DNA of 64,000 bases, taken from the IMG/VR virus record IMGVR_UViG_3300028591_000073, positions 96,001 to 160,000 of that record; one strand, written 5' to 3'. The stretch comes from a virus (taxonomy: Duplodnaviria; Caudoviricetes). Position 1 is the stretch's first letter. Every line of letters begins with the position of its first letter. Both the position numbers and the translations under genes were made by a program. Below, in pieces: positions 1-64,000 of this stretch. The notes beneath the pieces are model-generated. The model was not told the DNA's origin, did no database searches, and saw only the letters and a list, made by a program, of their open reading frames with translations.

Positions 1-106
1 TCCACAATCCTGAATCCATCTTAAGATGGATTAAAACGTCACAACGATGGGAGAGAGTTAATCTCCCAAGAGGTCGGCTCTCCCCCTCTCATGAAAGGAG
101 AAAAAT

Positions 107-724
107 ATGGCAAACCAGAATCCACAAGGACAGCCGTTAATGATGACGGCGCAGGATATTCAGAGCATGATTGATAATACGGTAAATGCCGTACTGTCTG
201 CACAAAACACACAAGCTATACCAGTACAACAATCGCAACAATATGTCCAGACTCAGCCTGTGTATCAGCAACCTGCTCCAGCACAACCAATGATTATTAA
301 TCCACCGGCACAACAGGGTATTGATGCCAATACAATGGCAAAGATTATTCAGCTCATATTACAAAATGGCGGAAATCCGTATGCCATTGATTGGGGTAAT
401 GTGTCTCCTGCGGTTAAAAATGCAGTGGCAAATTATGTCAACTACGGAAATCCGTGTATGACACAAGAGCAGGTCATGCAACTCTTGTTGAACGAAGTGA
501 GAGAGTTGAAATATGCTACGGAAGCTCGCCAAGAAAAGAAGAGTAGTACGAAGCATAAAGTGCTGAAATATGGTGCAATTGGACTTGGTGGTGCAGTAGT
601 CCTTGGTCTTGGGTGCTATGTCACACATGAAGTCATTCATAGACATGATAAGGACAAAGAAATATCTGCGCTGAATCATTTTAGTGATGCTCTGGCTGCC
701 AAATACGGCAAAGATATCATTTGA
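107..724 (+). CDS. Hypothetical Q/P-rich protein with C-terminal transmembrane helix
   Basis: RBS GAAAGGAG before ATG; hydrophobic segment YGAIGLGGAVVLGLGCYV. Confidence 0.8.
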   Translation: MANQNPQGQPLMMTAQDIQSMIDNTVNAVLSAQNTQAIPVQQSQQYVQTQPVYQQPAPAQPMIINPPAQQGIDANTMAKIIQLILQNGGNPYAIDWGNVSPAVKNAVANYVNYGNPCMTQEQVMQLLLNEVRELKYATEARQEKKSSTKHKVLKYGAIGLGGAVVLGLGCYVTHEVIHRHDKDKEISALNHFSDALAAKYGKDII

Positions 725-761
725 CTGTCAGTCACATATGTTGAAAAGGTAGGTGACTGAC

Positions 762-821
762 ATGAAAAATGAAAAGTTCGATTGGCTTGATGCATTAGAG
801 TTACTGAGACGCATCAAGTGA
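762..821 (+). CDS. 19-aa small ORF (MKNEKFDWLDALELLRRIK)
   Basis: SD-like AGGTAGGTGA upstream; below the ORF-track cutoff. Confidence 0.45.
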   Translation: MKNEKFDWLDALELLRRIK

Positions 822-901
822 ATTTAATCAGAATATTCGGAATATAAACCCTGGGTGGGATTGGACATCCCGCCCACATTTTGAAAGTGAGGAAAATGAT
901 T

Positions 902-1327
902 ATGAACAGAATGAAAGATTTACGGAAAGCCTTCATCAACGATGGAGATTTCGAAGTAAGTGAACTTGTCAGAATCAATAAATATTCATCAGCATTCGTT
1001 GTATCTGGAAGAACAACCGGGATTGATTATATCATCAAAGACCGGGCCGGGTTCGGTGAGCCGTCCAACAATATTCACATTATTGTGGATACTTCTGAGA
1101 GTTGGACTGTGATGGAACTCGATAAGAGAAATCTTGAAGAAAGAGCTCGCAGAATCCCGAATGATGCGAGTCGCGTTTCAGTTATGGAAATTGAACGTGT
1201 TGCAAGAAATGCTCGTGAAGCAATCAATGCGGAGGAACATCCCATCATCTACCAGTCCAGTGTAAATTGTGCTGGCAAGAGATATCTGGCGATGAAAAGC
1301 TTCTGCTCAATGCAGATGTTTGTATAA
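902..1327 (+). CDS. Hypothetical protein
   Basis: RBS GAAAGTGAGG before ATG at 902; ORF track gives 881..1327. Confidence 0.75.
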   Translation: MNRMKDLRKAFINDGDFEVSELVRINKYSSAFVVSGRTTGIDYIIKDRAGFGEPSNNIHIIVDTSESWTVMELDKRNLEERARRIPNDASRVSVMEIERVARNAREAINAEEHPIIYQSSVNCAGKRYLAMKSFCSMQMFV

Positions 1328-1345
1328 GAAAGTGAGGAAAATATT

Positions 1346-2068
1346 ATGGCAGAGAATAAAATCATCGAAGAAATGGAAATAAAGACGGTTTCCGAATTAA
1401 CCAGTGAGAAGTCTCTGAAAGAGTCCGAGACAACTGGCCTGTACCGCTTCTGTGGATTTGCCATTTCTGATTATGCAGCCGAAACAGGAGTTACCAGTAA
1501 AGAATTATTGGATTCTTGTATTGTAACTGGTATTATCTCATCTGATGATAAATTCTCAGATGAGGAATTAGACAAGCTCTGTAATGAGTTGGAACAGTTG
1601 TATCCTGACATTGTCGTATTCGACTACTGGTATCACCACCAGGAGAAGAACGACGAACTCTCTGATGAGAACATCGAGAAGGTTAGAGATGTTCTCGGCA
1701 AGAGATTAGGACTGCATAATCTAAACTCCTATGGCAATCGATTGGCATATTGCCGCACCGAAGACAGATTAATGTCAATCGAAATCAATTGGAACTATGG
1801 CGGCGAAGCATGTGTGGTATCCGCTAGAAATGCGAGACATGCATTCAACATCTTCAAAGCATATCCAAATCATATCTCAGACATGCTCCCGTATGACGAA
1901 GATGAGGCGTTGAAGAATCTGTCGTGGGAGGTAAAAGAAGAAAAAGATGAGATGCATTTAGAGGCTATCTCGTCTGAATTGCTTCGACACAAAATCAATA
2001 TTGCAATTAGTCCTCTGGAAATTCCGGAAGGAAGAGTTGGGTATTCATTAAATTATTACGCAGAATAA
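1346..2068 (+). CDS. Hypothetical acidic protein
   Basis: RBS GAAAGTGAGG; 240-aa ORF. Confidence 0.8.
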   Translation: MAENKIIEEMEIKTVSELTSEKSLKESETTGLYRFCGFAISDYAAETGVTSKELLDSCIVTGIISSDDKFSDEELDKLCNELEQLYPDIVVFDYWYHHQEKNDELSDENIEKVRDVLGKRLGLHNLNSYGNRLAYCRTEDRLMSIEINWNYGGEACVVSARNARHAFNIFKAYPNHISDMLPYDEDEALKNLSWEVKEEKDEMHLEAISSELLRHKINIAISPLEIPEGRVGYSLNYYAE

Positions 2069-2124
2069 AAACAATCATCCCTCCCTTCGGGGAGGGAACA
2101 ATATGAAAGTGAGGAAAACAAATT

Positions 2125-2856
2125 ATGAGAGACTTGGAAAAGTATGAGGTCGAAGACTTCGACAGATATGCGGAATGGTACATCGGCAAAAATATGTGCC
2201 CGGCAGCAATACGGGCAATATTAATGTTTGCAAAAGAACATCCTGAATCGAAAGATATCAGGAACTGCATCTTTGCAACCATGGTCAGGTCATCGGCAGA
2301 TATACAGAATGAATTTCTGAGCCCAGCATTCAAAGCTGCGGGTGTAACCAATGGACATGACTGCTTCTGTAGATTCGTTCGACCTATTCGAGCAAACATG
2401 TTCTACATCCAGATTGACAGCGATGAATATATTCATTCTGACAAATTGTCAATGGATAAGAATGAACTCCCCGAAGCATACCGTATCAAGCAAATGATAA
2501 AAGGATACGGTTTAGCATTAGAAAAACCAGAAGATTTAGGATTCCGAGACGAATATGGAAATGTGCTCCGGCATCTTTCCGGATTGGAAACCGAATCTGG
2601 AACAATCCTTGGGGAAGCAGAAATGCGCAGAGTTTATGTACGTGACCATCCGCTCGGTGTTCACATCCAGGCTGGAGTCATACGCGTTCCATGGAGAACG
2701 AAGCTTCCTGTGAAAGTCACATTCCATATGATTCCCGAAAAGCTATCGGTTCTGGTAAAGTTAATACCGAGAGATGAACAAAAGAAAATCATCGAGCATC
2801 GTGACAGGATGATTGATGAATTCTGTGATGCCTATATCAGGTATCACGAAGTATAA
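2125..2856 (+). CDS. Hypothetical protein
   Basis: RBS GAAAGTGAGG preceded by a UUCG hairpin. Confidence 0.8.
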   Translation: MRDLEKYEVEDFDRYAEWYIGKNMCPAAIRAILMFAKEHPESKDIRNCIFATMVRSSADIQNEFLSPAFKAAGVTNGHDCFCRFVRPIRANMFYIQIDSDEYIHSDKLSMDKNELPEAYRIKQMIKGYGLALEKPEDLGFRDEYGNVLRHLSGLETESGTILGEAEMRRVYVRDHPLGVHIQAGVIRVPWRTKLPVKVTFHMIPEKLSVLVKLIPRDEQKKIIEHRDRMIDEFCDAYIRYHEV

Positions 2857-3184
2857 AATGTATGCTACTACCAATCCCCGGCATATGCCGGGGATCTGGT
2901 TATGAAAATCGACCTGAGCAGGTCGTTAAACTACTCTCCCGATATTGGTTCGGGAGAAAGGATGATGTGTATGATTGCTTAAAAGAAAATCCAATAATAG
3001 AAAGGGGTGATGGAAATGTAGCAATTTATACAATCTGAAATCGATACTCAATATTTATACAGATATTGAGTATTCCCTTGTTCGAATATTCGCCAAAATG
3101 AATGTATCAAATCAAAGGAATCTTACACAATGGTTAGAGTGTAAAATAAGGATTCCAAACTTATTTCAGAAAGGAAAATCTATT

Positions 3185-4462
3185 ATGAAAAACAATAATA
3201 ACAACCTGACAGCCGCATTGACATCCGCATCCGCAACAAAAAGAAACCGTCGCGATGATGGTACTAAAGTTGCCATGATGGCAAACGACATTGCCATCGC
3301 ATGTGCAACGAGTGAGAAACTCCGCACATATCAGGATAAGTATGAGAAGATGCTTCATGATACAAGCATCAGATTGATGGCTGCTCCGACCCAGAATGCC
3401 AATGATACCTTTACGGTAGATGGTACGCTGTATAATTTCACAGCTTCTGGATATGAAGCTGTGCTGAAAAAATTAGATACTGCCAGACGTAAATTCGAGG
3501 AAGCGCAAGCAGCTTCCGAAAAGCTTCCGGGCATGGAATCGGATTATGCCAATTTGATTTCCGAAGTACTCGGTGTCAACATCATCAGCATCGAAGATGC
3601 TACCAACGTAGATGCTACCAACAACGTGGAGGAGGGTAATAACATGAAGGGAAAATACAAATATGTCGTCATCGACACTGGCAAGGAGCCCGATACGAAT
3701 ACTGCAGAGGAGATTCGGAAGGCATTATCATCTTCAAATAAGACGATGTTTGATGTCGAAATCAATAACAATGGTTTGACTACAAACCTGATTGGCGTTA
3801 TGACAACATCACACAATAAGGCACTTAAAATAGTGCTCGATTATTTGGGTGATGGGATACCATCATTCAAAGAATTCCATGAATCTGGAGTGGTGACAGA
3901 TTTAGGATATACCAGAAGATGGTGTGTCGGTGGTATTAATATCATATCAAATGAGGGTGTAATCAGTCGCTTGTCTGATACACTCATCATTGACCAGGAC
4001 TGCGAGCCAAAGGCATTATCTGCTTCGGAACCTGGCCATCTCACACCCTTGCTTGACGAAGAAAAGCATTGCTGCAACAATTGCAATGACAAAGGAAACA
4101 AGGAAGTGTGTCAGGGTTGTTTCGATTGTGAAGAGGGCGCCCAGCCGCTGGAACCCAGTAACAATTGTGACAGCGATAAAACAGAACCTGATTCTGATGC
4201 ATCTCCGGAGGATACTACCACACCGCCACAGACAGTAAAACAGGTATCGATTCCGGTAGGATATCCTGAGGCTTCTGTACCAACGATGAAGTCCATCGAT
4301 GTTCCTGACATCGAGGCGCTTGATGTCAATACAGGTGACATCGGTCTGAGTCTGACAACTGGTGACATGACTGATATCTCCGGCAATATCACGTTCAATG
4401 TTAGCGGCGATATCATCATTGATTCTTTCAATGGTGGCCGTAACAATACAAACTGTAAATAA
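3185..4462 (+). CDS. Hypothetical multidomain protein (coiled coil, Cys cluster CCNNC..C..CFDC, acidic tail)
   Basis: RBS GAAAGGA before ATG 3185; second in-frame RBS/ATG at 3644. Confidence 0.75.
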   Translation: MKNNNNNLTAALTSASATKRNRRDDGTKVAMMANDIAIACATSEKLRTYQDKYEKMLHDTSIRLMAAPTQNANDTFTVDGTLYNFTASGYEAVLKKLDTARRKFEEAQAASEKLPGMESDYANLISEVLGVNIISIEDATNVDATNNVEEGNNMKGKYKYVVIDTGKEPDTNTAEEIRKALSSSNKTMFDVEINNNGLTTNLIGVMTTSHNKALKIVLDYLGDGIPSFKEFHESGVVTDLGYTRRWCVGGINIISNEGVISRLSDTLIIDQDCEPKALSASEPGHLTPLLDEEKHCCNNCNDKGNKEVCQGCFDCEEGAQPLEPSNNCDSDKTEPDSDASPEDTTTPPQTVKQVSIPVGYPEASVPTMKSIDVPDIEALDVNTGDIGLSLTTGDMTDISGNITFNVSGDIIIDSFNGGRNNTNCK

Positions 4463-4522
4463 GAAACCAAATCATATCCCCCGCTTCGGCGGGGGACACA
4501 TTAAGAAAGTGAGGAAATTAGT

Positions 4523-5365
4523 ATGAATTATACAATCACAATTAACGGCAAATCTTATGTCGTACTGAACTGCACAAACCCCGTTGAAGCTGTCGAAAAA
4601 TTGACAGCTGAAATGAATGACAATCATCTTGACATTCAGATTGATATGGTGGAAGGTGATGTCATTCCCGTAAACAATCATCCAACACCTGTTGCAGAAC
4701 CTGCTCCTGCTCCGGAACCCACCCACCAGTTGGTCAGTAATAACTTCGGAAAGTCCAACAATCTGACGACAAACCATCAGCCCATCTCTACAGCGAACAA
4801 TATTCCCCAGGCTCCAGTTTCGGAGCCCGTGGGATATTTCAACGTACCTCCTGTAGCACCACCCCCACAAAGAGTGATGTCTCCGATGGAAGAAAGGATG
4901 GAGATAGTGCGTCACGTATTGTTGAATAAACTGACCGACAACCATATCAGAATTCCAAATAATCTTCAAAGGGAAATCAACAATTGGTGGTATAATGCCA
5001 TCACAAATGTCATGGTATATGTTGATGGGTTTAAATTCATCAATCCCGTTAACAGTCTCCATTTGAAGAATGATGAAAATGGCAGCACTGTTACGACACG
5101 AATCAATGGTGAATTACCAACCGGTAAAAAACATGAACCTCCCATCCCAGTAGGATATCGATTTGATATCAACGACTCATGTGCAATGATGGAATTTTCA
5201 ATCAATCAGAAAGAATTCGTTATCATCGATATCGATTTCAATAATATGATATATGAAATTGCTCGATTCCCAGAAACATTAAGGAATTTGGGATTGAGTG
5301 AGAAATATATCGACCATGTAATCGCTCCTCTCATGCTGGAAATGTTTCATGAGAGAAAGAGATAA
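4523..5365 (+). CDS. Hypothetical protein with Pro-rich linker
   Basis: RBS GAAAGTGAGG; 280 aa. Confidence 0.8.
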   Translation: MNYTITINGKSYVVLNCTNPVEAVEKLTAEMNDNHLDIQIDMVEGDVIPVNNHPTPVAEPAPAPEPTHQLVSNNFGKSNNLTTNHQPISTANNIPQAPVSEPVGYFNVPPVAPPPQRVMSPMEERMEIVRHVLLNKLTDNHIRIPNNLQREINNWWYNAITNVMVYVDGFKFINPVNSLHLKNDENGSTVTTRINGELPTGKKHEPPIPVGYRFDINDSCAMMEFSINQKEFVIIDIDFNNMIYEIARFPETLRNLGLSEKYIDHVIAPLMLEMFHERKR

Positions 5366-5494
5366 AATGTATGCACAAAAATAAAGATCCTCCGGGTATT
5401 GGACATTCGGAGGATCTTATGAAAATAAATTGATCATAAACAACTTAAAGACTATCCAAACATTGAAGTCACAATTTAGAAAGGATAATGAATC

Positions 5495-5794
5495 ATGGAA
5501 TTGAAGATTAATCTACAGGAACTCGAGAAACTCGGCATTAGAAAGACGAAATCCAAAAAGGGAACGTCAAATGCAGAACTCAAAAGAATACGAAAACAAA
5601 TCAAAAAAGAAGAACGCGGCGAATCATGGATTCATGAAATCATCCGTGTTATTAAGAGAATTATCAAAGGTGATATTCGGACAGCGGAACCCGAATTTGT
5701 TCATTTATATGACGCCGAAAGAGATGTCATATATCTGGATAAATGTTATCGCCCTGAGGAACTCGGTATCTATGAAATTGAAATGAAGGACTGA
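5495..5794 (+). CDS. Hypothetical basic protein
   Basis: RBS GAAAGGA. Confidence 0.7.
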   Translation: MELKINLQELEKLGIRKTKSKKGTSNAELKRIRKQIKKEERGESWIHEIIRVIKRIIKGDIRTAEPEFVHLYDAERDVIYLDKCYRPEELGIYEIEMKD

Positions 5795-5830
5795 CAATAC
5801 ATCTGTCGTCCAAAGAAAAGAGGTGAAATA

Positions 5831-5992
5831 ATGATGAAAACAAATATCTTTGATATCAATATGAATGCATTCGAATATCCGTTTAAGACCAGCCGAACAT
5901 CCGCCATTATCAACTCATTCGAATATCCGACTTTAACTATCATTCGTCATAAACCAAATCTCCATAAGCTTGCAAATCCCAATACACTGTGA
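5831..5992 (+). CDS. 53-aa small protein with repeated FEYP motif
   Basis: RBS AAGAGGTGA; read manually, below the ORF-track cutoff. Confidence 0.55.
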   Translation: MMKTNIFDINMNAFEYPFKTSRTSAIINSFEYPTLTIIRHKPNLHKLANPNTL

Positions 5993-6099
5993 TTTTGTAT
6001 GCTACTTAAAATCGTGACGCTTAGTCATATACGTACATAAACAAGGCCCATGTGGGCCTTGTTTAAATATAAATGCTAATGAAAGCAGAGGTAATTATT

Positions 6100-6693
6100 A
6101 TGGAATATCTAAATCGAGATTACGAATTCATGGACGCGGGCATTTCAACTCATGTTCACCCATATGTTGTCCGCACAACAAAAGCATGCGAATTACAATT
6201 GGCACTCTTGGATATGGTAACTGCGCGTATCAAAGAATTGCATCCTGACAAAACATGCAAGACATATCAAGCGAGAGAATTTGATGAGCTTGTTAATAAA
6301 CAGAAACAACTCGATTACAAAAATCCGCTGAGTTCGGAAAACATGACTATCATTCCACCGATTATTCCACTTGGAATTGTAGAATTTGAGTGGAGCAAAG
6401 ATGTGATACTGGCATTAACAACTTCCAATGATATCACAAAACCGGGAGTGTTAATGAGATTCTTCCGTGTTTTATGGTCGTTCAATCCTATGATGAATGC
6501 GGAAACCCGTCTCATCAGTCCGGAAGGTCCGATTATGGACCTTAATGTCCTCATCAGTGGAGTTTCTCAAATAACTCTATATAAGCAATATCGCACTGAC
6601 GATAAAGAGATAAACAATATGTTTGAACTGTTTCAGCATTTGTCTGCACTTCCGCAGTATGCTCGTCAATTTGACATCTTCAAAGAAGGATAA
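6100..6693 (+). CDS. Hypothetical protein
   Basis: RBS GCAGAGGT before MEYLNR; ORF track gives 6073..6693. Confidence 0.7.
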   Translation: MEYLNRDYEFMDAGISTHVHPYVVRTTKACELQLALLDMVTARIKELHPDKTCKTYQAREFDELVNKQKQLDYKNPLSSENMTIIPPIIPLGIVEFEWSKDVILALTTSNDITKPGVLMRFFRVLWSFNPMMNAETRLISPEGPIMDLNVLISGVSQITLYKQYRTDDKEINNMFELFQHLSALPQYARQFDIFKEG

Positions 6694-6755
6694 TAAGAAT
6701 AATAAATACCCGCCGAAAGGCGGGTATTATAATTATATTTTAAAGGAGTGATAAA

Positions 6756-6935
6756 ATGAATACAACCAATGTGGATATCAGTTGGAATGGTAAAGCCCCC
6801 GGTACCGACGAGGGCAAAACCACAACTGAATTGGACAAACCATTCATCATTAATGAACTAGATTTGTCGATATTAAATAGATTGCTAGGAACGGAGTTCC
6901 ATAAAATAGCATATATCGCAATTCCCAACAATTAA
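6756..6935 (+). CDS. 59-aa small protein, paralog of 61273..61446
   Basis: RBS AAAGGAGTGA; MNTTNVDISWNGK...LDLSILNRLLGTEFHKIAYIAIPNN aligns with the 61.3-kb ORF. Confidence 0.75.
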   Translation: MNTTNVDISWNGKAPGTDEGKTTTELDKPFIINELDLSILNRLLGTEFHKIAYIAIPNN

Positions 6936-6954
6936 AAGAAAGTAGGTAATTATT

Positions 6955-7230
6955 ATGGATGAAAGATTTGCAGATAGATACAGAGAATTGATTATCGCTG
7001 CTCATAAGAAAACGCTTGAAAATTATTGTTATGGCATGAGTATTCCTAATGAGCCGTGTATTGTATCATCCGGGGATGTGACCAATAGATTTGGAAACAT
7101 GACATTCAATCCGCTTGTACCGCAGCGGACAATTTGTCCCGACAAGGATGTTATGGAAATGGTCTGGGAAGAATTCTCTGCTCCAAATGACAGAAAATAC
7201 AATCCACTCAACTATTTTGAAATAATATAG
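6955..7230 (+). CDS. Hypothetical protein
   Basis: RBS GAAAGTAGGT. Confidence 0.65.
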   Translation: MDERFADRYRELIIAAHKKTLENYCYGMSIPNEPCIVSSGDVTNRFGNMTFNPLVPQRTICPDKDVMEMVWEEFSAPNDRKYNPLNYFEII

Positions 7231-7305
7231 TATATTGTGATGTAGGCCGGCATATGCCGGCCTACTATCACTTGCACTATATTTCTCTTTTGGGAGGTGA
7301 GAAAA

Positions 7306-7452
7306 ATGAAGGTAACAAAAGATGAACTCGAGGCTCTGAAGACCCGAATCCAAAAGGACCTCGAGAAGACATCAAAGAACGCTGTTGTTACAGACGTCCA
7401 AGCTGTCAAATTACTTGGTTGCTATATTGCCCAGTACCTAGTAAGACAGTAA
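7306..7452 (+). CDS. 48-aa small protein
   Basis: RBS GGGAGGTGA; MKVTKDELEALKTRIQKDLEK... Confidence 0.6.
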   Translation: MKVTKDELEALKTRIQKDLEKTSKNAVVTDVQAVKLLGCYIAQYLVRQ

Positions 7453-7544
7453 GTAACCCTCTAACATATTGTGGAGGAATTTATAAGACCAGCTCATGTC
7501 TTAAGAAACCGAGCATGTATATTTAATATGAAAGGAAAATTGTT

Positions 7545-8297
7545 ATGAAAGAATTCGATAAAATTGAACGCTTGGCATATGCCGCCAAGGAATTGGCTAA
7601 CAGCATTATGGATGTTGACTTTGACAAGGCTGTCAAGGTACTGGAACTCGTTAATGATACTGAATTCCTGACAGCTATGGATATCATCCGTGAAGCTATC
7701 GATGTCAAGAAAGAGGTTGCCGAAGAGCCTGTCAATAAAGTATCCGTATCTGAACCTGAACCTACTGCTGAGGATTGTCCTCAATTCGAGGCCCCCGATG
7801 GATATGTACGTGCCAAAGGTGAAGGATGTGAATCCGTATTAGTAAATAAAGAAGGCATAATTATCATCGGCAACCGGAAACTAAAAGGATACGAATTTAG
7901 TACAGAAGGGGATGCTGTGATATCTGTCCCCGGTAAACGCGGTACGAAAAAGGTCCGTGTTGATAAAATCATGGTGTCGACATTCTTCTCAAGGAAAGAG
8001 CAAGAGATAGCTAAACAATTGGGACTTGTGATAGTCCATAATAATGGCAATCGTGCAGATTGTCGGCTGAGCAACCTCAGACTCAGCAAAAGAGGTTCTG
8101 CCGAAAGAAACAAGCTGACATACCATGACGTTGAACAGGTATGCCAGAGTCTTGTTCAAAACAACTTCGACAGATGTAAGGTGTTCCGAGATTTACACTA
8201 CATTCGGAACATTCACACTATTTCAAACAGAAATATGTGCGATATCATTCACAAACAAGTTCCTGATTACGAGGACTTGATTAATAGATATTTCTAA
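7545..8297 (+). CDS. HNH endonuclease-domain protein
   Basis: VHNNGNRADCRLSNL HNH-like motif preceded by RVDKIMVSTF. Confidence 0.7.
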   Translation: MKEFDKIERLAYAAKELANSIMDVDFDKAVKVLELVNDTEFLTAMDIIREAIDVKKEVAEEPVNKVSVSEPEPTAEDCPQFEAPDGYVRAKGEGCESVLVNKEGIIIIGNRKLKGYEFSTEGDAVISVPGKRGTKKVRVDKIMVSTFFSRKEQEIAKQLGLVIVHNNGNRADCRLSNLRLSKRGSAERNKLTYHDVEQVCQSLVQNNFDRCKVFRDLHYIRNIHTISNRNMCDIIHKQVPDYEDLINRYF

Positions 8298-8353
8298 TGC
8301 CACATCCCTCCCTTCGGGGAGGGAACACAATTAAGAAAGCGAGGAAATTAATT

Positions 8354-8944
8354 ATGAAGAAACCCGAAAACGTAATCATGCATTTTGAAAATAATAACAC
8401 AGCGGAAAATCATCAGCTGTGTGCAAAATGTAATGGGGGTTGTTGCCGTCATTATTCTGGGGCGTACGGCCCGTGGCAATTGTTTGATAATCCGGAGGAT
8501 ATCACCCCGGAAGCAATCGCCAACCTGCTTAAAAAGACAGAGGAATACGTCCTTGACTGTTACGAGGGATATTCTGAAGAACATGATAATGGATGGTTCA
8601 TTCGTCCTCCTCATAAACCGAATGTACCGTGGGCGGGTTCCCCGTTCGAAATGGATATGTTTGGTCTGGAAGCACTTATGCTGTTCAAGGACATGTTCGG
8701 ACTTAATGATGGTGACAACCCATATGTCGACCGTTCATTCGGCGGTGAATGCATTCACTTCGTTGATAAGGTTGGTTGCAAACTGTCATATGATGAACGT
8801 CCCGTCATGTGTCAGGCACTGGTTGCTGAAGAGAACCAACAATGTGCAAATGGCTTCGGTAAAAAGGTCGCAGCTGATTGGTGGTCTGAGTATCATCACA
8901 TCATAGACAAAGCTTTGGACCTACTCGATGATGAAAATGATTAA
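8354..8944 (+). CDS. YkgJ-like (CxxCxxxCC) Zn/Fe-chelating protein
   Basis: CAKCNGGCC ... CIHF..GCKLSYDERPVMC. Confidence 0.7.
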   Translation: MKKPENVIMHFENNNTAENHQLCAKCNGGCCRHYSGAYGPWQLFDNPEDITPEAIANLLKKTEEYVLDCYEGYSEEHDNGWFIRPPHKPNVPWAGSPFEMDMFGLEALMLFKDMFGLNDGDNPYVDRSFGGECIHFVDKVGCKLSYDERPVMCQALVAEENQQCANGFGKKVAADWWSEYHHIIDKALDLLDDEND

Positions 8945-8972
8945 TGAAAGTGAGGAAAGGAGGAAATCGAAT

Positions 8973-9197
8973 ATGTACCCTAGAATGAAAGAGCTCCGCA
9001 AAGAGCATGAACTAACGCAAGCTGATGCTGCTAAACTGTTAGGAGTATCTACGAATCATTACGGAAAGTATGAACGTGGAGAAACTGATATTCCACTTAA
9101 ACATGTGATGGAGTTATGCACCTATTACAAGGTGTCACTCGACTACTTCATCGGATGGTCACGTTATCGCAGTGAGAATGACAGAGACTTGTTGTGA
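8973..9197 (+). CDS. XRE-family helix-turn-helix regulator
   Basis: RMKELRKEHELTQADAAKLLGVSTNHYGKYERGE...LCTYYKVSLDYFIG. Confidence 0.9.
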   Translation: MYPRMKELRKEHELTQADAAKLLGVSTNHYGKYERGETDIPLKHVMELCTYYKVSLDYFIGWSRYRSENDRDLL

Positions 9198-9242
9198 AAC
9201 TGATGAAATTTCAGCATTGAGAAATTTGAGGAGGAAATTATT

Positions 9243-9593
9243 ATGATGACTCATCAGAAACAAATTAAGGCATTTTTCGATAAATCTCGATACATTGTGA
9301 AAACATATTTGCGAGAAAAATTCCCATCAATCAGAATAATTGACATTTACCAGGGAGACCCAATTGTTCCGTGGAGAACGTATTCCGGATTCGGTTATGG
9401 TCCTGAATGGGAATGGAGAGGCGGATATGTTGAGCTCATTGTCGAATGCAGTATCAAAAAGGACGTTGTAATCAGTATCTGTGAAGATTGGTTCTGGTGT
9501 CACTGGAGCTTCAAAATCAAAAAGGGCAGGCACAAAATGTACTTCAGATTCCGGCGGGATGGTGGTTCTCCAGAACTCGTTTATTTCGATTAA
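9243..9593 (+). CDS. Hypothetical protein
   Basis: RBS GAGGAGG. Confidence 0.7.
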   Translation: MMTHQKQIKAFFDKSRYIVKTYLREKFPSIRIIDIYQGDPIVPWRTYSGFGYGPEWEWRGGYVELIVECSIKKDVVISICEDWFWCHWSFKIKKGRHKMYFRFRRDGGSPELVYFD

Positions 9594-9608
9594 AAGCATC
9601 GTCAATTT

Positions 9609-9640
9609 AACAACGGGGCATATGCCCCGTTGTTTTTCTT
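9609..9640 (+). terminator. CATATG-centred palindrome plus U-tract
   Basis: AACAACGGGGCATATGCCCCGTTGTT followed by TTTCTT. Confidence 0.7.
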
Positions 9641-9725
9641 GTACTGTTCACATTTCATTCTCTTTAGTTCAATACTGAATCTATTTTTAATAAACACAAT
9701 ATCACACCTATTAATTCAACTTTTC

Positions 9726-9760
9726 ATCTATATATAATTAATATGATATAGAAATATATC
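9726..9760 (+). promoter_or_regulatory. Putative phage early promoter, copy 1
   Basis: ATCTATATATAATTAATATGATATAGAAATATATC; motif recurs at least 6 times upstream of plus-strand genes. Confidence 0.7.
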
Positions 9761-9864
9761 AATACATCCAAAGAGGAAGTGATTCCCATGATCCATTAAT
9801 TTCACATCTGCCGAACGCGGAATGTCGTGATGACATACCTACATGAGGAAAGGAGGTGAATGAG

Positions 9865-10503
9865 ATGAGATATTTGGATGAAATTTGGACATATATCCTC
9901 AGTAATTCATTTGGTAATATTACCAAAGAAACATATGTGTCCGAATTTGGAGATATTACCATTACCGAAAAGGATGACGTAATTGTTATCAAAATTGGTG
10001 ATGAACATACTATCTCCATGGATGTTTCGGGTCTGAAATACAGTAACCCGAAATTTCAATATCCGCATCGTCTTGACCATGTTAAGACGATGCTAACGTA
10101 TAAAATTCTCGAAAGAGTAATCGATGTGCTTAGAAAACGGGAAGTCAGATTTTTAGGTAATATTCTCGAAGACATCGGTTACTATAATTTCGAGGAAGTT
10201 GAAGAAGAAGAACTCGATATTATTATGGATTGCGCTCTAATTGAGTCGGGATTTATGGATGATGACGAGTTACAGGATGTCTTAAATGACAACTGGGAAT
10301 TTGAAAATAAAATAAAGTTAATAAAAGTTGTCTATCATGCAGGCAAACTGGACTGTTTAAAAGCATATTTCAAAGGATTGCATAACAATCAGGAAATTCT
10401 TGATATTGTTATGAAGTTTAATGAAATGAGAGAATATGATATCCAATTGTTTATCAATGATATCATGAAAAACAAACCCTTTGAAAGGGATTGGGAATTA
10501 TAA
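9865..10503 (+). CDS. Hypothetical cassette protein, paralog of 28223..28921
   Basis: C-terminus FNEMREYDIQLFINDIM...DWEL resembles FNEAGKYECQLFVTEIL...RWEL. Confidence 0.75.
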   Translation: MRYLDEIWTYILSNSFGNITKETYVSEFGDITITEKDDVIVIKIGDEHTISMDVSGLKYSNPKFQYPHRLDHVKTMLTYKILERVIDVLRKREVRFLGNILEDIGYYNFEEVEEEELDIIMDCALIESGFMDDDELQDVLNDNWEFENKIKLIKVVYHAGKLDCLKAYFKGLHNNQEILDIVMKFNEMREYDIQLFINDIMKNKPFERDWEL

Positions 10504-10508
10504 TTTAT

Positions 10509-10545
10509 AAAAAGACGCTGTTCCACTCCAGCGTCTTTTTTCTTG
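10509..10545 (+). terminator. Intrinsic terminator with TTCCACTC loop
   Basis: AAAAAGACGCTG-TTCCACTC-CAGCGTCTTTTTTCTTG. Confidence 0.8.
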
Positions 10546-10604
10546 CAAAATATAAATTATACATGGACCCCCCCCCATGTGGGGGTCCATAATTACATCA
10601 TTTA

Positions 10605-12044
10605 TTACATTTCTTCCAAGAGTCCAGAATACTGATGATCATCAAAATCAATTGTCACTTTGATTTGTTTTTTCTCGTCAGTTTTCTGTACTACTGGTTC
10701 AATTGTGGTATTATCATTCTGATTCAGTAATGCATTAACTGCTTTCTGTACAGCGGCATAGTCATAACCAGCTTCTGTCAAACGTTTTTTTCTTTCGTCT
10801 CCGTTACCCCATTGAGCAGACAATACTTCTTTTGCAATTTCTTCCACGGATTTTGTGGGAGTTGATTGAGATGTTGGTGTACTACCTTTCGGGAATCCAT
10901 TTAATCCAGCAGCTTTGATAATACTTGGGAAATTCTTATAGCAGTAATCCATATCAACATTTCCAGTGATTCCATTAACATGACCAGTATCACCATACTG
11001 CCACATATCAACAGTTCCTGAATAATTCAGCTTACTATTGTATTCAGCCAGCCATAGCGTATACTTGTCTTTGATATCAGATTCCATGTATGTGGTAAAT
11101 GGACTTCTGCTCATGTACAACCCAGCATAATATCCAGCTTCTTCCAGTACTCCACAAAATGCGCGAACCATTGCGGAACAATTGGATTTTCCTGTATTGA
11201 ATGCACTCTTTTCTTCAAGATCAAAGTATACCGGATATTCAAACTGTTTACCTTTAATCACATTGAGGAATACTTGTGCTTCTTGTTTTACTTCAGATAC
11301 AGATGTCGCATAAGAATACCAATATGTGCCAACTGGAATACCATACTTCTTACATCCAGCATAATATTCTTCAAACTTCACATCCTTCTGAGATGCAAGT
11401 TTGCCATAACCGGCACGGATGATTGCATAATCTACATTCTTGGATAATGTTGCAAAATCAACTGTTCCATTGTGCTTGGATAAATCCACACCTTTTAATT
11501 GTGTACTCATGGTTGTTTCTCCTTTCTTAGTTTCTGTTGTTGTAGGTGGTTTATATTTTTCTCCATATACTTCTTCTTTGGTTAATCCGTAATACTTGTA
11601 GAAATCATCAGTTAATGTGTGATAGTTAATGATTTCATTTCCCATGTAAATATTGGAAGTACGAACATCCAAATGAATCCAAGTATATGCAGAATTAATG
11701 TTTGCAATTCCACCAAATCCAAGATCTTGGGCAACGCAAGACACAATCTTAGTGGAGATTGCTTTGTTGTTCTGGTCATAACAATATACATCAGCGGCTT
11801 TTCCAAGAATGTGTTGACCCACACCGGAATTACCAATCTTCTTATCGTACTCAGAACAACGATGTCCAGATGATACAATGATTTTGGAGCAATCAAGTGT
11901 GTCAAACAAACGTTCCAACTGATATACCAATTCTTGTGATATCAGAATATCATGTGTCTTTCCACACTTACAACGAAACTCTTGTACATTGAAATGTTTG
12001 GACAATTGTGTTTTGTCATTGTATGCATATGAAATGACTGCCAT
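10605..12044 (-). CDS. Endolysin: peptidase M15 + GH25 muramidase + CW_7 cell-wall-binding domain
   Basis: HFNVQEFRCKCG..SSGHRC..GQHILGKAAD..WIHLDVR (M15); KGVDLSKHNG..IIRAGYG..YFDLEE..WQY..NVDMD (GH25); EEIAKEVLSAQWGNGDERKKRLTEAGYDYAAVQ (CW_7). Confidence 0.9.
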   Translation of the reverse strand: MAVISYAYNDKTQLSKHFNVQEFRCKCGKTHDILISQELVYQLERLFDTLDCSKIIVSSGHRCSEYDKKIGNSGVGQHILGKAADVYCYDQNNKAISTKIVSCVAQDLGFGGIANINSAYTWIHLDVRTSNIYMGNEIINYHTLTDDFYKYYGLTKEEVYGEKYKPPTTTETKKGETTMSTQLKGVDLSKHNGTVDFATLSKNVDYAIIRAGYGKLASQKDVKFEEYYAGCKKYGIPVGTYWYSYATSVSEVKQEAQVFLNVIKGKQFEYPVYFDLEEKSAFNTGKSNCSAMVRAFCGVLEEAGYYAGLYMSRSPFTTYMESDIKDKYTLWLAEYNSKLNYSGTVDMWQYGDTGHVNGITGNVDMDYCYKNFPSIIKAAGLNGFPKGSTPTSQSTPTKSVEEIAKEVLSAQWGNGDERKKRLTEAGYDYAAVQKAVNALLNQNDNTTIEPVVQKTDEKKQIKVTIDFDDHQYSGLLEEM

Positions 12045-12077
12045 AACTTTTCTTCTCTCCTTTCTAAAAAGAAATGT

Positions 12078-12091
12078 TTACTTTTTTGTGA
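12078..12091 (-). promoter_or_regulatory. Putative late promoter (CACA-N6-TA)
   Basis: TCACAAAAAAGTAA upstream of the endolysin RBS; same spacing upstream of other structural genes. Confidence 0.5.
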
Positions 12092-12196
12092 ATCAAGTAG
12101 TAAATAGATGCTGGAATACTACAAAATTGAAAATTAATATGAATGAATAGAGCCCCCATATGGGGGCTCTATCATATACATAGTTCATTTCATAAA

Positions 12197-12622
12197 TTAG
12201 CCAATCTTATAATACTTACCACCATATGTAAGAATGACATTGTTTCCACCATCGATGAAGATGTCACCATCCACAGGCTTGTATTCGGTTTCTGTTGCAT
12301 CATCGCCTTCGCCTTCAACGATTGTGACGGGATCTTCACCAATGTCTCCGGCAGTCAGTGTTTCACTGATTTTACCACGAACAGATGTCTGTGCAGATTG
12401 TGCAGATCTTTCAGCAAGGAATTTATCCAAACCTTTTTCGGTAATCAATGTATTTGTTGTTGCATCAAATACTCTGAGCTCTTTATGAGCAAGGAGATGT
12501 TTCAAACCATCCAGATCAGTTTCATACCCCTCATAAGGAGTTGCTAGATTCTGTTCATGATCAAAGATAAAATCTCTCTTTTTGTCTGTGTCGTAAATGT
12601 TTAATGTAATCTTCATTATCAT
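12197..12622 (-). CDS. Probable virion accessory protein
   Basis: N-terminal region resembles that of 21103..22260; lies in the tail module. Confidence 0.6.
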   Translation of the reverse strand: MIMKITLNIYDTDKKRDFIFDHEQNLATPYEGYETDLDGLKHLLAHKELRVFDATTNTLITEKGLDKFLAERSAQSAQTSVRGKISETLTAGDIGEDPVTIVEGEGDDATETEYKPVDGDIFIDGGNNVILTYGGKYYKIG

Positions 12623-12645
12623 CGTATCCTTTCTTATTTTTAAAA

Positions 12646-13218
12646 TTACCGATAAACATCGGTGCCAAACTTAACATTCGGCTGTTCTTTGAAGATTTCT
12701 CTGGCAATGTCTTCTGCAAGACCATTGAAGTTGCCATAGTAGTCACCAAGGTCATCATTGAAGAACTGGATCACCTCAGGTGCAAACAATACAAATGTTG
12801 TACCACCAATAATCGGATTGGCAGAAACCTGAATGTCGGAAAGAACCTCATTTCCAGTGAATGCAGTCTTGTAATCCATGTCTGTGATAGCTTCCATATT
12901 TTCCTGATATTCGAAGTTGACGAATAGCTTGATATTACCAAATACATATTCGCTCTTCAGAATCTTTTCGATTGCTTTCAGCTTTGCTGTATTACGAGAA
13001 CCGATGGAGAATGCATAATTATGGGCTCCGATCAACTGCTGGCAATCGGTGATTTCAAGTTCTTCATCTGTTTCAAAGAGAGCCTTAATCTTCTTATAAG
13101 TTTCAATCCACGGAGAAGAGATTCCGACTTTCTTGTTAGAAGAAGTAACTACAGCAGTTGCAACCTTTGCATCAGTTGCCGGGGTTTCTGTAACTGTTGT
13201 TTTTGTTGTGTTTTCCAT
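12646..13218 (-). CDS. Hypothetical phage protein
   Basis: 190-aa ORF with RBS GAAAGGCGG; C-terminal VIQFFNDDLGDYYGNFNGLAEDIAREIF. Confidence 0.75.
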   Translation of the reverse strand: MENTTKTTVTETPATDAKVATAVVTSSNKKVGISSPWIETYKKIKALFETDEELEITDCQQLIGAHNYAFSIGSRNTAKLKAIEKILKSEYVFGNIKLFVNFEYQENMEAITDMDYKTAFTGNEVLSDIQVSANPIIGGTTFVLFAPEVIQFFNDDLGDYYGNFNGLAEDIAREIFKEQPNVKFGTDVYR

Positions 13219-13243
13219 AATGAAAACCGCCTTTCATATAAAT

Positions 13244-13256
13244 TTATGGAATTGTT
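13244..13256 (-). promoter_or_regulatory. Putative late promoter (AACA-N6-TA)
   Basis: AACAATTCCATAA upstream of the 13218 start. Confidence 0.5.
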
Positions 13257-13270
13257 TATTTTCATATATT

Positions 13271-14020
13271 TCATGTTGCTGAAATCCATGTTTGTGTCCA
13301 TTCATATTCATAACTGATATTTGCTCCAGAATAGTAGTAATCCAAATTTCCACCGGTTGTGACTCTCATCAATACTGGTGTTTCAACGATTTGTTGACCA
13401 CAATACACAGTTGATATTGGTCGATATGCAGATGGAATGACACCGGAAGAGCCATAATTCACCCATTGACCTGTAGTAAAGTTGCTGGCTAAACTATCTC
13501 CAACAATCTGGAATGATGCTTGTACAATTCTTCCACATTTATAAAGACGGATGCCACCACCGGGAACAGCAACTGTCGTGCTTGTGACAGTTTGTAAATT
13601 TGCAACATCATTTTGTAATGTCGTAACATCTGTTGCTGTATGCACTTGAAATGCTTTCCACTTAACAAGCAATGTATTTTGAGGAATAGTTCCATTGGAT
13701 GAGACACTGATATTGAGATCAAATCCAGTGGTTCGTTTTTCACCAACATATATCATTACATTATTCCAATAGGAACCTGTCAATTGATAATCCACCATAT
13801 AATTTGTATCCGACATTGGAGTACTGAATGTGACGGGTTCACTCTCCCATGGATTAGTATCAGTTGGTGTGAGTGGTGGGATTACACATGTTCCGGCACG
13901 CACATCTGTTGTTCCTATTACAAGTTCACCAGATTGTCCATTTAGTCCAGATACTGGTAATAATACACCGGCATTATTATTATAAAATAAACTCATATGT
14001 TTGTTCCACCTACCTTTCAT
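13271..14020 (-). CDS. Tail fibre/receptor-binding-type protein
   Basis: Beta-rich VTFSTPMSDTNYMV..KRTTGF segment, short coiled coil, C-terminal LYKCGRIVQ..IPSAYRP fibre-tip pattern. Confidence 0.65.
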   Translation of the reverse strand: MKGRWNKHMSLFYNNNAGVLLPVSGLNGQSGELVIGTTDVRAGTCVIPPLTPTDTNPWESEPVTFSTPMSDTNYMVDYQLTGSYWNNVMIYVGEKRTTGFDLNISVSSNGTIPQNTLLVKWKAFQVHTATDVTTLQNDVANLQTVTSTTVAVPGGGIRLYKCGRIVQASFQIVGDSLASNFTTGQWVNYGSSGVIPSAYRPISTVYCGQQIVETPVLMRVTTGGNLDYYYSGANISYEYEWTQTWISAT

Positions 14021-14529
14021 TCATTTGTCATATAAGTTCCTTGTACAACATAGGGTGTTGTTGAACTTGCGATTGTGAGTGTTGTTAATAGGGGAAGTGC
14101 TCCAACTGTATTCTCCGCAAGATAACATGATGAAACAGGAGCACTATTGTAGGGATTCGTTGTAATAGGGAAACGATACTGATATCCAATTTGTCCTGTA
14201 TTTTGAATGATCTGAGGCATTCCAGATTTAATAATTCTGGAATAGGGGTCTTTATTCGCAGAAGAATAGAAATAGATTGCAAAATGACAAATGTGATTGT
14301 GCACGAAACAGAACGAATTATTTTCAATCGTAATATTATCTCCTGCAACTAATTGTGATGTATAGTTCTTAAACTGATTATCTGTCCAATCATCCGTAAA
14401 ACATACAAGACAATTCTTTGGTTTATTTTCATCATCTAAAGCTTCCCATGCATCTTTTGTACCAACCCATGTTCGTTGTGTAGAATCCAATGGGTTCAAT
14501 GCACCATTTTGATATGCGTATATTGCCAT
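14017..14529 (-). CDS. Tail fibre-associated protein
   Basis: WVGTKDAWEAL motif shared with the neighbouring gene; tail context. Confidence 0.6.
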   Translation of the reverse strand: MAIYAYQNGALNPLDSTQRTWVGTKDAWEALDDENKPKNCLVCFTDDWTDNQFKNYTSQLVAGDNITIENNSFCFVHNHICHFAIYFYSSANKDPYSRIIKSGMPQIIQNTGQIGYQYRFPITTNPYNSAPVSSCYLAENTVGALPLLTTLTIASSTTPYVVQGTYMTNE

Positions 14530-14549
14530 ATGATATCACACTCCTATTA

Positions 14550-15671
14550 TTATCTAACGTACAACTCTACAGGACCATCAAGAACATACTCGGTTTCCGC
14601 CACAATAGCTGGAGTTCTAACGGTGATTGAAACTGTTGCATTGTTTTGTATAAGATATACTGAGTATGGTTGATTAGAATTCATATCCACAAGTACATTA
14701 CCACAAGTTCCAATTAATGTTTTTCCACCGATCAATGATGATGGGAATGTTGCAACTTGTGCATATCCACCGGAATAGTTTGCAGTGAATCTTAATGCTT
14801 CAAAATATATTTGATAATGATATTCCGAAAGTTTACGAAGTTTGACAGAAGAGGTCGATAAATATGTTGCAACTGATCCACTTGTAATGCTTGATTTAAT
14901 ATTTATTTGCGCAGCTGGTTGTGCATTAATTGCTTCATATACTGCATTACCAGATACAGGGTTCTCAGAACCTTGTACGACTTCAGAATCCATCACAAAT
15001 CCAGCTTGTGCTTCGTCCGTAAATGCAACAATCATTCCAGAATATTCCGCTTTTTTAGGAGCAGACAATGCCATCCATTCTGCACGAGTTCCGATCCAAT
15101 AATCCAAATCTGTATTAGATTCTGAATCACCAGATGATGAAGAATTCGGATGTAATTTATATTTAATGATGTAATTAACACCCATCTGTTTACCGTGAGT
15201 AGTTGTGCCTGCACGACCTACTGAAATGTGACCTACCTCGCTACCATATTCTCCAGAGTTCGAAGAAGGTGTCCATGGTCCAGTCCCACCTGTACCTGCA
15301 TATGATGAACCATCTGTATCATCTGAAAAACGATAGTGTCTGTGCTGTTGCAACTGGTCATCTTTAAATTGACCAAGTGTGTAAGTGTCGTGTGTTGCAA
15401 CACCGCTGGCTCTTGTACCTACACCAACAAGAACAGTTTCTCTCAAATCCGGAACATTGAAATGTGTATCGTCAACTTGACCATATGTTGTACCAATCGC
15501 AGTATACAACTCAGGATATTTTGAGATTTCATAACTTGTACCGTCACACAATAGATATGTGTCTGGTACGGTTGAACCAGCAAATGCCATGATTGTTCCA
15601 ATTGGAGCAGTCGAGTACATTGTGATATCACCAGTTCCATAATATTGACCTTTTCTAATAATCACTGCCAT
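14550..15671 (-). CDS. Tail collar domain fibre protein
   Basis: PIGTIMAFAGSTVPDTYLLCDG..KYPELYTAIGTTYG..FNVPDLR..VNYIIKY. Confidence 0.85.
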   Translation of the reverse strand: MAVIIRKGQYYGTGDITMYSTAPIGTIMAFAGSTVPDTYLLCDGTSYEISKYPELYTAIGTTYGQVDDTHFNVPDLRETVLVGVGTRASGVATHDTYTLGQFKDDQLQQHRHYRFSDDTDGSSYAGTGGTGPWTPSSNSGEYGSEVGHISVGRAGTTTHGKQMGVNYIIKYKLHPNSSSSGDSESNTDLDYWIGTRAEWMALSAPKKAEYSGMIVAFTDEAQAGFVMDSEVVQGSENPVSGNAVYEAINAQPAAQINIKSSITSGSVATYLSTSSVKLRKLSEYHYQIYFEALRFTANYSGGYAQVATFPSSLIGGKTLIGTCGNVLVDMNSNQPYSVYLIQNNATVSITVRTPAIVAETEYVLDGPVELYVR

Positions 15672-15689
15672 ATTGATTCACAACCTTTC

Positions 15690-17141
15690 TTATTCGATTC
15701 CCCAACATGCGTAGTGATTTAGAAACCAGCGATAAACACCACTCGATGCTGAATTATCCGATGTAATTTTAATGGTATCACCTTTATTCACGAATATTGT
15801 CGGTGTCCATGAAAATGAGATTTGCTCCAATTCTGTCTCACCATCACTCGTTGTTGCCCATACAGGAAAACTTGTCGTAAGCTGATTATTAATATAAATG
15901 AATACAGTGTTACCTTGTCCTTGTTTCATTAATGAAAATTGATAAGCTCCGGTAACTCGTGCGGTATGCGTCCATGCAGTACTTGTATCAAGAAACATGC
16001 GAATACCCGCTCCGACAACACGTTTGGTTGGATTGAATAATGCATTCAGTGGTGCTAACGCATTATAAATTCCTCCGCTTGTTACATACTTAGCAGAATC
16101 TAGCACGGGAGATGTGTCGGTGTGATTTGTTTGTAACTCTCCAATTGCTGCTTCCACCATATCCACATCATCAAATGGTGAGTCTTTATCTTTCACAAAC
16201 CATGTGATGTCAGATTCTTTCTGTTCATCTGATAAAGTGGCATATAATTGATTTGTGATTTCAACATGCATTGGAACAACTGTACTTTCTTCAAAGGTAT
16301 GATCCTCTGTTATCTTATACACCTTTCCATCATTGCAACTATAACAATATTGTCCAACACTGAAATCCAATGGTGCTTCAGATGTATCTGCGATTGCAAT
16401 ACAATCTACGACACTATCCGCATTACTTGCTTCCATCACAGGAATGGCAACCCAAGAATATTGAATTGGTGATACCGACATATCTGCAATACATTGATAG
16501 AAATATCCATTTGTGTAATCATCAGTGGTATTACCGATGTATTGGTATATCACACCAACATTTGATGATGATGCAGTTGGTAAAGTTGCTACTTGGATAA
16601 TATTGTTTTCGATATCAGAATACCTCGCAAGTTCAATAGCTTCATCATTCTCATCATCACCAAGGTAAACATGATCAGAGACTCGATATAGCTTATCTTT
16701 AATATCAGTATCTTCTGGAAGGTTTTCCACATCCTTCAGAAAAGAATCAACAAATAATCCATCTTCCAATTGTTGGATTTGATTCTCTTCTTCTGTTGAG
16801 ATTGTTAATGTACCACTCTGGACTTCCTTTTCTACCCATCCATATGCAGTACCACCACTGCCATCATCTATAATGGCACACTGGTAAAAGTATCCATTCA
16901 CATAATCATCGGTAGTATCACCGGTGTATTGATAAACGGTGCCAAACAATTCTTCGGTTGCTGTTGGTAATTCATTCATTTGAATGGTTTGGACTTCTGA
17001 ATTCAAATTAGCCCATTTTTCTTCCAATGAATCACCATCATTGAACCAAACATCGGATGCAATTGCAACGGGGAATGTACCCTTCGATGTGGTATTGGCA
17101 GAGTTATTTGGTCTTGCCGTATCGGCAAACTTAATAGCCAT
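15690..17141 (-). CDS. Tail fibre-like structural protein with an internal duplication
   Basis: Two copies of IQ..LPTA....G..YQY.G.TTDDY.NGYFYQC. Confidence 0.7.
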   Translation of the reverse strand: MAIKFADTARPNNSANTTSKGTFPVAIASDVWFNDGDSLEEKWANLNSEVQTIQMNELPTATEELFGTVYQYTGDTTDDYVNGYFYQCAIIDDGSGGTAYGWVEKEVQSGTLTISTEEENQIQQLEDGLFVDSFLKDVENLPEDTDIKDKLYRVSDHVYLGDDENDEAIELARYSDIENNIIQVATLPTASSSNVGVIYQYIGNTTDDYTNGYFYQCIADMSVSPIQYSWVAIPVMEASNADSVVDCIAIADTSEAPLDFSVGQYCYSCNDGKVYKITEDHTFEESTVVPMHVEITNQLYATLSDEQKESDITWFVKDKDSPFDDVDMVEAAIGELQTNHTDTSPVLDSAKYVTSGGIYNALAPLNALFNPTKRVVGAGIRMFLDTSTAWTHTARVTGAYQFSLMKQGQGNTVFIYINNQLTTSFPVWATTSDGETELEQISFSWTPTIFVNKGDTIKITSDNSASSGVYRWFLNHYACWGIE

Positions 17142-17173
17142 ATTATAGCATCTCCTTTCTTAAATTAAAAAAG

Positions 17174-17187
17174 TTACAAATTTGTGA
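17174..17187 (-). promoter_or_regulatory. Putative late promoter (CACA-N6-TA)
   Basis: TCACAAATTTGTAA upstream of RBS AAAGGAGATG. Confidence 0.5.
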
Positions 17188-17208
17188 CCGACTATTTCGC
17201 TCCTCGAA

Positions 17209-17240
17209 ATATATATAATTAATATGATATAGAAATATAT
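17209..17240 (+). promoter_or_regulatory. Putative phage early promoter, copy 2
   Basis: ATATATATAATTAATATGATATAGAAATATAT. Confidence 0.7.
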
Positions 17241-17267
17241 TAATTCATATAGAAAGGAGTGATTAGT

Positions 17268-17798
17268 ATGGCAACAATAGCTGAAGGTTTGATTCACTTT
17301 GGTTCAACACCGTACGTATTTCCCGATAATATTGACAATCGTATTCCCATGCTCTGTCGTATTAAAGGGATTGATGTATTTGAGGTTCCCGACCTATTCA
17401 AAGTTAATCCAACCAGACATATTGCATTTCTGATGTTTCTCCGGGAACGACTAAATGGTGCTGGAATGTTTGGCGAAGACCCTGGAACACTCATGATTCA
17501 AAGCTTCCATTTCAACGGTAGACCCATCGAAGAATTAGAATTTGCTATCTGGCATGAGTTCGGGCATCTTATGAATGATGACCACGATAGTGAATCTGAC
17601 GCAGACGACTTCGCAATTAAACAGCTGGCGCAAGTCTACGGCGAAGTAAAGGCGGATGTGACATATCGAAACTGGTTATTCAACGAATACCATGTCGATA
17701 CCGCCACCGACAGTCATGATGAGATGAAAGATAAAGACAAACCGAAATACGGATTCCGGTTAGACAGAATCAGATCTTATCTTGTAAACAATCACTAA
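17268..17798 (+). CDS. HExxH zinc metallopeptidase (ImmA/IrrE-like)
   Basis: FAIWHEFGHLMN...ESDADDFA. Confidence 0.7.
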   Translation: MATIAEGLIHFGSTPYVFPDNIDNRIPMLCRIKGIDVFEVPDLFKVNPTRHIAFLMFLRERLNGAGMFGEDPGTLMIQSFHFNGRPIEELEFAIWHEFGHLMNDDHDSESDADDFAIKQLAQVYGEVKADVTYRNWLFNEYHVDTATDSHDEMKDKDKPKYGFRLDRIRSYLVNNH

Positions 17799-17807
17799 CC
17801 AAATGAA

Positions 17808-17843
17808 AAAAAGACATCGTTCCACTCCGATGTCTTTTTCTTG
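17808..17843 (+). terminator. Intrinsic terminator with TTCCACTC loop
   Basis: AAAAAGACATCG-TTCCACTC-CGATGTCTTTTTCTTG. Confidence 0.8.
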
Positions 17844-17861
17844 TATTAAGGAGGTATTTTT

Positions 17862-18290
17862 ATGGAAGTTTTCCCAAACAAAGAACGAACTCAATTTGTC
17901 ACACTTGCTGTTAATCAAATCATAAACGCATTTTTGTTCGAAAAAAGAGATGAAGAACAACCTGATGAGGCAACAATCTACTTCGCTCAAGAATATCGAG
18001 AAAATGTTGATATAATTTTTGAATTGGATATGATCAAAGGGTATATCTTCAAGATTCATTATAATGATTCATCGATAGATGCGACGTATGTCGAAAACGG
18101 AGAAGAACAGAAAACAATTCACCTTAAATTGGAATCCACTCTCAGTCATAGTTTCAACGATATAGAATGTAGATTGTTATGTTTCTTTCATGGTCACGTT
18201 GGTCATTTCTTAAAGGGTGATGGTACAAAGTACGAAGGTTACATCTATCCAGAACAAGAAGAATTTGTCAAAGCATTTTCAAAAGAATAA
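17862..18290 (+). CDS. Hypothetical protein
   Basis: RBS AAGGAGG. Confidence 0.75.
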   Translation: MEVFPNKERTQFVTLAVNQIINAFLFEKRDEEQPDEATIYFAQEYRENVDIIFELDMIKGYIFKIHYNDSSIDATYVENGEEQKTIHLKLESTLSHSFNDIECRLLCFFHGHVGHFLKGDGTKYEGYIYPEQEEFVKAFSKE

Positions 18291-18327
18291 TATGATGGGC
18301 CCCCATAATGGGGGCTCATCATATTGC

Positions 18328-21087
18328 TTACTTGATTTCAGCGGAGAATGAACCCAATGATTTTTGCATAAATCGAACAATCGAGAATGTCGATGTATTT
18401 CCAGATGCATTTGTAAAGGAAATATTTCCACAATCTTCCAAATCCGTATTAAAGCCATTGACCCATGCGCTATTCTTCTTTATGGATTGTGGCATTGCAA
18501 AGTATGCATATTCACCAGAACCAGCGTTGAATGAATAACTACCATTTGCAGAGGATGCTAACTTAGAATTGGACAATGCCAGAATCCATGCGGATGTATA
18601 ACCACCTGTGGGTTCTATCGCACTTCCCCAATATACTTTATGCAAGAACGAAATGGTTTTAGATGCAGTTGCACTCTTTTGTCCATCGGAAACCGCTAAG
18701 GTGAATGTCTTATTAGCAGAGATATCCGTTGTATAAGAAGCAGTACGAACCGTTTCATCTGCCAATATACACCCAGTCAATGTCTGAGATGTGATATCCT
18801 TGTTTACCGTCCATGCGAATGTGACACCATTTACAACCGTACCAATCTCATACTGCGTTGTTGCAGGTGTCATGGTGAACGAAGTAATGGACGGATCTAC
18901 ATAATACAATTTCTCCAAGATACCATCCAATGCCAATTTGACATTGGTAAAGTCTGTAAATGAAGCATTGTCATATGAGATATTCTCTGCAGAATTACCC
19001 AATGCAGATGGATTCAATAATGTGACATTACCATCATTATCCGTGCCAAGAATCTTATTGGCATTGATAACACCTTGGGCTTTATCTACCTTTGTATCTA
19101 AAGCATCTGTTACAGTTGTTTGATAATCATTAAAGTCGGATATGTCCACCTTCAAAGCTAACGCATCATCCACTTGTGTCTTTGTGTAGGTAGTAGATTT
19201 ATCTGCCTTGTCATTGGTCAATGTTTGAATGAAACTATCCACTTCTGTCTTCGTGTATGTGGTTGCAGCATCAGCTTTATCGTCTAATAAAGCATCTGTT
19301 TGAGTTTTGGTATACACATTATCCGTACCAGCTTTTGCATCTAACAAAGTATCAACTTCTGTTTTAGTATATGTGGTTGACTTGTCAGCTTTATCATCTA
19401 ATAAAGTATTGACTTCAGTTTTGGTATAAGTTGTTGTAACATCAGCTTTATCGTCCAACAAGTCATCTACTTCGGTTTTGGTATACGTTGTTGACTTATC
19501 AGCCTTATCATTCAACAAAGTATCCGTTTCCGTTTTGGTATACACATTATCCGTACCAGCTTTGGTATCGAGCAAATTATCCACTTCTGTTTTGGTATAT
19601 ACATCAGTGGAGTTTGCTTTTTTGGCAATCTCAGTATCTTGTTCAGCTTGACCTTGTGTATATGTGGTGGTGGCCACCTTATCATCCAACTTGTCATCAA
19701 TGATGGTTTCCAAAGCTTTTAATGCTTGCATATCAGCGACTTTCAATGCAGCATTACCCGTCTCATCACCGACATAAGTGTGAGCCACATCCACATTTCG
19801 ATTCAAGTAAACATCAAAATCAATTCCGCCAGCAGATTCAATGGTCAATAAGGTATTTGCAATTACGATAGATTGCATCAGATGTCCTGATTCAGAATCG
19901 ACATAGTAGTACCAGATCTCATCTTCTTCATCGGTATACTCCGTACCGTCTTTGGTATATGTGACTGTGCCATCTTGATTGAGTGTTGGCTCCTCGTCAA
20001 CAACTTTGGCTGTCGATTGACCTAATATTTCCAATGTATGTTCAATCTCGGCAATCTTTGTGTCATATTCTGTTTGTGCAACCTTTGTATCTACCTTAGC
20101 ATCAACGGTAGTAATGTTATCGGCAATATCGGAGAATTTTAATGTAACAACTTTATTCTGAACAGCATTCTCTGATGTATTGGATAATGCATCATCAATC
20201 GTTGGTGTATCGGTTAGATCCGTATAAGAACCAGTTGTGGCAACCGTTGCCAAATCTGCAGAATCAATCTTATCATCCAATAAATCATCCACTTCGGTTT
20301 TGGTATATGTGGTGGATTTATCAGCTTTATTATTCAACAAAGCATCATCTTGTGCTTTGGTATAAGAATCACCAACATTGGCTTTTCCATTCAATAACGT
20401 ATCAACTTCTGTCTTGGTATAAGTGGTTGACTTATCTGCTTTATTATCCAATAACGTATTGACTTCTGTCTTGGTATAAGTGGTTGACTTATCTGCTTTA
20501 TTATTTAACAAAGTATCTGTTTGGGTTTTGGTGTAGACATCAGATTTATCGGCTTTTAATGCCAATAAGGTATCTGTTTGGGTGATGGTGTAAACAGATG
20601 TTTTATCTGCTTTTAAATCCAAAGCATCATCAATCTCTTGTTTGGTATATGTGGATGTCTTATCCATCTTCAAATTCAACAAAGCATCATCTTCTGCTTT
20701 GGTATAAGAATCTCCCACATCTGCTTTGCTATCAAGTAGATCATTGACTTCAGCTTGTGTATATGTTTCTATCTTAGCATAAACATCATCCACATTTGCT
20801 TTTGCATCTAATAATGCATTGGTTTGTGTCTTGTTATAATAATTCAATAAGTCTGCGGAAGAACCACTACCACTGAGTGGACGCCATTTACCAGTGGTAT
20901 CATCCACATCATTGGCAACATTATACAGATATACACCACCATCTTCTTCATTGGTTGCAATGTATAATGGTGGAAGATAATTCTCAGAGAAAGATTTCAT
21001 TGCATCAAGTGTGACAAATCCTTGACGGGAGAAGTCGTAGTTTTTACCACGATAATCCCATCCATTTAAAATAGAAATTCCAGGCAT
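18328..21087 (-). CDS. Long fibre protein with two arrays of 19-aa repeats
   Basis: Repeated YTKTEVDxLLxxKADKSTT; beta-rich C-terminus paralogous to that of 21103..22260. Confidence 0.8.
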   Translation of the reverse strand: MPGISILNGWDYRGKNYDFSRQGFVTLDAMKSFSENYLPPLYIATNEEDGGVYLYNVANDVDDTTGKWRPLSGSGSSADLLNYYNKTQTNALLDAKANVDDVYAKIETYTQAEVNDLLDSKADVGDSYTKAEDDALLNLKMDKTSTYTKQEIDDALDLKADKTSVYTITQTDTLLALKADKSDVYTKTQTDTLLNNKADKSTTYTKTEVNTLLDNKADKSTTYTKTEVDTLLNGKANVGDSYTKAQDDALLNNKADKSTTYTKTEVDDLLDDKIDSADLATVATTGSYTDLTDTPTIDDALSNTSENAVQNKVVTLKFSDIADNITTVDAKVDTKVAQTEYDTKIAEIEHTLEILGQSTAKVVDEEPTLNQDGTVTYTKDGTEYTDEEDEIWYYYVDSESGHLMQSIVIANTLLTIESAGGIDFDVYLNRNVDVAHTYVGDETGNAALKVADMQALKALETIIDDKLDDKVATTTYTQGQAEQDTEIAKKANSTDVYTKTEVDNLLDTKAGTDNVYTKTETDTLLNDKADKSTTYTKTEVDDLLDDKADVTTTYTKTEVNTLLDDKADKSTTYTKTEVDTLLDAKAGTDNVYTKTQTDALLDDKADAATTYTKTEVDSFIQTLTNDKADKSTTYTKTQVDDALALKVDISDFNDYQTTVTDALDTKVDKAQGVINANKILGTDNDGNVTLLNPSALGNSAENISYDNASFTDFTNVKLALDGILEKLYYVDPSITSFTMTPATTQYEIGTVVNGVTFAWTVNKDITSQTLTGCILADETVRTASYTTDISANKTFTLAVSDGQKSATASKTISFLHKVYWGSAIEPTGGYTSAWILALSNSKLASSANGSYSFNAGSGEYAYFAMPQSIKKNSAWVNGFNTDLEDCGNISFTNASGNTSTFSIVRFMQKSLGSFSAEIK
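20405..20504. repeat. 57-bp-period tandem duplication (43 nt identical) in the fibre gene
   Basis: ACTTCTGTCTTGGTATAAGTGGTTGACTTATCTGCTTTATTAT at 20405 and 20462. Confidence 0.85.
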
Positions 21088-21102
21088 GTTTCTTCACCTC
21101 CA

Positions 21103-22260
21103 TTATGTGAAATCAATCTTGATATTATCTGCCGCAGATGGATCAATCTGAGTATATACATAATAATCAATATTGTCAATCTTTAATTCTGTACGAGCAA
21201 ATGTTGTTGTGTAATTGATGTTATTCACATTATCCATGATCTTTGTTAAAGCACCGAGCGACTTTGGATATGCATAAACGACTTTACCATAGTCCATTGT
21301 AATTCCAGAATAAGAATATGCTTTGGAATTCTTCAATGTCACATTCAATGCTTTTACTTGAGATTCTGTTGGTTGTGAAATATCACTTCCAACTGTACCG
21401 TAGTAAGAACGTCCGATGAATACGACATTAATACTCGATGTTGTTGTAGATTGTGAATCAGATGCTGATGCGGAAAACTTAATGGATTCTTTGATTGGTA
21501 TAGTGGGTTTGTAAACATATGTGAATGTACCACCGCTTTTCACATTTGTCGTAATTGTTTGTACAACCGTGTCATTGACATAGAATTTCACATTGACAAT
21601 GTCTTCTGTATTCTTCTTCACAACTGCTGTTAATGTGACTTGTGCAACAGAAGATGTGACTGCATCATATAATGTGGAAGATGGTGTAATTGCCAATGTG
21701 CATCCAGGCTTTGTATATTTGATAAGAATGTCACGAATAATCGTTTCCAAATCAGTACCTTTTGCATATGTCTTACCGGGTGTGATCACACCAATCGTCT
21801 CAGATGCCACAAGTTCTTTAGACAATGTGGAACTACCACCACTATCTTCCAACAATGTATCAATCTCTGTTTTATTATAAAACATATTATTGATTTCCGT
21901 TTTGGAATATACGGATGATAGATTTGCTTTTGTTTCATTTACTGTGGTAATCTTTGCATTAACTTGAGCAATCTTGGTATCAATCTGCGCTCTGGTATAA
22001 GTGTCAGATGTGGAACCACCACCGCCTCCACCACCAGGATTTGGATCATAGTCAGGGAAATAATTGGATAAGTTGTTCAGATTAATGATTGTTTGGGTTG
22101 CAGAATCATAAATCCACACTTGTGGATAGATCGTTAATAATTCCAACACTTCATCCAATGTCGCATCATAATTTAATAATGGACCCATTTTGTTGATTGG
22201 TTTTGGAATCCATGCAAATCCGTCATCGGCATGGCGTGCATAAATATCAACTAATGCCAT
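21103..22260 (-). CDS. Fibre/virion decoration protein
   Basis: YTRAQID/YSKTEI/YNKTEID repeats, poly-Gly linker, Ig-like beta-rich C-terminus. Confidence 0.7.
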   Translation of the reverse strand: MALVDIYARHADDGFAWIPKPINKMGPLLNYDATLDEVLELLTIYPQVWIYDSATQTIINLNNLSNYFPDYDPNPGGGGGGGSTSDTYTRAQIDTKIAQVNAKITTVNETKANLSSVYSKTEINNMFYNKTEIDTLLEDSGGSSTLSKELVASETIGVITPGKTYAKGTDLETIIRDILIKYTKPGCTLAITPSSTLYDAVTSSVAQVTLTAVVKKNTEDIVNVKFYVNDTVVQTITTNVKSGGTFTYVYKPTIPIKESIKFSASASDSQSTTTSSINVVFIGRSYYGTVGSDISQPTESQVKALNVTLKNSKAYSYSGITMDYGKVVYAYPKSLGALTKIMDNVNNINYTTTFARTELKIDNIDYYVYTQIDPSAADNIKIDFT

Positions 22261-22274
22261 ATATGTTCACCTCT

Positions 22275-22697
22275 TTATTCTAATGCATCAGGTTGATACG
22301 GGGTATCTGCTGCAGAATAAATTGCAACAAGTGTATCTTCCGGAAGCACATTGATTTGTGATTGTGTGGGATTACCATTCAAGGTAACAATCTGAGATTC
22401 AAAGCCAACAAGTTTCAAATTACCATTTGCACAATCTTGTTCTACGGAAATGGATGTATAGGCATTCAATACACGATAAACGGTTTCTGTACCAACATCC
22501 ACCACAAGTGTGTTACGTACATAATTTTTACCGGATTCGTAATCTTCAATAACTGCATTACCACTACCGCCTCCACCACCGATAGATTCAATCTGTTGTA
22601 ATTTTTCGGAAATGGATTTTATCAATTCAGATTGTGTTTTAATAATCGCTTCTAATTGTTCAAATACAGAATCTCCTTGTACTGCCATAATTATCAA
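22275..22697 (-). CDS. Virion structural protein
   Basis: Coiled coil, poly-Gly linker, small beta domain (DYESGKNY..TLV..VYRV). Confidence 0.6.
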   Translation of the reverse strand: MIIMAVQGDSVFEQLEAIIKTQSELIKSISEKLQQIESIGGGGGSGNAVIEDYESGKNYVRNTLVVDVGTETVYRVLNAYTSISVEQDCANGNLKLVGFESQIVTLNGNPTQSQINVLPEDTLVAIYSAADTPYQPDALE

Positions 22698-22701
22698 CTC
22701 C

Positions 22702-22911
22702 TTATTCTTGTTGATCTATCCAATACTGCAGTCTTGTATCAATATTGGATAGATACGTATTTGTGGATGATAAATATTCCAATGTCGTTTCCAAATTTGC
22801 TTGTAAACGTTCCAAAACATATCCCCACGAAATCAATTTTACTTGATCATCATCTGGGAGATTGAATGTCACGGGACGATTTGCATTCGATGGATTAAAT
22901 TCAGTTGCCAT
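22702..22911 (-). CDS. Small coiled-coil protein
   Basis: RBS GAAAGAAG before MATEFNPS; the ORF-track extension to 22968 runs through a palindrome. Confidence 0.6.
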   Translation of the reverse strand: MATEFNPSNANRPVTFNLPDDDQVKLISWGYVLERLQANLETTLEYLSSTNTYLSNIDTRLQYWIDQQE

Positions 22912-22974
22912 ATGATCAACTTCTTTCATGAAAAGATTAAAGTGTGCGGGGGATATCCCCCGCACCATATTATG

Positions 22975-24816
22975 TTACGGATTTGGATTTTCTAAAGCTT
23001 CCACTCTTGCTTCCAATGCTGTTACATCAGATGCATCTGCTTTGCTTTCAAGTGTTGTATTGATAGTTGTAATCTCTCCCACAATACCAGTTGTTCCAGT
23101 ATCTGTATCACCATTGATTGTTGTATCAAGTGTACCAACCTGAGTATTCAGTGATTCAACAGTGGTATTGAGTGAACCAACTGTCGATATTAGTACGTCA
23201 ACAGCAGCAGATGTTGCATTCGCAGTTTCCAATGCGGAAGATGCATTTGTTGTTGCTGTTGTTATATCTGTCTGAAGTGTTTCAATATCGGATTGTGCTG
23301 TTTCCATATCTGCCTTCAGATCAGAAATATCTGTAGTATGTGTTGTTGTCAATGCAATCAACTCATCAATTGCATTTGTATTGTTCTGGATACGATTTTC
23401 AACAGACATTGTTTCTACATCGCCATCTACAGCCAGAGGTACGAGATAACCCATGGAGATGTCAGTTGTCAAGTTACCACTTGCGATGAAGCCCTTGGTT
23501 ACTTGATATAATTGACCCCACTTATTCCATGTAAGTTGACCCTTAACAAATTCGACATCCTTTGCATAAGACAATGTTGCCAACGGAATTGCTTCCAATC
23601 TGGAGACACGTGTTTCGAGAGATGTGAGACGGAGGTCCAATTCAGTATTATCAGACTGCACGGTTGCTTTCAATTCTGCAATATCATTTGCATTTTTCTC
23701 GATATTGAGGATATTGGTATTGACAACAGTTCTGAGTTCATTGATTGCATCTTTCATTTGGAGAATGTCAGCTTGAATTGTGGTAATTGTTTCTTGCATT
23801 GCATTCACTGTGGATTTCAATTCAGCAACCACATTCTCAGTTGGTTCATACATGGCATTGTATACTGGAGCTGTGTTGGGAACCGCAATCAAATCGGACA
23901 TAAATGCAGTAAAGTTTAGCTTCAGTCTGGTTGTCAGATTTGCTTGGAATGGAATGGATTGCTCAATCGGTGTGGATGCAATCAATACAGACTGATCAGC
24001 CAATGTATTTCCAATGGTATCATGTTGCAATACAATCTTTTCATTATTATCCGTGAATGCATAATATGGATTAGCATCGACGATATGATCGTAAGTATTG
24101 ATACATGTACCATATACTTCCAGTTTATCCAGATGCAATCTGTAGATACCAGAATAATCCATTGCTGGAATATTTGTCATAAAGATAGACTTCATAGATT
24201 CTACATAGAAATCACGGATATCGGTAAAGTGGAAACATAAGTCAGGTGTGGTTGCTGTTGCAGTATTCGTATATACAACGGCATTCTGCTCATCATACAC
24301 GGAGAAGTATAATCTGAACAATAGTGGAGCTTGGATAATGTTGAAGTAATTATGCATTTCTTCTGCTTTCTGAGAAATGCATTTACACAAATAATCCGAC
24401 ATGATGGTATTCTTCTTGATTCCCTTGGTAAGATCAAATGTGCCAAAGAGATCAATACAAGAAGGATCTGTTCTTCGAGATATTCTTGTCACAACAGATT
24501 CTGCCATATTAAGCAAATTACCATACTTCACATGTGTGTTATCATACAGATATGGATTGTAATTCAGTAACATGAATGCAGAACCATGCATTGGTCCATT
24601 GACTGGGAATTCTTGTGGAAATGGAAATCCCTTCATTTCATGATAACAATGATGTCCATATGTGTCTTGCACACAAGGATCAATATATGGATACGGGGGA
24701 GGTGGAAGGGGTTTGATTCCCGTACAATAATTTGTCATAGGATCTGGTCTATGATCATATGGAGGTCCCATCGGAGGATAAGGCTCTCTGTAAAATAGAT
24801 CTCGATAAGTTGCCAT
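22975..24816 (-). CDS. Coiled-coil virion structural protein
   Basis: Long heptad segments, LEARVEALE C-terminus, structural module context. Confidence 0.7.
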   Translation of the reverse strand: MATYRDLFYREPYPPMGPPYDHRPDPMTNYCTGIKPLPPPPYPYIDPCVQDTYGHHCYHEMKGFPFPQEFPVNGPMHGSAFMLLNYNPYLYDNTHVKYGNLLNMAESVVTRISRRTDPSCIDLFGTFDLTKGIKKNTIMSDYLCKCISQKAEEMHNYFNIIQAPLLFRLYFSVYDEQNAVVYTNTATATTPDLCFHFTDIRDFYVESMKSIFMTNIPAMDYSGIYRLHLDKLEVYGTCINTYDHIVDANPYYAFTDNNEKIVLQHDTIGNTLADQSVLIASTPIEQSIPFQANLTTRLKLNFTAFMSDLIAVPNTAPVYNAMYEPTENVVAELKSTVNAMQETITTIQADILQMKDAINELRTVVNTNILNIEKNANDIAELKATVQSDNTELDLRLTSLETRVSRLEAIPLATLSYAKDVEFVKGQLTWNKWGQLYQVTKGFIASGNLTTDISMGYLVPLAVDGDVETMSVENRIQNNTNAIDELIALTTTHTTDISDLKADMETAQSDIETLQTDITTATTNASSALETANATSAAVDVLISTVGSLNTTVESLNTQVGTLDTTINGDTDTGTTGIVGEITTINTTLESKADASDVTALEARVEALENPNP

Positions 24817-24848
24817 AACTCATTCTTCCTTTCTTATTTTATTATGAA

Positions 24849-26498
24849 TTATCTATAACGCTCACCCCAGCCATAGTCAACAATGACTGGACCGTTACGT
24901 TTTTCATCATATGCAACATTTGCAGAATGTAAATCTGTGATTGTGATTCTGACATTCTTATGATGTCTACTATTATATCTATCGAGTGCTCGTTCAAATC
25001 TTTCTCTGAGTTCAGATGCACTAACAGAAACTGCCGATGATGAAGATGAAGAAGATGACGATGATGGAACCCTTGCTGGTCGGATTCGTTCCATCTTCAA
25101 TAAAGTATACTCCTCATAAGAATCCAACACCTTTGGTATGATTTTAATGTCATCGGGATCACCGGTATTACTGAGCATCTTTGTGATATCAGCTTCTGTT
25201 TTATTTGAAGTAATACCCCATCCGGATAATGCAATTTTATAAATAATATTTTGGTCGCGTAGAGGGAAGAATACACCTCTGGATTGTCCCCATACCGGGG
25301 CATAATCGTTCAAACCACCATGCAAATCATCATCTGATACAAGCCATACATTATACATGACAAATTTATATGGTATACCAGAATCAATACATGCCTTTGT
25401 GAACTTCGCCAACAAACGTGGATCTTGAATCGTTTTCCAATATCTCGGATTCAAACATTGTTGTTGTACAATCTGATTTGTGACAGTGTTCAAACTCATT
25501 TGGAGAACTGCTAAATCATCACCGATATCTGTTAAATCACGGACGATATCTGTATTCTTACTGAAATCGATATCTGTATCGAATACCTTCAAGAATTGTT
25601 CATGCAGTCTTGCAAATCTTTTTTGGAATTCTTTGATTTCATTAATTGAAGTTTTGAATTCCTTTGAATCTGGATTTGATATCCGGGAAGTACCGCCTTT
25701 ACAGATACTATGAAGTGAATCCATTGCCTTTCTAAACTGATAACTGGAATTGCCGGACAGCTTACGACTTCCACTGTACATATTTAGAGAATTTACAACT
25801 TGTTCAAGATACTTAAAGAATTGATCCTGGTCTTGTCGATTACAGATCAACTTCAAAGACACAACTGCACTTTGTACAGAATTTGCTTTCTTTGGTTCTC
25901 GATCTATGATCTTTCTATCTTCATCTGAAACATTTTGAAATATTGGAGAACCCCATGTATCTTTACCTTCTCTCCGGAAGATGATCTGATTATCCCCTTG
26001 GAAGATCACCTCGATATCAGATTGAGGAATGTTAAGTGGTGGAACTTTCACCGTGGATCTCTTGTTCGTTGGAAGCTTGATCGTGAATGTACGAACACCA
26101 CTTTTCACACTTGTGCTAATATTTGGATTGTTTGTGACTTTAGGAGCAGCAGTTGGTTTCACTGTTCCGACAATTTGTGATGCAATTGTATTTGGTGTTT
26201 TCTTTCCTTTGTTCTTAGAAAAAAGAGAAACAATTGCATTTACCATTTTTGAAATCGCACGGTTGATTGCTTCGAATACTTTCTTTAAAAATGAGATGAT
26301 CTTATTACCAAACGATTCTTTTGGAGCTGTAGCAGCTGCTTCTTGTATCGTTAATTCTGGATCTGTTGCATATTCCATCATCATGTATTCTTTTTCAAAC
26401 AATGCATTCATCGTGTCAAACATTTCCATTTGATATTCATATGATGTATCGTTTATTTGATCAATCTCGTATAATATCTTTTCTATCACAAATATCAC
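24849..26498 (-). CDS. Protein kinase-like protein with a virion-type N-terminal region
   Basis: WGQSRGVF, IYKIA, NKTE, IPKV, LKMERI, DLHSAN, IVDYG in kinase order. Confidence 0.75.
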   Translation of the reverse strand: MIFVIEKILYEIDQINDTSYEYQMEMFDTMNALFEKEYMMMEYATDPELTIQEAAATAPKESFGNKIISFLKKVFEAINRAISKMVNAIVSLFSKNKGKKTPNTIASQIVGTVKPTAAPKVTNNPNISTSVKSGVRTFTIKLPTNKRSTVKVPPLNIPQSDIEVIFQGDNQIIFRREGKDTWGSPIFQNVSDEDRKIIDREPKKANSVQSAVVSLKLICNRQDQDQFFKYLEQVVNSLNMYSGSRKLSGNSSYQFRKAMDSLHSICKGGTSRISNPDSKEFKTSINEIKEFQKRFARLHEQFLKVFDTDIDFSKNTDIVRDLTDIGDDLAVLQMSLNTVTNQIVQQQCLNPRYWKTIQDPRLLAKFTKACIDSGIPYKFVMYNVWLVSDDDLHGGLNDYAPVWGQSRGVFFPLRDQNIIYKIALSGWGITSNKTEADITKMLSNTGDPDDIKIIPKVLDSYEEYTLLKMERIRPARVPSSSSSSSSSSAVSVSASELRERFERALDRYNSRHHKNVRITITDLHSANVAYDEKRNGPVIVDYGWGERYR

Positions 26499-26505
26499 TC
26501 CTTTC

Positions 26506-27795
26506 TTATTCAGTTTGCATCTTTAATACTCGTTTGAGAATATAGATAATAATTGGTGTCCACAAGAATATCTCTTGTCGATAAGTGTTATCAAATAATT
26601 GATTTCCTGTGTAGGTGGATAATTTGCGAATGGATGTTAATTTACCATGTACGAAATCATGCAAAATAGAAACATAATCAAATCGTTTTAATTGATAAGA
26701 TTTATCAAAGCATGTTTCTCGTTTCAAACATTTTCGACACATGGTGATATCACATTGACGAATATCTTGTTCATTCTCCAATATCTCAATCACGCGATCA
26801 GGGAAATAGTTTTCACAATTTGGTGATTGACACCATGGGTCATTTGGAATCATGACATCCACATCAGTTCCATAGTTGTAGAATGTGGAATCCACATACG
26901 ATGTCCCCTTTATCGTATGAAATTTGAATGTGTCCAGATAAGACAATGGAGCATCTCGTTCAATCCATTTATATGGAGACTTTTGATATAGATCTTCCAA
27001 TCTTGGATCTCGACATTTATTTGGATTCAAAACAATATTACCGTTGGCATTATCTCGAATCATGACGGAATTTCTCGCCATGAAATAATTTCCACACATA
27101 TCAAACAAACATCGTCCATTCAAATGTAACAGATAACAATTGTTTTGTCGATCATAAAATCTGGCATTGTAATTTTCCACCATATCATCAATCATCTTGA
27201 TCAGTTTGGATCGTAATTCATAATCTTCGATCCCCAATACCGGTGTGAGGTCTTCACCACCAATTGTTTGCATATCGAATTGCAATGTTTTGGCAACCTG
27301 TTTCTCCAAAGCATCTATTTCAGTTGGATTTGTGGTGTATAAAGCATAGCTAATTTTGTATGACCCGTCGGTGTTTAAACCATCTTGCTGCACTTGTGTC
27401 ACTCTCATCAAATGATTCATGTGTAGATTATTGAGAATAAAGAAGTCATTCTCTTTTGGCATAATCGTTCCAGGAATAATGAAAGCTTCACCTTGGATTT
27501 CATAATTACGAACTTGGGTTTGTGAGGCTTGTCCTTCTTGTGGTTGCAATTGTGAGAATCCCAATAATACAAACTGTTTGATCTTGTTAAACCTTAATGG
27601 AGAATCCACACCAAGTATCTGATAATGTGTCTCCATACCCAATGATGTGGTGGTTTGTTGATCGTTAATATTGTAATATGTGACAAGTATTCTACCATCA
27701 CCAGTATACTGTGTTAATCTGGAATGTAAAAACATATCATATTTGTACATCTGGTTCTGTGTTAATGATTGTTGATCATAAATTAATTGTGACAT
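26506..27795 (-). CDS. Jumbo-phage virion structural protein (possible neck/head-tail)
   Basis: VTYYNIN..T..LG...ILGVDSPLRFNKI..GEAFIIPGTIMPKENDFF pattern; late-module context. Confidence 0.6.
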   Translation of the reverse strand: MSQLIYDQQSLTQNQMYKYDMFLHSRLTQYTGDGRILVTYYNINDQQTTTSLGMETHYQILGVDSPLRFNKIKQFVLLGFSQLQPQEGQASQTQVRNYEIQGEAFIIPGTIMPKENDFFILNNLHMNHLMRVTQVQQDGLNTDGSYKISYALYTTNPTEIDALEKQVAKTLQFDMQTIGGEDLTPVLGIEDYELRSKLIKMIDDMVENYNARFYDRQNNCYLLHLNGRCLFDMCGNYFMARNSVMIRDNANGNIVLNPNKCRDPRLEDLYQKSPYKWIERDAPLSYLDTFKFHTIKGTSYVDSTFYNYGTDVDVMIPNDPWCQSPNCENYFPDRVIEILENEQDIRQCDITMCRKCLKRETCFDKSYQLKRFDYVSILHDFVHGKLTSIRKLSTYTGNQLFDNTYRQEIFLWTPIIIYILKRVLKMQTE

Positions 27796-28107
27796 GTTAT
27801 ATCACCTCTATTCTATATTAAAAGATTTATGATTGGGTTTGATTGGTGTATATAGTACCTGTATATATGGATTTATTAATATCTTTATAATATTTTATAA
27901 TAAAAACTGTTACTACATATTGACGGGATGATAAGAGGAGAGTATATAATATTATACATAGTATATACAATGTATACTATGGGGAATGAATATGAATATA
28001 AGTAATATCAGTATATTGTATACATTTACTCCGCCAAGGAAATCCTTTATGTTATGATAATGAAATGAACCCGCCGAAAGGCGGGTATTCTATTATTCCT
28101 TCTCTCT

Positions 28108-28142
28108 ATCTATATATAATTAATATGATATAGAAATATATC
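28108..28142 (+). promoter_or_regulatory. Putative phage early promoter, copy 3
   Basis: ATCTATATATAATTAATATGATATAGAAATATATC. Confidence 0.7.
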
Positions 28143-28222
28143 AATATTATTATATCTGGCATATCATGTCATAGGAACCTATTTAGGTCGATATGTTCAG
28201 ATTCCAAAAAGGAGGAATACTT

Positions 28223-28921
28223 ATGACAACATATGAATTTAAAATGGAAAAATTATCAGAGGACATGGGTATCTGCACTCGATATATTGAAGACTGCTAT
28301 GGACCCATGTTCAAAGTCTGCACTCCTGGTGCAGACGAGAAACATCTATTTCTAGTCGGTGAAACAGATGTTGAAGTTAGCTATGATGCTAACAAACAGC
28401 CGACTATCATCATCGGTGGCAGTAAGGTATTCAAACCGGATGAATATCTCGATGATGAAAATGATGCCACATCATGGGTTCTCGAGACCCTCGGCTCTTC
28501 TGCTATAATGTTGCTTACAGGACATTCTCTGACCGAATCTGCGAAGGAATTTGCGTATGAAATCAGAGAGGAATTGAATTCATCCTTAATCAGTGCAAAA
28601 ACACTGGTTGAGAATTCTGCTGGTACTGATCATGACATGCATCAATTCTTCACCGTCATCAGAGATGAATTCCAGGACATGTCCTGGAACATTCAAGAGC
28701 TGGTACGAGACCTTGATGTGATGCTAATAGAAACACTTGTGGATGCCGGAATCCCAAGTGGAACTGTTGCAGATTCATTAAAGTCCACATATACATTTGA
28801 CGAGTTGTGCCAAATGGTACAAGAATTCAATGAAGCCGGCAAGTATGAATGTCAGCTCTTCGTAACGGAAATCCTGCGAACTATTCCGCAGAAAGAGCTT
28901 GATAAGAGATGGGAGCTGTAA
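28223..28921 (+). CDS. Hypothetical cassette protein, paralog of 9865..10503
   Basis: RBS AAAGGAGG; shared C-terminal motif. Confidence 0.75.
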   Translation: MTTYEFKMEKLSEDMGICTRYIEDCYGPMFKVCTPGADEKHLFLVGETDVEVSYDANKQPTIIIGGSKVFKPDEYLDDENDATSWVLETLGSSAIMLLTGHSLTESAKEFAYEIREELNSSLISAKTLVENSAGTDHDMHQFFTVIRDEFQDMSWNIQELVRDLDVMLIETLVDAGIPSGTVADSLKSTYTFDELCQMVQEFNEAGKYECQLFVTEILRTIPQKELDKRWEL

Positions 28922-29088
28922 TATGCTCCTGTCTCTACCCCTTCGGGGGATCATCATATCATTCATTCACTTTTCTTTTTTTCACATGTATATTATTAGA
29001 TTGACCGGAGGTCAATCTGTTATTATATAATAATATAGAGGAATAGACCAAAGGAATACACAAATAATGAAAGTGAGGTTATGTAGTT

Positions 29089-30273
29089 ATGGATGAGAAT
29101 GAGTATATCTATACCTACGACAAAGATGAGTTGCGTGAGATACTGGAGAAGATATCCAAAGGGATTTCAGTCATTATGGATGATGCACTGAAAACAGATT
29201 TGGAAATGTATCAAATGGAACTCGAATCAGAAATCATGGACAACGAGGATGACATCGAAGAATTCAAACAAAACCATGCTGAGTTGATGAAACGAAAGCT
29301 GGAACAAAAGAAACGAGAAGCGACGAAGAAAGATGTGTTAGTCATTGAATTGTCTCCAAAAGAAAAGGAACAACTCAGGAAAGACATGGAAACAAGTATT
29401 GTTCGTCCCAATCCCAATTTATCTTATCACAAGACAGATGAAGAATTATATGGTGATGAGGAAAAGAAGGAAATCTTCCAGAAGTTGGATAGATTGCAGA
29501 AGTGTTATTATAACCAGCCGGATTATGTCAATGCGGTTAAGATTATCATGGAAGCAATCCAATATTCATTAAAACATGATTACCCATGGATGACATATGA
29601 GGAAGCGGTCAAAGAATTTAATAAAGGAAATATTAAGTTTGAATATTGTCAGCTTCCGAAATTATATCTGAACTGGACAACCATTATTGATGACCCAGCA
29701 ACATTGAAAGCCATCATCAATGGTACTGCGACTGTGATTACCAAGGATGATGAATCTAAGAAGAAAAAGAAGAAATTACCCGTGGAAGCACAGCGGTATG
29801 AGGTTGCCATCACAGGTGAGAATGAATGGAATCAGATGTATGCTGCACATCAACGTGGTATGGATACTCCGATATCTACCGTTATCAAGGTGGCAAATGG
29901 AACATTCTCTCGATTTGCATTACCTTCCAACAACTGGTTCCATCAAAATAAGATGGAAGAAAAGAGAGCTCCTGTCGAATTCGATTGGATGAAAGATGGT
30001 GCTGGTTCTGAATATTATGATATCATTCATGGTAAACAATATACGACTGGTGATTTATTGGATGATTTGAATGCAGCAAATGAAGGCAACCTGAATCACT
30101 CTTTACAGTCTGATATTGATGGATTCCTGAATGACTTGAAGTATTCGAGTAATCAGAATCAACAGCAACAGATGTTGTATCAGTCCAATATGGTGAAAAC
30201 CAAAGATGCTCGTGCGGTACAAATGGAACAAAGCATCTTGCAAGCAATGAAGAATGCCAATCCGAACAAATGA
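29089..30273 (+). CDS. Hypothetical acidic protein
   Basis: 394 aa; RBS GAAAGTGAGG; variant early motif ATGTATATTATTAGATTGA at about 28986. Confidence 0.8.
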   Translation: MDENEYIYTYDKDELREILEKISKGISVIMDDALKTDLEMYQMELESEIMDNEDDIEEFKQNHAELMKRKLEQKKREATKKDVLVIELSPKEKEQLRKDMETSIVRPNPNLSYHKTDEELYGDEEKKEIFQKLDRLQKCYYNQPDYVNAVKIIMEAIQYSLKHDYPWMTYEEAVKEFNKGNIKFEYCQLPKLYLNWTTIIDDPATLKAIINGTATVITKDDESKKKKKKLPVEAQRYEVAITGENEWNQMYAAHQRGMDTPISTVIKVANGTFSRFALPSNNWFHQNKMEEKRAPVEFDWMKDGAGSEYYDIIHGKQYTTGDLLDDLNAANEGNLNHSLQSDIDGFLNDLKYSSNQNQQQQMLYQSNMVKTKDARAVQMEQSILQAMKNANPNK

Positions 30274-30430
30274 ATAATTCGCAGATTTGGGCTTGCTCTG
30301 CGGATGCGGGTGATGGGACATTATACAATGTCCCTAGTTCATAAAGTTTACCTCCTCTAAAAATGCACAATTACACACCCCCAATTGGGGGTGTGGAACG
30401 TGTATATTTTTTGTATTTATTTTGATTTTC

Positions 30431-30454
30431 TATCTATATATAATTAATATGATA
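30431..30454 (+). promoter_or_regulatory. Putative phage early promoter, copy 4
   Basis: TATCTATATATAATTAATATGATA. Confidence 0.7.
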
Positions 30455-30511
30455 AACAATAATCAATTCAATGATCGCAAGATCAAAATAATTTGAAAGG
30501 AGGAATTGATT

Positions 30512-30835
30512 ATGATGTTATCTATCAATTTTGGTGGAAGTTATGTGGACTTCCGTAATGCGGAATACTGGTCTCCTGAAAGAGAGATCAGTATGGCCTT
30601 CGTCGAAGCACTGAGCTACAGGGCACAGTACGAGCTCGACGAAGAGGACACGGCAACTGCAGTTGCCTTTGTCAAGGCATACATGCAGTCACATCCGTTT
30701 GCCGAGGAGCGTGAGCTCAACGGCAGTTGGTATATTCCATCGGATTACTGCGCTGAAATGGCGGAAGCCTATCAGCAGTCCGACGAGTATTACCACTACC
30801 CGATTATCAAGTTCCTTCGGGAACTGGCAGATTAA
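30512..30835 (+). CDS. Hypothetical cassette protein
   Basis: RBS GAAAGGAGG; appears more GC-rich than its flanks; followed by a terminator. Confidence 0.75.
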   Translation: MMLSINFGGSYVDFRNAEYWSPEREISMAFVEALSYRAQYELDEEDTATAVAFVKAYMQSHPFAEERELNGSWYIPSDYCAEMAEAYQQSDEYYHYPIIKFLRELAD

Positions 30836-30840
30836 TGGGA

Positions 30841-30878
30841 GAAAACACACCCTTCCATTCGGGGTGTGTTTTTCTTGT
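30841..30878 (+). terminator. Intrinsic terminator with TTCCATTC loop
   Basis: GAAAACACACCC-TTCCATTC-GGGGTGTGTTTTTCTTG. Confidence 0.8.
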
Positions 30879-30940
30879 ATATTTTTTTATTTATTTTTGT
30901 ATACTACCGACAATGTATTAGTCGAATGTGAAACGGACAG

Positions 30941-31036
30941 TCATATTCGATAACAGGGTTTCATATTCTTATTCATAACTTTGCATATTGACATTACATA
31001 GATGAGGCAAGGATCTGTGTGATGTACTTTGTGCAT
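30941..31036 (-). CDS. 31-aa His/Cys-rich small ORF
   Basis: RBS GAAAGGAG; MHKVHHTDPCLIYVMSICKVMNKNMKPCYRI. Confidence 0.35.
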   Translation of the reverse strand: MHKVHHTDPCLIYVMSICKVMNKNMKPCYRI

Positions 31037-31110
31037 ATTTTTTCTCCTTTCTTATTTTGTGATGCGGGGCCCATATGGGCCCCGAACGTATTTCTATTAT
31101 TTTGATCTTA

Positions 31111-31134
31111 TATCTATATATAATTAATATGATA
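31111..31134 (+). promoter_or_regulatory. Putative phage early promoter, copy 5
   Basis: TATCTATATATAATTAATATGATA. Confidence 0.7.
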
Positions 31135-31180
31135 TTATCATATGAATCAATAAATAATAATTTGAAAGGAGGATATTCAT

Positions 31181-31642
31181 ATGAAATTTCAAAATAATCT
31201 CGATTCTCGCACAATTAAATTAGCGAAAGAACATGGCATTACTATTTATATCATCTCAAGGGATGATATAAACAAGCATCCAAAAACAAGAGAGCACGCA
31301 GGAGAAAAACTCACGGTAGCATGGTGTTACCGGCAAACAAGAGAAGTCTTTCTCGTGAAGGAAGATTTCATCGGGTTCACTCTTTTTGCTCTCGATCTCG
31401 TGTTACTGCACGAGATCGGACACATCATCTACAACACAAGCGATGAGTGTGTTGCAGATACGTTTGCTGTGAACGTTTTGGCGAAACGTCATGGCAACGA
31501 ACAGGCATTAAAAATATATAAAAATGCCCTTCTGTCATTGTATAAATACGATCCGAAAACGAGAATGTTTATGGCTGGTATTCCGGAAGGTGAATACAGC
31601 CATAGACAAAAGTGGTTGTTGAGAGCAGCGAAAGGACTGTGA
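31181..31642 (+). CDS. HExxH zinc metallopeptidase (ImmA/IrrE-like)
   Basis: LVLLHEIGHIIYNTSDECVADTFA. Confidence 0.7.
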   Translation: MKFQNNLDSRTIKLAKEHGITIYIISRDDINKHPKTREHAGEKLTVAWCYRQTREVFLVKEDFIGFTLFALDLVLLHEIGHIIYNTSDECVADTFAVNVLAKRHGNEQALKIYKNALLSLYKYDPKTRMFMAGIPEGEYSHRQKWLLRAAKGL

Positions 31643-31703
31643 TCAATAACCAAAGAAAACGGCTCTCAGAGACTGGATATAGAGAGCCGTTTTTCTTGCT
31701 CTG

Positions 31704-34700
31704 TTATTGTATTTTTTGTGGTATATAATTTTCCACAGTTGCATGAATCCAATATCCACGAACATCTTTGTCTAAGATCACTCTTGTTCCGACATGAATA
31801 AATGGAATGATTTGAATTGTATTGTTTACATCTGCAATAGAAGCTGTCTGACTCTTGGAAACATATAGTGTGAAGAACTTAGTATATGTCCCCGTTGTAT
31901 GAATCGTAAACTTGTCAAGGCTTTCGGTGATGTGAAGTAATACATACAATTGGTTTGTTGTCATACTTCCATCAAAATGTGTCATGGGGAATAATGGATT
32001 TGTTAAAATTTCTTTTTTCCATGCTTGATCAAAATAGGGAAGAATCTGATAATTTGGAATTTCTCTCATGCCTAAATCATCTGACGTAGGATGATAAATT
32101 GAAACACCATTGATTTTGGGGATATTATAATATTCATTATAATCGTCATACTCATCCTCATTCAGATATCCGTTATTCCAAGTATCCATGATATTTGGTT
32201 CTACATCTACATTATTCGGATTTGTAATGAAACCCATACTAATGTCTTGAAGATTTGTATGATTAGGATATCCATAAAATGCATATCGCATGTCTTGTCC
32301 GATTAATTCATGATTAGATAAGAAGGCTTGTTGATAGGATGCGTATACATTCCCTTCCAAGTCAATATAAACACTATTCTTATTTGATAAAAGTGTGTCA
32401 TTTACATCATCTACCAATTCGATCAATTCAAAATTCTTTAAAGAAACCAAATTGATTAATTGGAAAGATGTTGGTGATAAGATAATCAGATTCTCAACAC
32501 CTTTGAGCTGACGACCGTTTACCCAGAATTCATATCTTCGTCTGGACAGAGGTGTTGGAATATATCCGGTTACATCAATGAATCCATTCTTGGGAATATT
32601 GTAACAACAATATCTACATACATGCAGATGATTAGAACGAACCACTTGCCTGTATTCTCGATCGGTTCCCGATAAATATGGACCTCCACCATGATATGTT
32701 AATCGCTTATCATATTGCTCATGACGAATATTGGAGATGGGATAACGAAGTTTGTTAATTGCATCACAGTAATACTCGAAAGGATTCATCATATATGTGC
32801 CATCATTTGTAATCTGATCATCGGATGCTTTTTTGTATGTTACCGAGATATTGATGTCACATGTACATGGTGACGAATATGGATGATCCGGAATCAGAAC
32901 GAATTCATCTGGAATTTCCATATACAATACATATTCCGATGGTATCTCAATCCATGAATCATCGTTTGTTGTGTAATTTGGTGTGATCAGTTCCTTTGAT
33001 ACATCAATATTGATGAGACCACCGATGCAACCATAATCGGAATCATGTAACACTGTACATGTATATGAATTATTGTGATCCAAGTCTACATTTGAATCGA
33101 TAATTCTGATGATTTGATTCTGATTTTCATCCACATCGGCAATTCCATGGAATATGATGGATGATACATTCCCATCATATTGAGATTTTTGATTGTCGAT
33201 ACAAATCAACTTGATATCCTCACCAGATAAGAAATTGTCAATTGGCTGTATGATTGTTGCAACATATGTGTTTTGATACAATGGCATTGGCGTGTGTGTA
33301 TCAATCAATGGATTCTTTACCAATACATGATATTCTTTTGCTGTTTCATGGATTGTGATTCCATCACTGCCATAATCATTGAGATATACATCCATATGAC
33401 AGAATCTTGGTTTTGGTGTATATGGTCGATCTCCTCGATGTGGCAAGCTGTTCCGTTTGATTTTAAATACCATTGCAGTCTCTGCATCATTTAAATCTGG
33501 TTTGATATCATGGAAATAAGCTTCCCAATTTTCTTTGGATGAGTGTGCTTCCAATGTCCCAGTTGCATCATAATGATAGTATTCTTCCAAATCCAAATGC
33601 TTTCTGATACATAACTTATCATACACATCTGTTTTGATTTCATCCGGATTATCTGGAATATTGTTGTTTGTTGACAGAATCGGTTTGAAACGAACATTGC
33701 ATGTTTTATCATGCAACGTGATTTCATCAAATACATCTGCCGTTTGATATGCGAAATAAATGAAGATTCTGTCTGCTTCAGGGAACTCTTCATTGTTGAT
33801 ACCTTCGATATATACACGATTGAACGTGCGTACACGATAAGCATCATATACATCCGTGTCATCAAAATTGGTATAGGTGTATGTGTCAGTCGCAACTGTC
33901 TTGACAGTATACGATGATGGTTTAATCCATTCCTTTTTATCCCAATTATACAACAACACTTCCAATTTACTGGACATGGGAATGTCACGTACATCGAACT
34001 CATATGTTCTGGGAAGTCTGGTTCGATCATTTGTCATATAGGTTTGTGCAGCTTCATATGATGTGACATTATACCACGTTGTCGCATGCTCTGGTTCATC
34101 CAAATAGGATGCTAATTTGGAAACCTTATCTTCCATGGATTTTATATCCAATTCCGATTGTTCAATTTGACGTTGTAATTTGATACGTTTACTTACCGTG
34201 GATGTCTGAACCAGTTGTGTGTGCAACTCTTGTAACGTATCTTTTTCCATTGCAATCTTCGATTCTAACTTCTCCATCAATTTTTGATATGTGAGTTTTT
34301 CCAAATTGATTACATTATGATCATTTGGTTCATCTCTTAAAATCGGATACAATTCTGGATCTGTTAATAAAGAACGATTTACATTCATTAACTTTACACA
34401 CATATGTGGCAATTCATTCTCGTAATGATGCCAACAATTCCATCCCATAAAATGAAAACGATAATGTTTATGTGCTTCATCTGGATATGGATTTGGAATG
34501 ATGTTATGGAACATGCCATTCACACGAGTATATACATAATCCCCATGTGTGTAAACATACACAGGGTCCCCAGGTACTGATAACATATCGGGATAATCTT
34601 CATCGTAGAATTCTAATTCTGGATCATACGATGGATTATAGTACATCTTGTAATCTGAATTGGAAAATTCATCTAAGAAGTTGGAAATGTTATCATCCAA

Positions 34701-37700
34701 TACTGTACATGAGATATCAGTTGTAAGATACCGATGAATCAATGTGGGATCTGTCATGGAAATCCATTTTGCATGACGGTGATCTACCCGTGCTTCCACG
34801 AATCCACGAGATTGGGAATGATCAATTGCTGTGATATAAGCTGGGAAAGTATAATGTAAATCATCATTTGTTGTGATATAAATCTTTTGATTTTCAAAGT
34901 ATTTACCACCAATAGATTCTATATCTTGACCAGTTGTTGCATTATTCGTGATCGTGATCTCCGGATGTATAATTTGTGATGGTTTGAAAAATAATTCTGT
35001 TGTTGGACAGCTGCCAACATCACTGAGAATGAATCGATTGATATCTTGATTTGATAAATAGATGCGATCAATGGATCCCGGTAACATGGTTCTCTTTTGT
35101 AGAATCATTTCTGAAGTATGCTGTAATTGTTGATACCGATTACCATATAACATCTCATAATTAGAACCATTTACTTTGGATACAACTGTACATCCATCTT
35201 CATTCACATGCATATCTTCATGGATGTTTTGCAAATCCACATGTGTATTTGTGGTATGATACAACATCTCCATCGATTGTAATAATTGTGCAGAATTACT
35301 GATTCTACGGAATGTGATACGACCAGAACGATCTGCAATCATGGTTCCATCTTTTCGATAGAATGAGAATGTCAAATCTTCCAATGTATTTCCATTAAAG
35401 AATACATATTCACAATTCTTACGGATTCCACCATGTCTTTTCACAACGTATTTCCCATCAACATATTGGGATGCGACATTAAAATATAAATTCTTTGTAC
35501 TTGACATGGTTGGCTTGTACAATGGTGGATACAGATGATTATCATCTGGAGAACTCGTTAACGTGACCATCATGTATGAAGGTTGTTCATTCCATGGTGA
35601 GACTGTGATATCTCGATCATCTGGTACGGTACTGTCATATTCTTGAATTTCATCAATCACATACATGTCGAATACATAATTTTCCATGGCATCATTTACA
35701 TATTCTTCCATGTTTGCAATGTAATTATTTTTTGCATCTTCAATGGATGTTAAGATATCTTGATAAACATCAAAATCGTTTATATTATTTAATAATCCAT
35801 CACGGAAATCATCCAAGTTTTTATACATTGTGGATGGTTGATTTTTAAATGTTGTACGTGCCGGTGATTTATCCGTGTCATCCAAATCAGAAACGGCATT
35901 TGCAATGGAATCATGATTGTAAAAATACCCGTGATCAAGATACAAATGTAATTGTTTGAATTGATAAATGTTTTGTTGCTTGTGGAATTTCTTGAAATAT
36001 AAATACAGATTCCGAACACGACGAATGGTATTTGTTTTAAATCCATATCGATAATACATATGCTTCAAACACTTCAACCACCAATCAATACTCCGATACA
36101 AGTTTTGATATGTGTCACGTGTAATGGAAAGCGGATTTGTCCATATCCTTGTTGTACCAAAATCCCATTTATTATCAGATTGCAATTGTAAATACATATT
36201 CAACAACTTGTCCAAAATACCATTCGTAGTTCCATGTTTCAAAAATGGCTCATGATCAATCAAATGATTTAATGTAAGCTCTGTGTAATGATGTGGTTTA
36301 TCCGATGCGGTAGTTCGGAATTTCACCAATTCATCATAAATCTTTTCCAATGCTTCTTTGGAAGATTCTATGACAAATGTGTGGTTTACACCAGTCTTGT
36401 AATTCGTTTCCAAATAACTGATGAGATCACGAACACAATTCAAATATTTTGTACACAACTTAGCCAATTGCATGTCGTAATAATATACTTGCAATCCAAT
36501 TGAAGTCCCCATCAACCAATGTTCTTGATCAATTGCCATGTTGTCAATTAACATATACTTTGTGTCTGTTTGTCCATAATCTCCAAATGTGTAAGCATAT
36601 GCATCATTGTCCAAACGTGTGGTTCCTTTAAAAATACCTGGAATCCCATAATACAAATGGGAGTTCCCGTCATTCAATATATTGGATGTTGTTGTATTAA
36701 CTGCAAATGAGGTATAGAATTGAGAAAAGTTCACGGGAATCATTGGTTGATTTTCAAATGCTTTTGCAATATTATAATCCAAATATCTTTCATCAAACTT
36801 GTCATTTGTTAAAATATGATAGAACATCGCTTGTGAATTATCATCACCATCATTCAATATAGAAAGTGTGTAGAACAGATAGTTCAATGCAAACGGTGCT
36901 CTTTCGGAAGATTCTGTATACTGATGAATCTGGTCGGATGTGATATTCGCACGATCATATTGTATCTGAGACCAGTCCGTGTGAACCAAATCCTTCGTAT
37001 CAATCTTACCACGTAACATGTCAGACATGACTTGCACAACTGTTTCATCCGAATATGTTCCATATAAGATCTTCGACAATTTCATCAATTGATTTTCGAC
37101 ATCCCAATATCTGATAAAGCCAAGATAACGTTCTGTCTCTGTGATAAAGGTATCATAATCCAATACATCTGTCAATGTAAATGTATCATCAATTTCTTGT
37201 GCACTTGGATAGAAGGTATCAGTATATAACACGAAGAATTTGAACATGTCATCTTCATATAGATTATTATTGATATAGAAGGTATTCTCGATTCCTTTGA
37301 AACGTTTGATATTGGGATATGCAAATACCCATGCTTGGTCATCTTTGGAATATGCCAATGAAATAAAACACTGTTCTGTGATTGGTCGATTGAATCGATT
37401 TGGAGATGTCTGCTCTAATAAGAAATTATCAATATCAGCTTGCATGTTATTGAATACTTGTAATGATTTGCAACCACGATATGGATCTGACAATCTTTCC
37501 ACAAATGCCTGGTATGCTTCTTCATAGAATGCAGGATGAATCAACTCTCGATAATCGTATTTATTATCCCAATCATCCTCTGAATAGAATGTTAATTGAT
37601 CAATGGATTCCATGAAATCCGAGAATTCCGATACCAATTCCGAAGAAACCAGATTTGTCAATAATGCACCTTTCACATATGCCGTATAATATGGATATAA

Positions 37701-38984
37701 AGACCGGTATATATTCCGTAATGGTGTAATCACTTTCGTTTTGAACTGTTCATATGTTTTAAAACTCTTCATCAACAATGCTTCTGTTATTTTGGAAATA
37801 GTTTGACGGTGTGTTTCCATATACTGATACAGATTGACACATTTTACCAATACATCAAACTGTAAATCATATGTTCGATCAATACAGATTGGAGGTGTAC
37901 AGATGGGTGGATCATAGAAGGGTGTGTCATCCTGTGTGGAAGCAACGATGGGATTTCCATCCAAATTCACAACAGGATTATTTAGATCCGTATAAACAGG
38001 ACGATTGTGTGTGAAATTCATATAATTTAATGCGGGAAAAATGCCATTGATTTCATGTAAGAATTTTGTGTGATAAATCATCATTGTCAAGCTGGTGGGT
38101 TGATAACGTTCCAACATTTGTAATACAGCAATCTGTAAATGAGGAATACATAACACACCTTTCTCATCAATTGTACCAAAGTTTGGAACAACTTGTACTT
38201 GCTTGACATAATCATCCATATAAATATCAACAATGCAGTTCTGGGATACATCAGATATTTTACCGGTGTCAAACTTGAGATAAGTTCCGTTAATGTCAGA
38301 TGGGGAAAGTTGCATTACTGTCACATCTGTTTGATCGAGTTTATAAATGATGACTTCCGCATTGCCCAAACCACCATATGCAAACTTAAAACGGAATCCA
38401 TAATCATTGAATCCCACATAGAATTCATTACAGATTTTGCCATTGATGGTACACAGCAGTGAGAAATCCAATAGTTTCGTATATGCATTCGTAGTGAATT
38501 CCGACACGTGAATGTATTGCCGATTTACAGAATCATGCATCTTGTTTAACTTTTGACGAATGAATTCATCACGTTCTCCAAAGTGTAATTGATCATATGG
38601 AACATCTGCAATATAATAAGAAGATCCACGTTCCATATGAATGCTTTTATCACTCAGATTATCAGCATGATACAATACAGCGTGTGTATTCACCAACATC
38701 TTACCCATGGCTCTACGTAATGTTTGTTCATACGTTTTTACCATAGCATCATCCACATCTTTAAAACTATAATTGGATTTGGACAATAACTCCATTAGTT
38801 TTTCAAATCCATATTTGTTACCCATAATTCCAAATGGTTGTTGTTGTAATAATTCAGAATGGGTTTCTTGTAAACGTTTATAACGATTTCCGATATCTAC
38901 CCAACTGGTATCATATGCTGTAAAGTATTTGTGAAACTCATAAAACCAGTCGTTGTAATTTATTTTCATATCATCATCTGACAT
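31704..38984 (-). CDS. Very large (2426 aa) virion structural protein, probably tail/baseplate
   Basis: Uninterrupted ORF in the late module; C-terminal PTPLSRRRYEFWVNGR motif. Confidence 0.7.
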   Translation of the reverse strand: MSDDDMKINYNDWFYEFHKYFTAYDTSWVDIGNRYKRLQETHSELLQQQPFGIMGNKYGFEKLMELLSKSNYSFKDVDDAMVKTYEQTLRRAMGKMLVNTHAVLYHADNLSDKSIHMERGSSYYIADVPYDQLHFGERDEFIRQKLNKMHDSVNRQYIHVSEFTTNAYTKLLDFSLLCTINGKICNEFYVGFNDYGFRFKFAYGGLGNAEVIIYKLDQTDVTVMQLSPSDINGTYLKFDTGKISDVSQNCIVDIYMDDYVKQVQVVPNFGTIDEKGVLCIPHLQIAVLQMLERYQPTSLTMMIYHTKFLHEINGIFPALNYMNFTHNRPVYTDLNNPVVNLDGNPIVASTQDDTPFYDPPICTPPICIDRTYDLQFDVLVKCVNLYQYMETHRQTISKITEALLMKSFKTYEQFKTKVITPLRNIYRSLYPYYTAYVKGALLTNLVSSELVSEFSDFMESIDQLTFYSEDDWDNKYDYRELIHPAFYEEAYQAFVERLSDPYRGCKSLQVFNNMQADIDNFLLEQTSPNRFNRPITEQCFISLAYSKDDQAWVFAYPNIKRFKGIENTFYINNNLYEDDMFKFFVLYTDTFYPSAQEIDDTFTLTDVLDYDTFITETERYLGFIRYWDVENQLMKLSKILYGTYSDETVVQVMSDMLRGKIDTKDLVHTDWSQIQYDRANITSDQIHQYTESSERAPFALNYLFYTLSILNDGDDNSQAMFYHILTNDKFDERYLDYNIAKAFENQPMIPVNFSQFYTSFAVNTTTSNILNDGNSHLYYGIPGIFKGTTRLDNDAYAYTFGDYGQTDTKYMLIDNMAIDQEHWLMGTSIGLQVYYYDMQLAKLCTKYLNCVRDLISYLETNYKTGVNHTFVIESSKEALEKIYDELVKFRTTASDKPHHYTELTLNHLIDHEPFLKHGTTNGILDKLLNMYLQLQSDNKWDFGTTRIWTNPLSITRDTYQNLYRSIDWWLKCLKHMYYRYGFKTNTIRRVRNLYLYFKKFHKQQNIYQFKQLHLYLDHGYFYNHDSIANAVSDLDDTDKSPARTTFKNQPSTMYKNLDDFRDGLLNNINDFDVYQDILTSIEDAKNNYIANMEEYVNDAMENYVFDMYVIDEIQEYDSTVPDDRDITVSPWNEQPSYMMVTLTSSPDDNHLYPPLYKPTMSSTKNLYFNVASQYVDGKYVVKRHGGIRKNCEYVFFNGNTLEDLTFSFYRKDGTMIADRSGRITFRRISNSAQLLQSMEMLYHTTNTHVDLQNIHEDMHVNEDGCTVVSKVNGSNYEMLYGNRYQQLQHTSEMILQKRTMLPGSIDRIYLSNQDINRFILSDVGSCPTTELFFKPSQIIHPEITITNNATTGQDIESIGGKYFENQKIYITTNDDLHYTFPAYITAIDHSQSRGFVEARVDHRHAKWISMTDPTLIHRYLTTDISCTVLDDNISNFLDEFSNSDYKMYYNPSYDPELEFYDEDYPDMLSVPGDPVYVYTHGDYVYTRVNGMFHNIIPNPYPDEAHKHYRFHFMGWNCWHHYENELPHMCVKLMNVNRSLLTDPELYPILRDEPNDHNVINLEKLTYQKLMEKLESKIAMEKDTLQELHTQLVQTSTVSKRIKLQRQIEQSELDIKSMEDKVSKLASYLDEPEHATTWYNVTSYEAAQTYMTNDRTRLPRTYEFDVRDIPMSSKLEVLLYNWDKKEWIKPSSYTVKTVATDTYTYTNFDDTDVYDAYRVRTFNRVYIEGINNEEFPEADRIFIYFAYQTADVFDEITLHDKTCNVRFKPILSTNNNIPDNPDEIKTDVYDKLCIRKHLDLEEYYHYDATGTLEAHSSKENWEAYFHDIKPDLNDAETAMVFKIKRNSLPHRGDRPYTPKPRFCHMDVYLNDYGSDGITIHETAKEYHVLVKNPLIDTHTPMPLYQNTYVATIIQPIDNFLSGEDIKLICIDNQKSQYDGNVSSIIFHGIADVDENQNQIIRIIDSNVDLDHNNSYTCTVLHDSDYGCIGGLINIDVSKELITPNYTTNDDSWIEIPSEYVLYMEIPDEFVLIPDHPYSSPCTCDINISVTYKKASDDQITNDGTYMMNPFEYYCDAINKLRYPISNIRHEQYDKRLTYHGGGPYLSGTDREYRQVVRSNHLHVCRYCCYNIPKNGFIDVTGYIPTPLSRRRYEFWVNGRQLKGVENLIILSPTSFQLINLVSLKNFELIELVDDVNDTLLSNKNSVYIDLEGNVYASYQQAFLSNHELIGQDMRYAFYGYPNHTNLQDISMGFITNPNNVDVEPNIMDTWNNGYLNEDEYDDYNEYYNIPKINGVSIYHPTSDDLGMREIPNYQILPYFDQAWKKEILTNPLFPMTHFDGSMTTNQLYVLLHITESLDKFTIHTTGTYTKFFTLYVSKSQTASIADVNNTIQIIPFIHVGTRVILDKDVRGYWIHATVENYIPQKIQ

Positions 38985-39101
38985 ATTGTTTCTTACCCAA
39001 GAATACTATTGTATTCAGACAGTAAGCTCATACCCAGTGTCGTCTGGGCTGTTTATATTCACAAATCAAGTAAGTCAGGATAACCTACTTTCTATATTAT
39101 T
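38985..39101 (-). ncRNA. Putative TnpB omegaRNA scaffold
   Basis: Directly 3' of tnpB: CCCAG-acgaca-CTGGG hairpin, then CTTAC..[GAATAC-aata-GTATTC]..GTAAG nested stem. Confidence 0.6.
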
Positions 39102-40343
39102 TTACGACACTTGAATGTCCTTGATTGTGAATTTTCTTATACTCCAAGAATTCACTTGTCTTAATGCTTCATTACGTAGATTGATAGCAGCATTCCAGTC
39201 TCTATCAATTGTTAATCCACATGAAGGACATTGATAAACTCTGTCTTTGAGTTGTAAATCTTTCTTAACATATCCACATCTATGACACATTTTAGATGAA
39301 CAAAACCACATATCTGCTCTAATGACAATATGGAATGGTTGTCGCAATTGCTTATATTCTAACATGGTTCTGAATATTCCAAATGCATTATCATATGTCG
39401 ATTTGCCTAACTTGAGAGATCTTCCAATATTTTGCATATTGATATCTTCAACGCCAATCACATCGTAGTTCTTGGTTATTGAACTACTCAGTTTGTGTAA
39501 GAAGTCATATCTTTGATTGGAAATATGCTCATGAAGTTTAGATGATTTAACTCTAGTTTTATCCCAATTTTTTCCATGAAGAGTTTGTCTACTTAATTTC
39601 TTATTAAGTATTCTTAAACGTTTTTCTGCTTTTCTGTAGTATCTGGGATACCCAGCAGAATTGCCATTGGAATCAACATATAATGATTTAGATGAATAAT
39701 CTAAACCAAGTATATTTAATTCATTATTTGGATTTAAGATGAAGCATTTACCAGATATCCCTTCTCTATCATCTTCATAATGATAACATATTGAAATATA
39801 ATATTTACAAGAGGAAGATTTAGAAATAGTGATATGCCCAAGTATCCAATGTTCGGGATGTTGTTTTTCTCTATGAGAGAATTTAGTCCAGCCTATAACT
39901 GGAATCTTTATTGATTTATTATCCCAGTTTATGCGAATATTCTCACCATGATAGTCAACATAACTTTGTTTACTTGTTTTTTTCTTAAATCTGGGAAATC
40001 CGACTGGTTTACCATCCTTTCTAAATTTCCAAATGTTTTTATTCTTTCGATAGATGTCCCACATACGATTGTATGCTTGTTTAAGAAACATCTTTTCATT
40101 ATTCATAGCATGTCTGTCAATGATGAGGTCCTTATTAGATTTATTCAAGAATGGATGTTCTGATATGATATCACAGCAGTTAACTATTGTAGCTGATACT
40201 TCTTTATCGAAGAATGTTTGTGAAAGTTTCTCGAGAAGTTTATTCCACATAAATCTACAACATCCGAATGTATCATTGATAATCTTCTTTTGTTGTTCGT
40301 TTGGAAATATTTGAAACTTCCTACTGACATAGATTGTTGACAT
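39102..40343 (-). CDS. tnpB: IS200/IS605-family RNA-guided endonuclease TnpB
   Basis: N-terminal KFQIFPNEQQ..TFGCCRFMWN; GFPRFKKK; RuvC LGLD, VEDIN, DRDWNAAINL; Zn finger CHRCG..CPSCG. Confidence 0.93.
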   Translation of the reverse strand: MSTIYVSRKFQIFPNEQQKKIINDTFGCCRFMWNKLLEKLSQTFFDKEVSATIVNCCDIISEHPFLNKSNKDLIIDRHAMNNEKMFLKQAYNRMWDIYRKNKNIWKFRKDGKPVGFPRFKKKTSKQSYVDYHGENIRINWDNKSIKIPVIGWTKFSHREKQHPEHWILGHITISKSSSCKYYISICYHYEDDREGISGKCFILNPNNELNILGLDYSSKSLYVDSNGNSAGYPRYYRKAEKRLRILNKKLSRQTLHGKNWDKTRVKSSKLHEHISNQRYDFLHKLSSSITKNYDVIGVEDINMQNIGRSLKLGKSTYDNAFGIFRTMLEYKQLRQPFHIVIRADMWFCSSKMCHRCGYVKKDLQLKDRVYQCPSCGLTIDRDWNAAINLRNEALRQVNSWSIRKFTIKDIQVS

Positions 40344-40367
40344 ATAATTCACCTTCTTTATTTATTT

Positions 40368-40385
40368 TATCATGTGAATTATATG
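40368..40385 (-). promoter_or_regulatory. Early-type promoter variant upstream of tnpB
   Basis: CATATAATTCACATGATA versus consensus TATATAATTAATATGATA. Confidence 0.5.
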
Positions 40386-40461
40386 TGCATAATAATTATA
40401 TATTCTACATTGTAACATAAATAACATAATCAACAAGTTTAATCATCTCCTACAATAAAAG

Positions 40462-40475
40462 TTACAGATTCGTGA
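40462..40475 (-). promoter_or_regulatory. Putative late promoter followed by an orphan RBS
   Basis: TCACGAATCTGTAACTTTT..AGGAGATG, nearly the same layout as upstream of 17141. Confidence 0.5.
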
Positions 40476-40501
40476 ATGGGGGCTATTAGCCCCCATTTCT
40501 A

Positions 40502-43500
40502 TTATTCTTCCCATATTTTCTTACAAGTCCTTTTGAGCTCAATCAAACATTTGTTACCAGCAGCATTTACCACAAGTGATGGTACCATACGTTTTAACAC
40601 GGACGTTGGTGCCTGGAACAAGTCGATTGGTTCGTCCGGACGGAATTCAGAATATGGTTCCAATCCATCAGGAATGATTTCTGAGATAACTTGTTTACAT
40701 GCGGAATAGTCTGCGATCTTATCTCCAACAGATACTTCATCATCATGTGAGATATAGATCTCCACTAAGACATCGCAATAGATACCCTTGATGGAAGGTG
40801 TTTTCAATGGTTCAGTTGGACGATCATACAGCGTTCCCAATTTGTAAACAGTACTTGTGCCATCATACTTATCCAAGATCTTACGCTTTGCACGATTTTG
40901 TTTAAAGTGTTCAGATACAATTTTAAACAGAGATGGAGATAATTTATCCAAACTCTTATTTGTGTAGATACGCACATCTACAACCTTACCTGCGTTCTCT
41001 GCTTTTTTGATTCGTTTAAAGGAATCATCTTCTGCAGTTGCTCCAAATGCTTTCAAGAAGTTGTCGACAGATTTATCACCGACATTACCCAAGCCAAATG
41101 TTAATAATGGATCTCCGACTTCAATTTCATCACCGACTTGTACAATCTTATCCACATCTTCTGTCGCATCTAATTTGATGATTTCTTTCATGATAACAGT
41201 TGTTGACATTTTTTTGGACAGTCTTGTTGTCATCGCACCGGCATCTTCATATGTGAAATAGTTACCATAGAATGCGACTTTACCAATTGGACCAACATTC
41301 ATACGAACTTGTCCCATGGAATCTTTTGTAAAGTATTTTTCATGATATGCCAGAATGTCATTCTTTTTAAATGATTCACCGGGTTGGAAATTTGGAACCA
41401 GTTTGTTATTCACATAGAAGCCAGAACCAGAGTTGAATCCCATCTTGTCTCCCACAGGAACTGCTTGTTTCTCTTGGTTCTTATATTGGACGATCATGTA
41501 TCCATCTGCAATCTCCAATACTTTACCATCATCTTCTGCCATGACTGAGAATTCCTCTGTTAAATATGCAGGTGTAATTTCATCAACCCCATTTGAAATT
41601 AGTGCTGGTTCGGCACCAGCTGTGGATACGATATGCCCAGACTGTGAACAAGCCATGGCAATACGAATCGCATCATCTCGAGATACTGTTCCAGGTGTTA
41701 ATAATTCAGAAAAGGAAGATAATTGTAAATCATCAAATTCCGTATCTTCTACAGAATTTGTGGACGTATAACCACGAACAGATTCAATCTTAGGGTCAGC
41801 GGTTAATTGTCGTTGCATACCAACATTAGCAGAGTTTGGTGAAGCCATGGCAATCTTACCAATCATGGAGTCATTATAACTTCTTCTCGCTTTACTGTAA
41901 GAACGTGTGTTGTTAATACCACGGAATCCTTTTGTGGAAATAACTTCACGAGCATGCAGTTCGATTACCGGATTCAATGCAGAAATTTGGTTGCATGTTT
42001 CCAAATTGGTTAATTCTCCAATGATACAGTTTGGATTGAATTGAAATTTGGATTTACGTGAACGAGAACCAACCTTATTGTTGTACTTAGACATTTCTAC
42101 CGCCAAATGATAATGTATCATTGCAGGAATAATTTCCGAACAACGAATGCGATATAATGAGGAATTAAATTCGCTCGTGTAAGTATTATCGCATAATAGA
42201 TGTGTTGCATACAATAATAATCCACACAATGTATCCGGCATATTATAATGATGACAAACATCTGCAGTGATTGCATCCATGAAGAAATTATAATACGTAA
42301 TGAACGTTGTTAATTGTGAATATTGAGAGAAGAAATGTTGGTTGAATAAATCGACATAAATCGAATTCGATTCCATGATTGGAATATCAAAATCGGCAAA
42401 GTTATATGCTTTGGTATTTAAACGATAGAATCCATTGAATACCAATTGTCCATAAATGGTATTTCGAATGGCGATAGATTTATCTTTGAATGGATATACA
42501 ATGTAATTGGGATCCTTGAATCGTGGTTCGACAATCCGATATTCCACACCAGATTGTTTTAATAATGAAGAGATACCTTCCCACGCAGCAATTGCAACAC
42601 CCATTGGGACTGTACCACCAATCTTAATGGTAGCATACATACTTGTCTTACCTGGCTTTGTTTTGTAGAATTCGGATTGTAATGCATCTGGCAATAAATC
42701 AACGATTGTTTGTACGATTGTTTTGTCTTGTCTGGTCTTGGAAGTTTCTGTATTAACAACAACTGGAGTCTGTCCAATCATACCACAACAGAATTCATCT
42801 TGATTTACAGTAACGAATTGCCATTTCTTCAAACAATCATTTCTATTGAAACAGAATTCTGCATTTGCTTCTGGAATGGTGAAAGAATACCACATTTTTG
42901 CAAACTCATCATATTCGATGGTGGATACATATTTCATATTGGAATTGATGTTGGAACCTAATTTCACATACTTGTTCGTGCCATCCGGCTTCAATTGTTT
43001 TTCTGCCAATTTACGTAAAGCCGTTAAGTCAACCAATGATTTGGTATCATATCGAGCCAATGTAATCTTATTGTAATTGCTTGTAATAATGGCAGTCTTC
43101 GGATTAATCTTTAATACTGGGATCGGAAAGTCTTGTTTGTCAATGGTATACCATGTGCCATTCACAAAGAAACGACCATTAAACATCTTAGGAATGAAGA
43201 TATGAATGATATTCTGCAATCCACTTTCTTTGCTTTTTAATGTAATCTTCCAGTCATTGATCATGGAAACTGCATTGGATTTATCTTGGATATCCACATT
43301 TGTGACAAAGAAACCATCGGCTGGTTTAGACAATCCCATGAGTGTGGCAACAATATCACGATCCATCAACTTGGATTCATATTCCTTGGTAACACGTGAA
43401 AATTGTGTACCACGTTTTGCAACACTCGTTGTGGTTGTTTTTAATGGACGATACGGTGCGGGTTTTGGTACATCATCCACTTGCACCAACTTATTGAATG

Positions 43501-44809
43501 TGACATTATTCAATTTCAGATTACCCATTTCTTGACGTAATTTCTCTTCACGGGGACTGGTGGTGGTATTCATCACATCTTTGTTATTCGCTGGAGCCGC
43601 GTCAATTTTCTGTGCCGCTTGATTGATTAATTCCTTTTCTACGGGAGAATCACCAAGCTGTGACAAATCATCACGAAGCTTTTGTGTTTGTTGTGGATTG
43701 ATTTGTTGATTGGGATTGATGCGTTGTTGTAAATCGGCATTAATGGCAAATGCTTTTGCATCATATAATTGCTGTTTATTTCGTTTTACAAAGTCATCTT
43801 GGGCTTGTGGTTGTTCATCATTCCCATATTGATCAAAGAGATTGTTAATCGTAGAACGAATATCACGAATGGAATTTCGATGTGTATCTTGTAATCTTTG
43901 TAAGTTCTCATCTAATTGATTGATGCGGATACCATCATCCTTTGGTTTTTCTTCGATGGATTCTTCCTCATCCAATTGATCCATCATACGATCTTTCTCT
44001 TTATCCGCTTCTTTTGCTTCTTCTGCATCTTGTTTGATTTCATCTAACGAAGCAGCCGCTTGTCTGGACTCTGGAGAAGACACACCGGGAGTACCAACAA
44101 ATTCCACACCGATCTTATTTAACATTTGACGAAGACGCATGCGATCACGGTCTTCCCATGCAGACAAATCAAATTTATAATCTTCATCACTAGAATGGAA
44201 AATAATGGTCCATGATGCCTTTTTAATTTTCTCCTTTGGAGAAAGTGCATATGCTGTTAATAATGCATTCACCAAGTCTGTTCTGAATGTCTCCATTGTT
44301 GGATTCTTATAGATACGGAATCTGCGTGTATCAATCCACAATACTTTCTTTTTGGAGAAATTTAGTTTATTTGCCATCAAACCAAATAACATAAAGATTT
44401 GATCTTGAATTACATTTGGTGCCATTTGTTTTAATGATGGAGATATCTTACTCATTAACTCTGATAATGGAATATACAAATTCTCTTTATATGTTTTCTC
44501 ATAAGGAAACCTAATTGCAATGAGATTTGGTATCATCTTCTGGTTTTGTGCATAGACAATCTTTTTATTATATTCATTTTGTGTTAGAATATAACGAACA
44601 GGTCTACCACCAATTGTGTCAACAAAACGACATGGTATCAACAAATTCTTATAGTTCATCTTTGGTTGTGGGAACATTTTAATCATTTCTAAGTCATACT
44701 CATATGAGTCAGACAACAAAAAAATGGAAATATCTGAATTGTCCGATGGTAACCGGAATCTTTGTTGTGTGGGTAAATAACTTGGTCTGGAATTGAAATC
44801 TACAGCCAT
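40502..44809 (-). CDS. Multisubunit RNA polymerase beta subunit (virion-type, phiKZ/AR9-like)
   Basis: SPNSANVGMQRQL, DDAIRIAMACSQ, FTYEDAGAM, VGDKIADYSACKQVIS, PTSVLKRM; ends before the beta C-terminal region, as in split phage RNAPs. Confidence 0.88.
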   Translation of the reverse strand: MAVDFNSRPSYLPTQQRFRLPSDNSDISIFLLSDSYEYDLEMIKMFPQPKMNYKNLLIPCRFVDTIGGRPVRYILTQNEYNKKIVYAQNQKMIPNLIAIRFPYEKTYKENLYIPLSELMSKISPSLKQMAPNVIQDQIFMLFGLMANKLNFSKKKVLWIDTRRFRIYKNPTMETFRTDLVNALLTAYALSPKEKIKKASWTIIFHSSDEDYKFDLSAWEDRDRMRLRQMLNKIGVEFVGTPGVSSPESRQAAASLDEIKQDAEEAKEADKEKDRMMDQLDEEESIEEKPKDDGIRINQLDENLQRLQDTHRNSIRDIRSTINNLFDQYGNDEQPQAQDDFVKRNKQQLYDAKAFAINADLQQRINPNQQINPQQTQKLRDDLSQLGDSPVEKELINQAAQKIDAAPANNKDVMNTTTSPREEKLRQEMGNLKLNNVTFNKLVQVDDVPKPAPYRPLKTTTTSVAKRGTQFSRVTKEYESKLMDRDIVATLMGLSKPADGFFVTNVDIQDKSNAVSMINDWKITLKSKESGLQNIIHIFIPKMFNGRFFVNGTWYTIDKQDFPIPVLKINPKTAIITSNYNKITLARYDTKSLVDLTALRKLAEKQLKPDGTNKYVKLGSNINSNMKYVSTIEYDEFAKMWYSFTIPEANAEFCFNRNDCLKKWQFVTVNQDEFCCGMIGQTPVVVNTETSKTRQDKTIVQTIVDLLPDALQSEFYKTKPGKTSMYATIKIGGTVPMGVAIAAWEGISSLLKQSGVEYRIVEPRFKDPNYIVYPFKDKSIAIRNTIYGQLVFNGFYRLNTKAYNFADFDIPIMESNSIYVDLFNQHFFSQYSQLTTFITYYNFFMDAITADVCHHYNMPDTLCGLLLYATHLLCDNTYTSEFNSSLYRIRCSEIIPAMIHYHLAVEMSKYNNKVGSRSRKSKFQFNPNCIIGELTNLETCNQISALNPVIELHAREVISTKGFRGINNTRSYSKARRSYNDSMIGKIAMASPNSANVGMQRQLTADPKIESVRGYTSTNSVEDTEFDDLQLSSFSELLTPGTVSRDDAIRIAMACSQSGHIVSTAGAEPALISNGVDEITPAYLTEEFSVMAEDDGKVLEIADGYMIVQYKNQEKQAVPVGDKMGFNSGSGFYVNNKLVPNFQPGESFKKNDILAYHEKYFTKDSMGQVRMNVGPIGKVAFYGNYFTYEDAGAMTTRLSKKMSTTVIMKEIIKLDATEDVDKIVQVGDEIEVGDPLLTFGLGNVGDKSVDNFLKAFGATAEDDSFKRIKKAENAGKVVDVRIYTNKSLDKLSPSLFKIVSEHFKQNRAKRKILDKYDGTSTVYKLGTLYDRPTEPLKTPSIKGIYCDVLVEIYISHDDEVSVGDKIADYSACKQVISEIIPDGLEPYSEFRPDEPIDLFQAPTSVLKRMVPSLVVNAAGNKCLIELKRTCKKIWEE

Positions 44810-44859
44810 GATATATCACTCCTTATAAATTTATTTAAGATAAGAAAGGAAAATTTGTT

Positions 44860-45042
44860 ATGAAAAGAACGTATTATTGGACATGCCCTACCTGTGGAGC
44901 TTCTTTAGACCCAGGCGAACGTTGTGAAGATTGTAATCCTCGTGAACGAATCCCATATCCGGATGCAAAGGGTTACAAATCAGTCGACCATCGTGATTGT
45001 AATAGAAAGGAGATGAAAAAAGATGTCAATCTTCACCAATAA
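44860..45042 (+). CDS. Small zinc-ribbon protein
   Basis: CPTCGASLDPGERCEDC; RBS GAAAGGA. Confidence 0.7.
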   Translation: MKRTYYWTCPTCGASLDPGERCEDCNPRERIPYPDAKGYKSVDHRDCNRKEMKKDVNLHQ

Positions 45043-45400
45043 ACCTGTTCGAAATATATGGAAAAAATCCACATACTCATTCCCCGTTGTACCAAATAAA
45101 GCATTTAATACAGAAACAGAAACTCCCGGTGAGTTTAGTAAAAATATTCCATCTTATAAAGACAAACTAACATTTGTCACAATGGAAGATGTATTCGGTG
45201 GGCAGTTTGAACCAAACCATGTGTTGTTTAATCCCAGACTGTCAAAGGAACAAAATGAACGTATCTTAAAAAAGGCACACTGTTATCATTTTAAACATCA
45301 TCCCATTACGAATGATGATTTGGATATGTTAACTGCATTTGATGAAGATTCATTGGATGAATTTGTGATTGCATACAAGAAATTTCTTGGGATGGAATAA
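45023..45400 (+). CDS. Hypothetical protein
   Basis: RBS GAAAGGAG. Confidence 0.7.
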   Translation: MSIFTNKPVRNIWKKSTYSFPVVPNKAFNTETETPGEFSKNIPSYKDKLTFVTMEDVFGGQFEPNHVLFNPRLSKEQNERILKKAHCYHFKHHPITNDDLDMLTAFDEDSLDEFVIAYKKFLGME

Positions 45401-45442
45401 CATAATAAATGAAGATGGTACGGGGGCATATGCCCCCGTACA

Positions 45443-46036
45443 TTATTCTTCTTTGAATTCCACTTTGATTGTGTGGTCAACGATATTTGCCAATCTGGCA
45501 ATCGTTGTGATAGATACCACAAGTTCGTCTTTATGTGTGGACATTTCATACTTGACCACGAATTGTCCAATGTTATTTGCTATTGTAGGTTTCAGCAATT
45601 TGGACATACGTTCACGAACCATTTGTGGTGTAATGTCGAATGTCGTAACCACGAATTCAAACATCTCATTGAACTTGCAATCTTCAACGGATGTGAACAC
45701 CCAGCTGTTGACAATCTCCGATAAATCCGCTTTACACAACTTGATGCGACAAACCATCTTTGGCTGTGTTTTGCGAATCTGTGTGAGTATCTCTCCAAGC
45801 TTGGACTGAGATACCGTGTTGGTGGACGAGTTCAACATCTTCACGATTGGAGTGGACAAGGAATCGATATTGATGATGTTCTCGTTGATAGCTCTGCATA
45901 AGGCAACCATGATTGGGTCACCGTTCACCTTCTTGGACATATCAATCTTCTCCTGTGTGGAGATGACTTGTTTCAGGTGTTGCATTGCTTCGGGTTTCAT
46001 TAAAGCTTTTGCTTCTTCAATTGACATATTGGACAT
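45443..46036 (-). CDS. Hypothetical protein
   Basis: RBS GAAAGGAGG; early-type motif CATATATAATTAA upstream on the minus strand (46060-46072). Confidence 0.75.
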   Translation of the reverse strand: MSNMSIEEAKALMKPEAMQHLKQVISTQEKIDMSKKVNGDPIMVALCRAINENIINIDSLSTPIVKMLNSSTNTVSQSKLGEILTQIRKTQPKMVCRIKLCKADLSEIVNSWVFTSVEDCKFNEMFEFVVTTFDITPQMVRERMSKLLKPTIANNIGQFVVKYEMSTHKDELVVSITTIARLANIVDHTIKVEFKEE

Positions 46037-46110
46037 ATTTACGTCCTCCTTTCTACGTGTTAATTATATATGTTTTCATAAAAATAAAAATTCTATTATT
46101 TCAATTTTAT

Positions 46111-46145
46111 ATCTATATATAATTAATATGATATAGAAATATATC
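46111..46145 (+). promoter_or_regulatory. Putative phage early promoter, copy 6
   Basis: ATCTATATATAATTAATATGATATAGAAATATATC. Confidence 0.7.
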
Positions 46146-46240
46146 ATATTAATTATTAATTTATACTCCTCCGACAGTCATGAGGCAGTCTAGTCAACTG
46201 TAGTCGGATCGAAGGAGTCACTCTTAAAGGAGGAATACTT

Positions 46241-46459
46241 ATGACACATTTCACGAAATTAAATAATCTTTCAATGGATGAACTCAAAAAGATGGCAAAA
46301 AAATATAATCCTATCAATTCCGACCTTATTAACAAAGGCTGTTTTGATAATGATCGGACAATGCTGGTAAAAATAATTAGCACAAGTCCCGCGTATATGA
46401 AGAATTTCAAGGGTGTCGATTTTATGGCACTCATGAAATTTAATGCTAACTTGAAATAA
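46241..46459 (+). CDS. Hypothetical cassette protein
   Basis: RBS and start AAAGGAGGAATACTTATGACA identical to those at 28223. Confidence 0.65.
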   Translation: MTHFTKLNNLSMDELKKMAKKYNPINSDLINKGCFDNDRTMLVKIISTSPAYMKNFKGVDFMALMKFNANLK

Positions 46460-46474
46460 GAGGAGGAACTTATC

Positions 46475-46867
46475 ATGAAAGAAAATTTCGAAATCAAACT
46501 CCCCGAGCATATGCTCGGGGATCTCCATGCGCAAAAATGCATGGAGAAACAACTGAAGCTCTTCACCGCTGCACTGGGTGAAGAAAATGCAAAATCAGTG
46601 CTGTTGAAATCCTTCGCCATCATGGCGAAGGTAGATGAGCTCGAAGATGAGGGCAGAGATGCCGAAGCCCTTGAGCTTGAAAATAACCACGACAAGTGGT
46701 TTTCTCAGTATCAACAGAAGGTGGAGTCCTATATGGACGAAGCCAATGCTGATGCTGAATCAGCTGGACTTGACCTCCCATACCCGGAACGCATATGGGA
46801 TCAGATGTCAGCTGATGAAAAGGTAGGGCTGTTCGATGCCCTTACCGAAATGGCTGAAGAAGACTGA
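46475..46867 (+). CDS. Hypothetical acidic cassette protein
   Basis: RBS GAGGAGG. Confidence 0.75.
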   Translation: MKENFEIKLPEHMLGDLHAQKCMEKQLKLFTAALGEENAKSVLLKSFAIMAKVDELEDEGRDAEALELENNHDKWFSQYQQKVESYMDEANADAESAGLDLPYPERIWDQMSADEKVGLFDALTEMAEED

Positions 46868-46939
46868 ACAATATCCCCCGGCATATGCCGGGGGATTCTG
46901 CTGATAGTTGATTTCAATATTAAATCATTTTTTTCTTTT

Positions 46940-47824
46940 TTACCATTTCAAATATCTATCGAAACCATCTTGCTTTGGATTCTGTTTAAATAAACCATCC
47001 ATTTGCACGATGCAATATTCGATAATAGCACGGTTCAGTCCTTCTTCGGTTGACATTTTTCTATGTTCCTTGACGTAGGACTCGGTAATGATTGCTTCAC
47101 TCATTTTCAGGATGACAGACTCACTCTTGACTTCTTCATTTGGTGTTTCAGAAGCTTGATCGGGTTGTTGATCCTGTGTTTCAGGGAGTGTATCTTCTTC
47201 GGCTTTTTCTTCCTCATTCTCCTCTTCCTTTTCGTCTTTATCTTTTTTCTCCTTGGATTTCTTATTTAAAGATGCATCCAAGTCATCAAAGACGGGAGCT
47301 TCATTACCATTCACAACAACATTTGTGACATCATCCACAATGTCTTTAGAAACCTTATTCATGAGACGTTGACGGAATTCATCATAGTTTTCACAACCAT
47401 CCAACAATTCCTTTGTCTTCAAAGCAGCTTCCTTTACAACTTTATCGGGATTCTTATTCAGTGTAACTTCTTCTTCTGCTTCATCACATCTGTTATTGAT
47501 TTCCATGATGATATCTCCAATCAACGGAGATTTCAGTTTATCACATGAGGATTTCAAGTAACCATAACAAGAACCACCATAATTGGTATTGATATGTCGC
47601 ATAATGGTTTGGTCAATCATACCATCCAAATCTTTTGTATCATCATGCATCATGGCGGAAATCAAATCCTTCAATACATAGAGGGATAGTTTCTCACGAA
47701 AATTCACTTTATCAAACTTCTCATGTTCAGATGCATCTTCGGGTGCTTTGTGTTTATCTTCGAATGATTTATCAGTTGTCTTAATAATATCATCCAACAA
47801 ATCTTTGATATCAGGCATTATCAT
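46940..47824 (-). CDS. Probable head/virion protein
   Basis: Acidic linker, xxE motifs (KSES, ITES); overlaps the stop of the upstream gene. Confidence 0.6.
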   Translation of the reverse strand: MIMPDIKDLLDDIIKTTDKSFEDKHKAPEDASEHEKFDKVNFREKLSLYVLKDLISAMMHDDTKDLDGMIDQTIMRHINTNYGGSCYGYLKSSCDKLKSPLIGDIIMEINNRCDEAEEEVTLNKNPDKVVKEAALKTKELLDGCENYDEFRQRLMNKVSKDIVDDVTNVVVNGNEAPVFDDLDASLNKKSKEKKDKDEKEEENEEEKAEEDTLPETQDQQPDQASETPNEEVKSESVILKMSEAIITESYVKEHRKMSTEEGLNRAIIEYCIVQMDGLFKQNPKQDGFDRYLKW

Positions 47825-50043
47825 TCACCTCCTTCAGTAGTTGCGTGTTCCATGACAGGACTTCCAAGAGGAATTACTTTAGAAACACGTCTTGTTGCAT
47901 TTGTAAAGTTTCGAATTGCTTCCTTAATTCCTTCAATTTCTTCTTTCATTGGAGTGTCATTTAACTTCAATACCATTTCATTCAATGCATGATTTAAATT
48001 CTCCAATTCTTTTTTGGCTTTATCATCAACATCTGCGGACTTTACAGCCATTGCGATAGATTTATTCAAATGCTTTGCATCTTTTTTCGTAGCACCAAAA
48101 ATCTCTGCTAGATTCTTTTTATTGTCATTCAAATCACCAAGTACTTTTCTGACACAAATATTAATCTGTTTCTTCACATCTGTTACGGATTCCAGAACTG
48201 GTTCAATATCTGTATCTACGCTCATTACGGCAGATTCCAAAGCACTCAGATCATCACCACTATCGGTTGGTGTTGTGCCAATAGCACCACTACCATCATT
48301 CAGAAATTCTTTTAACTGACCCATTGGCATTGTCTTAATCTTTTCAATACCTTGTTGAATCATATCATCCATGGACATATTATCAATATCCATATTGCCC
48401 ATTTCCGTATTTCCATCTGTATCTGAAGAAGATGTGGAAGAAGTATCATCAATATCGGTTTCGATATCATCCAAGGAAGATGCTGGGTCTGTTGGATCTA
48501 TGGGAGTTGTACTTGTATCAGCTGTATTACCAAGATCCATTCCACTTGCATCAGATGTTGGTGTGTCCATATTTCCCATATCTGGATTATCTGTTCCACC
48601 CATTGCATCATCCAATCCAGCAAATGTATCATCCACATTCTGATCAAATGTGGGATTTTGATTCATCACATCTGTCTGACTGGCTGCAGCTTGGTTTGCT
48701 GCTGTTGCATTTGCAACATTATCTGCAATCTGTTGTGAAATATCATTTGTTGTTGCTGTCGATGCATCCGGAGATGTTCCACCGGCTGCATTGGGATCCG
48801 CTCCAGCATTCGGATCAGGAGCAGCACCTGCAGTTGGATCTGTACCACCCATTGGATCAGCACCGGCTGGAGCTGCGGCCGGGTCTGTACCACCAGCTGC
48901 TGCATTGGGATCACCACCAAGAGGAGGAGGATCTCCAGCAGGATCACCACCACCGAAATCGATTGCTTCTTGGAAGAATGCAGAGTTTCCAAGCCAACGA
49001 TTAGGTGTAAAATCAAATGCTTCTTTAATTGCTTTCTCTTCTTTGGCTTTGAAATCCTTTTTACAAACAAGATTCATGGCATTAAAGTCTTTATTAGCAA
49101 CCTTGATATTCGGATAAGTATTGTTTTCAGAACCTTCAAGCTTCTTCATGAGTTCTTCCTTATTTTCAATCTTACCACCCTTGGATTGACGAACTAATCT
49201 GGTTTCGACACTCCACATGACCGGATATGGCTGATGCATACCTTCTACTTCAAATTCAATACCAACAACGAATTTATCCATGACAGCTGGAACAATTACT
49301 CTTTTGGGAGTTGCAATATCCCAAATCTCAGAACGATATAGTTCACGGCGATAACCATCACGAATCAACAATCCTCTGAGTGCTTCACCCATATGTTCAA
49401 AAGCTTCCAAATTGGATGCGACACTGAGTGCATGGATTTGATTCATTGAAATCTTGTGATCTGGTGTGGTTTCAAAATAAACGGGAAGTTTTGCAACATA
49501 GTGTCTGGAAGAACCACCTTCATGAAGAGGTCCAAGATCCACCATGACATTAGAAGGAACACGTTCATCAGAAACACTCATCATATCATTTCCGAACAAT
49601 CCTTCTTGTACAATATAAGCATGATATTTTTCATATGCTTTCATTGCAACTTCTTGTACACGTTTCAAATAGGACTGCTGACTTTCTCTGTTGAACATGG
49701 GCGTTCTTGCCATTGCTTCTTGATAGAAGTCATCATAGGTTCTTTCTTGTTCAAATGCTTCACTGGTTTGCACATCCATAGGGATATCGACAATTCTTCC
49801 GGTCTTGACATCCATTTCCACCAGATCTAATTCGATATCATCCTCGATAGGAATGTCGATTACGGGACGTTCACGTTGTGCATTTGTACCAACAATTGTT
49901 AACTCTTCCATTTCACTGAATAAATGTGCACATTCTAGAATGGCCTCATCCATTTCTTGAATGGGGGCATCTTCCTGTGCATGGAAAGCTTTCTGTCTTT
50001 CCTGTTCTTTTTTGGCAATCTCTTGCCTTAGGAAGTTAAGCAT
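47821..50043 (-). CDS. Probable internal head protein with a long D/P/A/G low-complexity linker
   Basis: Multiple QEA/QEG/LES motifs; GGDPAGDPPP..DMGNMD disordered region. Confidence 0.65.
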   Translation of the reverse strand: MLNFLRQEIAKKEQERQKAFHAQEDAPIQEMDEAILECAHLFSEMEELTIVGTNAQRERPVIDIPIEDDIELDLVEMDVKTGRIVDIPMDVQTSEAFEQERTYDDFYQEAMARTPMFNRESQQSYLKRVQEVAMKAYEKYHAYIVQEGLFGNDMMSVSDERVPSNVMVDLGPLHEGGSSRHYVAKLPVYFETTPDHKISMNQIHALSVASNLEAFEHMGEALRGLLIRDGYRRELYRSEIWDIATPKRVIVPAVMDKFVVGIEFEVEGMHQPYPVMWSVETRLVRQSKGGKIENKEELMKKLEGSENNTYPNIKVANKDFNAMNLVCKKDFKAKEEKAIKEAFDFTPNRWLGNSAFFQEAIDFGGGDPAGDPPPLGGDPNAAAGGTDPAAAPAGADPMGGTDPTAGAAPDPNAGADPNAAGGTSPDASTATTNDISQQIADNVANATAANQAAASQTDVMNQNPTFDQNVDDTFAGLDDAMGGTDNPDMGNMDTPTSDASGMDLGNTADTSTTPIDPTDPASSLDDIETDIDDTSSTSSSDTDGNTEMGNMDIDNMSMDDMIQQGIEKIKTMPMGQLKEFLNDGSGAIGTTPTDSGDDLSALESAVMSVDTDIEPVLESVTDVKKQINICVRKVLGDLNDNKKNLAEIFGATKKDAKHLNKSIAMAVKSADVDDKAKKELENLNHALNEMVLKLNDTPMKEEIEGIKEAIRNFTNATRRVSKVIPLGSPVMEHATTEGGE

Positions 50044-50123
50044 GATATATCACTCCTTGTATTTTCAATTTGAAATATAGATATTGTTATGTTGAACACC
50101 GAGATACGTGGGGCTCGATGTTA

Positions 50124-50279
50124 TTATAATATGAATCCGAAAGTCTCCCGATATAATTCAGCAACCATTTCAGGTGTTAACTCGACGATACCAATGTCTT
50201 CGAGTTCCATGTCACCTTCTAATGTTACACCATTAATTTCGGGACGATTCTCCAATTCATTATAATCCTGAGAAGGCAT
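50124..50279 (-). CDS. 51-aa small structural-type protein
   Basis: RBS GAGGTGA; MPSQDYNELENRPEINGVTLEGDMELEDIGI.. matches the DYxxLxNxPxINGVxLxG motif of phage fibre proteins. Confidence 0.65.
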   Translation of the reverse strand: MPSQDYNELENRPEINGVTLEGDMELEDIGIVELTPEMVAELYRETFGFIL

Positions 50280-50310
50280 AAGATCACCTCACTGAAAGGA
50301 GATTAGGCAT

Positions 50311-52230
50311 ATGGGTATAGTCAATCAATATGAAACCATGATTGTTGAGATGTATCAACAAACACATCCAAATGTTGACCCACTTCGTTTGAGACAGCTC
50401 GTGTCAAATATGGTTGAGAATCATTTCCAGGATATTCCAGTTCAAATGGACAATAATATTCGGCATGAAACATTCGATACCACAATGACAAATGTATTTG
50501 ATTGGATGGATGAAAGAAAACCAATTATTTCATCAAATGGGACATTCTTCAAACAGCACTCTGAATATCTATCACCAACTGTATTGTTCTTGGAAACATT
50601 ACAGAAGGACAGAAAAGATACCAAGAGAGAGATGTACAAACATCCAAAAGGAAGTATCATGTATCTAAACTTAAACTGTGCACAAGGACAGATTAAGGTA
50701 ATCATGAATTCCGACTATGGCGGAAGTGGTACTCCACTCTCACCTTTTTACAGCATGTATATTCCACCGGCTACAACGGGTTCTGCCAAGAATATGACAA
50801 CCACGTTAATTTGTTGTCTGGAGCTCTTATCTGGGAACAAGGACAGTTGGGCAAAGTTAAATGGAATCAATGAATTGTACGATTTCATCAGAAAAGTGTT
50901 AACAACAAATACTTCAAATCGACAACTAATGGTGCTAGACTCTTACAAGGATGAAGAAGTTGTTGGTCATTTAATTGATATGACAACAAATATCAGCTTG
51001 CAAGATATCAAATATTTGAAAATGTATGTTGCGACATTAACCAATCCCCAGAAGACAAAATTGATGTTGGCAAATAATCTGCGTCATGTTCTAAAAGCAT
51101 ATCTACATGGTAGAGTTGGTTCTATTATGGCATATCTCAAGAGCCATCGTTTGCATGTAGACAACATCACACAAGAGAATATTGATGAATCTGGATATGG
51201 CGTAAAGCCTCCAAAAGAAATCTTAAGTGATTTGGAATATTGTAAGCAGTTTGTATTGGACAATTGTGTGTACCCATTCATTCCCAATGATTGCGAAACT
51301 CGTGCATGGAATATGCACCGTGATGTTGTATGTGTCACAGATACTGACTCATTGATGGTACACTTTGCATCCTATCTGGATGAGTTTCAAGCACATGTAT
51401 CATCTTACCGTGATTCTTGTTTGATTGCATCTGCATTCGGCTTCCGTTTATTCATTGAAGCCGTTATTCCACAGATGACAGAAAACATTGTCATGTATCG
51501 TGGCATTCAGGATGAATATTATCGCAGAAAGTTTGTATTCAAGAATGAATTTGCATTCTTGGCAATGTCATTGTTTGCCAAGAAGATGTACTCTGCATCA
51601 TGCTTTGTACAAGAAGGGAATCCACGTAATATCCATGAAACAGCAGTCACTGGATTATCATTTAAGAAACGTGACTCAGCAGAATTCTTAGAACCAATTA
51701 TGTTACGTTTGCATGACCAATATGTGTTAACTGCGGATAAGATTAACGTATCTGCACTATTGGATGAATATTATGCTTTACGAGATAAATTGAAAGCAGT
51801 TGTGAAAACGGATGCTCATTATCACAAAGCCCAAAGTGTCAAGACAATTAATGCTTATAAATCATTGCCAGCTCACATGAAAGGAATGCTTATATGGAAT
51901 ACCATGTTCCCGGAGGAAGAAATCCTACCGATGGATAGAGTCACCGTTATTCCGTTATCATGGAAGCTATTGGAAGAAAATAGCCACATTCCCGAATTAG
52001 CAAGGATTGCACAATTGGCAAGTATTGATAATCCCAAGCATAAGACAGAACCAGTATTGTCAATTCCAGAAACGTATCACGAGATTCCCGATTGGTTACA
52101 ACCAGCAATTGATGAAGACTATTGTGTGGATAAGTTATTATCTCCATTCAAACAGTTGCTCGGGTTGTTTGATGTTGTTATCAACGATACTCGGGGTGGC
52201 ATGATTCCGAGTCGTATGATATTCCTATAA
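50311..52230 (+). CDS. Family B DNA polymerase catalytic polypeptide (split, phiKZ-like)
   Basis: QIKVIMNSDYG (motif B), VTDTDS (motif C), FKNEF..AKKMYS..TGLSFKKRD; no exonuclease or motif A recognised. Confidence 0.85.
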   Translation: MGIVNQYETMIVEMYQQTHPNVDPLRLRQLVSNMVENHFQDIPVQMDNNIRHETFDTTMTNVFDWMDERKPIISSNGTFFKQHSEYLSPTVLFLETLQKDRKDTKREMYKHPKGSIMYLNLNCAQGQIKVIMNSDYGGSGTPLSPFYSMYIPPATTGSAKNMTTTLICCLELLSGNKDSWAKLNGINELYDFIRKVLTTNTSNRQLMVLDSYKDEEVVGHLIDMTTNISLQDIKYLKMYVATLTNPQKTKLMLANNLRHVLKAYLHGRVGSIMAYLKSHRLHVDNITQENIDESGYGVKPPKEILSDLEYCKQFVLDNCVYPFIPNDCETRAWNMHRDVVCVTDTDSLMVHFASYLDEFQAHVSSYRDSCLIASAFGFRLFIEAVIPQMTENIVMYRGIQDEYYRRKFVFKNEFAFLAMSLFAKKMYSASCFVQEGNPRNIHETAVTGLSFKKRDSAEFLEPIMLRLHDQYVLTADKINVSALLDEYYALRDKLKAVVKTDAHYHKAQSVKTINAYKSLPAHMKGMLIWNTMFPEEEILPMDRVTVIPLSWKLLEENSHIPELARIAQLASIDNPKHKTEPVLSIPETYHEIPDWLQPAIDEDYCVDKLLSPFKQLLGLFDVVINDTRGGMIPSRMIFL

Positions 52231-52260
52231 TATAAAAGTTTTGAAAGGAGGTGATATGAT

Positions 52261-52797
52261 ATGTGGGAAGATATTACTGCCTGGCTGGAGCAATATTCAG
52301 GTATCGAATATGACTTCGATTTCTATCTTCGTCAATTGAAAGACGATGGGATATTCATTGCTCCAGTCCAATGGAGAAACAATGTATCCATTGTATTGGA
52401 TAAACTATCAGAAATGGTAGATGATATTGAAGACAGGAAGCATGAGGTTCCAGATGATTTACCGAGTGCTCCGGAAATCAAAAAGATTGTCACATCTAAT
52501 ATCTTGAGCAGTTTGATTGATATCATCGATTCTATCAAACAAAAGCTCAATATTGAACCAACCATCATTCGTCGATTTACCACTTTGGAAAAGCACATTG
52601 ATGCTTTATTCGATTTGGTCAAAGCATTATCAGAGCATTCGATAGAATGGCTGATTCAAAAGGAATGGTTTGATGAATATGAATATAGTAATGATGATTT
52701 TCTACACGATACCTTTGGTATTGTGAAAAATGATTTACCGAATATGCATTTTACCGTCAACGATATCATCCAACTTCACGAGGATGACGAAGATTAA
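52261..52797 (+). CDS. Hypothetical protein
   Basis: RBS GAAAGGAGGTGA. Confidence 0.75.
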   Translation: MWEDITAWLEQYSGIEYDFDFYLRQLKDDGIFIAPVQWRNNVSIVLDKLSEMVDDIEDRKHEVPDDLPSAPEIKKIVTSNILSSLIDIIDSIKQKLNIEPTIIRRFTTLEKHIDALFDLVKALSEHSIEWLIQKEWFDEYEYSNDDFLHDTFGIVKNDLPNMHFTVNDIIQLHEDDED

Positions 52798-52878
52798 TTA
52801 TGAAATTCAGAAACAATATATGTTATTTCTGAATCATACAAGAAAATACTATTTTATATGCCGAAAGGAGAAATTATT

Positions 52879-53472
52879 ATGGCATTCATGAATAACAACG
52901 GTGGTTTTAATAACCAGAACAACAACAATGGTGAACCGAAGAAGAAAGTAAACTTCAAGGTTGGTAGGGACTTATATGGTGATGATGGTCGTCTGACTGT
53001 TGGTACTTGGAATTCTGATAAGGGTGGCACTTATGCAACTCTTAGAATTACTGCAGCAGTTGGAAAAGACCCATCCACAAAAGCAAACGTATATGAACAG
53101 AAGATGAGTGGTGAACTTCCTACTGTTTATCTGAATGGGGAAAATCTGCGTGCACTGATGATGGCAATGAATGATACCACACCTGAAACCTGCAACTTTG
53201 CAATTGATTGTGGTCGTTCCAAGATTACATTCAAAGGTGCTGGCACACAGTATACCATTACAATCGAAAACCAGAAAACTGGCAATCGTACTATCACACT
53301 GAAATCGATTCCTGCTGGGGATAAAAACTATCATCCGTCATGGTCTATCCTCATGGATAAATTGAAGATTGTTGATAAGAAGATTGCATTCGGCAGTGTG
53401 GATATGGAAGAATTTGGAGTTGCTTTCACTGGCAATGATGCTGCTTCCGATGCTGATGATAGCCCGTTCTAA
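52879..53472 (+). CDS. Putative single-stranded DNA-binding protein
   Basis: Beta-rich core, acidic C-terminal tail DADDSPF, replication context. Confidence 0.55.
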   Translation: MAFMNNNGGFNNQNNNNGEPKKKVNFKVGRDLYGDDGRLTVGTWNSDKGGTYATLRITAAVGKDPSTKANVYEQKMSGELPTVYLNGENLRALMMAMNDTTPETCNFAIDCGRSKITFKGAGTQYTITIENQKTGNRTITLKSIPAGDKNYHPSWSILMDKLKIVDKKIAFGSVDMEEFGVAFTGNDAASDADDSPF

Positions 53473-54110
53473 TGGTTGATTTGACAAATATGGGTCGGGC
53501 AGGACTCATCATACAATATGAAGATGTCATCTCATTAATGGGATACAACATCGTCGAATACTTGAAAGACAACAAAATCAATGATAAGTTTGAAAGGATG
53601 TCCCACGAGGACATCCTTTTGAGCTATTTTAATCGTGAACATTATAACATCAATGCATGGATTAAAGAAACATTTGATTTTGAATTGAATGTTTATGAAT
53701 TAATGGAATCACGAATCATGTTAAAACCAAACATGATTTATGCATATAAAGTCTTTCAAGAATCTGCCAAACAAGGTGTATCGAACCTGATGATTTATTC
53801 CAATCATCCGTCTGATGCCATTACATCTTACTTGCCATCTTTCAATATTCCATGTTTAAAACATGAGAGTGAGAATATTGTAGATATCTTAAATCATAAT
53901 CCCAATTGCACGTTTATCACATCTAATCCAGACTCCATTCAATTATGTACGGAGGTAAAAGCTCCATTTGTATTAACAATTATCGATGAATTTCTTTACG
54001 TCAAAGATATACTATTAACAGGAGTGGATGAGACACTGCGTAAACAAAACAAGCTTGTTTTCTTTACTGGTATCTTATCTGGAGGACTCACAAACGTCAA
54101 TCGAGATTAA
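53472..54110 (+). CDS. Hypothetical protein (possible degenerate HAD fold)
   Basis: LIIQYEDVI N-terminal motif, LMIYS; translationally coupled to the previous gene. Confidence 0.55.
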   Translation: MVDLTNMGRAGLIIQYEDVISLMGYNIVEYLKDNKINDKFERMSHEDILLSYFNREHYNINAWIKETFDFELNVYELMESRIMLKPNMIYAYKVFQESAKQGVSNLMIYSNHPSDAITSYLPSFNIPCLKHESENIVDILNHNPNCTFITSNPDSIQLCTEVKAPFVLTIIDEFLYVKDILLTGVDETLRKQNKLVFFTGILSGGLTNVNRD

Positions 54111-54133
54111 ATATATGAGAGGAGAAAAATGAC

Positions 54134-55777
54134 ATGAGCACGAAGAAACCCGACGCAATCGAGAAAGCCCTTTTCTATTTATATGACCCTGAAGCCACAT
54201 ATACGTACAATCTACGTCATGGAACTGAATATCCGTATAATGGATTCCCCAAAGGTGCTGATGGTAGAGTGTACAAGAAGACCAGATTCATTAACTGGGA
54301 ACCGATACCAGAAGACGTGATTATTCGTTATTCTGGAGCACAAATCATTGTGAACTTCGAAGCATTATTCCCTGATGTCATTGATGACCCGGCAATTCAA
54401 ATATTCCAGCTTCGTTCTAAAAGACCTATCATTCAGAATTTGATTTGTGAACAAATTAACTTCTTCACCGCATTATATGATGAAGATAATGATTTGCTCA
54501 CAAGCATGTTGATTGCAAAATACAAAACAGATTCCCAGACTTATACCATTAATACGTTCGATGAATTCTATGAGGATATCTATGATACACTCTTTCCTGA
54601 TAGAACAATTGAAAAGATTAACAAAATGGTGGAGGAAAATAATGTCGGAGATGATGTTGTTGGATTATTCCCGGTTGAATTCACGTATGACATGTATAAG
54701 GTCAGCTTCATGATTAAGATTATGCATATCTATGTGGAACACTTTATTCTGTCAACTGGTAATGTACCAAAGGATTTGTATGAGTTGTTTGCTCGTGCAT
54801 TCACGCATATCATGAACAAAACAAATCCCAACATGTATCTCTTACTGTATAACTATGCCAATACAAGAGTATTACAGACCATCACATCCAATCAAGCCAT
54901 TTATGAGATGAGAGCAATTGATGGTGTAACTGCTCCAACAACCACACAACATCTGATGCGAAAAGCATTGATTTGTGATGGTTTGATTAAGCTCACATTT
55001 GCATCAGAATGGGACCCTGTACAAAAGAGACCATCATACAGTTGTGTTGGGTTAATCAAAGCCATCGTTGCCAATTATACCAACAATACTCGCAAGATGC
55101 AATTGCGGTATTCGTTGGTAAATGTAGATGGAGACATCTCTCAATTGTTAGCAGATAATGTTGGAGCAAATGCTCCCATTTCTGTATTAAGGTCTTTCAA
55201 TCCCGGAGAATTCTGTTGCATGCACAAAGACCTGAATATCATCATTGGTCAAATCATTCTGGAAATCGACATCTCTAGTGTCGATTGGTATCTGGAGAAT
55301 TTGGTACAAATGAATGATTTGTCAACCATTTTGGTACAGACCGTGTTGTATAATAAGTTTCATTCTTCCTTAAACATCGATACACTAACCATGAAGCAGA
55401 AGTATATCATACTCCTATATGTTCGCAATATGGTCATGAACATCTATGGTTTAAGCGAAGAAGATACAATTCATCATCCATTGATTAACATTCTCATGGG
55501 TAAAGTAACAAACACTTCCACAAAAACCTTGACTGCGAAGGACCTGAATGGTGTCAAGAAATATGTGAAGTTAAACAATCTGAGAGATTATTTGCTGTCC
55601 GAGAAGAATGTCAACACCTATGTGGAAAAGATTATTCAGTGTGTCTTGTCCAACTATACCATTGTCAATCACAATGACCCTTCATTACTGAATACACCAT
55701 TGGTATATGATTCTGGTAATATGACAGTCATGTTACTGGAAATGATTGTGTCATTGTTTGAGTCGTTTCTATCATAA
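54134..55777 (+). CDS. Sigma-like promoter-specificity subunit of the non-virion RNAP (AR9 gp226-like)
   Basis: Helical protein next to beta'; IVNFEALF, NDLLTSMLIAKY, EFYEDI..LF, MVEEN, RVLQT..S..IY resemble gp226 as recalled from memory; needs HMM confirmation. Confidence 0.7.
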   Translation: MSTKKPDAIEKALFYLYDPEATYTYNLRHGTEYPYNGFPKGADGRVYKKTRFINWEPIPEDVIIRYSGAQIIVNFEALFPDVIDDPAIQIFQLRSKRPIIQNLICEQINFFTALYDEDNDLLTSMLIAKYKTDSQTYTINTFDEFYEDIYDTLFPDRTIEKINKMVEENNVGDDVVGLFPVEFTYDMYKVSFMIKIMHIYVEHFILSTGNVPKDLYELFARAFTHIMNKTNPNMYLLLYNYANTRVLQTITSNQAIYEMRAIDGVTAPTTTQHLMRKALICDGLIKLTFASEWDPVQKRPSYSCVGLIKAIVANYTNNTRKMQLRYSLVNVDGDISQLLADNVGANAPISVLRSFNPGEFCCMHKDLNIIIGQIILEIDISSVDWYLENLVQMNDLSTILVQTVLYNKFHSSLNIDTLTMKQKYIILLYVRNMVMNIYGLSEEDTIHHPLINILMGKVTNTSTKTLTAKDLNGVKKYVKLNNLRDYLLSEKNVNTYVEKIIQCVLSNYTIVNHNDPSLLNTPLVYDSGNMTVMLLEMIVSLFESFLS

Positions 55778-55797
55778 GAAAGTGAGGAGGATTTAAT

Positions 55798-57186
55798 ATG
55801 ATTTTGAAACGTATGAGTCTGGAAGCCGAATACTATGTGGACATGATTACCCATAATGGATTTCGTATTGAAAACGAGGATGTGTATTCACCAACTGACC
55901 CGAGCATGTTGGTGAATTCATCCAAGTTTACAGATAACGAATTTCGTTGTGACTGTGGTGCTTTTACTGGTCAAGATATCGTTGGTCAAAAGTGTCCGTT
56001 ATGTGGTTCAGAGATTGCATTGCATTCTCTGAACTTCCGTTATACTGGATGGGTGGATATCTATCCACATCGTGTAATTGCACCAGCTTATTATCACCTG
56101 CTAAAACGAGCTATTGGACAAAATATGATTAACTTCATTCTCGGTAATTATAAGGCAGATAATGATGTCAAATATAATGAGAATGATGTCGAGTTTGAGA
56201 AGAAACAAAAGACCAAGAAACGTGGTCGTGTGGCAACCAATGATATTGCAAATATCATCAGAAAGATTCCGCAAAATAAACATCAGTTCAAAGGAATTGG
56301 ACATGACGCATTCTATCAACGTTTCGAAGAAGTCTTGACAGCATGTGATTCAAAGCCACATCACGATGACATCCTTAGACTGTTGGAGAATAAGAATGAT
56401 GTCTTCACCAGTAAGATTCCAATCTATAGTACAGCCTTCAGACCAACCAATACCACATCTGAGAGTAAGTTCTATCCCACTATCAATAGATGGTTGGCAA
56501 AGATTGTTTCACTGAATTGTCAGTTAAAGTTCATGACGATGGATTTACAGATTATGCATACGCTTAATTGTATGCAAAACAATTGGTTGGAAGCCGTTGA
56601 TTATCTGGTCGAAAGTGAAATGGATAAGAAGACCGGGTTTATCCGTAGTGAGATTGTTGGTGGACCGTTTCAATTCTCTTCCAGAGCAGTTATCACATTA
56701 GACCCATCTTTGAATATTGATGAAGTTGACCTTCCGTATAACATGTTGGTTATCGTATATCAGTTCAAGATTGCACACATGTTGAAGAATCGTTTGAACA
56801 TGACATTGGAACAAGCATGCTTATATGTGAAAACGTATACAACAGCGCCAGAGGTTGTGGCTTGTATGGATGAGATTATTGGAAAAGGTGCTTGGTGTGT
56901 AATTCTGAGAGAACCGACAAACAATCTTGCATCCATCTGCTTATGCAAAATCAGAAGATATAAGTTGGATGATAATGATGATACCATGAGCATTACCATT
57001 GAATGCTTAGCTGGATTAAATGCTGACTTTGATGGTGACCAGCTTGATGTATTCATCGTAGATGATTATGGTAAAGAATGCTTTATGCCATTCCATTATT
57101 CTTGCATGACCAACTATGTCACTGGCGAATTCGACATCTCCTTGAGAGAATGGTATGCGATTAGCGCTGGCAGAATGAGTGAATGA
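55798..57186 (+). CDS. RNA polymerase beta' N-terminal subunit (non-virion type)
   Basis: Zn ribbon CDCG..CPLCG, FSSRAVI, LREP, catalytic LNADFDGD. Confidence 0.9.
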   Translation: MILKRMSLEAEYYVDMITHNGFRIENEDVYSPTDPSMLVNSSKFTDNEFRCDCGAFTGQDIVGQKCPLCGSEIALHSLNFRYTGWVDIYPHRVIAPAYYHLLKRAIGQNMINFILGNYKADNDVKYNENDVEFEKKQKTKKRGRVATNDIANIIRKIPQNKHQFKGIGHDAFYQRFEEVLTACDSKPHHDDILRLLENKNDVFTSKIPIYSTAFRPTNTTSESKFYPTINRWLAKIVSLNCQLKFMTMDLQIMHTLNCMQNNWLEAVDYLVESEMDKKTGFIRSEIVGGPFQFSSRAVITLDPSLNIDEVDLPYNMLVIVYQFKIAHMLKNRLNMTLEQACLYVKTYTTAPEVVACMDEIIGKGAWCVILREPTNNLASICLCKIRRYKLDDNDDTMSITIECLAGLNADFDGDQLDVFIVDDYGKECFMPFHYSCMTNYVTGEFDISLREWYAISAGRMSE

Positions 57187-57389
57187 TATGACATTATCCC
57201 CCGCATATGCGGGGGATTTCTATTTTTTATAATTTTCATATAGATATCATTAATATGACAATAGATGAAAGTCTATTTGTCAACCCATATAATTCAAAGA
57301 ATTATATGGGTGAAGTATAAATTGTCATGGTGACAGCATGATGATTTCTTTGTATCAAAGCCATATAAAATAAAAGGAGGAAATGAATC

Positions 57390-57779
57390 ATGGCAGAAAA
57401 CAAAGGCATTCGTTTACAAATCACTGGGTATGACGGACAATATTTCCCAGTTGATTCCGCCACTATTGTCCGCTGTGTAGTGACAGATACACAGCATTGG
57501 GAGCATGGTGTTCATCTTGATGATGATGAACTTCGTCTCTGGGATTACAGACCATTCTACAATGTAGATATGGTTATCCAGAATTGGGATAAAAGTCTCA
57601 TGAAGATGAAAGAGAGACCGCTCGATGCATACAGTGAAGTGACAGTTCATTGTATGATTTCACCGGAATTCTTTCAGGAATGGCACAGATGTAAAGGCGC
57701 TGGATATAATAATCCGGAAACCAGAGCGGAATTCCTGAATGCATGGATTCAGTATTACACAGAGGAGGTGAATCAATAA
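57390..57779 (+). CDS. Hypothetical protein
   Basis: RBS AAAGGAGG; variant early motif at about 57236-57258. Confidence 0.75.
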   Translation: MAENKGIRLQITGYDGQYFPVDSATIVRCVVTDTQHWEHGVHLDDDELRLWDYRPFYNVDMVIQNWDKSLMKMKERPLDAYSEVTVHCMISPEFFQEWHRCKGAGYNNPETRAEFLNAWIQYYTEEVNQ

Positions 57780-58102
57780 TGGAAGAGTTGATGGAGATGC
57801 TGAAATCCATACCAGAAGAGGTTACAATCCTCAAATGGGAAGACGGATTCGACGAAGACATGAAGCCCATTAAGAAGCAAACGCGTTATATTGACCGCAG
57901 CAAATATGACGCAAGCGAGCTTTATGACAAAATGCTCACATGGCTGCTGGATGATGAACTTGAAATGCATCCGATTCGTGCACTCGAGATGATTGAAAAC
58001 GGTTTCAGACTCACAGTCATTCATGAATCAGAGTGGGAAGCCGCTGTTCAGGTGACAGTTCCTGGTATGGAACCGCCACTCACCGTAATCGCAATCTCAT
58101 AA
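57779..58102 (+). CDS. Hypothetical protein
   Basis: RBS GGAGGTGA; ATG overlaps the previous stop codon. Confidence 0.7.
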   Translation: MEELMEMLKSIPEEVTILKWEDGFDEDMKPIKKQTRYIDRSKYDASELYDKMLTWLLDDELEMHPIRALEMIENGFRLTVIHESEWEAAVQVTVPGMEPPLTVIAIS

Positions 58103-58159
58103 ACAAAAAAGGGCTCCCTTCGGGGAGCCTACTGCTTTAATTTGAAAGGAGAAATTATC

Positions 58160-59917
58160 ATGAGCAAGAAGAAAATCGAAATCAACAAGGAAGATGTAAA
58201 AAAGACACTGGGATACAGGGTGTCTAAGAAACTCCTCTCCGTGTCAATCCCAATATTGTATCTCATCAGTATTGGGTTTGCTCTCTTTAGAGGGTATACT
58301 GATAAGATGAACGCAGCTGTTTATGCATCATTAACGGAAAATATGGATGCGTTCATGAACAAGCTGATGCTGGTATGTCTGCTGTCAGCAATCGGCATCT
58401 ATGGTCTTAACAGCTTCGCAAAGGCTGCAAGATTGAATGCGATAAATTCCGAATTCAACAAGGTCTTCGACCTTGCCTTGCATTCGAAGATATCAGACAT
58501 CAATAAGCTGTCGCCAGAACGCATCAGTGGGTTAGTGAACAGTGTTGCTGTCATGAAAGCCGACATCAAGTCATATATCATCAATTTAGTGAAAGCGGTA
58601 ATACCTTTTGCAATTGTGGTATATCACATTGCAAAGATATCTTTGTATGCTGCTATCATCATGGTGCTCGTAATGGGGTTGGTAATCATCCTCAATCTCT
58701 ATTCTGACTTCTTGTTCCATTTTGATTCGAAGAAATCTGTAATGAGCAATGAGGTAAGAGGAGTATCAACAGCATTGTTTATGTCAGTCCCCATGCTTAA
58801 ATACATGAATGCAGAAGCATGGGCGCAAAAGAAGTTGAAAGATGTGCAGGATGAAGCAACTCCTGCAATGCAAAACTGTGCAAAGCAACTGTACAATTTC
58901 GGAGTAGAGTTGTTAAGCACAATCCCTGAAATCGTGTGCATGGGGAATGCCATCAAAATGGGTGACGTGACCTTGGCAACATTCATGGGCTTCAATCTCG
59001 GCAGTATATATCAAATGATGTATCTGCTAAGAGGAATGGCTGAAGAAAAGAGTGAGCTGGATGGTGAACTCAATTCAATGGCCGAGCTCAAAGGAGATGA
59101 CAAGGCTTATTCTGATAAACCCGCATTCCCAGATAAATTGATTTTGCAAAACGTTAGATTCTATTATGAGTCTGACGAGAATAAGAAAAAGCCATTTATC
59201 TTCAACAACCTTGTGATTCGCAAGGGAAAGAAGTATAGATTCACATCTGCGTCAGGGACGGGAAAGTCATCGGTATTCAAATACTTTGCTGGTGAGATGG
59301 TGACAGACAGACAGCCTGATTTCCGCACATTCTATGTACATCAGCAGGCTTGTCTGATTAATCTTGTCTCTTTAAGAGATAATATCACATTGGGTAATCC
59401 GTATGTGCCTGATGGAGATATTGTATATCTCTTAACGGAGATGGGTATGGGTGATTGGCTTGCTAATTTGCCCAAAGGATTAGACTCCATTATTGGTGTA
59501 GATGTGACGCCGTCTGGTGGTGAATCTAGTAGAATCTCTCTAATGAGAGCATTCTTGCATGTCCGCAATTATGGACCGGACCCTCTCCATCGCATCAGAA
59601 ATACATCCGACCTTATCATGATGGACGAAGTAACTTCCGCATTGGATAAGCGCACAAGATGGTTAGCAGATGACGAACTCTGTACGGAAGAAAAAGTCAT
59701 CAAACTTTGTGAGAAAGAGTTCGCCGGCTGTACGGTAGCAATCATTTCTCATGAAGATGAAACGAGTCATGCGTATGGTTTCCGCAATATTGTCGACTAC
59801 GAAGTTAGACTCGAGGTCAGACAGAATGGCGACAAGGAAGAGCACATCATCTGCAGTGCTGAACCTGTCAACTATGAGAAGACCCGTTCAACAGCACTGA
59901 GTCGTATCGCAAAATAA
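58160..59917 (+). CDS. ABC exporter-type half transporter (TMD+NBD)
   Basis: Several TM helices; Walker A SASGTGKS, Q-loop VHQ, signature PSGGE, Walker B LIMMDEVTSALD, H-loop ISH. Confidence 0.85.
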   Translation: MSKKKIEINKEDVKKTLGYRVSKKLLSVSIPILYLISIGFALFRGYTDKMNAAVYASLTENMDAFMNKLMLVCLLSAIGIYGLNSFAKAARLNAINSEFNKVFDLALHSKISDINKLSPERISGLVNSVAVMKADIKSYIINLVKAVIPFAIVVYHIAKISLYAAIIMVLVMGLVIILNLYSDFLFHFDSKKSVMSNEVRGVSTALFMSVPMLKYMNAEAWAQKKLKDVQDEATPAMQNCAKQLYNFGVELLSTIPEIVCMGNAIKMGDVTLATFMGFNLGSIYQMMYLLRGMAEEKSELDGELNSMAELKGDDKAYSDKPAFPDKLILQNVRFYYESDENKKKPFIFNNLVIRKGKKYRFTSASGTGKSSVFKYFAGEMVTDRQPDFRTFYVHQQACLINLVSLRDNITLGNPYVPDGDIVYLLTEMGMGDWLANLPKGLDSIIGVDVTPSGGESSRISLMRAFLHVRNYGPDPLHRIRNTSDLIMMDEVTSALDKRTRWLADDELCTEEKVIKLCEKEFAGCTVAIISHEDETSHAYGFRNIVDYEVRLEVRQNGDKEEHIICSAEPVNYEKTRSTALSRIAK

Positions 59918-59995
59918 ATTGTAAATAATCCGGGAGTTTTATATGCTCCCGGATTAAAATAAAATTCCCAAAAAGAAGAAAGGAAGTAATTTATT

Positions 59996-61168
59996 ATGGG
60001 AAAAGAAGAATACTATAACAGGGGAAAATATGCCGACATGCTCACAGGTAATCTTGATAAAATCTGTGAAATTGCCAGTAAGACAACAAATGGAACGACA
60101 TTACCATACGCATTAATGGGATACACTCCCGAACAGTGTGCAATGGCAGAAGAATTCGCAGACCATATCAGAAAAGCAAAGAAAGAACAAGATGAGGCCG
60201 AATTCCGAGCTCGCATGGAAGCTGCTTCTGCAAGATTTCGTAAATCAAAATATCGCAATCAATTTTTCAAACGTAATTCAAGAAATTCTCCAAATCATAT
60301 TGAAATTGATAAGCAAACGATTGAAATGCTTGGCAACTTGTGGAACACCAATCTCAATCCAGACATTATAAGAAGTGACGAGTTCGAAGGACTTGATGTT
60401 CCAACCGATATTGTACTCGGTGGAACAATTGCGCTAGAGGATGTTGAAATAGAATTTCCGATATATCTGGATTGTGCCACAGGTGATGCATACGGATATG
60501 TCATGAATGATAACCGAGCTAAAGTCGCAAAAGCAAGATTTATCATGCGCCCTGATTATATGAAACATATCATGGAATCAGAGGAGCAACAAGTTGCATT
60601 TTGTGATGTTCATTTATCAATAACTGGCATTAATAGTAATGGAAAGAATTATGACTTCACTATGGGTACTGAAATCTTGATTCGCAAAAATGAACCAGAT
60701 TGCATATTTTACAATGATGAATTCGCAATCAAAGGTAATTTTCCAGGAAAAATAATGGCATTCATGGCTGAGAGAATCTTGGTGTATTATACTGCCGTGT
60801 GGTATTCTATCATGCTTGCATATTTACATCCGTTAACCATCACATCAATTGTTGATGTTGGTAAAAAGATGATGGAAGAATATGCACATGAACCAACAAA
60901 ATACAAAGCGCCATTAAAGAATATCCGTTATCTGAAACTGGATGGGAAAACGCTGGAGAAGGCGTTATACCATTCTAAGCCGGGTAAAGGAAAGAAATAT
61001 GAACGTCACTGTCAGCTGTGGCATGTTCGTGGATATATGAAAAAGAACGGAACATGGGTTGCTCCACAGTGGAGAGGTCCTCTTGCGAAGATGAAAAAGC
61101 TCAGTGATGACATCGAAGCAAGACAGCGTAAAATTGTTGGCGTGTCAATAGACAAAAATCATAAGTGA
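59996..61168 (+). CDS. Hypothetical protein with C-terminal WxVRG..G.W..PxWRG motif
   Basis: 390 aa; basic C-terminal motif of a kind seen in phage proteins. Confidence 0.7.
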   Translation: MGKEEYYNRGKYADMLTGNLDKICEIASKTTNGTTLPYALMGYTPEQCAMAEEFADHIRKAKKEQDEAEFRARMEAASARFRKSKYRNQFFKRNSRNSPNHIEIDKQTIEMLGNLWNTNLNPDIIRSDEFEGLDVPTDIVLGGTIALEDVEIEFPIYLDCATGDAYGYVMNDNRAKVAKARFIMRPDYMKHIMESEEQQVAFCDVHLSITGINSNGKNYDFTMGTEILIRKNEPDCIFYNDEFAIKGNFPGKIMAFMAERILVYYTAVWYSIMLAYLHPLTITSIVDVGKKMMEEYAHEPTKYKAPLKNIRYLKLDGKTLEKALYHSKPGKGKKYERHCQLWHVRGYMKKNGTWVAPQWRGPLAKMKKLSDDIEARQRKIVGVSIDKNHK

Positions 61169-61272
61169 GAATTGCCCGCCATATGGCGGGCATCTCTATA
61201 TAAATTCTTCTCACAGGAGGTGGTTCATATGATTGTATCAATAAAATTTATGTGAAAGGGGGTGAACATCAT

Positions 61273-61446
61273 ATGAACACAAATTGTCAAATCAACTGGA
61301 GTGGGAAACTCGAAACCGAAAATGAGAAAACAACCACATCCAATGATTATCCATATGTTATCGAGAGAATTAATTTATCATTCCTCAATAAACTATTGTC
61401 GACCAATTTCAAACCATTGGTTTGGATTGGAATTCCGAATCAGTAA
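61273..61446 (+). CDS. 57-aa small protein, paralog of 6756..6935
   Basis: RBS AAAGGGGGTGA; sequence similarity to 6756..6935. Confidence 0.75.
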   Translation: MNTNCQINWSGKLETENEKTTTSNDYPYVIERINLSFLNKLLSTNFKPLVWIGIPNQ

Positions 61447-61490
61447 ATGATGATCCCCCGTGTATACACGGGGGATTTTTCTTGTATTGT

Positions 61491-62825
61491 TTATGCAGAC
61501 AGAGAATTCAATTCATCCATAATAGAGAATGGTTTAATCTTACCAGCCACATCCAATGCAGGAGAAACCAGTGTATCCAATTCTTCCATCGCTGCCTGCA
61601 GGAAAGTTTTGTATGTTGCTGGATTGGATTCGAAGTCTTCATAGATTTTTTTCCATGTAAACTTCTCAGAGATTTCATTACCCTGTTTATCCAGTACTTT
61701 GAAACCTGCTTTATTACCCTTTAATCTACCTCTATCATTCAGGAATAATACCAGTGTTCTCAAATTGTCACAACCATTCTTGGTCTTGTCCACAACAATG
61801 CGGAATCCCAATCCTGTCTTCTTATTACCACTTTGATTGGTAGATAATTTGATAGGTTCATAGAGTACAGTATTGCCAACAAAGCCATCTTGCTGTTCGG
61901 TATATCTGGACTCATCCTTGATTTCACCAGTAAATCCCATGACAGAAGAAGCATTGTATTCAACACTCTTACCACCACTGATTTTGATATTGTGGTCACC
62001 ATATTGGAATTGTTTCTTCGGTGTTGCAAATGCATTCATGGATACATTAGCATTTTCATGAGCGATGGTGATGAAGATAATGTTTGCTTCCTTTAACATA
62101 GGAAGAATGTCAGAGATGACACCTTTTAATGTTTTTGCATTCTGCATACCATCTGTATTTCCTCTCATTTCTTTTTGTTTATCCCATTCTTTGGAATTCT
62201 GAATATCATATTCTTTAGAGATGACATCAGACAAAGAATCGAGGAACATGACAGTCGGAGGCATAAGCCAAATGGGTTGGTTGTGTTCATCCACGCAACC
62301 TGTATCTTTTAATAACAGATTCTTGAATTTCATCTTGGATTCATAGATAGCAGTGACATAATTCTGGAGTGTGTCATAACCAATCGCTCCAGCACGTAAT
62401 GCATATCTAGGATGGTCTCCATCAAACCAAGAGTCTGGCAATTGTGTTAAGTTCTTCAGTCGTTGTACGACTAATCTATTTTCTGCATCCAGATGTATCA
62501 CATTACCATTATTGGCATATGCAATATTTGCACACATCTGCATGCCTAAGGTGGTTTTAAATGACTGCGTCGCTCCAGTAATTACATTGAATGAACCAGC
62601 TTGAATACCAAGACATGTTCGTTTCATAATCAATCTACCAGAGTCATCTTTTACATTGACTTCATATCCAAGTGAATAATCAATTACAGAAATTCCAGTT
62701 GGGTATGAGAAGTCAATTAGATTATTCTTTGTGAATACCTCTGCGGCATCACCCATGGAAAGAATTTCCATATAATCCTTATCAGTCATCTCCGCTTCAA
62801 GAACGGCTTGTTTCTTTGTTGCCAT
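61491..62825 (-). CDS. UvsX/RecA-like recombinase
   Basis: PTGISVIDYSLG, Walker A GATQSFKTT, HLDAEN, MFLDSL, ISGGKS. Confidence 0.85.
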   Translation of the reverse strand: MATKKQAVLEAEMTDKDYMEILSMGDAAEVFTKNNLIDFSYPTGISVIDYSLGYEVNVKDDSGRLIMKRTCLGIQAGSFNVITGATQSFKTTLGMQMCANIAYANNGNVIHLDAENRLVVQRLKNLTQLPDSWFDGDHPRYALRAGAIGYDTLQNYVTAIYESKMKFKNLLLKDTGCVDEHNQPIWLMPPTVMFLDSLSDVISKEYDIQNSKEWDKQKEMRGNTDGMQNAKTLKGVISDILPMLKEANIIFITIAHENANVSMNAFATPKKQFQYGDHNIKISGGKSVEYNASSVMGFTGEIKDESRYTEQQDGFVGNTVLYEPIKLSTNQSGNKKTGLGFRIVVDKTKNGCDNLRTLVLFLNDRGRLKGNKAGFKVLDKQGNEISEKFTWKKIYEDFESNPATYKTFLQAAMEELDTLVSPALDVAGKIKPFSIMDELNSLSA

Positions 62826-62847
62826 AATGCATCTAACTCCTTTAATA

Positions 62848-63171
62848 TCAAATTTGTGTAAATGGTGTATCTATCTGGTTCAAATCGATACCCAATTTAT
62901 CCTGTATGTGTTTCATGATATCAACAGAGTGTAATGATTTACCAAATGCAAATCCTGGCTCCAGATGAATTAACGAAATGAAGCTATCATATATTTTACG
63001 GAGTTCATCATCCGAGTACTTATTATCTTCTTCTAATGACATGGAATACAGCAACAGACACACCGTCTGTTGCATCACTTCCACACTCACTTCTTTCACA
63101 ACTTGTTCCCGTAAGTCATTATAATGGTTTAATAACAACTGTTTTTGTGTTGCTTTACTCATTGCTCTCAT
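62848..63171 (-). CDS. Hypothetical protein
   Basis: RBS AGGAG; in operon with uvsX. Confidence 0.7.
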   Translation of the reverse strand: MRAMSKATQKQLLLNHYNDLREQVVKEVSVEVMQQTVCLLLYSMSLEEDNKYSDDELRKIYDSFISLIHLEPGFAFGKSLHSVDIMKHIQDKLGIDLNQIDTPFTQI

Positions 63172-63200
63172 TCGTCATCAACTCCTAAATTGATATAGAA

Positions 63201-63485
63201 TTAATCTTGACAACATTCTTCGATGATATACTTGTCCATATCTTCTGCATGGATTGTTTCAATAAACATGGAATGTGTTGATTCATTCAGTCTTACAAGT
63301 TTACGCTTGTAATCATCATTCTTTCTCAATGTCATGAATACCAATCTAAATTTGGTACAGTTTTTAAGAATACCAAATATCTTTTCATCACTACCAACAT
63401 GACGAACACAGTATCCGTTTCCAATGGTGAATGCTTCTGGATTGAATACATTCATCTCTTCCTTATTAATGAACTTAGCATCCAT
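63201..63485 (-). CDS. Hypothetical protein, paralog of 63504..63806
   Basis: VFNPEAFTIGNGY..GIL versus MFNEDAFKLGHAY..GIL. Confidence 0.7.
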   Translation of the reverse strand: MDAKFINKEEMNVFNPEAFTIGNGYCVRHVGSDEKIFGILKNCTKFRLVFMTLRKNDDYKRKLVRLNESTHSMFIETIHAEDMDKYIIEECCQD

Positions 63486-63503
63486 TTGTAATCACCCCAA
63501 TTC

Positions 63504-63806
63504 TTATGCTAAAATATCATTATTCCAACTTGGTGTCAACAATACAAAGTCCCATTTGTCAATATCATGATACTTGATATTGAGTTCTCTGATATCACAC
63601 TGCTTGTGGTTATCAAGGTCGATGGTATCTGTACAAGCGACTTTGAAGTACAACTCTTCCTGTCCTTTAGAACATAAGATACCATTATACTGATGCATCT
63701 CATCTCCGTTTTTAAACCATAAATGATATGCATGTCCAAGTTTGAATGCGTCTTCGTTGAACATGGTAACCTGTTTTGTGAACCAATTCTTATCTTCCTC
63801 CATCAT
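63504..63806 (-). CDS. Hypothetical protein, paralog of 63201..63485
   Basis: RBS GGAGG before MMEEDKN. Confidence 0.7.
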   Translation of the reverse strand: MMEEDKNWFTKQVTMFNEDAFKLGHAYHLWFKNGDEMHQYNGILCSKGQEELYFKVACTDTIDLDNHKQCDIRELNIKYHDIDKWDFVLLTPSWNNDILA

Positions 63807-63810
63807 AATA

Positions 63811-63999
63811 TTACCTCCAATGATACATTTGAATGTTACCATCCATTGGATACTTAGCATACTCATCTAAGAAAGATAATTCTAATGAAAGTCTTTCTGC
63901 ATCTTGAATTCCAAATACAACCAAGATGGAATCTGTACCAATCTCTCTACAAAACCAATGGTTGCTAACCTTATCATTTGCAAATGGCACGAATGCATT
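63811..63999 (-). CDS. Partial CDS (3' end) running off the window
   Basis: Open frame ..NAFVPFANDK..QMYHWR*. Confidence 0.5.
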   Translation of the reverse strand, partial: NAFVPFANDKVSNHWFCREIGTDSILVVFGIQDAERLSLELSFLDEYAKYPMDGNIQMYHWR

Positions 64000-64000
64000 C

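Follow-up and report, generated by a model that had tools for sequence, protein, structure and literature searches.

TnpB is the ancestor of Cas12, and its gene is among the most abundant in prokaryotes. In ISDra2 and other IS200/IS605 elements, the closest described systems, the omegaRNA lies over the 3' end of tnpB and the right end of the element, takes its guide from the right-flank DNA and directs cutting of the transposon-free site, a benefit understood as restoring the transposon after excision by its partner TnpA. Autonomous members have subterminal hairpins at both ends and a T-rich target motif. Canonical insertion occurs 3' of a fixed 4-5-nt motif and produces no duplication (PMC8612924). 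TnpA is not always needed, as TnpB drives the spread of insertion sequences through populations of multicopy plasmids by cutting the empty alleles of co-resident replicons (Mears et al. 2025, PMC11870625). An OMEGA review has a category of 'non-restorative homing' and considers, on theoretical grounds, that co-infecting phages could be homed into (PMC13565253). T4-like phages carry free-standing homing endonucleases (SegF, SegB, Mob) of the GIY-YIG or HNH type, known for intronless homing and marker exclusion. Lytic Bacillus Nitunavirus phages (phiNIT1, BSP18, SPG24) harbor tnpB-only elements at sites that are empty in sister phages. Lastly, the TldR proteins, some of them phage-encoded, are TnpB-derived, guide-RNA-directed and transposase-free, and are without the RuvC catalytic residues.

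Here we describe a tnpB locus in a rumen jumbo phage with a genome of 294,548 bp, analyzed within a window (the whole stretch of DNA under study) of 64,000 nucleotides. The protein architecture, catalytic residues and guide RNA placement are those of ISDra2, and the same logic of cutting the empty site is predicted from sequence. In contrast to ISDra2 and its relatives, the rumen element lacks both a TnpA partner and a conserved left end, only its right end being structured; its insertions carry variable target duplications, a purine-AG stands 5' of the target, within or beside a Shine-Dalgarno sequence, and the family is confined to one phage clade. Whereas the plasmid drive was demonstrated experimentally with canonical IS605, our case is predicted from sequence and concerns co-infecting jumbo phages and an element without canonical ends. 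As with the T4-like homing genes, a nuclease gene sits between conserved phage genes, is present or absent in close relatives and would target the competitor's homologous site; unlike them, the nuclease is RuvC-type and its guide RNA automatically records the insertion site, so that the insertion itself is what distinguishes self from non-self. The Nitunavirus elements have identical ends, lie 3' of TTTAT without duplication and are 99.8% identical, all marks of canonical transposition in the recent past and all missing from the rumen family. With all three catalytic residues intact and conserved, the element is not a TldR as judged from its sequence.

Results

An element between a Shine-Dalgarno sequence and its start codon

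The features of the locus are collected in Table 1. The product of the upstream RNA polymerase gene is 27-29% identical to the beta subunits of phiR1-37, Staphylococcus S6 and PBS1, with a weak Pfam match to Rpb2 domain 6, and the terminator-like hairpin that follows it is kept in the relatives L006, L027 and L029. The giant gene downstream has no Pfam or PHROG match, and its role as a virion protein is unverified. Its N-terminus, MKINYNDW, is common to L027 (97%), L028 (52%) and L029 (56%), and this homology moves the start from 38984 to the ATG at 38969. A megablast search with the locus returned nothing from 50,697 phage records.

Table 1. Features of the tnpB locus, in window coordinates
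Feature	Position	Strand	Basis
Giant late gene, 2,421 aa	31704..38969	-	N-terminal homology
Predicted 20-nt guide and self flank	38958..38977	-	Right-end conservation, empty-allele match
OmegaRNA scaffold	38978..39230	-	Alignments, consensus fold, pair counts, covariance model; 5' limit approximate
Inserted element proper (leader, tnpB, omegaRNA scaffold)	38978..40441	-	Stretch absent from empty alleles
tnpB, 413 aa, intact RuvC triad and zinc finger	39102..40343	-	Pfam, structure alignment, family alignment
Element-borne promoter-like 18-mer	40368..40385	-	Genome census; 15/18 against phage early promoter core
Left copy of 7-bp direct repeat AGATGAT (target duplication)	40442..40448	-	Read/contig joint 38972->40442 with 7-bp overlap, X2 and X3
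Native Shine-Dalgarno AGGAG of giant gene	40447..40451	-	Position in empty alleles
AR9-type late promoter motif (CACG-N6-TAA), putative native promoter of giant gene	40462..40474	-	Conservation, spacing census
Terminator-like hairpin directly 3' of RNA polymerase beta gene	40474..40498	-	Terminator scan, 11-bp stem
Phage multisubunit RNA polymerase beta-like subunit, 1,435 aa	40502..44809	-	PHROG phrog_3148 'RNA polymerase beta subunit', E 3e-141

Exactly 1,469 bp are absent from the near-identical JGI contig L027 and from bovine and goat gut metagenome contigs, and the flanks of the empty allele are 96-98% identical in X2 and X3, which come from two other metagenome studies; in L006 the stretch is replaced by 6 nt. 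The five empty alleles (L006/L028, L027, L029/30 and contigs in runs X2 and X3) prove an insertion that parted the giant late gene's start codon from its Shine-Dalgarno sequence, bearing out the sequence-only reading, which had placed the unit between that gene and its native expression signals. Empty alleles L027, X2 and X3 read SD-ATGATGAT-ATG, the distance from Shine-Dalgarno to ATG being 8 nt in L027 and 10 nt in L006. In the filled phage this distance is 1.47 kb, so that the insertion removes the Shine-Dalgarno from the giant gene, and both this sequence and the late-type motif, noted earlier, now lead only into the element.

The element proper is 1,464 bp, or 1,469 bp if the duplicated ATGAT is counted. 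AGATGAT is present once in the empty allele of L027 and flanks the element in the filled phage; that it might be a chance overlap of the element's first bases with the target was rejected, as nine of nine examined sites have a site-specific repeat. The right end is fixed at base 38978, after ...TGTCAG, by nine independent right ends among which conservation stops at this position, and X3 shows a loose end there. The relative G001, a 75%-complete fragment, yielded no copy of tnpB or the omegaRNA, and exact-pattern scans of IMG/VR gave no match for the predicted empty junction, the predicted empty site of a second locus at 82 kb or the right-end consensus.

Promoter-like signals

The late motif is identical in L006 and L027 and has one change in L029/30. 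The pattern [AC]AC[ACG]-N6-TAA occurs only 31 times in the genome, both strands counted, versus about 200 at other spacings, and it probably marks a promoter; this spacing test was informative, simple k-mer searches were not. Within the element the leader (40344-40450, minus strand) folds no better than shuffled sequences (z -0.51), in keeping with the earlier impression that a left-end hairpin is missing. The early-motif variant previously seen upstream of tnpB is indeed there, and it resembles the phage early promoter core, of which the genome holds 12 exact copies, so that it may serve as the promoter of the element. This motif also precedes tnpB where the element has inserted elsewhere, in L023, in L024 and, at 16/18, in L031. 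It therefore belongs to the element and moves with it, and the view that the unit had settled behind a promoter of the phage is not supported. A sigma-70 scan found 11 sites against 11.5 expected, leaving a host-type promoter unsupported.

The nuclease and its guide RNA

The tnpB product matches Pfam HTH_OrfB_IS605 (PF12323), OrfB_IS605 (PF01385) and Cas12f1-like_TNB (PF07282), all above the cut-offs, and aligns end to end with the ISDra2 TnpB structures 8h1j and 8bf8 (E about 1e-46). Its LGLD, VED and DRD (D215, E299 and D382) align to the ISDra2 RuvC motifs GVD, GTEH and HDRD, the last two of which contain what we take to be E278 and D361; the D191 of ISDra2 was confirmed against a paper. 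The zinc finger has two CxxC pairs, CHRC (353) and CPSC (372), as the sequence-only reading had recognized along with the three acidic residues. The triad is invariant in 10 family members and 24 homologues and the zinc-finger cysteines across the ten phage-borne copies, with tnpB dN/dS of 0.11-0.22 against nine family members. Such a low dN/dS, together with a triad kept through ten diverged copies in phages, points to continued selection on the nuclease. A profile search with positive controls found no Y1 TnpA (PF01797) in the whole 294,548-bp genome, which extends the earlier remark that no tnpA lies nearby, and none was found beside any family member.

The hairpins reported earlier after the tnpB stop form part of a predicted structured omegaRNA, known here from DNA, which shares ~130 nt with the 3' end of tnpB and stops at the right end. 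The region 3' of the stop folds well (z -3.8), with covarying stems at 39049-39032 and 39026-38992. Across 11 copies the three 3' stems (18 pairs) are 97.5% paired, compared with 27-45% in slid controls, with compensatory changes in 9 of the 18 pairs, and the covariance model scores this copy at 98 bits. An Rfam scan of 38000-41500 returned chance-level matches only, and no described RNA family fits.

Because the right end is fixed at 38978, the predicted guide is 38977-38958, spanning the spacer between Shine-Dalgarno and start of the giant gene, its initiation codon (38969-38967) and codons 2-4. Both guide starts proposed before are replaced, the mapped border lying 10 nt downstream of the first and 47 nt upstream of the second. 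The guide matches the empty allele of L027 at 20 of 20 positions beside GGAG, and alleles without TnpB, suggested earlier as targets, are thus plausible ones. In the filled genome the target is disrupted, its self site being preceded by TCAG and not GGAG, and this phage genome has no other perfect match. A purine-AG precedes the target at 8 of 9 sites, the exception being L020 with TGAC, and is a candidate target-adjacent motif (TAM). In L006, the closest sequenced empty-site relative outside the 97% group, the target has diverged and would not be cut.

A phage-restricted family

In related phages the family occupies about eleven distinct sites, almost all of them immediately ahead of a start codon, and this genome supplies the empty site for six of them. 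Members are diverged (75-87% amino acid identity), more distant homologues reach 52-58%, and the downstream neighbors are unrelated, including a DNA polymerase gene and genes beside a RusA gene and two metallophosphatase genes; the contigs of P0005 and P0016 were covered as gene tables only, without DNA. The right end is conserved and structured. The left border varies in sequence and position, anywhere from 6 to about 100 nt ahead of the tnpB ATG, and direct repeats flank nine of nine examined insertions (4-17 nt, once about 116 nt). A reverse-transcriptase route to the ragged left ends was set aside, the genome having no RVT_1 domain. No close homologue was found in 185,579 bacterial and archaeal species genomes (best match 55%, the rest at or below 39%), nor did we find intact IS ends with many near-identical host copies, the sign of an ordinary recent insertion.

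The same genome also holds a decayed copy at 82272-82641, composed of a tnpB C-terminal remnant and two orphan omegaRNA 3' parts, of which copy B keeps just the scaffold span. In a sheep-gut metatranscriptome (X15), short contigs of 100% identity match parts of the giant gene, tnpB (39587-39737) and the orphan omegaRNA at 82 kb, at a depth of 2-5 that DNA carry-over could produce.

Discussion

We favor, with a probability of roughly 0.6, a reading of this locus as a TnpA-independent RNA-guided homing element, or gene drive, of a ruminant-gut jumbo-phage clade. Transcription would start from the early-promoter-like leader of the element, reach it by read-through from the displaced late promoter, or both, and the transcript would give TnpB together with an omegaRNA whose 3' guide is the spacer and start codon of the giant gene. 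On co-infection with an element-free relative, the ribonucleoprotein would cut the empty allele at GGAG (purine-AG) plus the 20-nt match. The phage's own copy would be spared because the sequence is preceded there by the right end (..TCAG). Repair by recombination with an element-bearing genome would then copy the element in, and where repair failed the competitor genome would be lost. The loss of the Shine-Dalgarno from the giant gene is a cost that the drive must outweigh, and it should be considered that access of TnpB is uncertain if the phage modifies or compartmentalizes its DNA.

Other readings have to be weighed against this. The element could be a stranded passenger, a tnpB-only derivative of IS200/IS605 type that is immobile and of no use to itself or the phage. 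The missing TnpA, the unstructured left end and the decayed copy would all suit this, but the selection on the nuclease, the covarying RNA stems and the polymorphism among phages of 96-98% identity, with about eleven sites in the clade, make it improbable. An ordinary insertion sequence moved in trans by a host TnpA, by canonical peel-and-paste with the phage as an accidental target, is less probable again. It has a precedent in the cultured Bacillus phages phiNIT1 and BSP18, whose elements have an empty site in phage Grass. In our family, however, the left border differs at every site, every insertion has a target duplication where IS200/IS605 transposition makes none (PMC8612924), the copies are far from near-identical, and the surveyed species genomes hold no close homologue.

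The sequence-only reading had spoken of a possibly domesticated unit. Domestication for the phage, as a regulator of the giant gene whose omegaRNA and TnpB bind or process its 5' end in the manner of TldR-type repressors, or as a weapon against competitors that does not home, would fit a guide covering the start region of a large late gene and a leader resembling the phage early promoter; since the element lies within the leader of the giant gene, omegaRNA maturation would also cut the transcript of that gene. Yet the RuvC triad is intact, unlike in TldR, close relatives manage without the element, and family members precede unrelated genes. What we see belongs to a selfish family that is polymorphic and occupies many sites, and we regard domestication as unlikely.

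How a homing element of this kind reaches new sites is more speculative. TnpB cuts 15-21 bp from the TAM. Spread may be coupled to this cut and proceed, without TnpA, from the right end as its anchor, a tentative idea that we hold to be rather doubtful: the left end of the recipient would retain the first few target nucleotides, and microhomology would join to it a copy synthesized leftwards from the right flank. Such a route would explain the invariant right end, the ragged left border and duplications mostly of 21 nt or less. A target-adjacent motif that overlaps the Shine-Dalgarno would also steer insertions to gene starts, and this apparent preference, if real, is a neat answer to target escape.

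The benefit known for TnpB, restoration after TnpA excision, is inapplicable where TnpA is absent, and the locus offers a natural, sequence-defined test case for a lone TnpB that would work as a gene drive from virus to virus. Its non-canonical junctions hint at a means by which such elements could spread or change shape without a transposase, and the family provides a compact TnpB, possibly with a purine-rich TAM. The single TnpB could also act in trans with both orphan omegaRNAs of the 82-kb locus. One nuclease would then have several guides, which, if true, would be a step towards a CRISPR-like arrangement.

Empty alleles and genomic setting

Insertion of the tnpB unit between the giant gene and its native expression signals, as the sequence-only reading had deduced, is now proven and goes beyond inference, since alignment to tnpB-less relatives defines the empty site. 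In one such relative (L006/L028) the C-terminus of the RNA polymerase (RNAP) subunit is 80% identical, the terminator hairpin, late motif and Shine-Dalgarno sequence (SD) are all the same, and the ATG of the giant gene lies 10 nt past the SD, with 6 nt in place of this phage's 1.47 kb. A JGI contig (L027), whose giant protein is 97% identical at the N-terminus, reads SD, ATGATGAT, ATG. Two Logan contigs of near-identical phages (flanks 96-98% identical), one in a bovine run and the other in a goat gut run of a separate study, pass straight from 38972 to 40442, with 1,469 bases absent. Seven bases fit both sides of this joint, so the element is flanked by a direct AGATGAT repeat. Homology places the giant gene's start at ATG 38969 (MKINYNDW); the ATG at 38984, which shares its reading frame, falls within the right end of the element. 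In this layout the giant gene is left without its SD, and late transcripts have to pass through the element before reaching that gene. No family could be recognised for the giant protein, whose role in the virion is putative.

Coordinates of the features discussed (window positions, or whole-genome positions where marked G000)
Feature	Position	Strand	Remarks
tnpB, 413 aa	39102-40343	(-)	all three Pfam domains
Predicted guide	38977-38958	(-)	SD-start spacer, start codon and next three codons of giant gene
7-bp direct repeat AGATGAT	40448-40442 and 38979-38973	(-)	flanks the element
RNAP beta-like subunit	40502-44809	(-)	phrog_3148, E 3e-141
Early promoter units in window	near 9731, 17212, 28113, 30437, 31117, 46116	(+)	
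Decayed second locus	G000 82272-82641	(-)	13.4 kb before window start
Empty sites here for relatives' insertions	G000 ~165280, ~56027, ~142047, ~254900, ~257930, ~146300		

The record, of which the window spans bases 96001-160000, is a jumbo phage (294,548 bp, 37.6% GC) encoding multisubunit RNA polymerases, with an RNAP beta-like subunit only 27-29% identical to its counterparts in phiR1-37, Staphylococcus S6 and PBS1. Word matching, in which 99% of sampled phage words were found in a sheep gut metagenome that is its probable source, points to a ruminant-gut habitat.

The early motif of this phage is an 18-nt core, present as 12 exact copies plus 5 close variants, which with few exceptions lie on the plus strand, within a conserved promoter unit of ~60 nt that consists of a T-rich upstream block, the core and a palindromic downstream block. 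A variant of this motif had been noticed upstream of tnpB, and we indeed find a 15/18 core match there, two of its three mismatches falling at positions variable in bona fide copies, and without the conserved flanks. Only three non-family sites genome-wide match the core as well, which makes a chance match within a 100-nt leader unlikely (estimated about 1e-3). The unit had also been placed behind a promoter belonging to the phage; the motif is instead element-borne, recurring upstream of tnpB at three other sites, one of which, in L031, a contig with another family member, matches at 16/18. All relatives preserve the late motif found at 40474-40462(-). Its AR9-like pattern [AC]AC[ACG]-N6-TAA is rare: the two strands of the 294.5-kb genome have only 31 occurrences between them, compared with about 200 at other spacings, 60 at spacing 7 and about 350 in the shuffle. 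This six- to ten-fold, spacing-specific depletion, seen genome-wide and on both strands, supports the late motif as a probable genuine recognition sequence; six of the 31 precede long minus-strand ORFs, whose SD and ATG follow 15-30 nt downstream.

TnpB, guide and omegaRNA

This TnpB can be aligned end to end with the structures of ISDra2 TnpB. Its LGLD, VED and DRD coincide there with the RuvC motifs GVD, GTEH and HDRD of ISDra2 (of whose residue numbers only D191 is confirmed from a paper), giving D215, E299 and D382, and it has two CxxC pairs, so that the acidic residues and zinc finger described earlier both stand. No Y1 transposase was found in the entire 294,548-bp genome by a search with positive controls, which extends the earlier remark that tnpA was not nearby. 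Nor did a left-end hairpin emerge, again as first read, the 107-nt leader folding no more stably than shuffled sequence (z -0.51).

All nine full right ends terminate in ...TGTCAG and then diverge at once, and in sequencing run X3 homology to an independent, ~90%-identical copy stops exactly at 38978. These shared ends and the loss of homology set the scaffold end at 38978 and the guide directly beyond it, so one of the two guide starts originally proposed was 10 nt too far upstream and the other overshot downstream by 47 nt. In the empty allele of L027 the guide has a 20/20 match with GGAG 5' of it; in the genome studied here the self site, preceded by the right end (TCAG), is the only perfect match. 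The omega-like hairpins seen after the tnpB stop are borne out by folding of 273 nt comprising the tnpB 3' end and downstream DNA (z -3.8) and by three covarying stems in the last 90 nt of 11 aligned copies, where 97.5% of cells are paired (slid controls, 27-45%) and 9/18 pairs are changed on both sides. A fourth hairpin directly past the stop codon is present in some family members and cleanly deleted in others. The RNA is predicted to start near 39230 and to end about 16-20 nt past 38978; RNA-library contigs matching the locus do not establish that it is transcribed.

With a covariance model, exactly three genomic copies are recovered: two orphans at 82 kb besides the one described here. The orphan locus combines an omegaRNA 3' part (copy A, whose ...TGTCGG is the sole right-end variant), a remnant of the tnpB C-terminus, 39 codons long, and a complete omegaRNA (copy B), and sits between another gene's SD and ATG with a 4-6-bp repeat (GATT). 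The remnant begins a short way ahead of the first predicted omegaRNA stem, so the locus may preserve a guide RNA of full length that has no nuclease. Copy A adjoins the remnant as if via template switching or nested insertion. AATATG stands at three right ends, those of the window copy (38982-38984(-)), copy B (G000 ~82283) and L031/L032, other family members having AATTTG or ATTG. This change makes an ATG, which in the window copy is in frame with the giant gene (MSDDD-MKINY...) and in copy B is the start of a 6-codon ORF that ends in a stop overlapping the ATG of the following gene. The change may offset the displacement of the SD.

A tnpB family resident in phages

A protein search returned about 18 homologues at 75-87% identity, all metagenomic, and DNA was examined at nine further insertion sites besides this one. 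Homologue contexts are phage-like and co-oriented with their neighbours, none contains TnpA, and several family contigs come from phages 93-96% identical to this one. At most sites the next gene starts 107-219 nt downstream of tnpB, and the predicted guide runs across that gene's start codon in 7/10. Ten tnpB genes compared pairwise gave dN/dS of 0.11-0.22 at dS of about 0.65-1.05, which argues that, with no transposase present, the nuclease has stayed functional over a long divergence. No close relative was found among species-representative genomes of bacteria and archaea; the best match was 55% and others at most 39%, and the 55% match comes from a buffalo-cecum MAG, on a 138-kb contig of possibly viral origin.

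Two of the sites that relatives occupy and this genome has empty are inside the window, near 46047 and 50300. At ~46040-46050 contigs L025/L026 are occupied upstream of a 197-aa gene, and at ~50295-50311 L033 and the contig of homologue P0005 are occupied upstream of a 639-aa DNA polymerase. The 20-nt target at the L025 site differs at 5-6 positions despite flanks 95-96% identical. Three related contigs (L033:620-1534, L023:788-1966 and L019:1-1285) have NUMOD4/HNH genes or domains resembling homing endonucleases at 0-2 kb upstream of tnpB, so that in this phage clade selfish nucleases guided by protein and by RNA occur in the same neighbourhoods.

Junctions and mechanism

Canonical IS200/IS605 insertion is precise at both ends and leaves no target duplication (PMC8612924). 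Cultured Bacillus phages follow this pattern: phiNIT1 and BSP18 carry tnpB-only elements 99.8% identical with identical ends, 3' of TTTAT and without duplication, one between pghP and orf116a and the other between the portal and prohead protease genes. In phage Grass the site is unoccupied and sister-phage empty sites exist, so that these Nitunavirus phages are readily usable for laboratory tests of TnpB drive between phages. The rumen family, in contrast, departs in three ways. Only its right end is invariant, whereas the left border is ragged, its distance upstream from the tnpB ATG varying between about 6 and about 100 nt, and in two members the target gene's own SD serves tnpB. The first target nucleotides are repeated at the left junction in 9/9 examined insertions, the repeat measuring 4-9 nt at seven of them, about 7-17 nt at an eighth and about 116 nt at the ninth. 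Finally, the four bases 5' of the target (GGAG three times, AAAG twice, AGAG, TGAG, TAAG and TGAC once each) include purine-AG at 8/9 sites, usually the SD itself, where the right end has TCAG instead.

The best-supported reading of these sequence patterns is that the unit would act as a TnpA-independent RNA-guided homing element, or gene drive, between co-infecting phages. TnpA-independent TnpB drive has been demonstrated experimentally for plasmids (PMC11870625), and RNA-guided homing in phages has been listed as a theoretical case (PMC13565253). ISDra2 TnpB cuts 15-21 bp from the TAM (PMC8612924), and the junction architecture fits repair of such a cut: the left end of the recipient would keep up to about 20 target nucleotides and be joined by microhomology to the strand copied leftwards from the homologous right flank, which would make the right junction precise, leave the left border ragged and create a short duplication next to the TAM. 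We infer cut-coupled repair as the source of the junctions, which leaves the 116-nt case and the first colonisation of new sites unexplained. An alternative source is a single crossover of a circular form at microhomology.

Two contigs with family members have junctions of their own kind. In L020 the leader is replaced by a ~116-130-nt, ~90%-identical copy of the downstream gene's upstream region (3860-3985 and 5314-5440), a duplication far longer than elsewhere that puts tnpB behind a copy of that gene's own upstream region. L021 has a second, degenerate right-end terminus (2092-2135; like ...AATTTGTCCGG) ~27 nt downstream of the element's right end, possibly the scar that a previous insertion at that position left.
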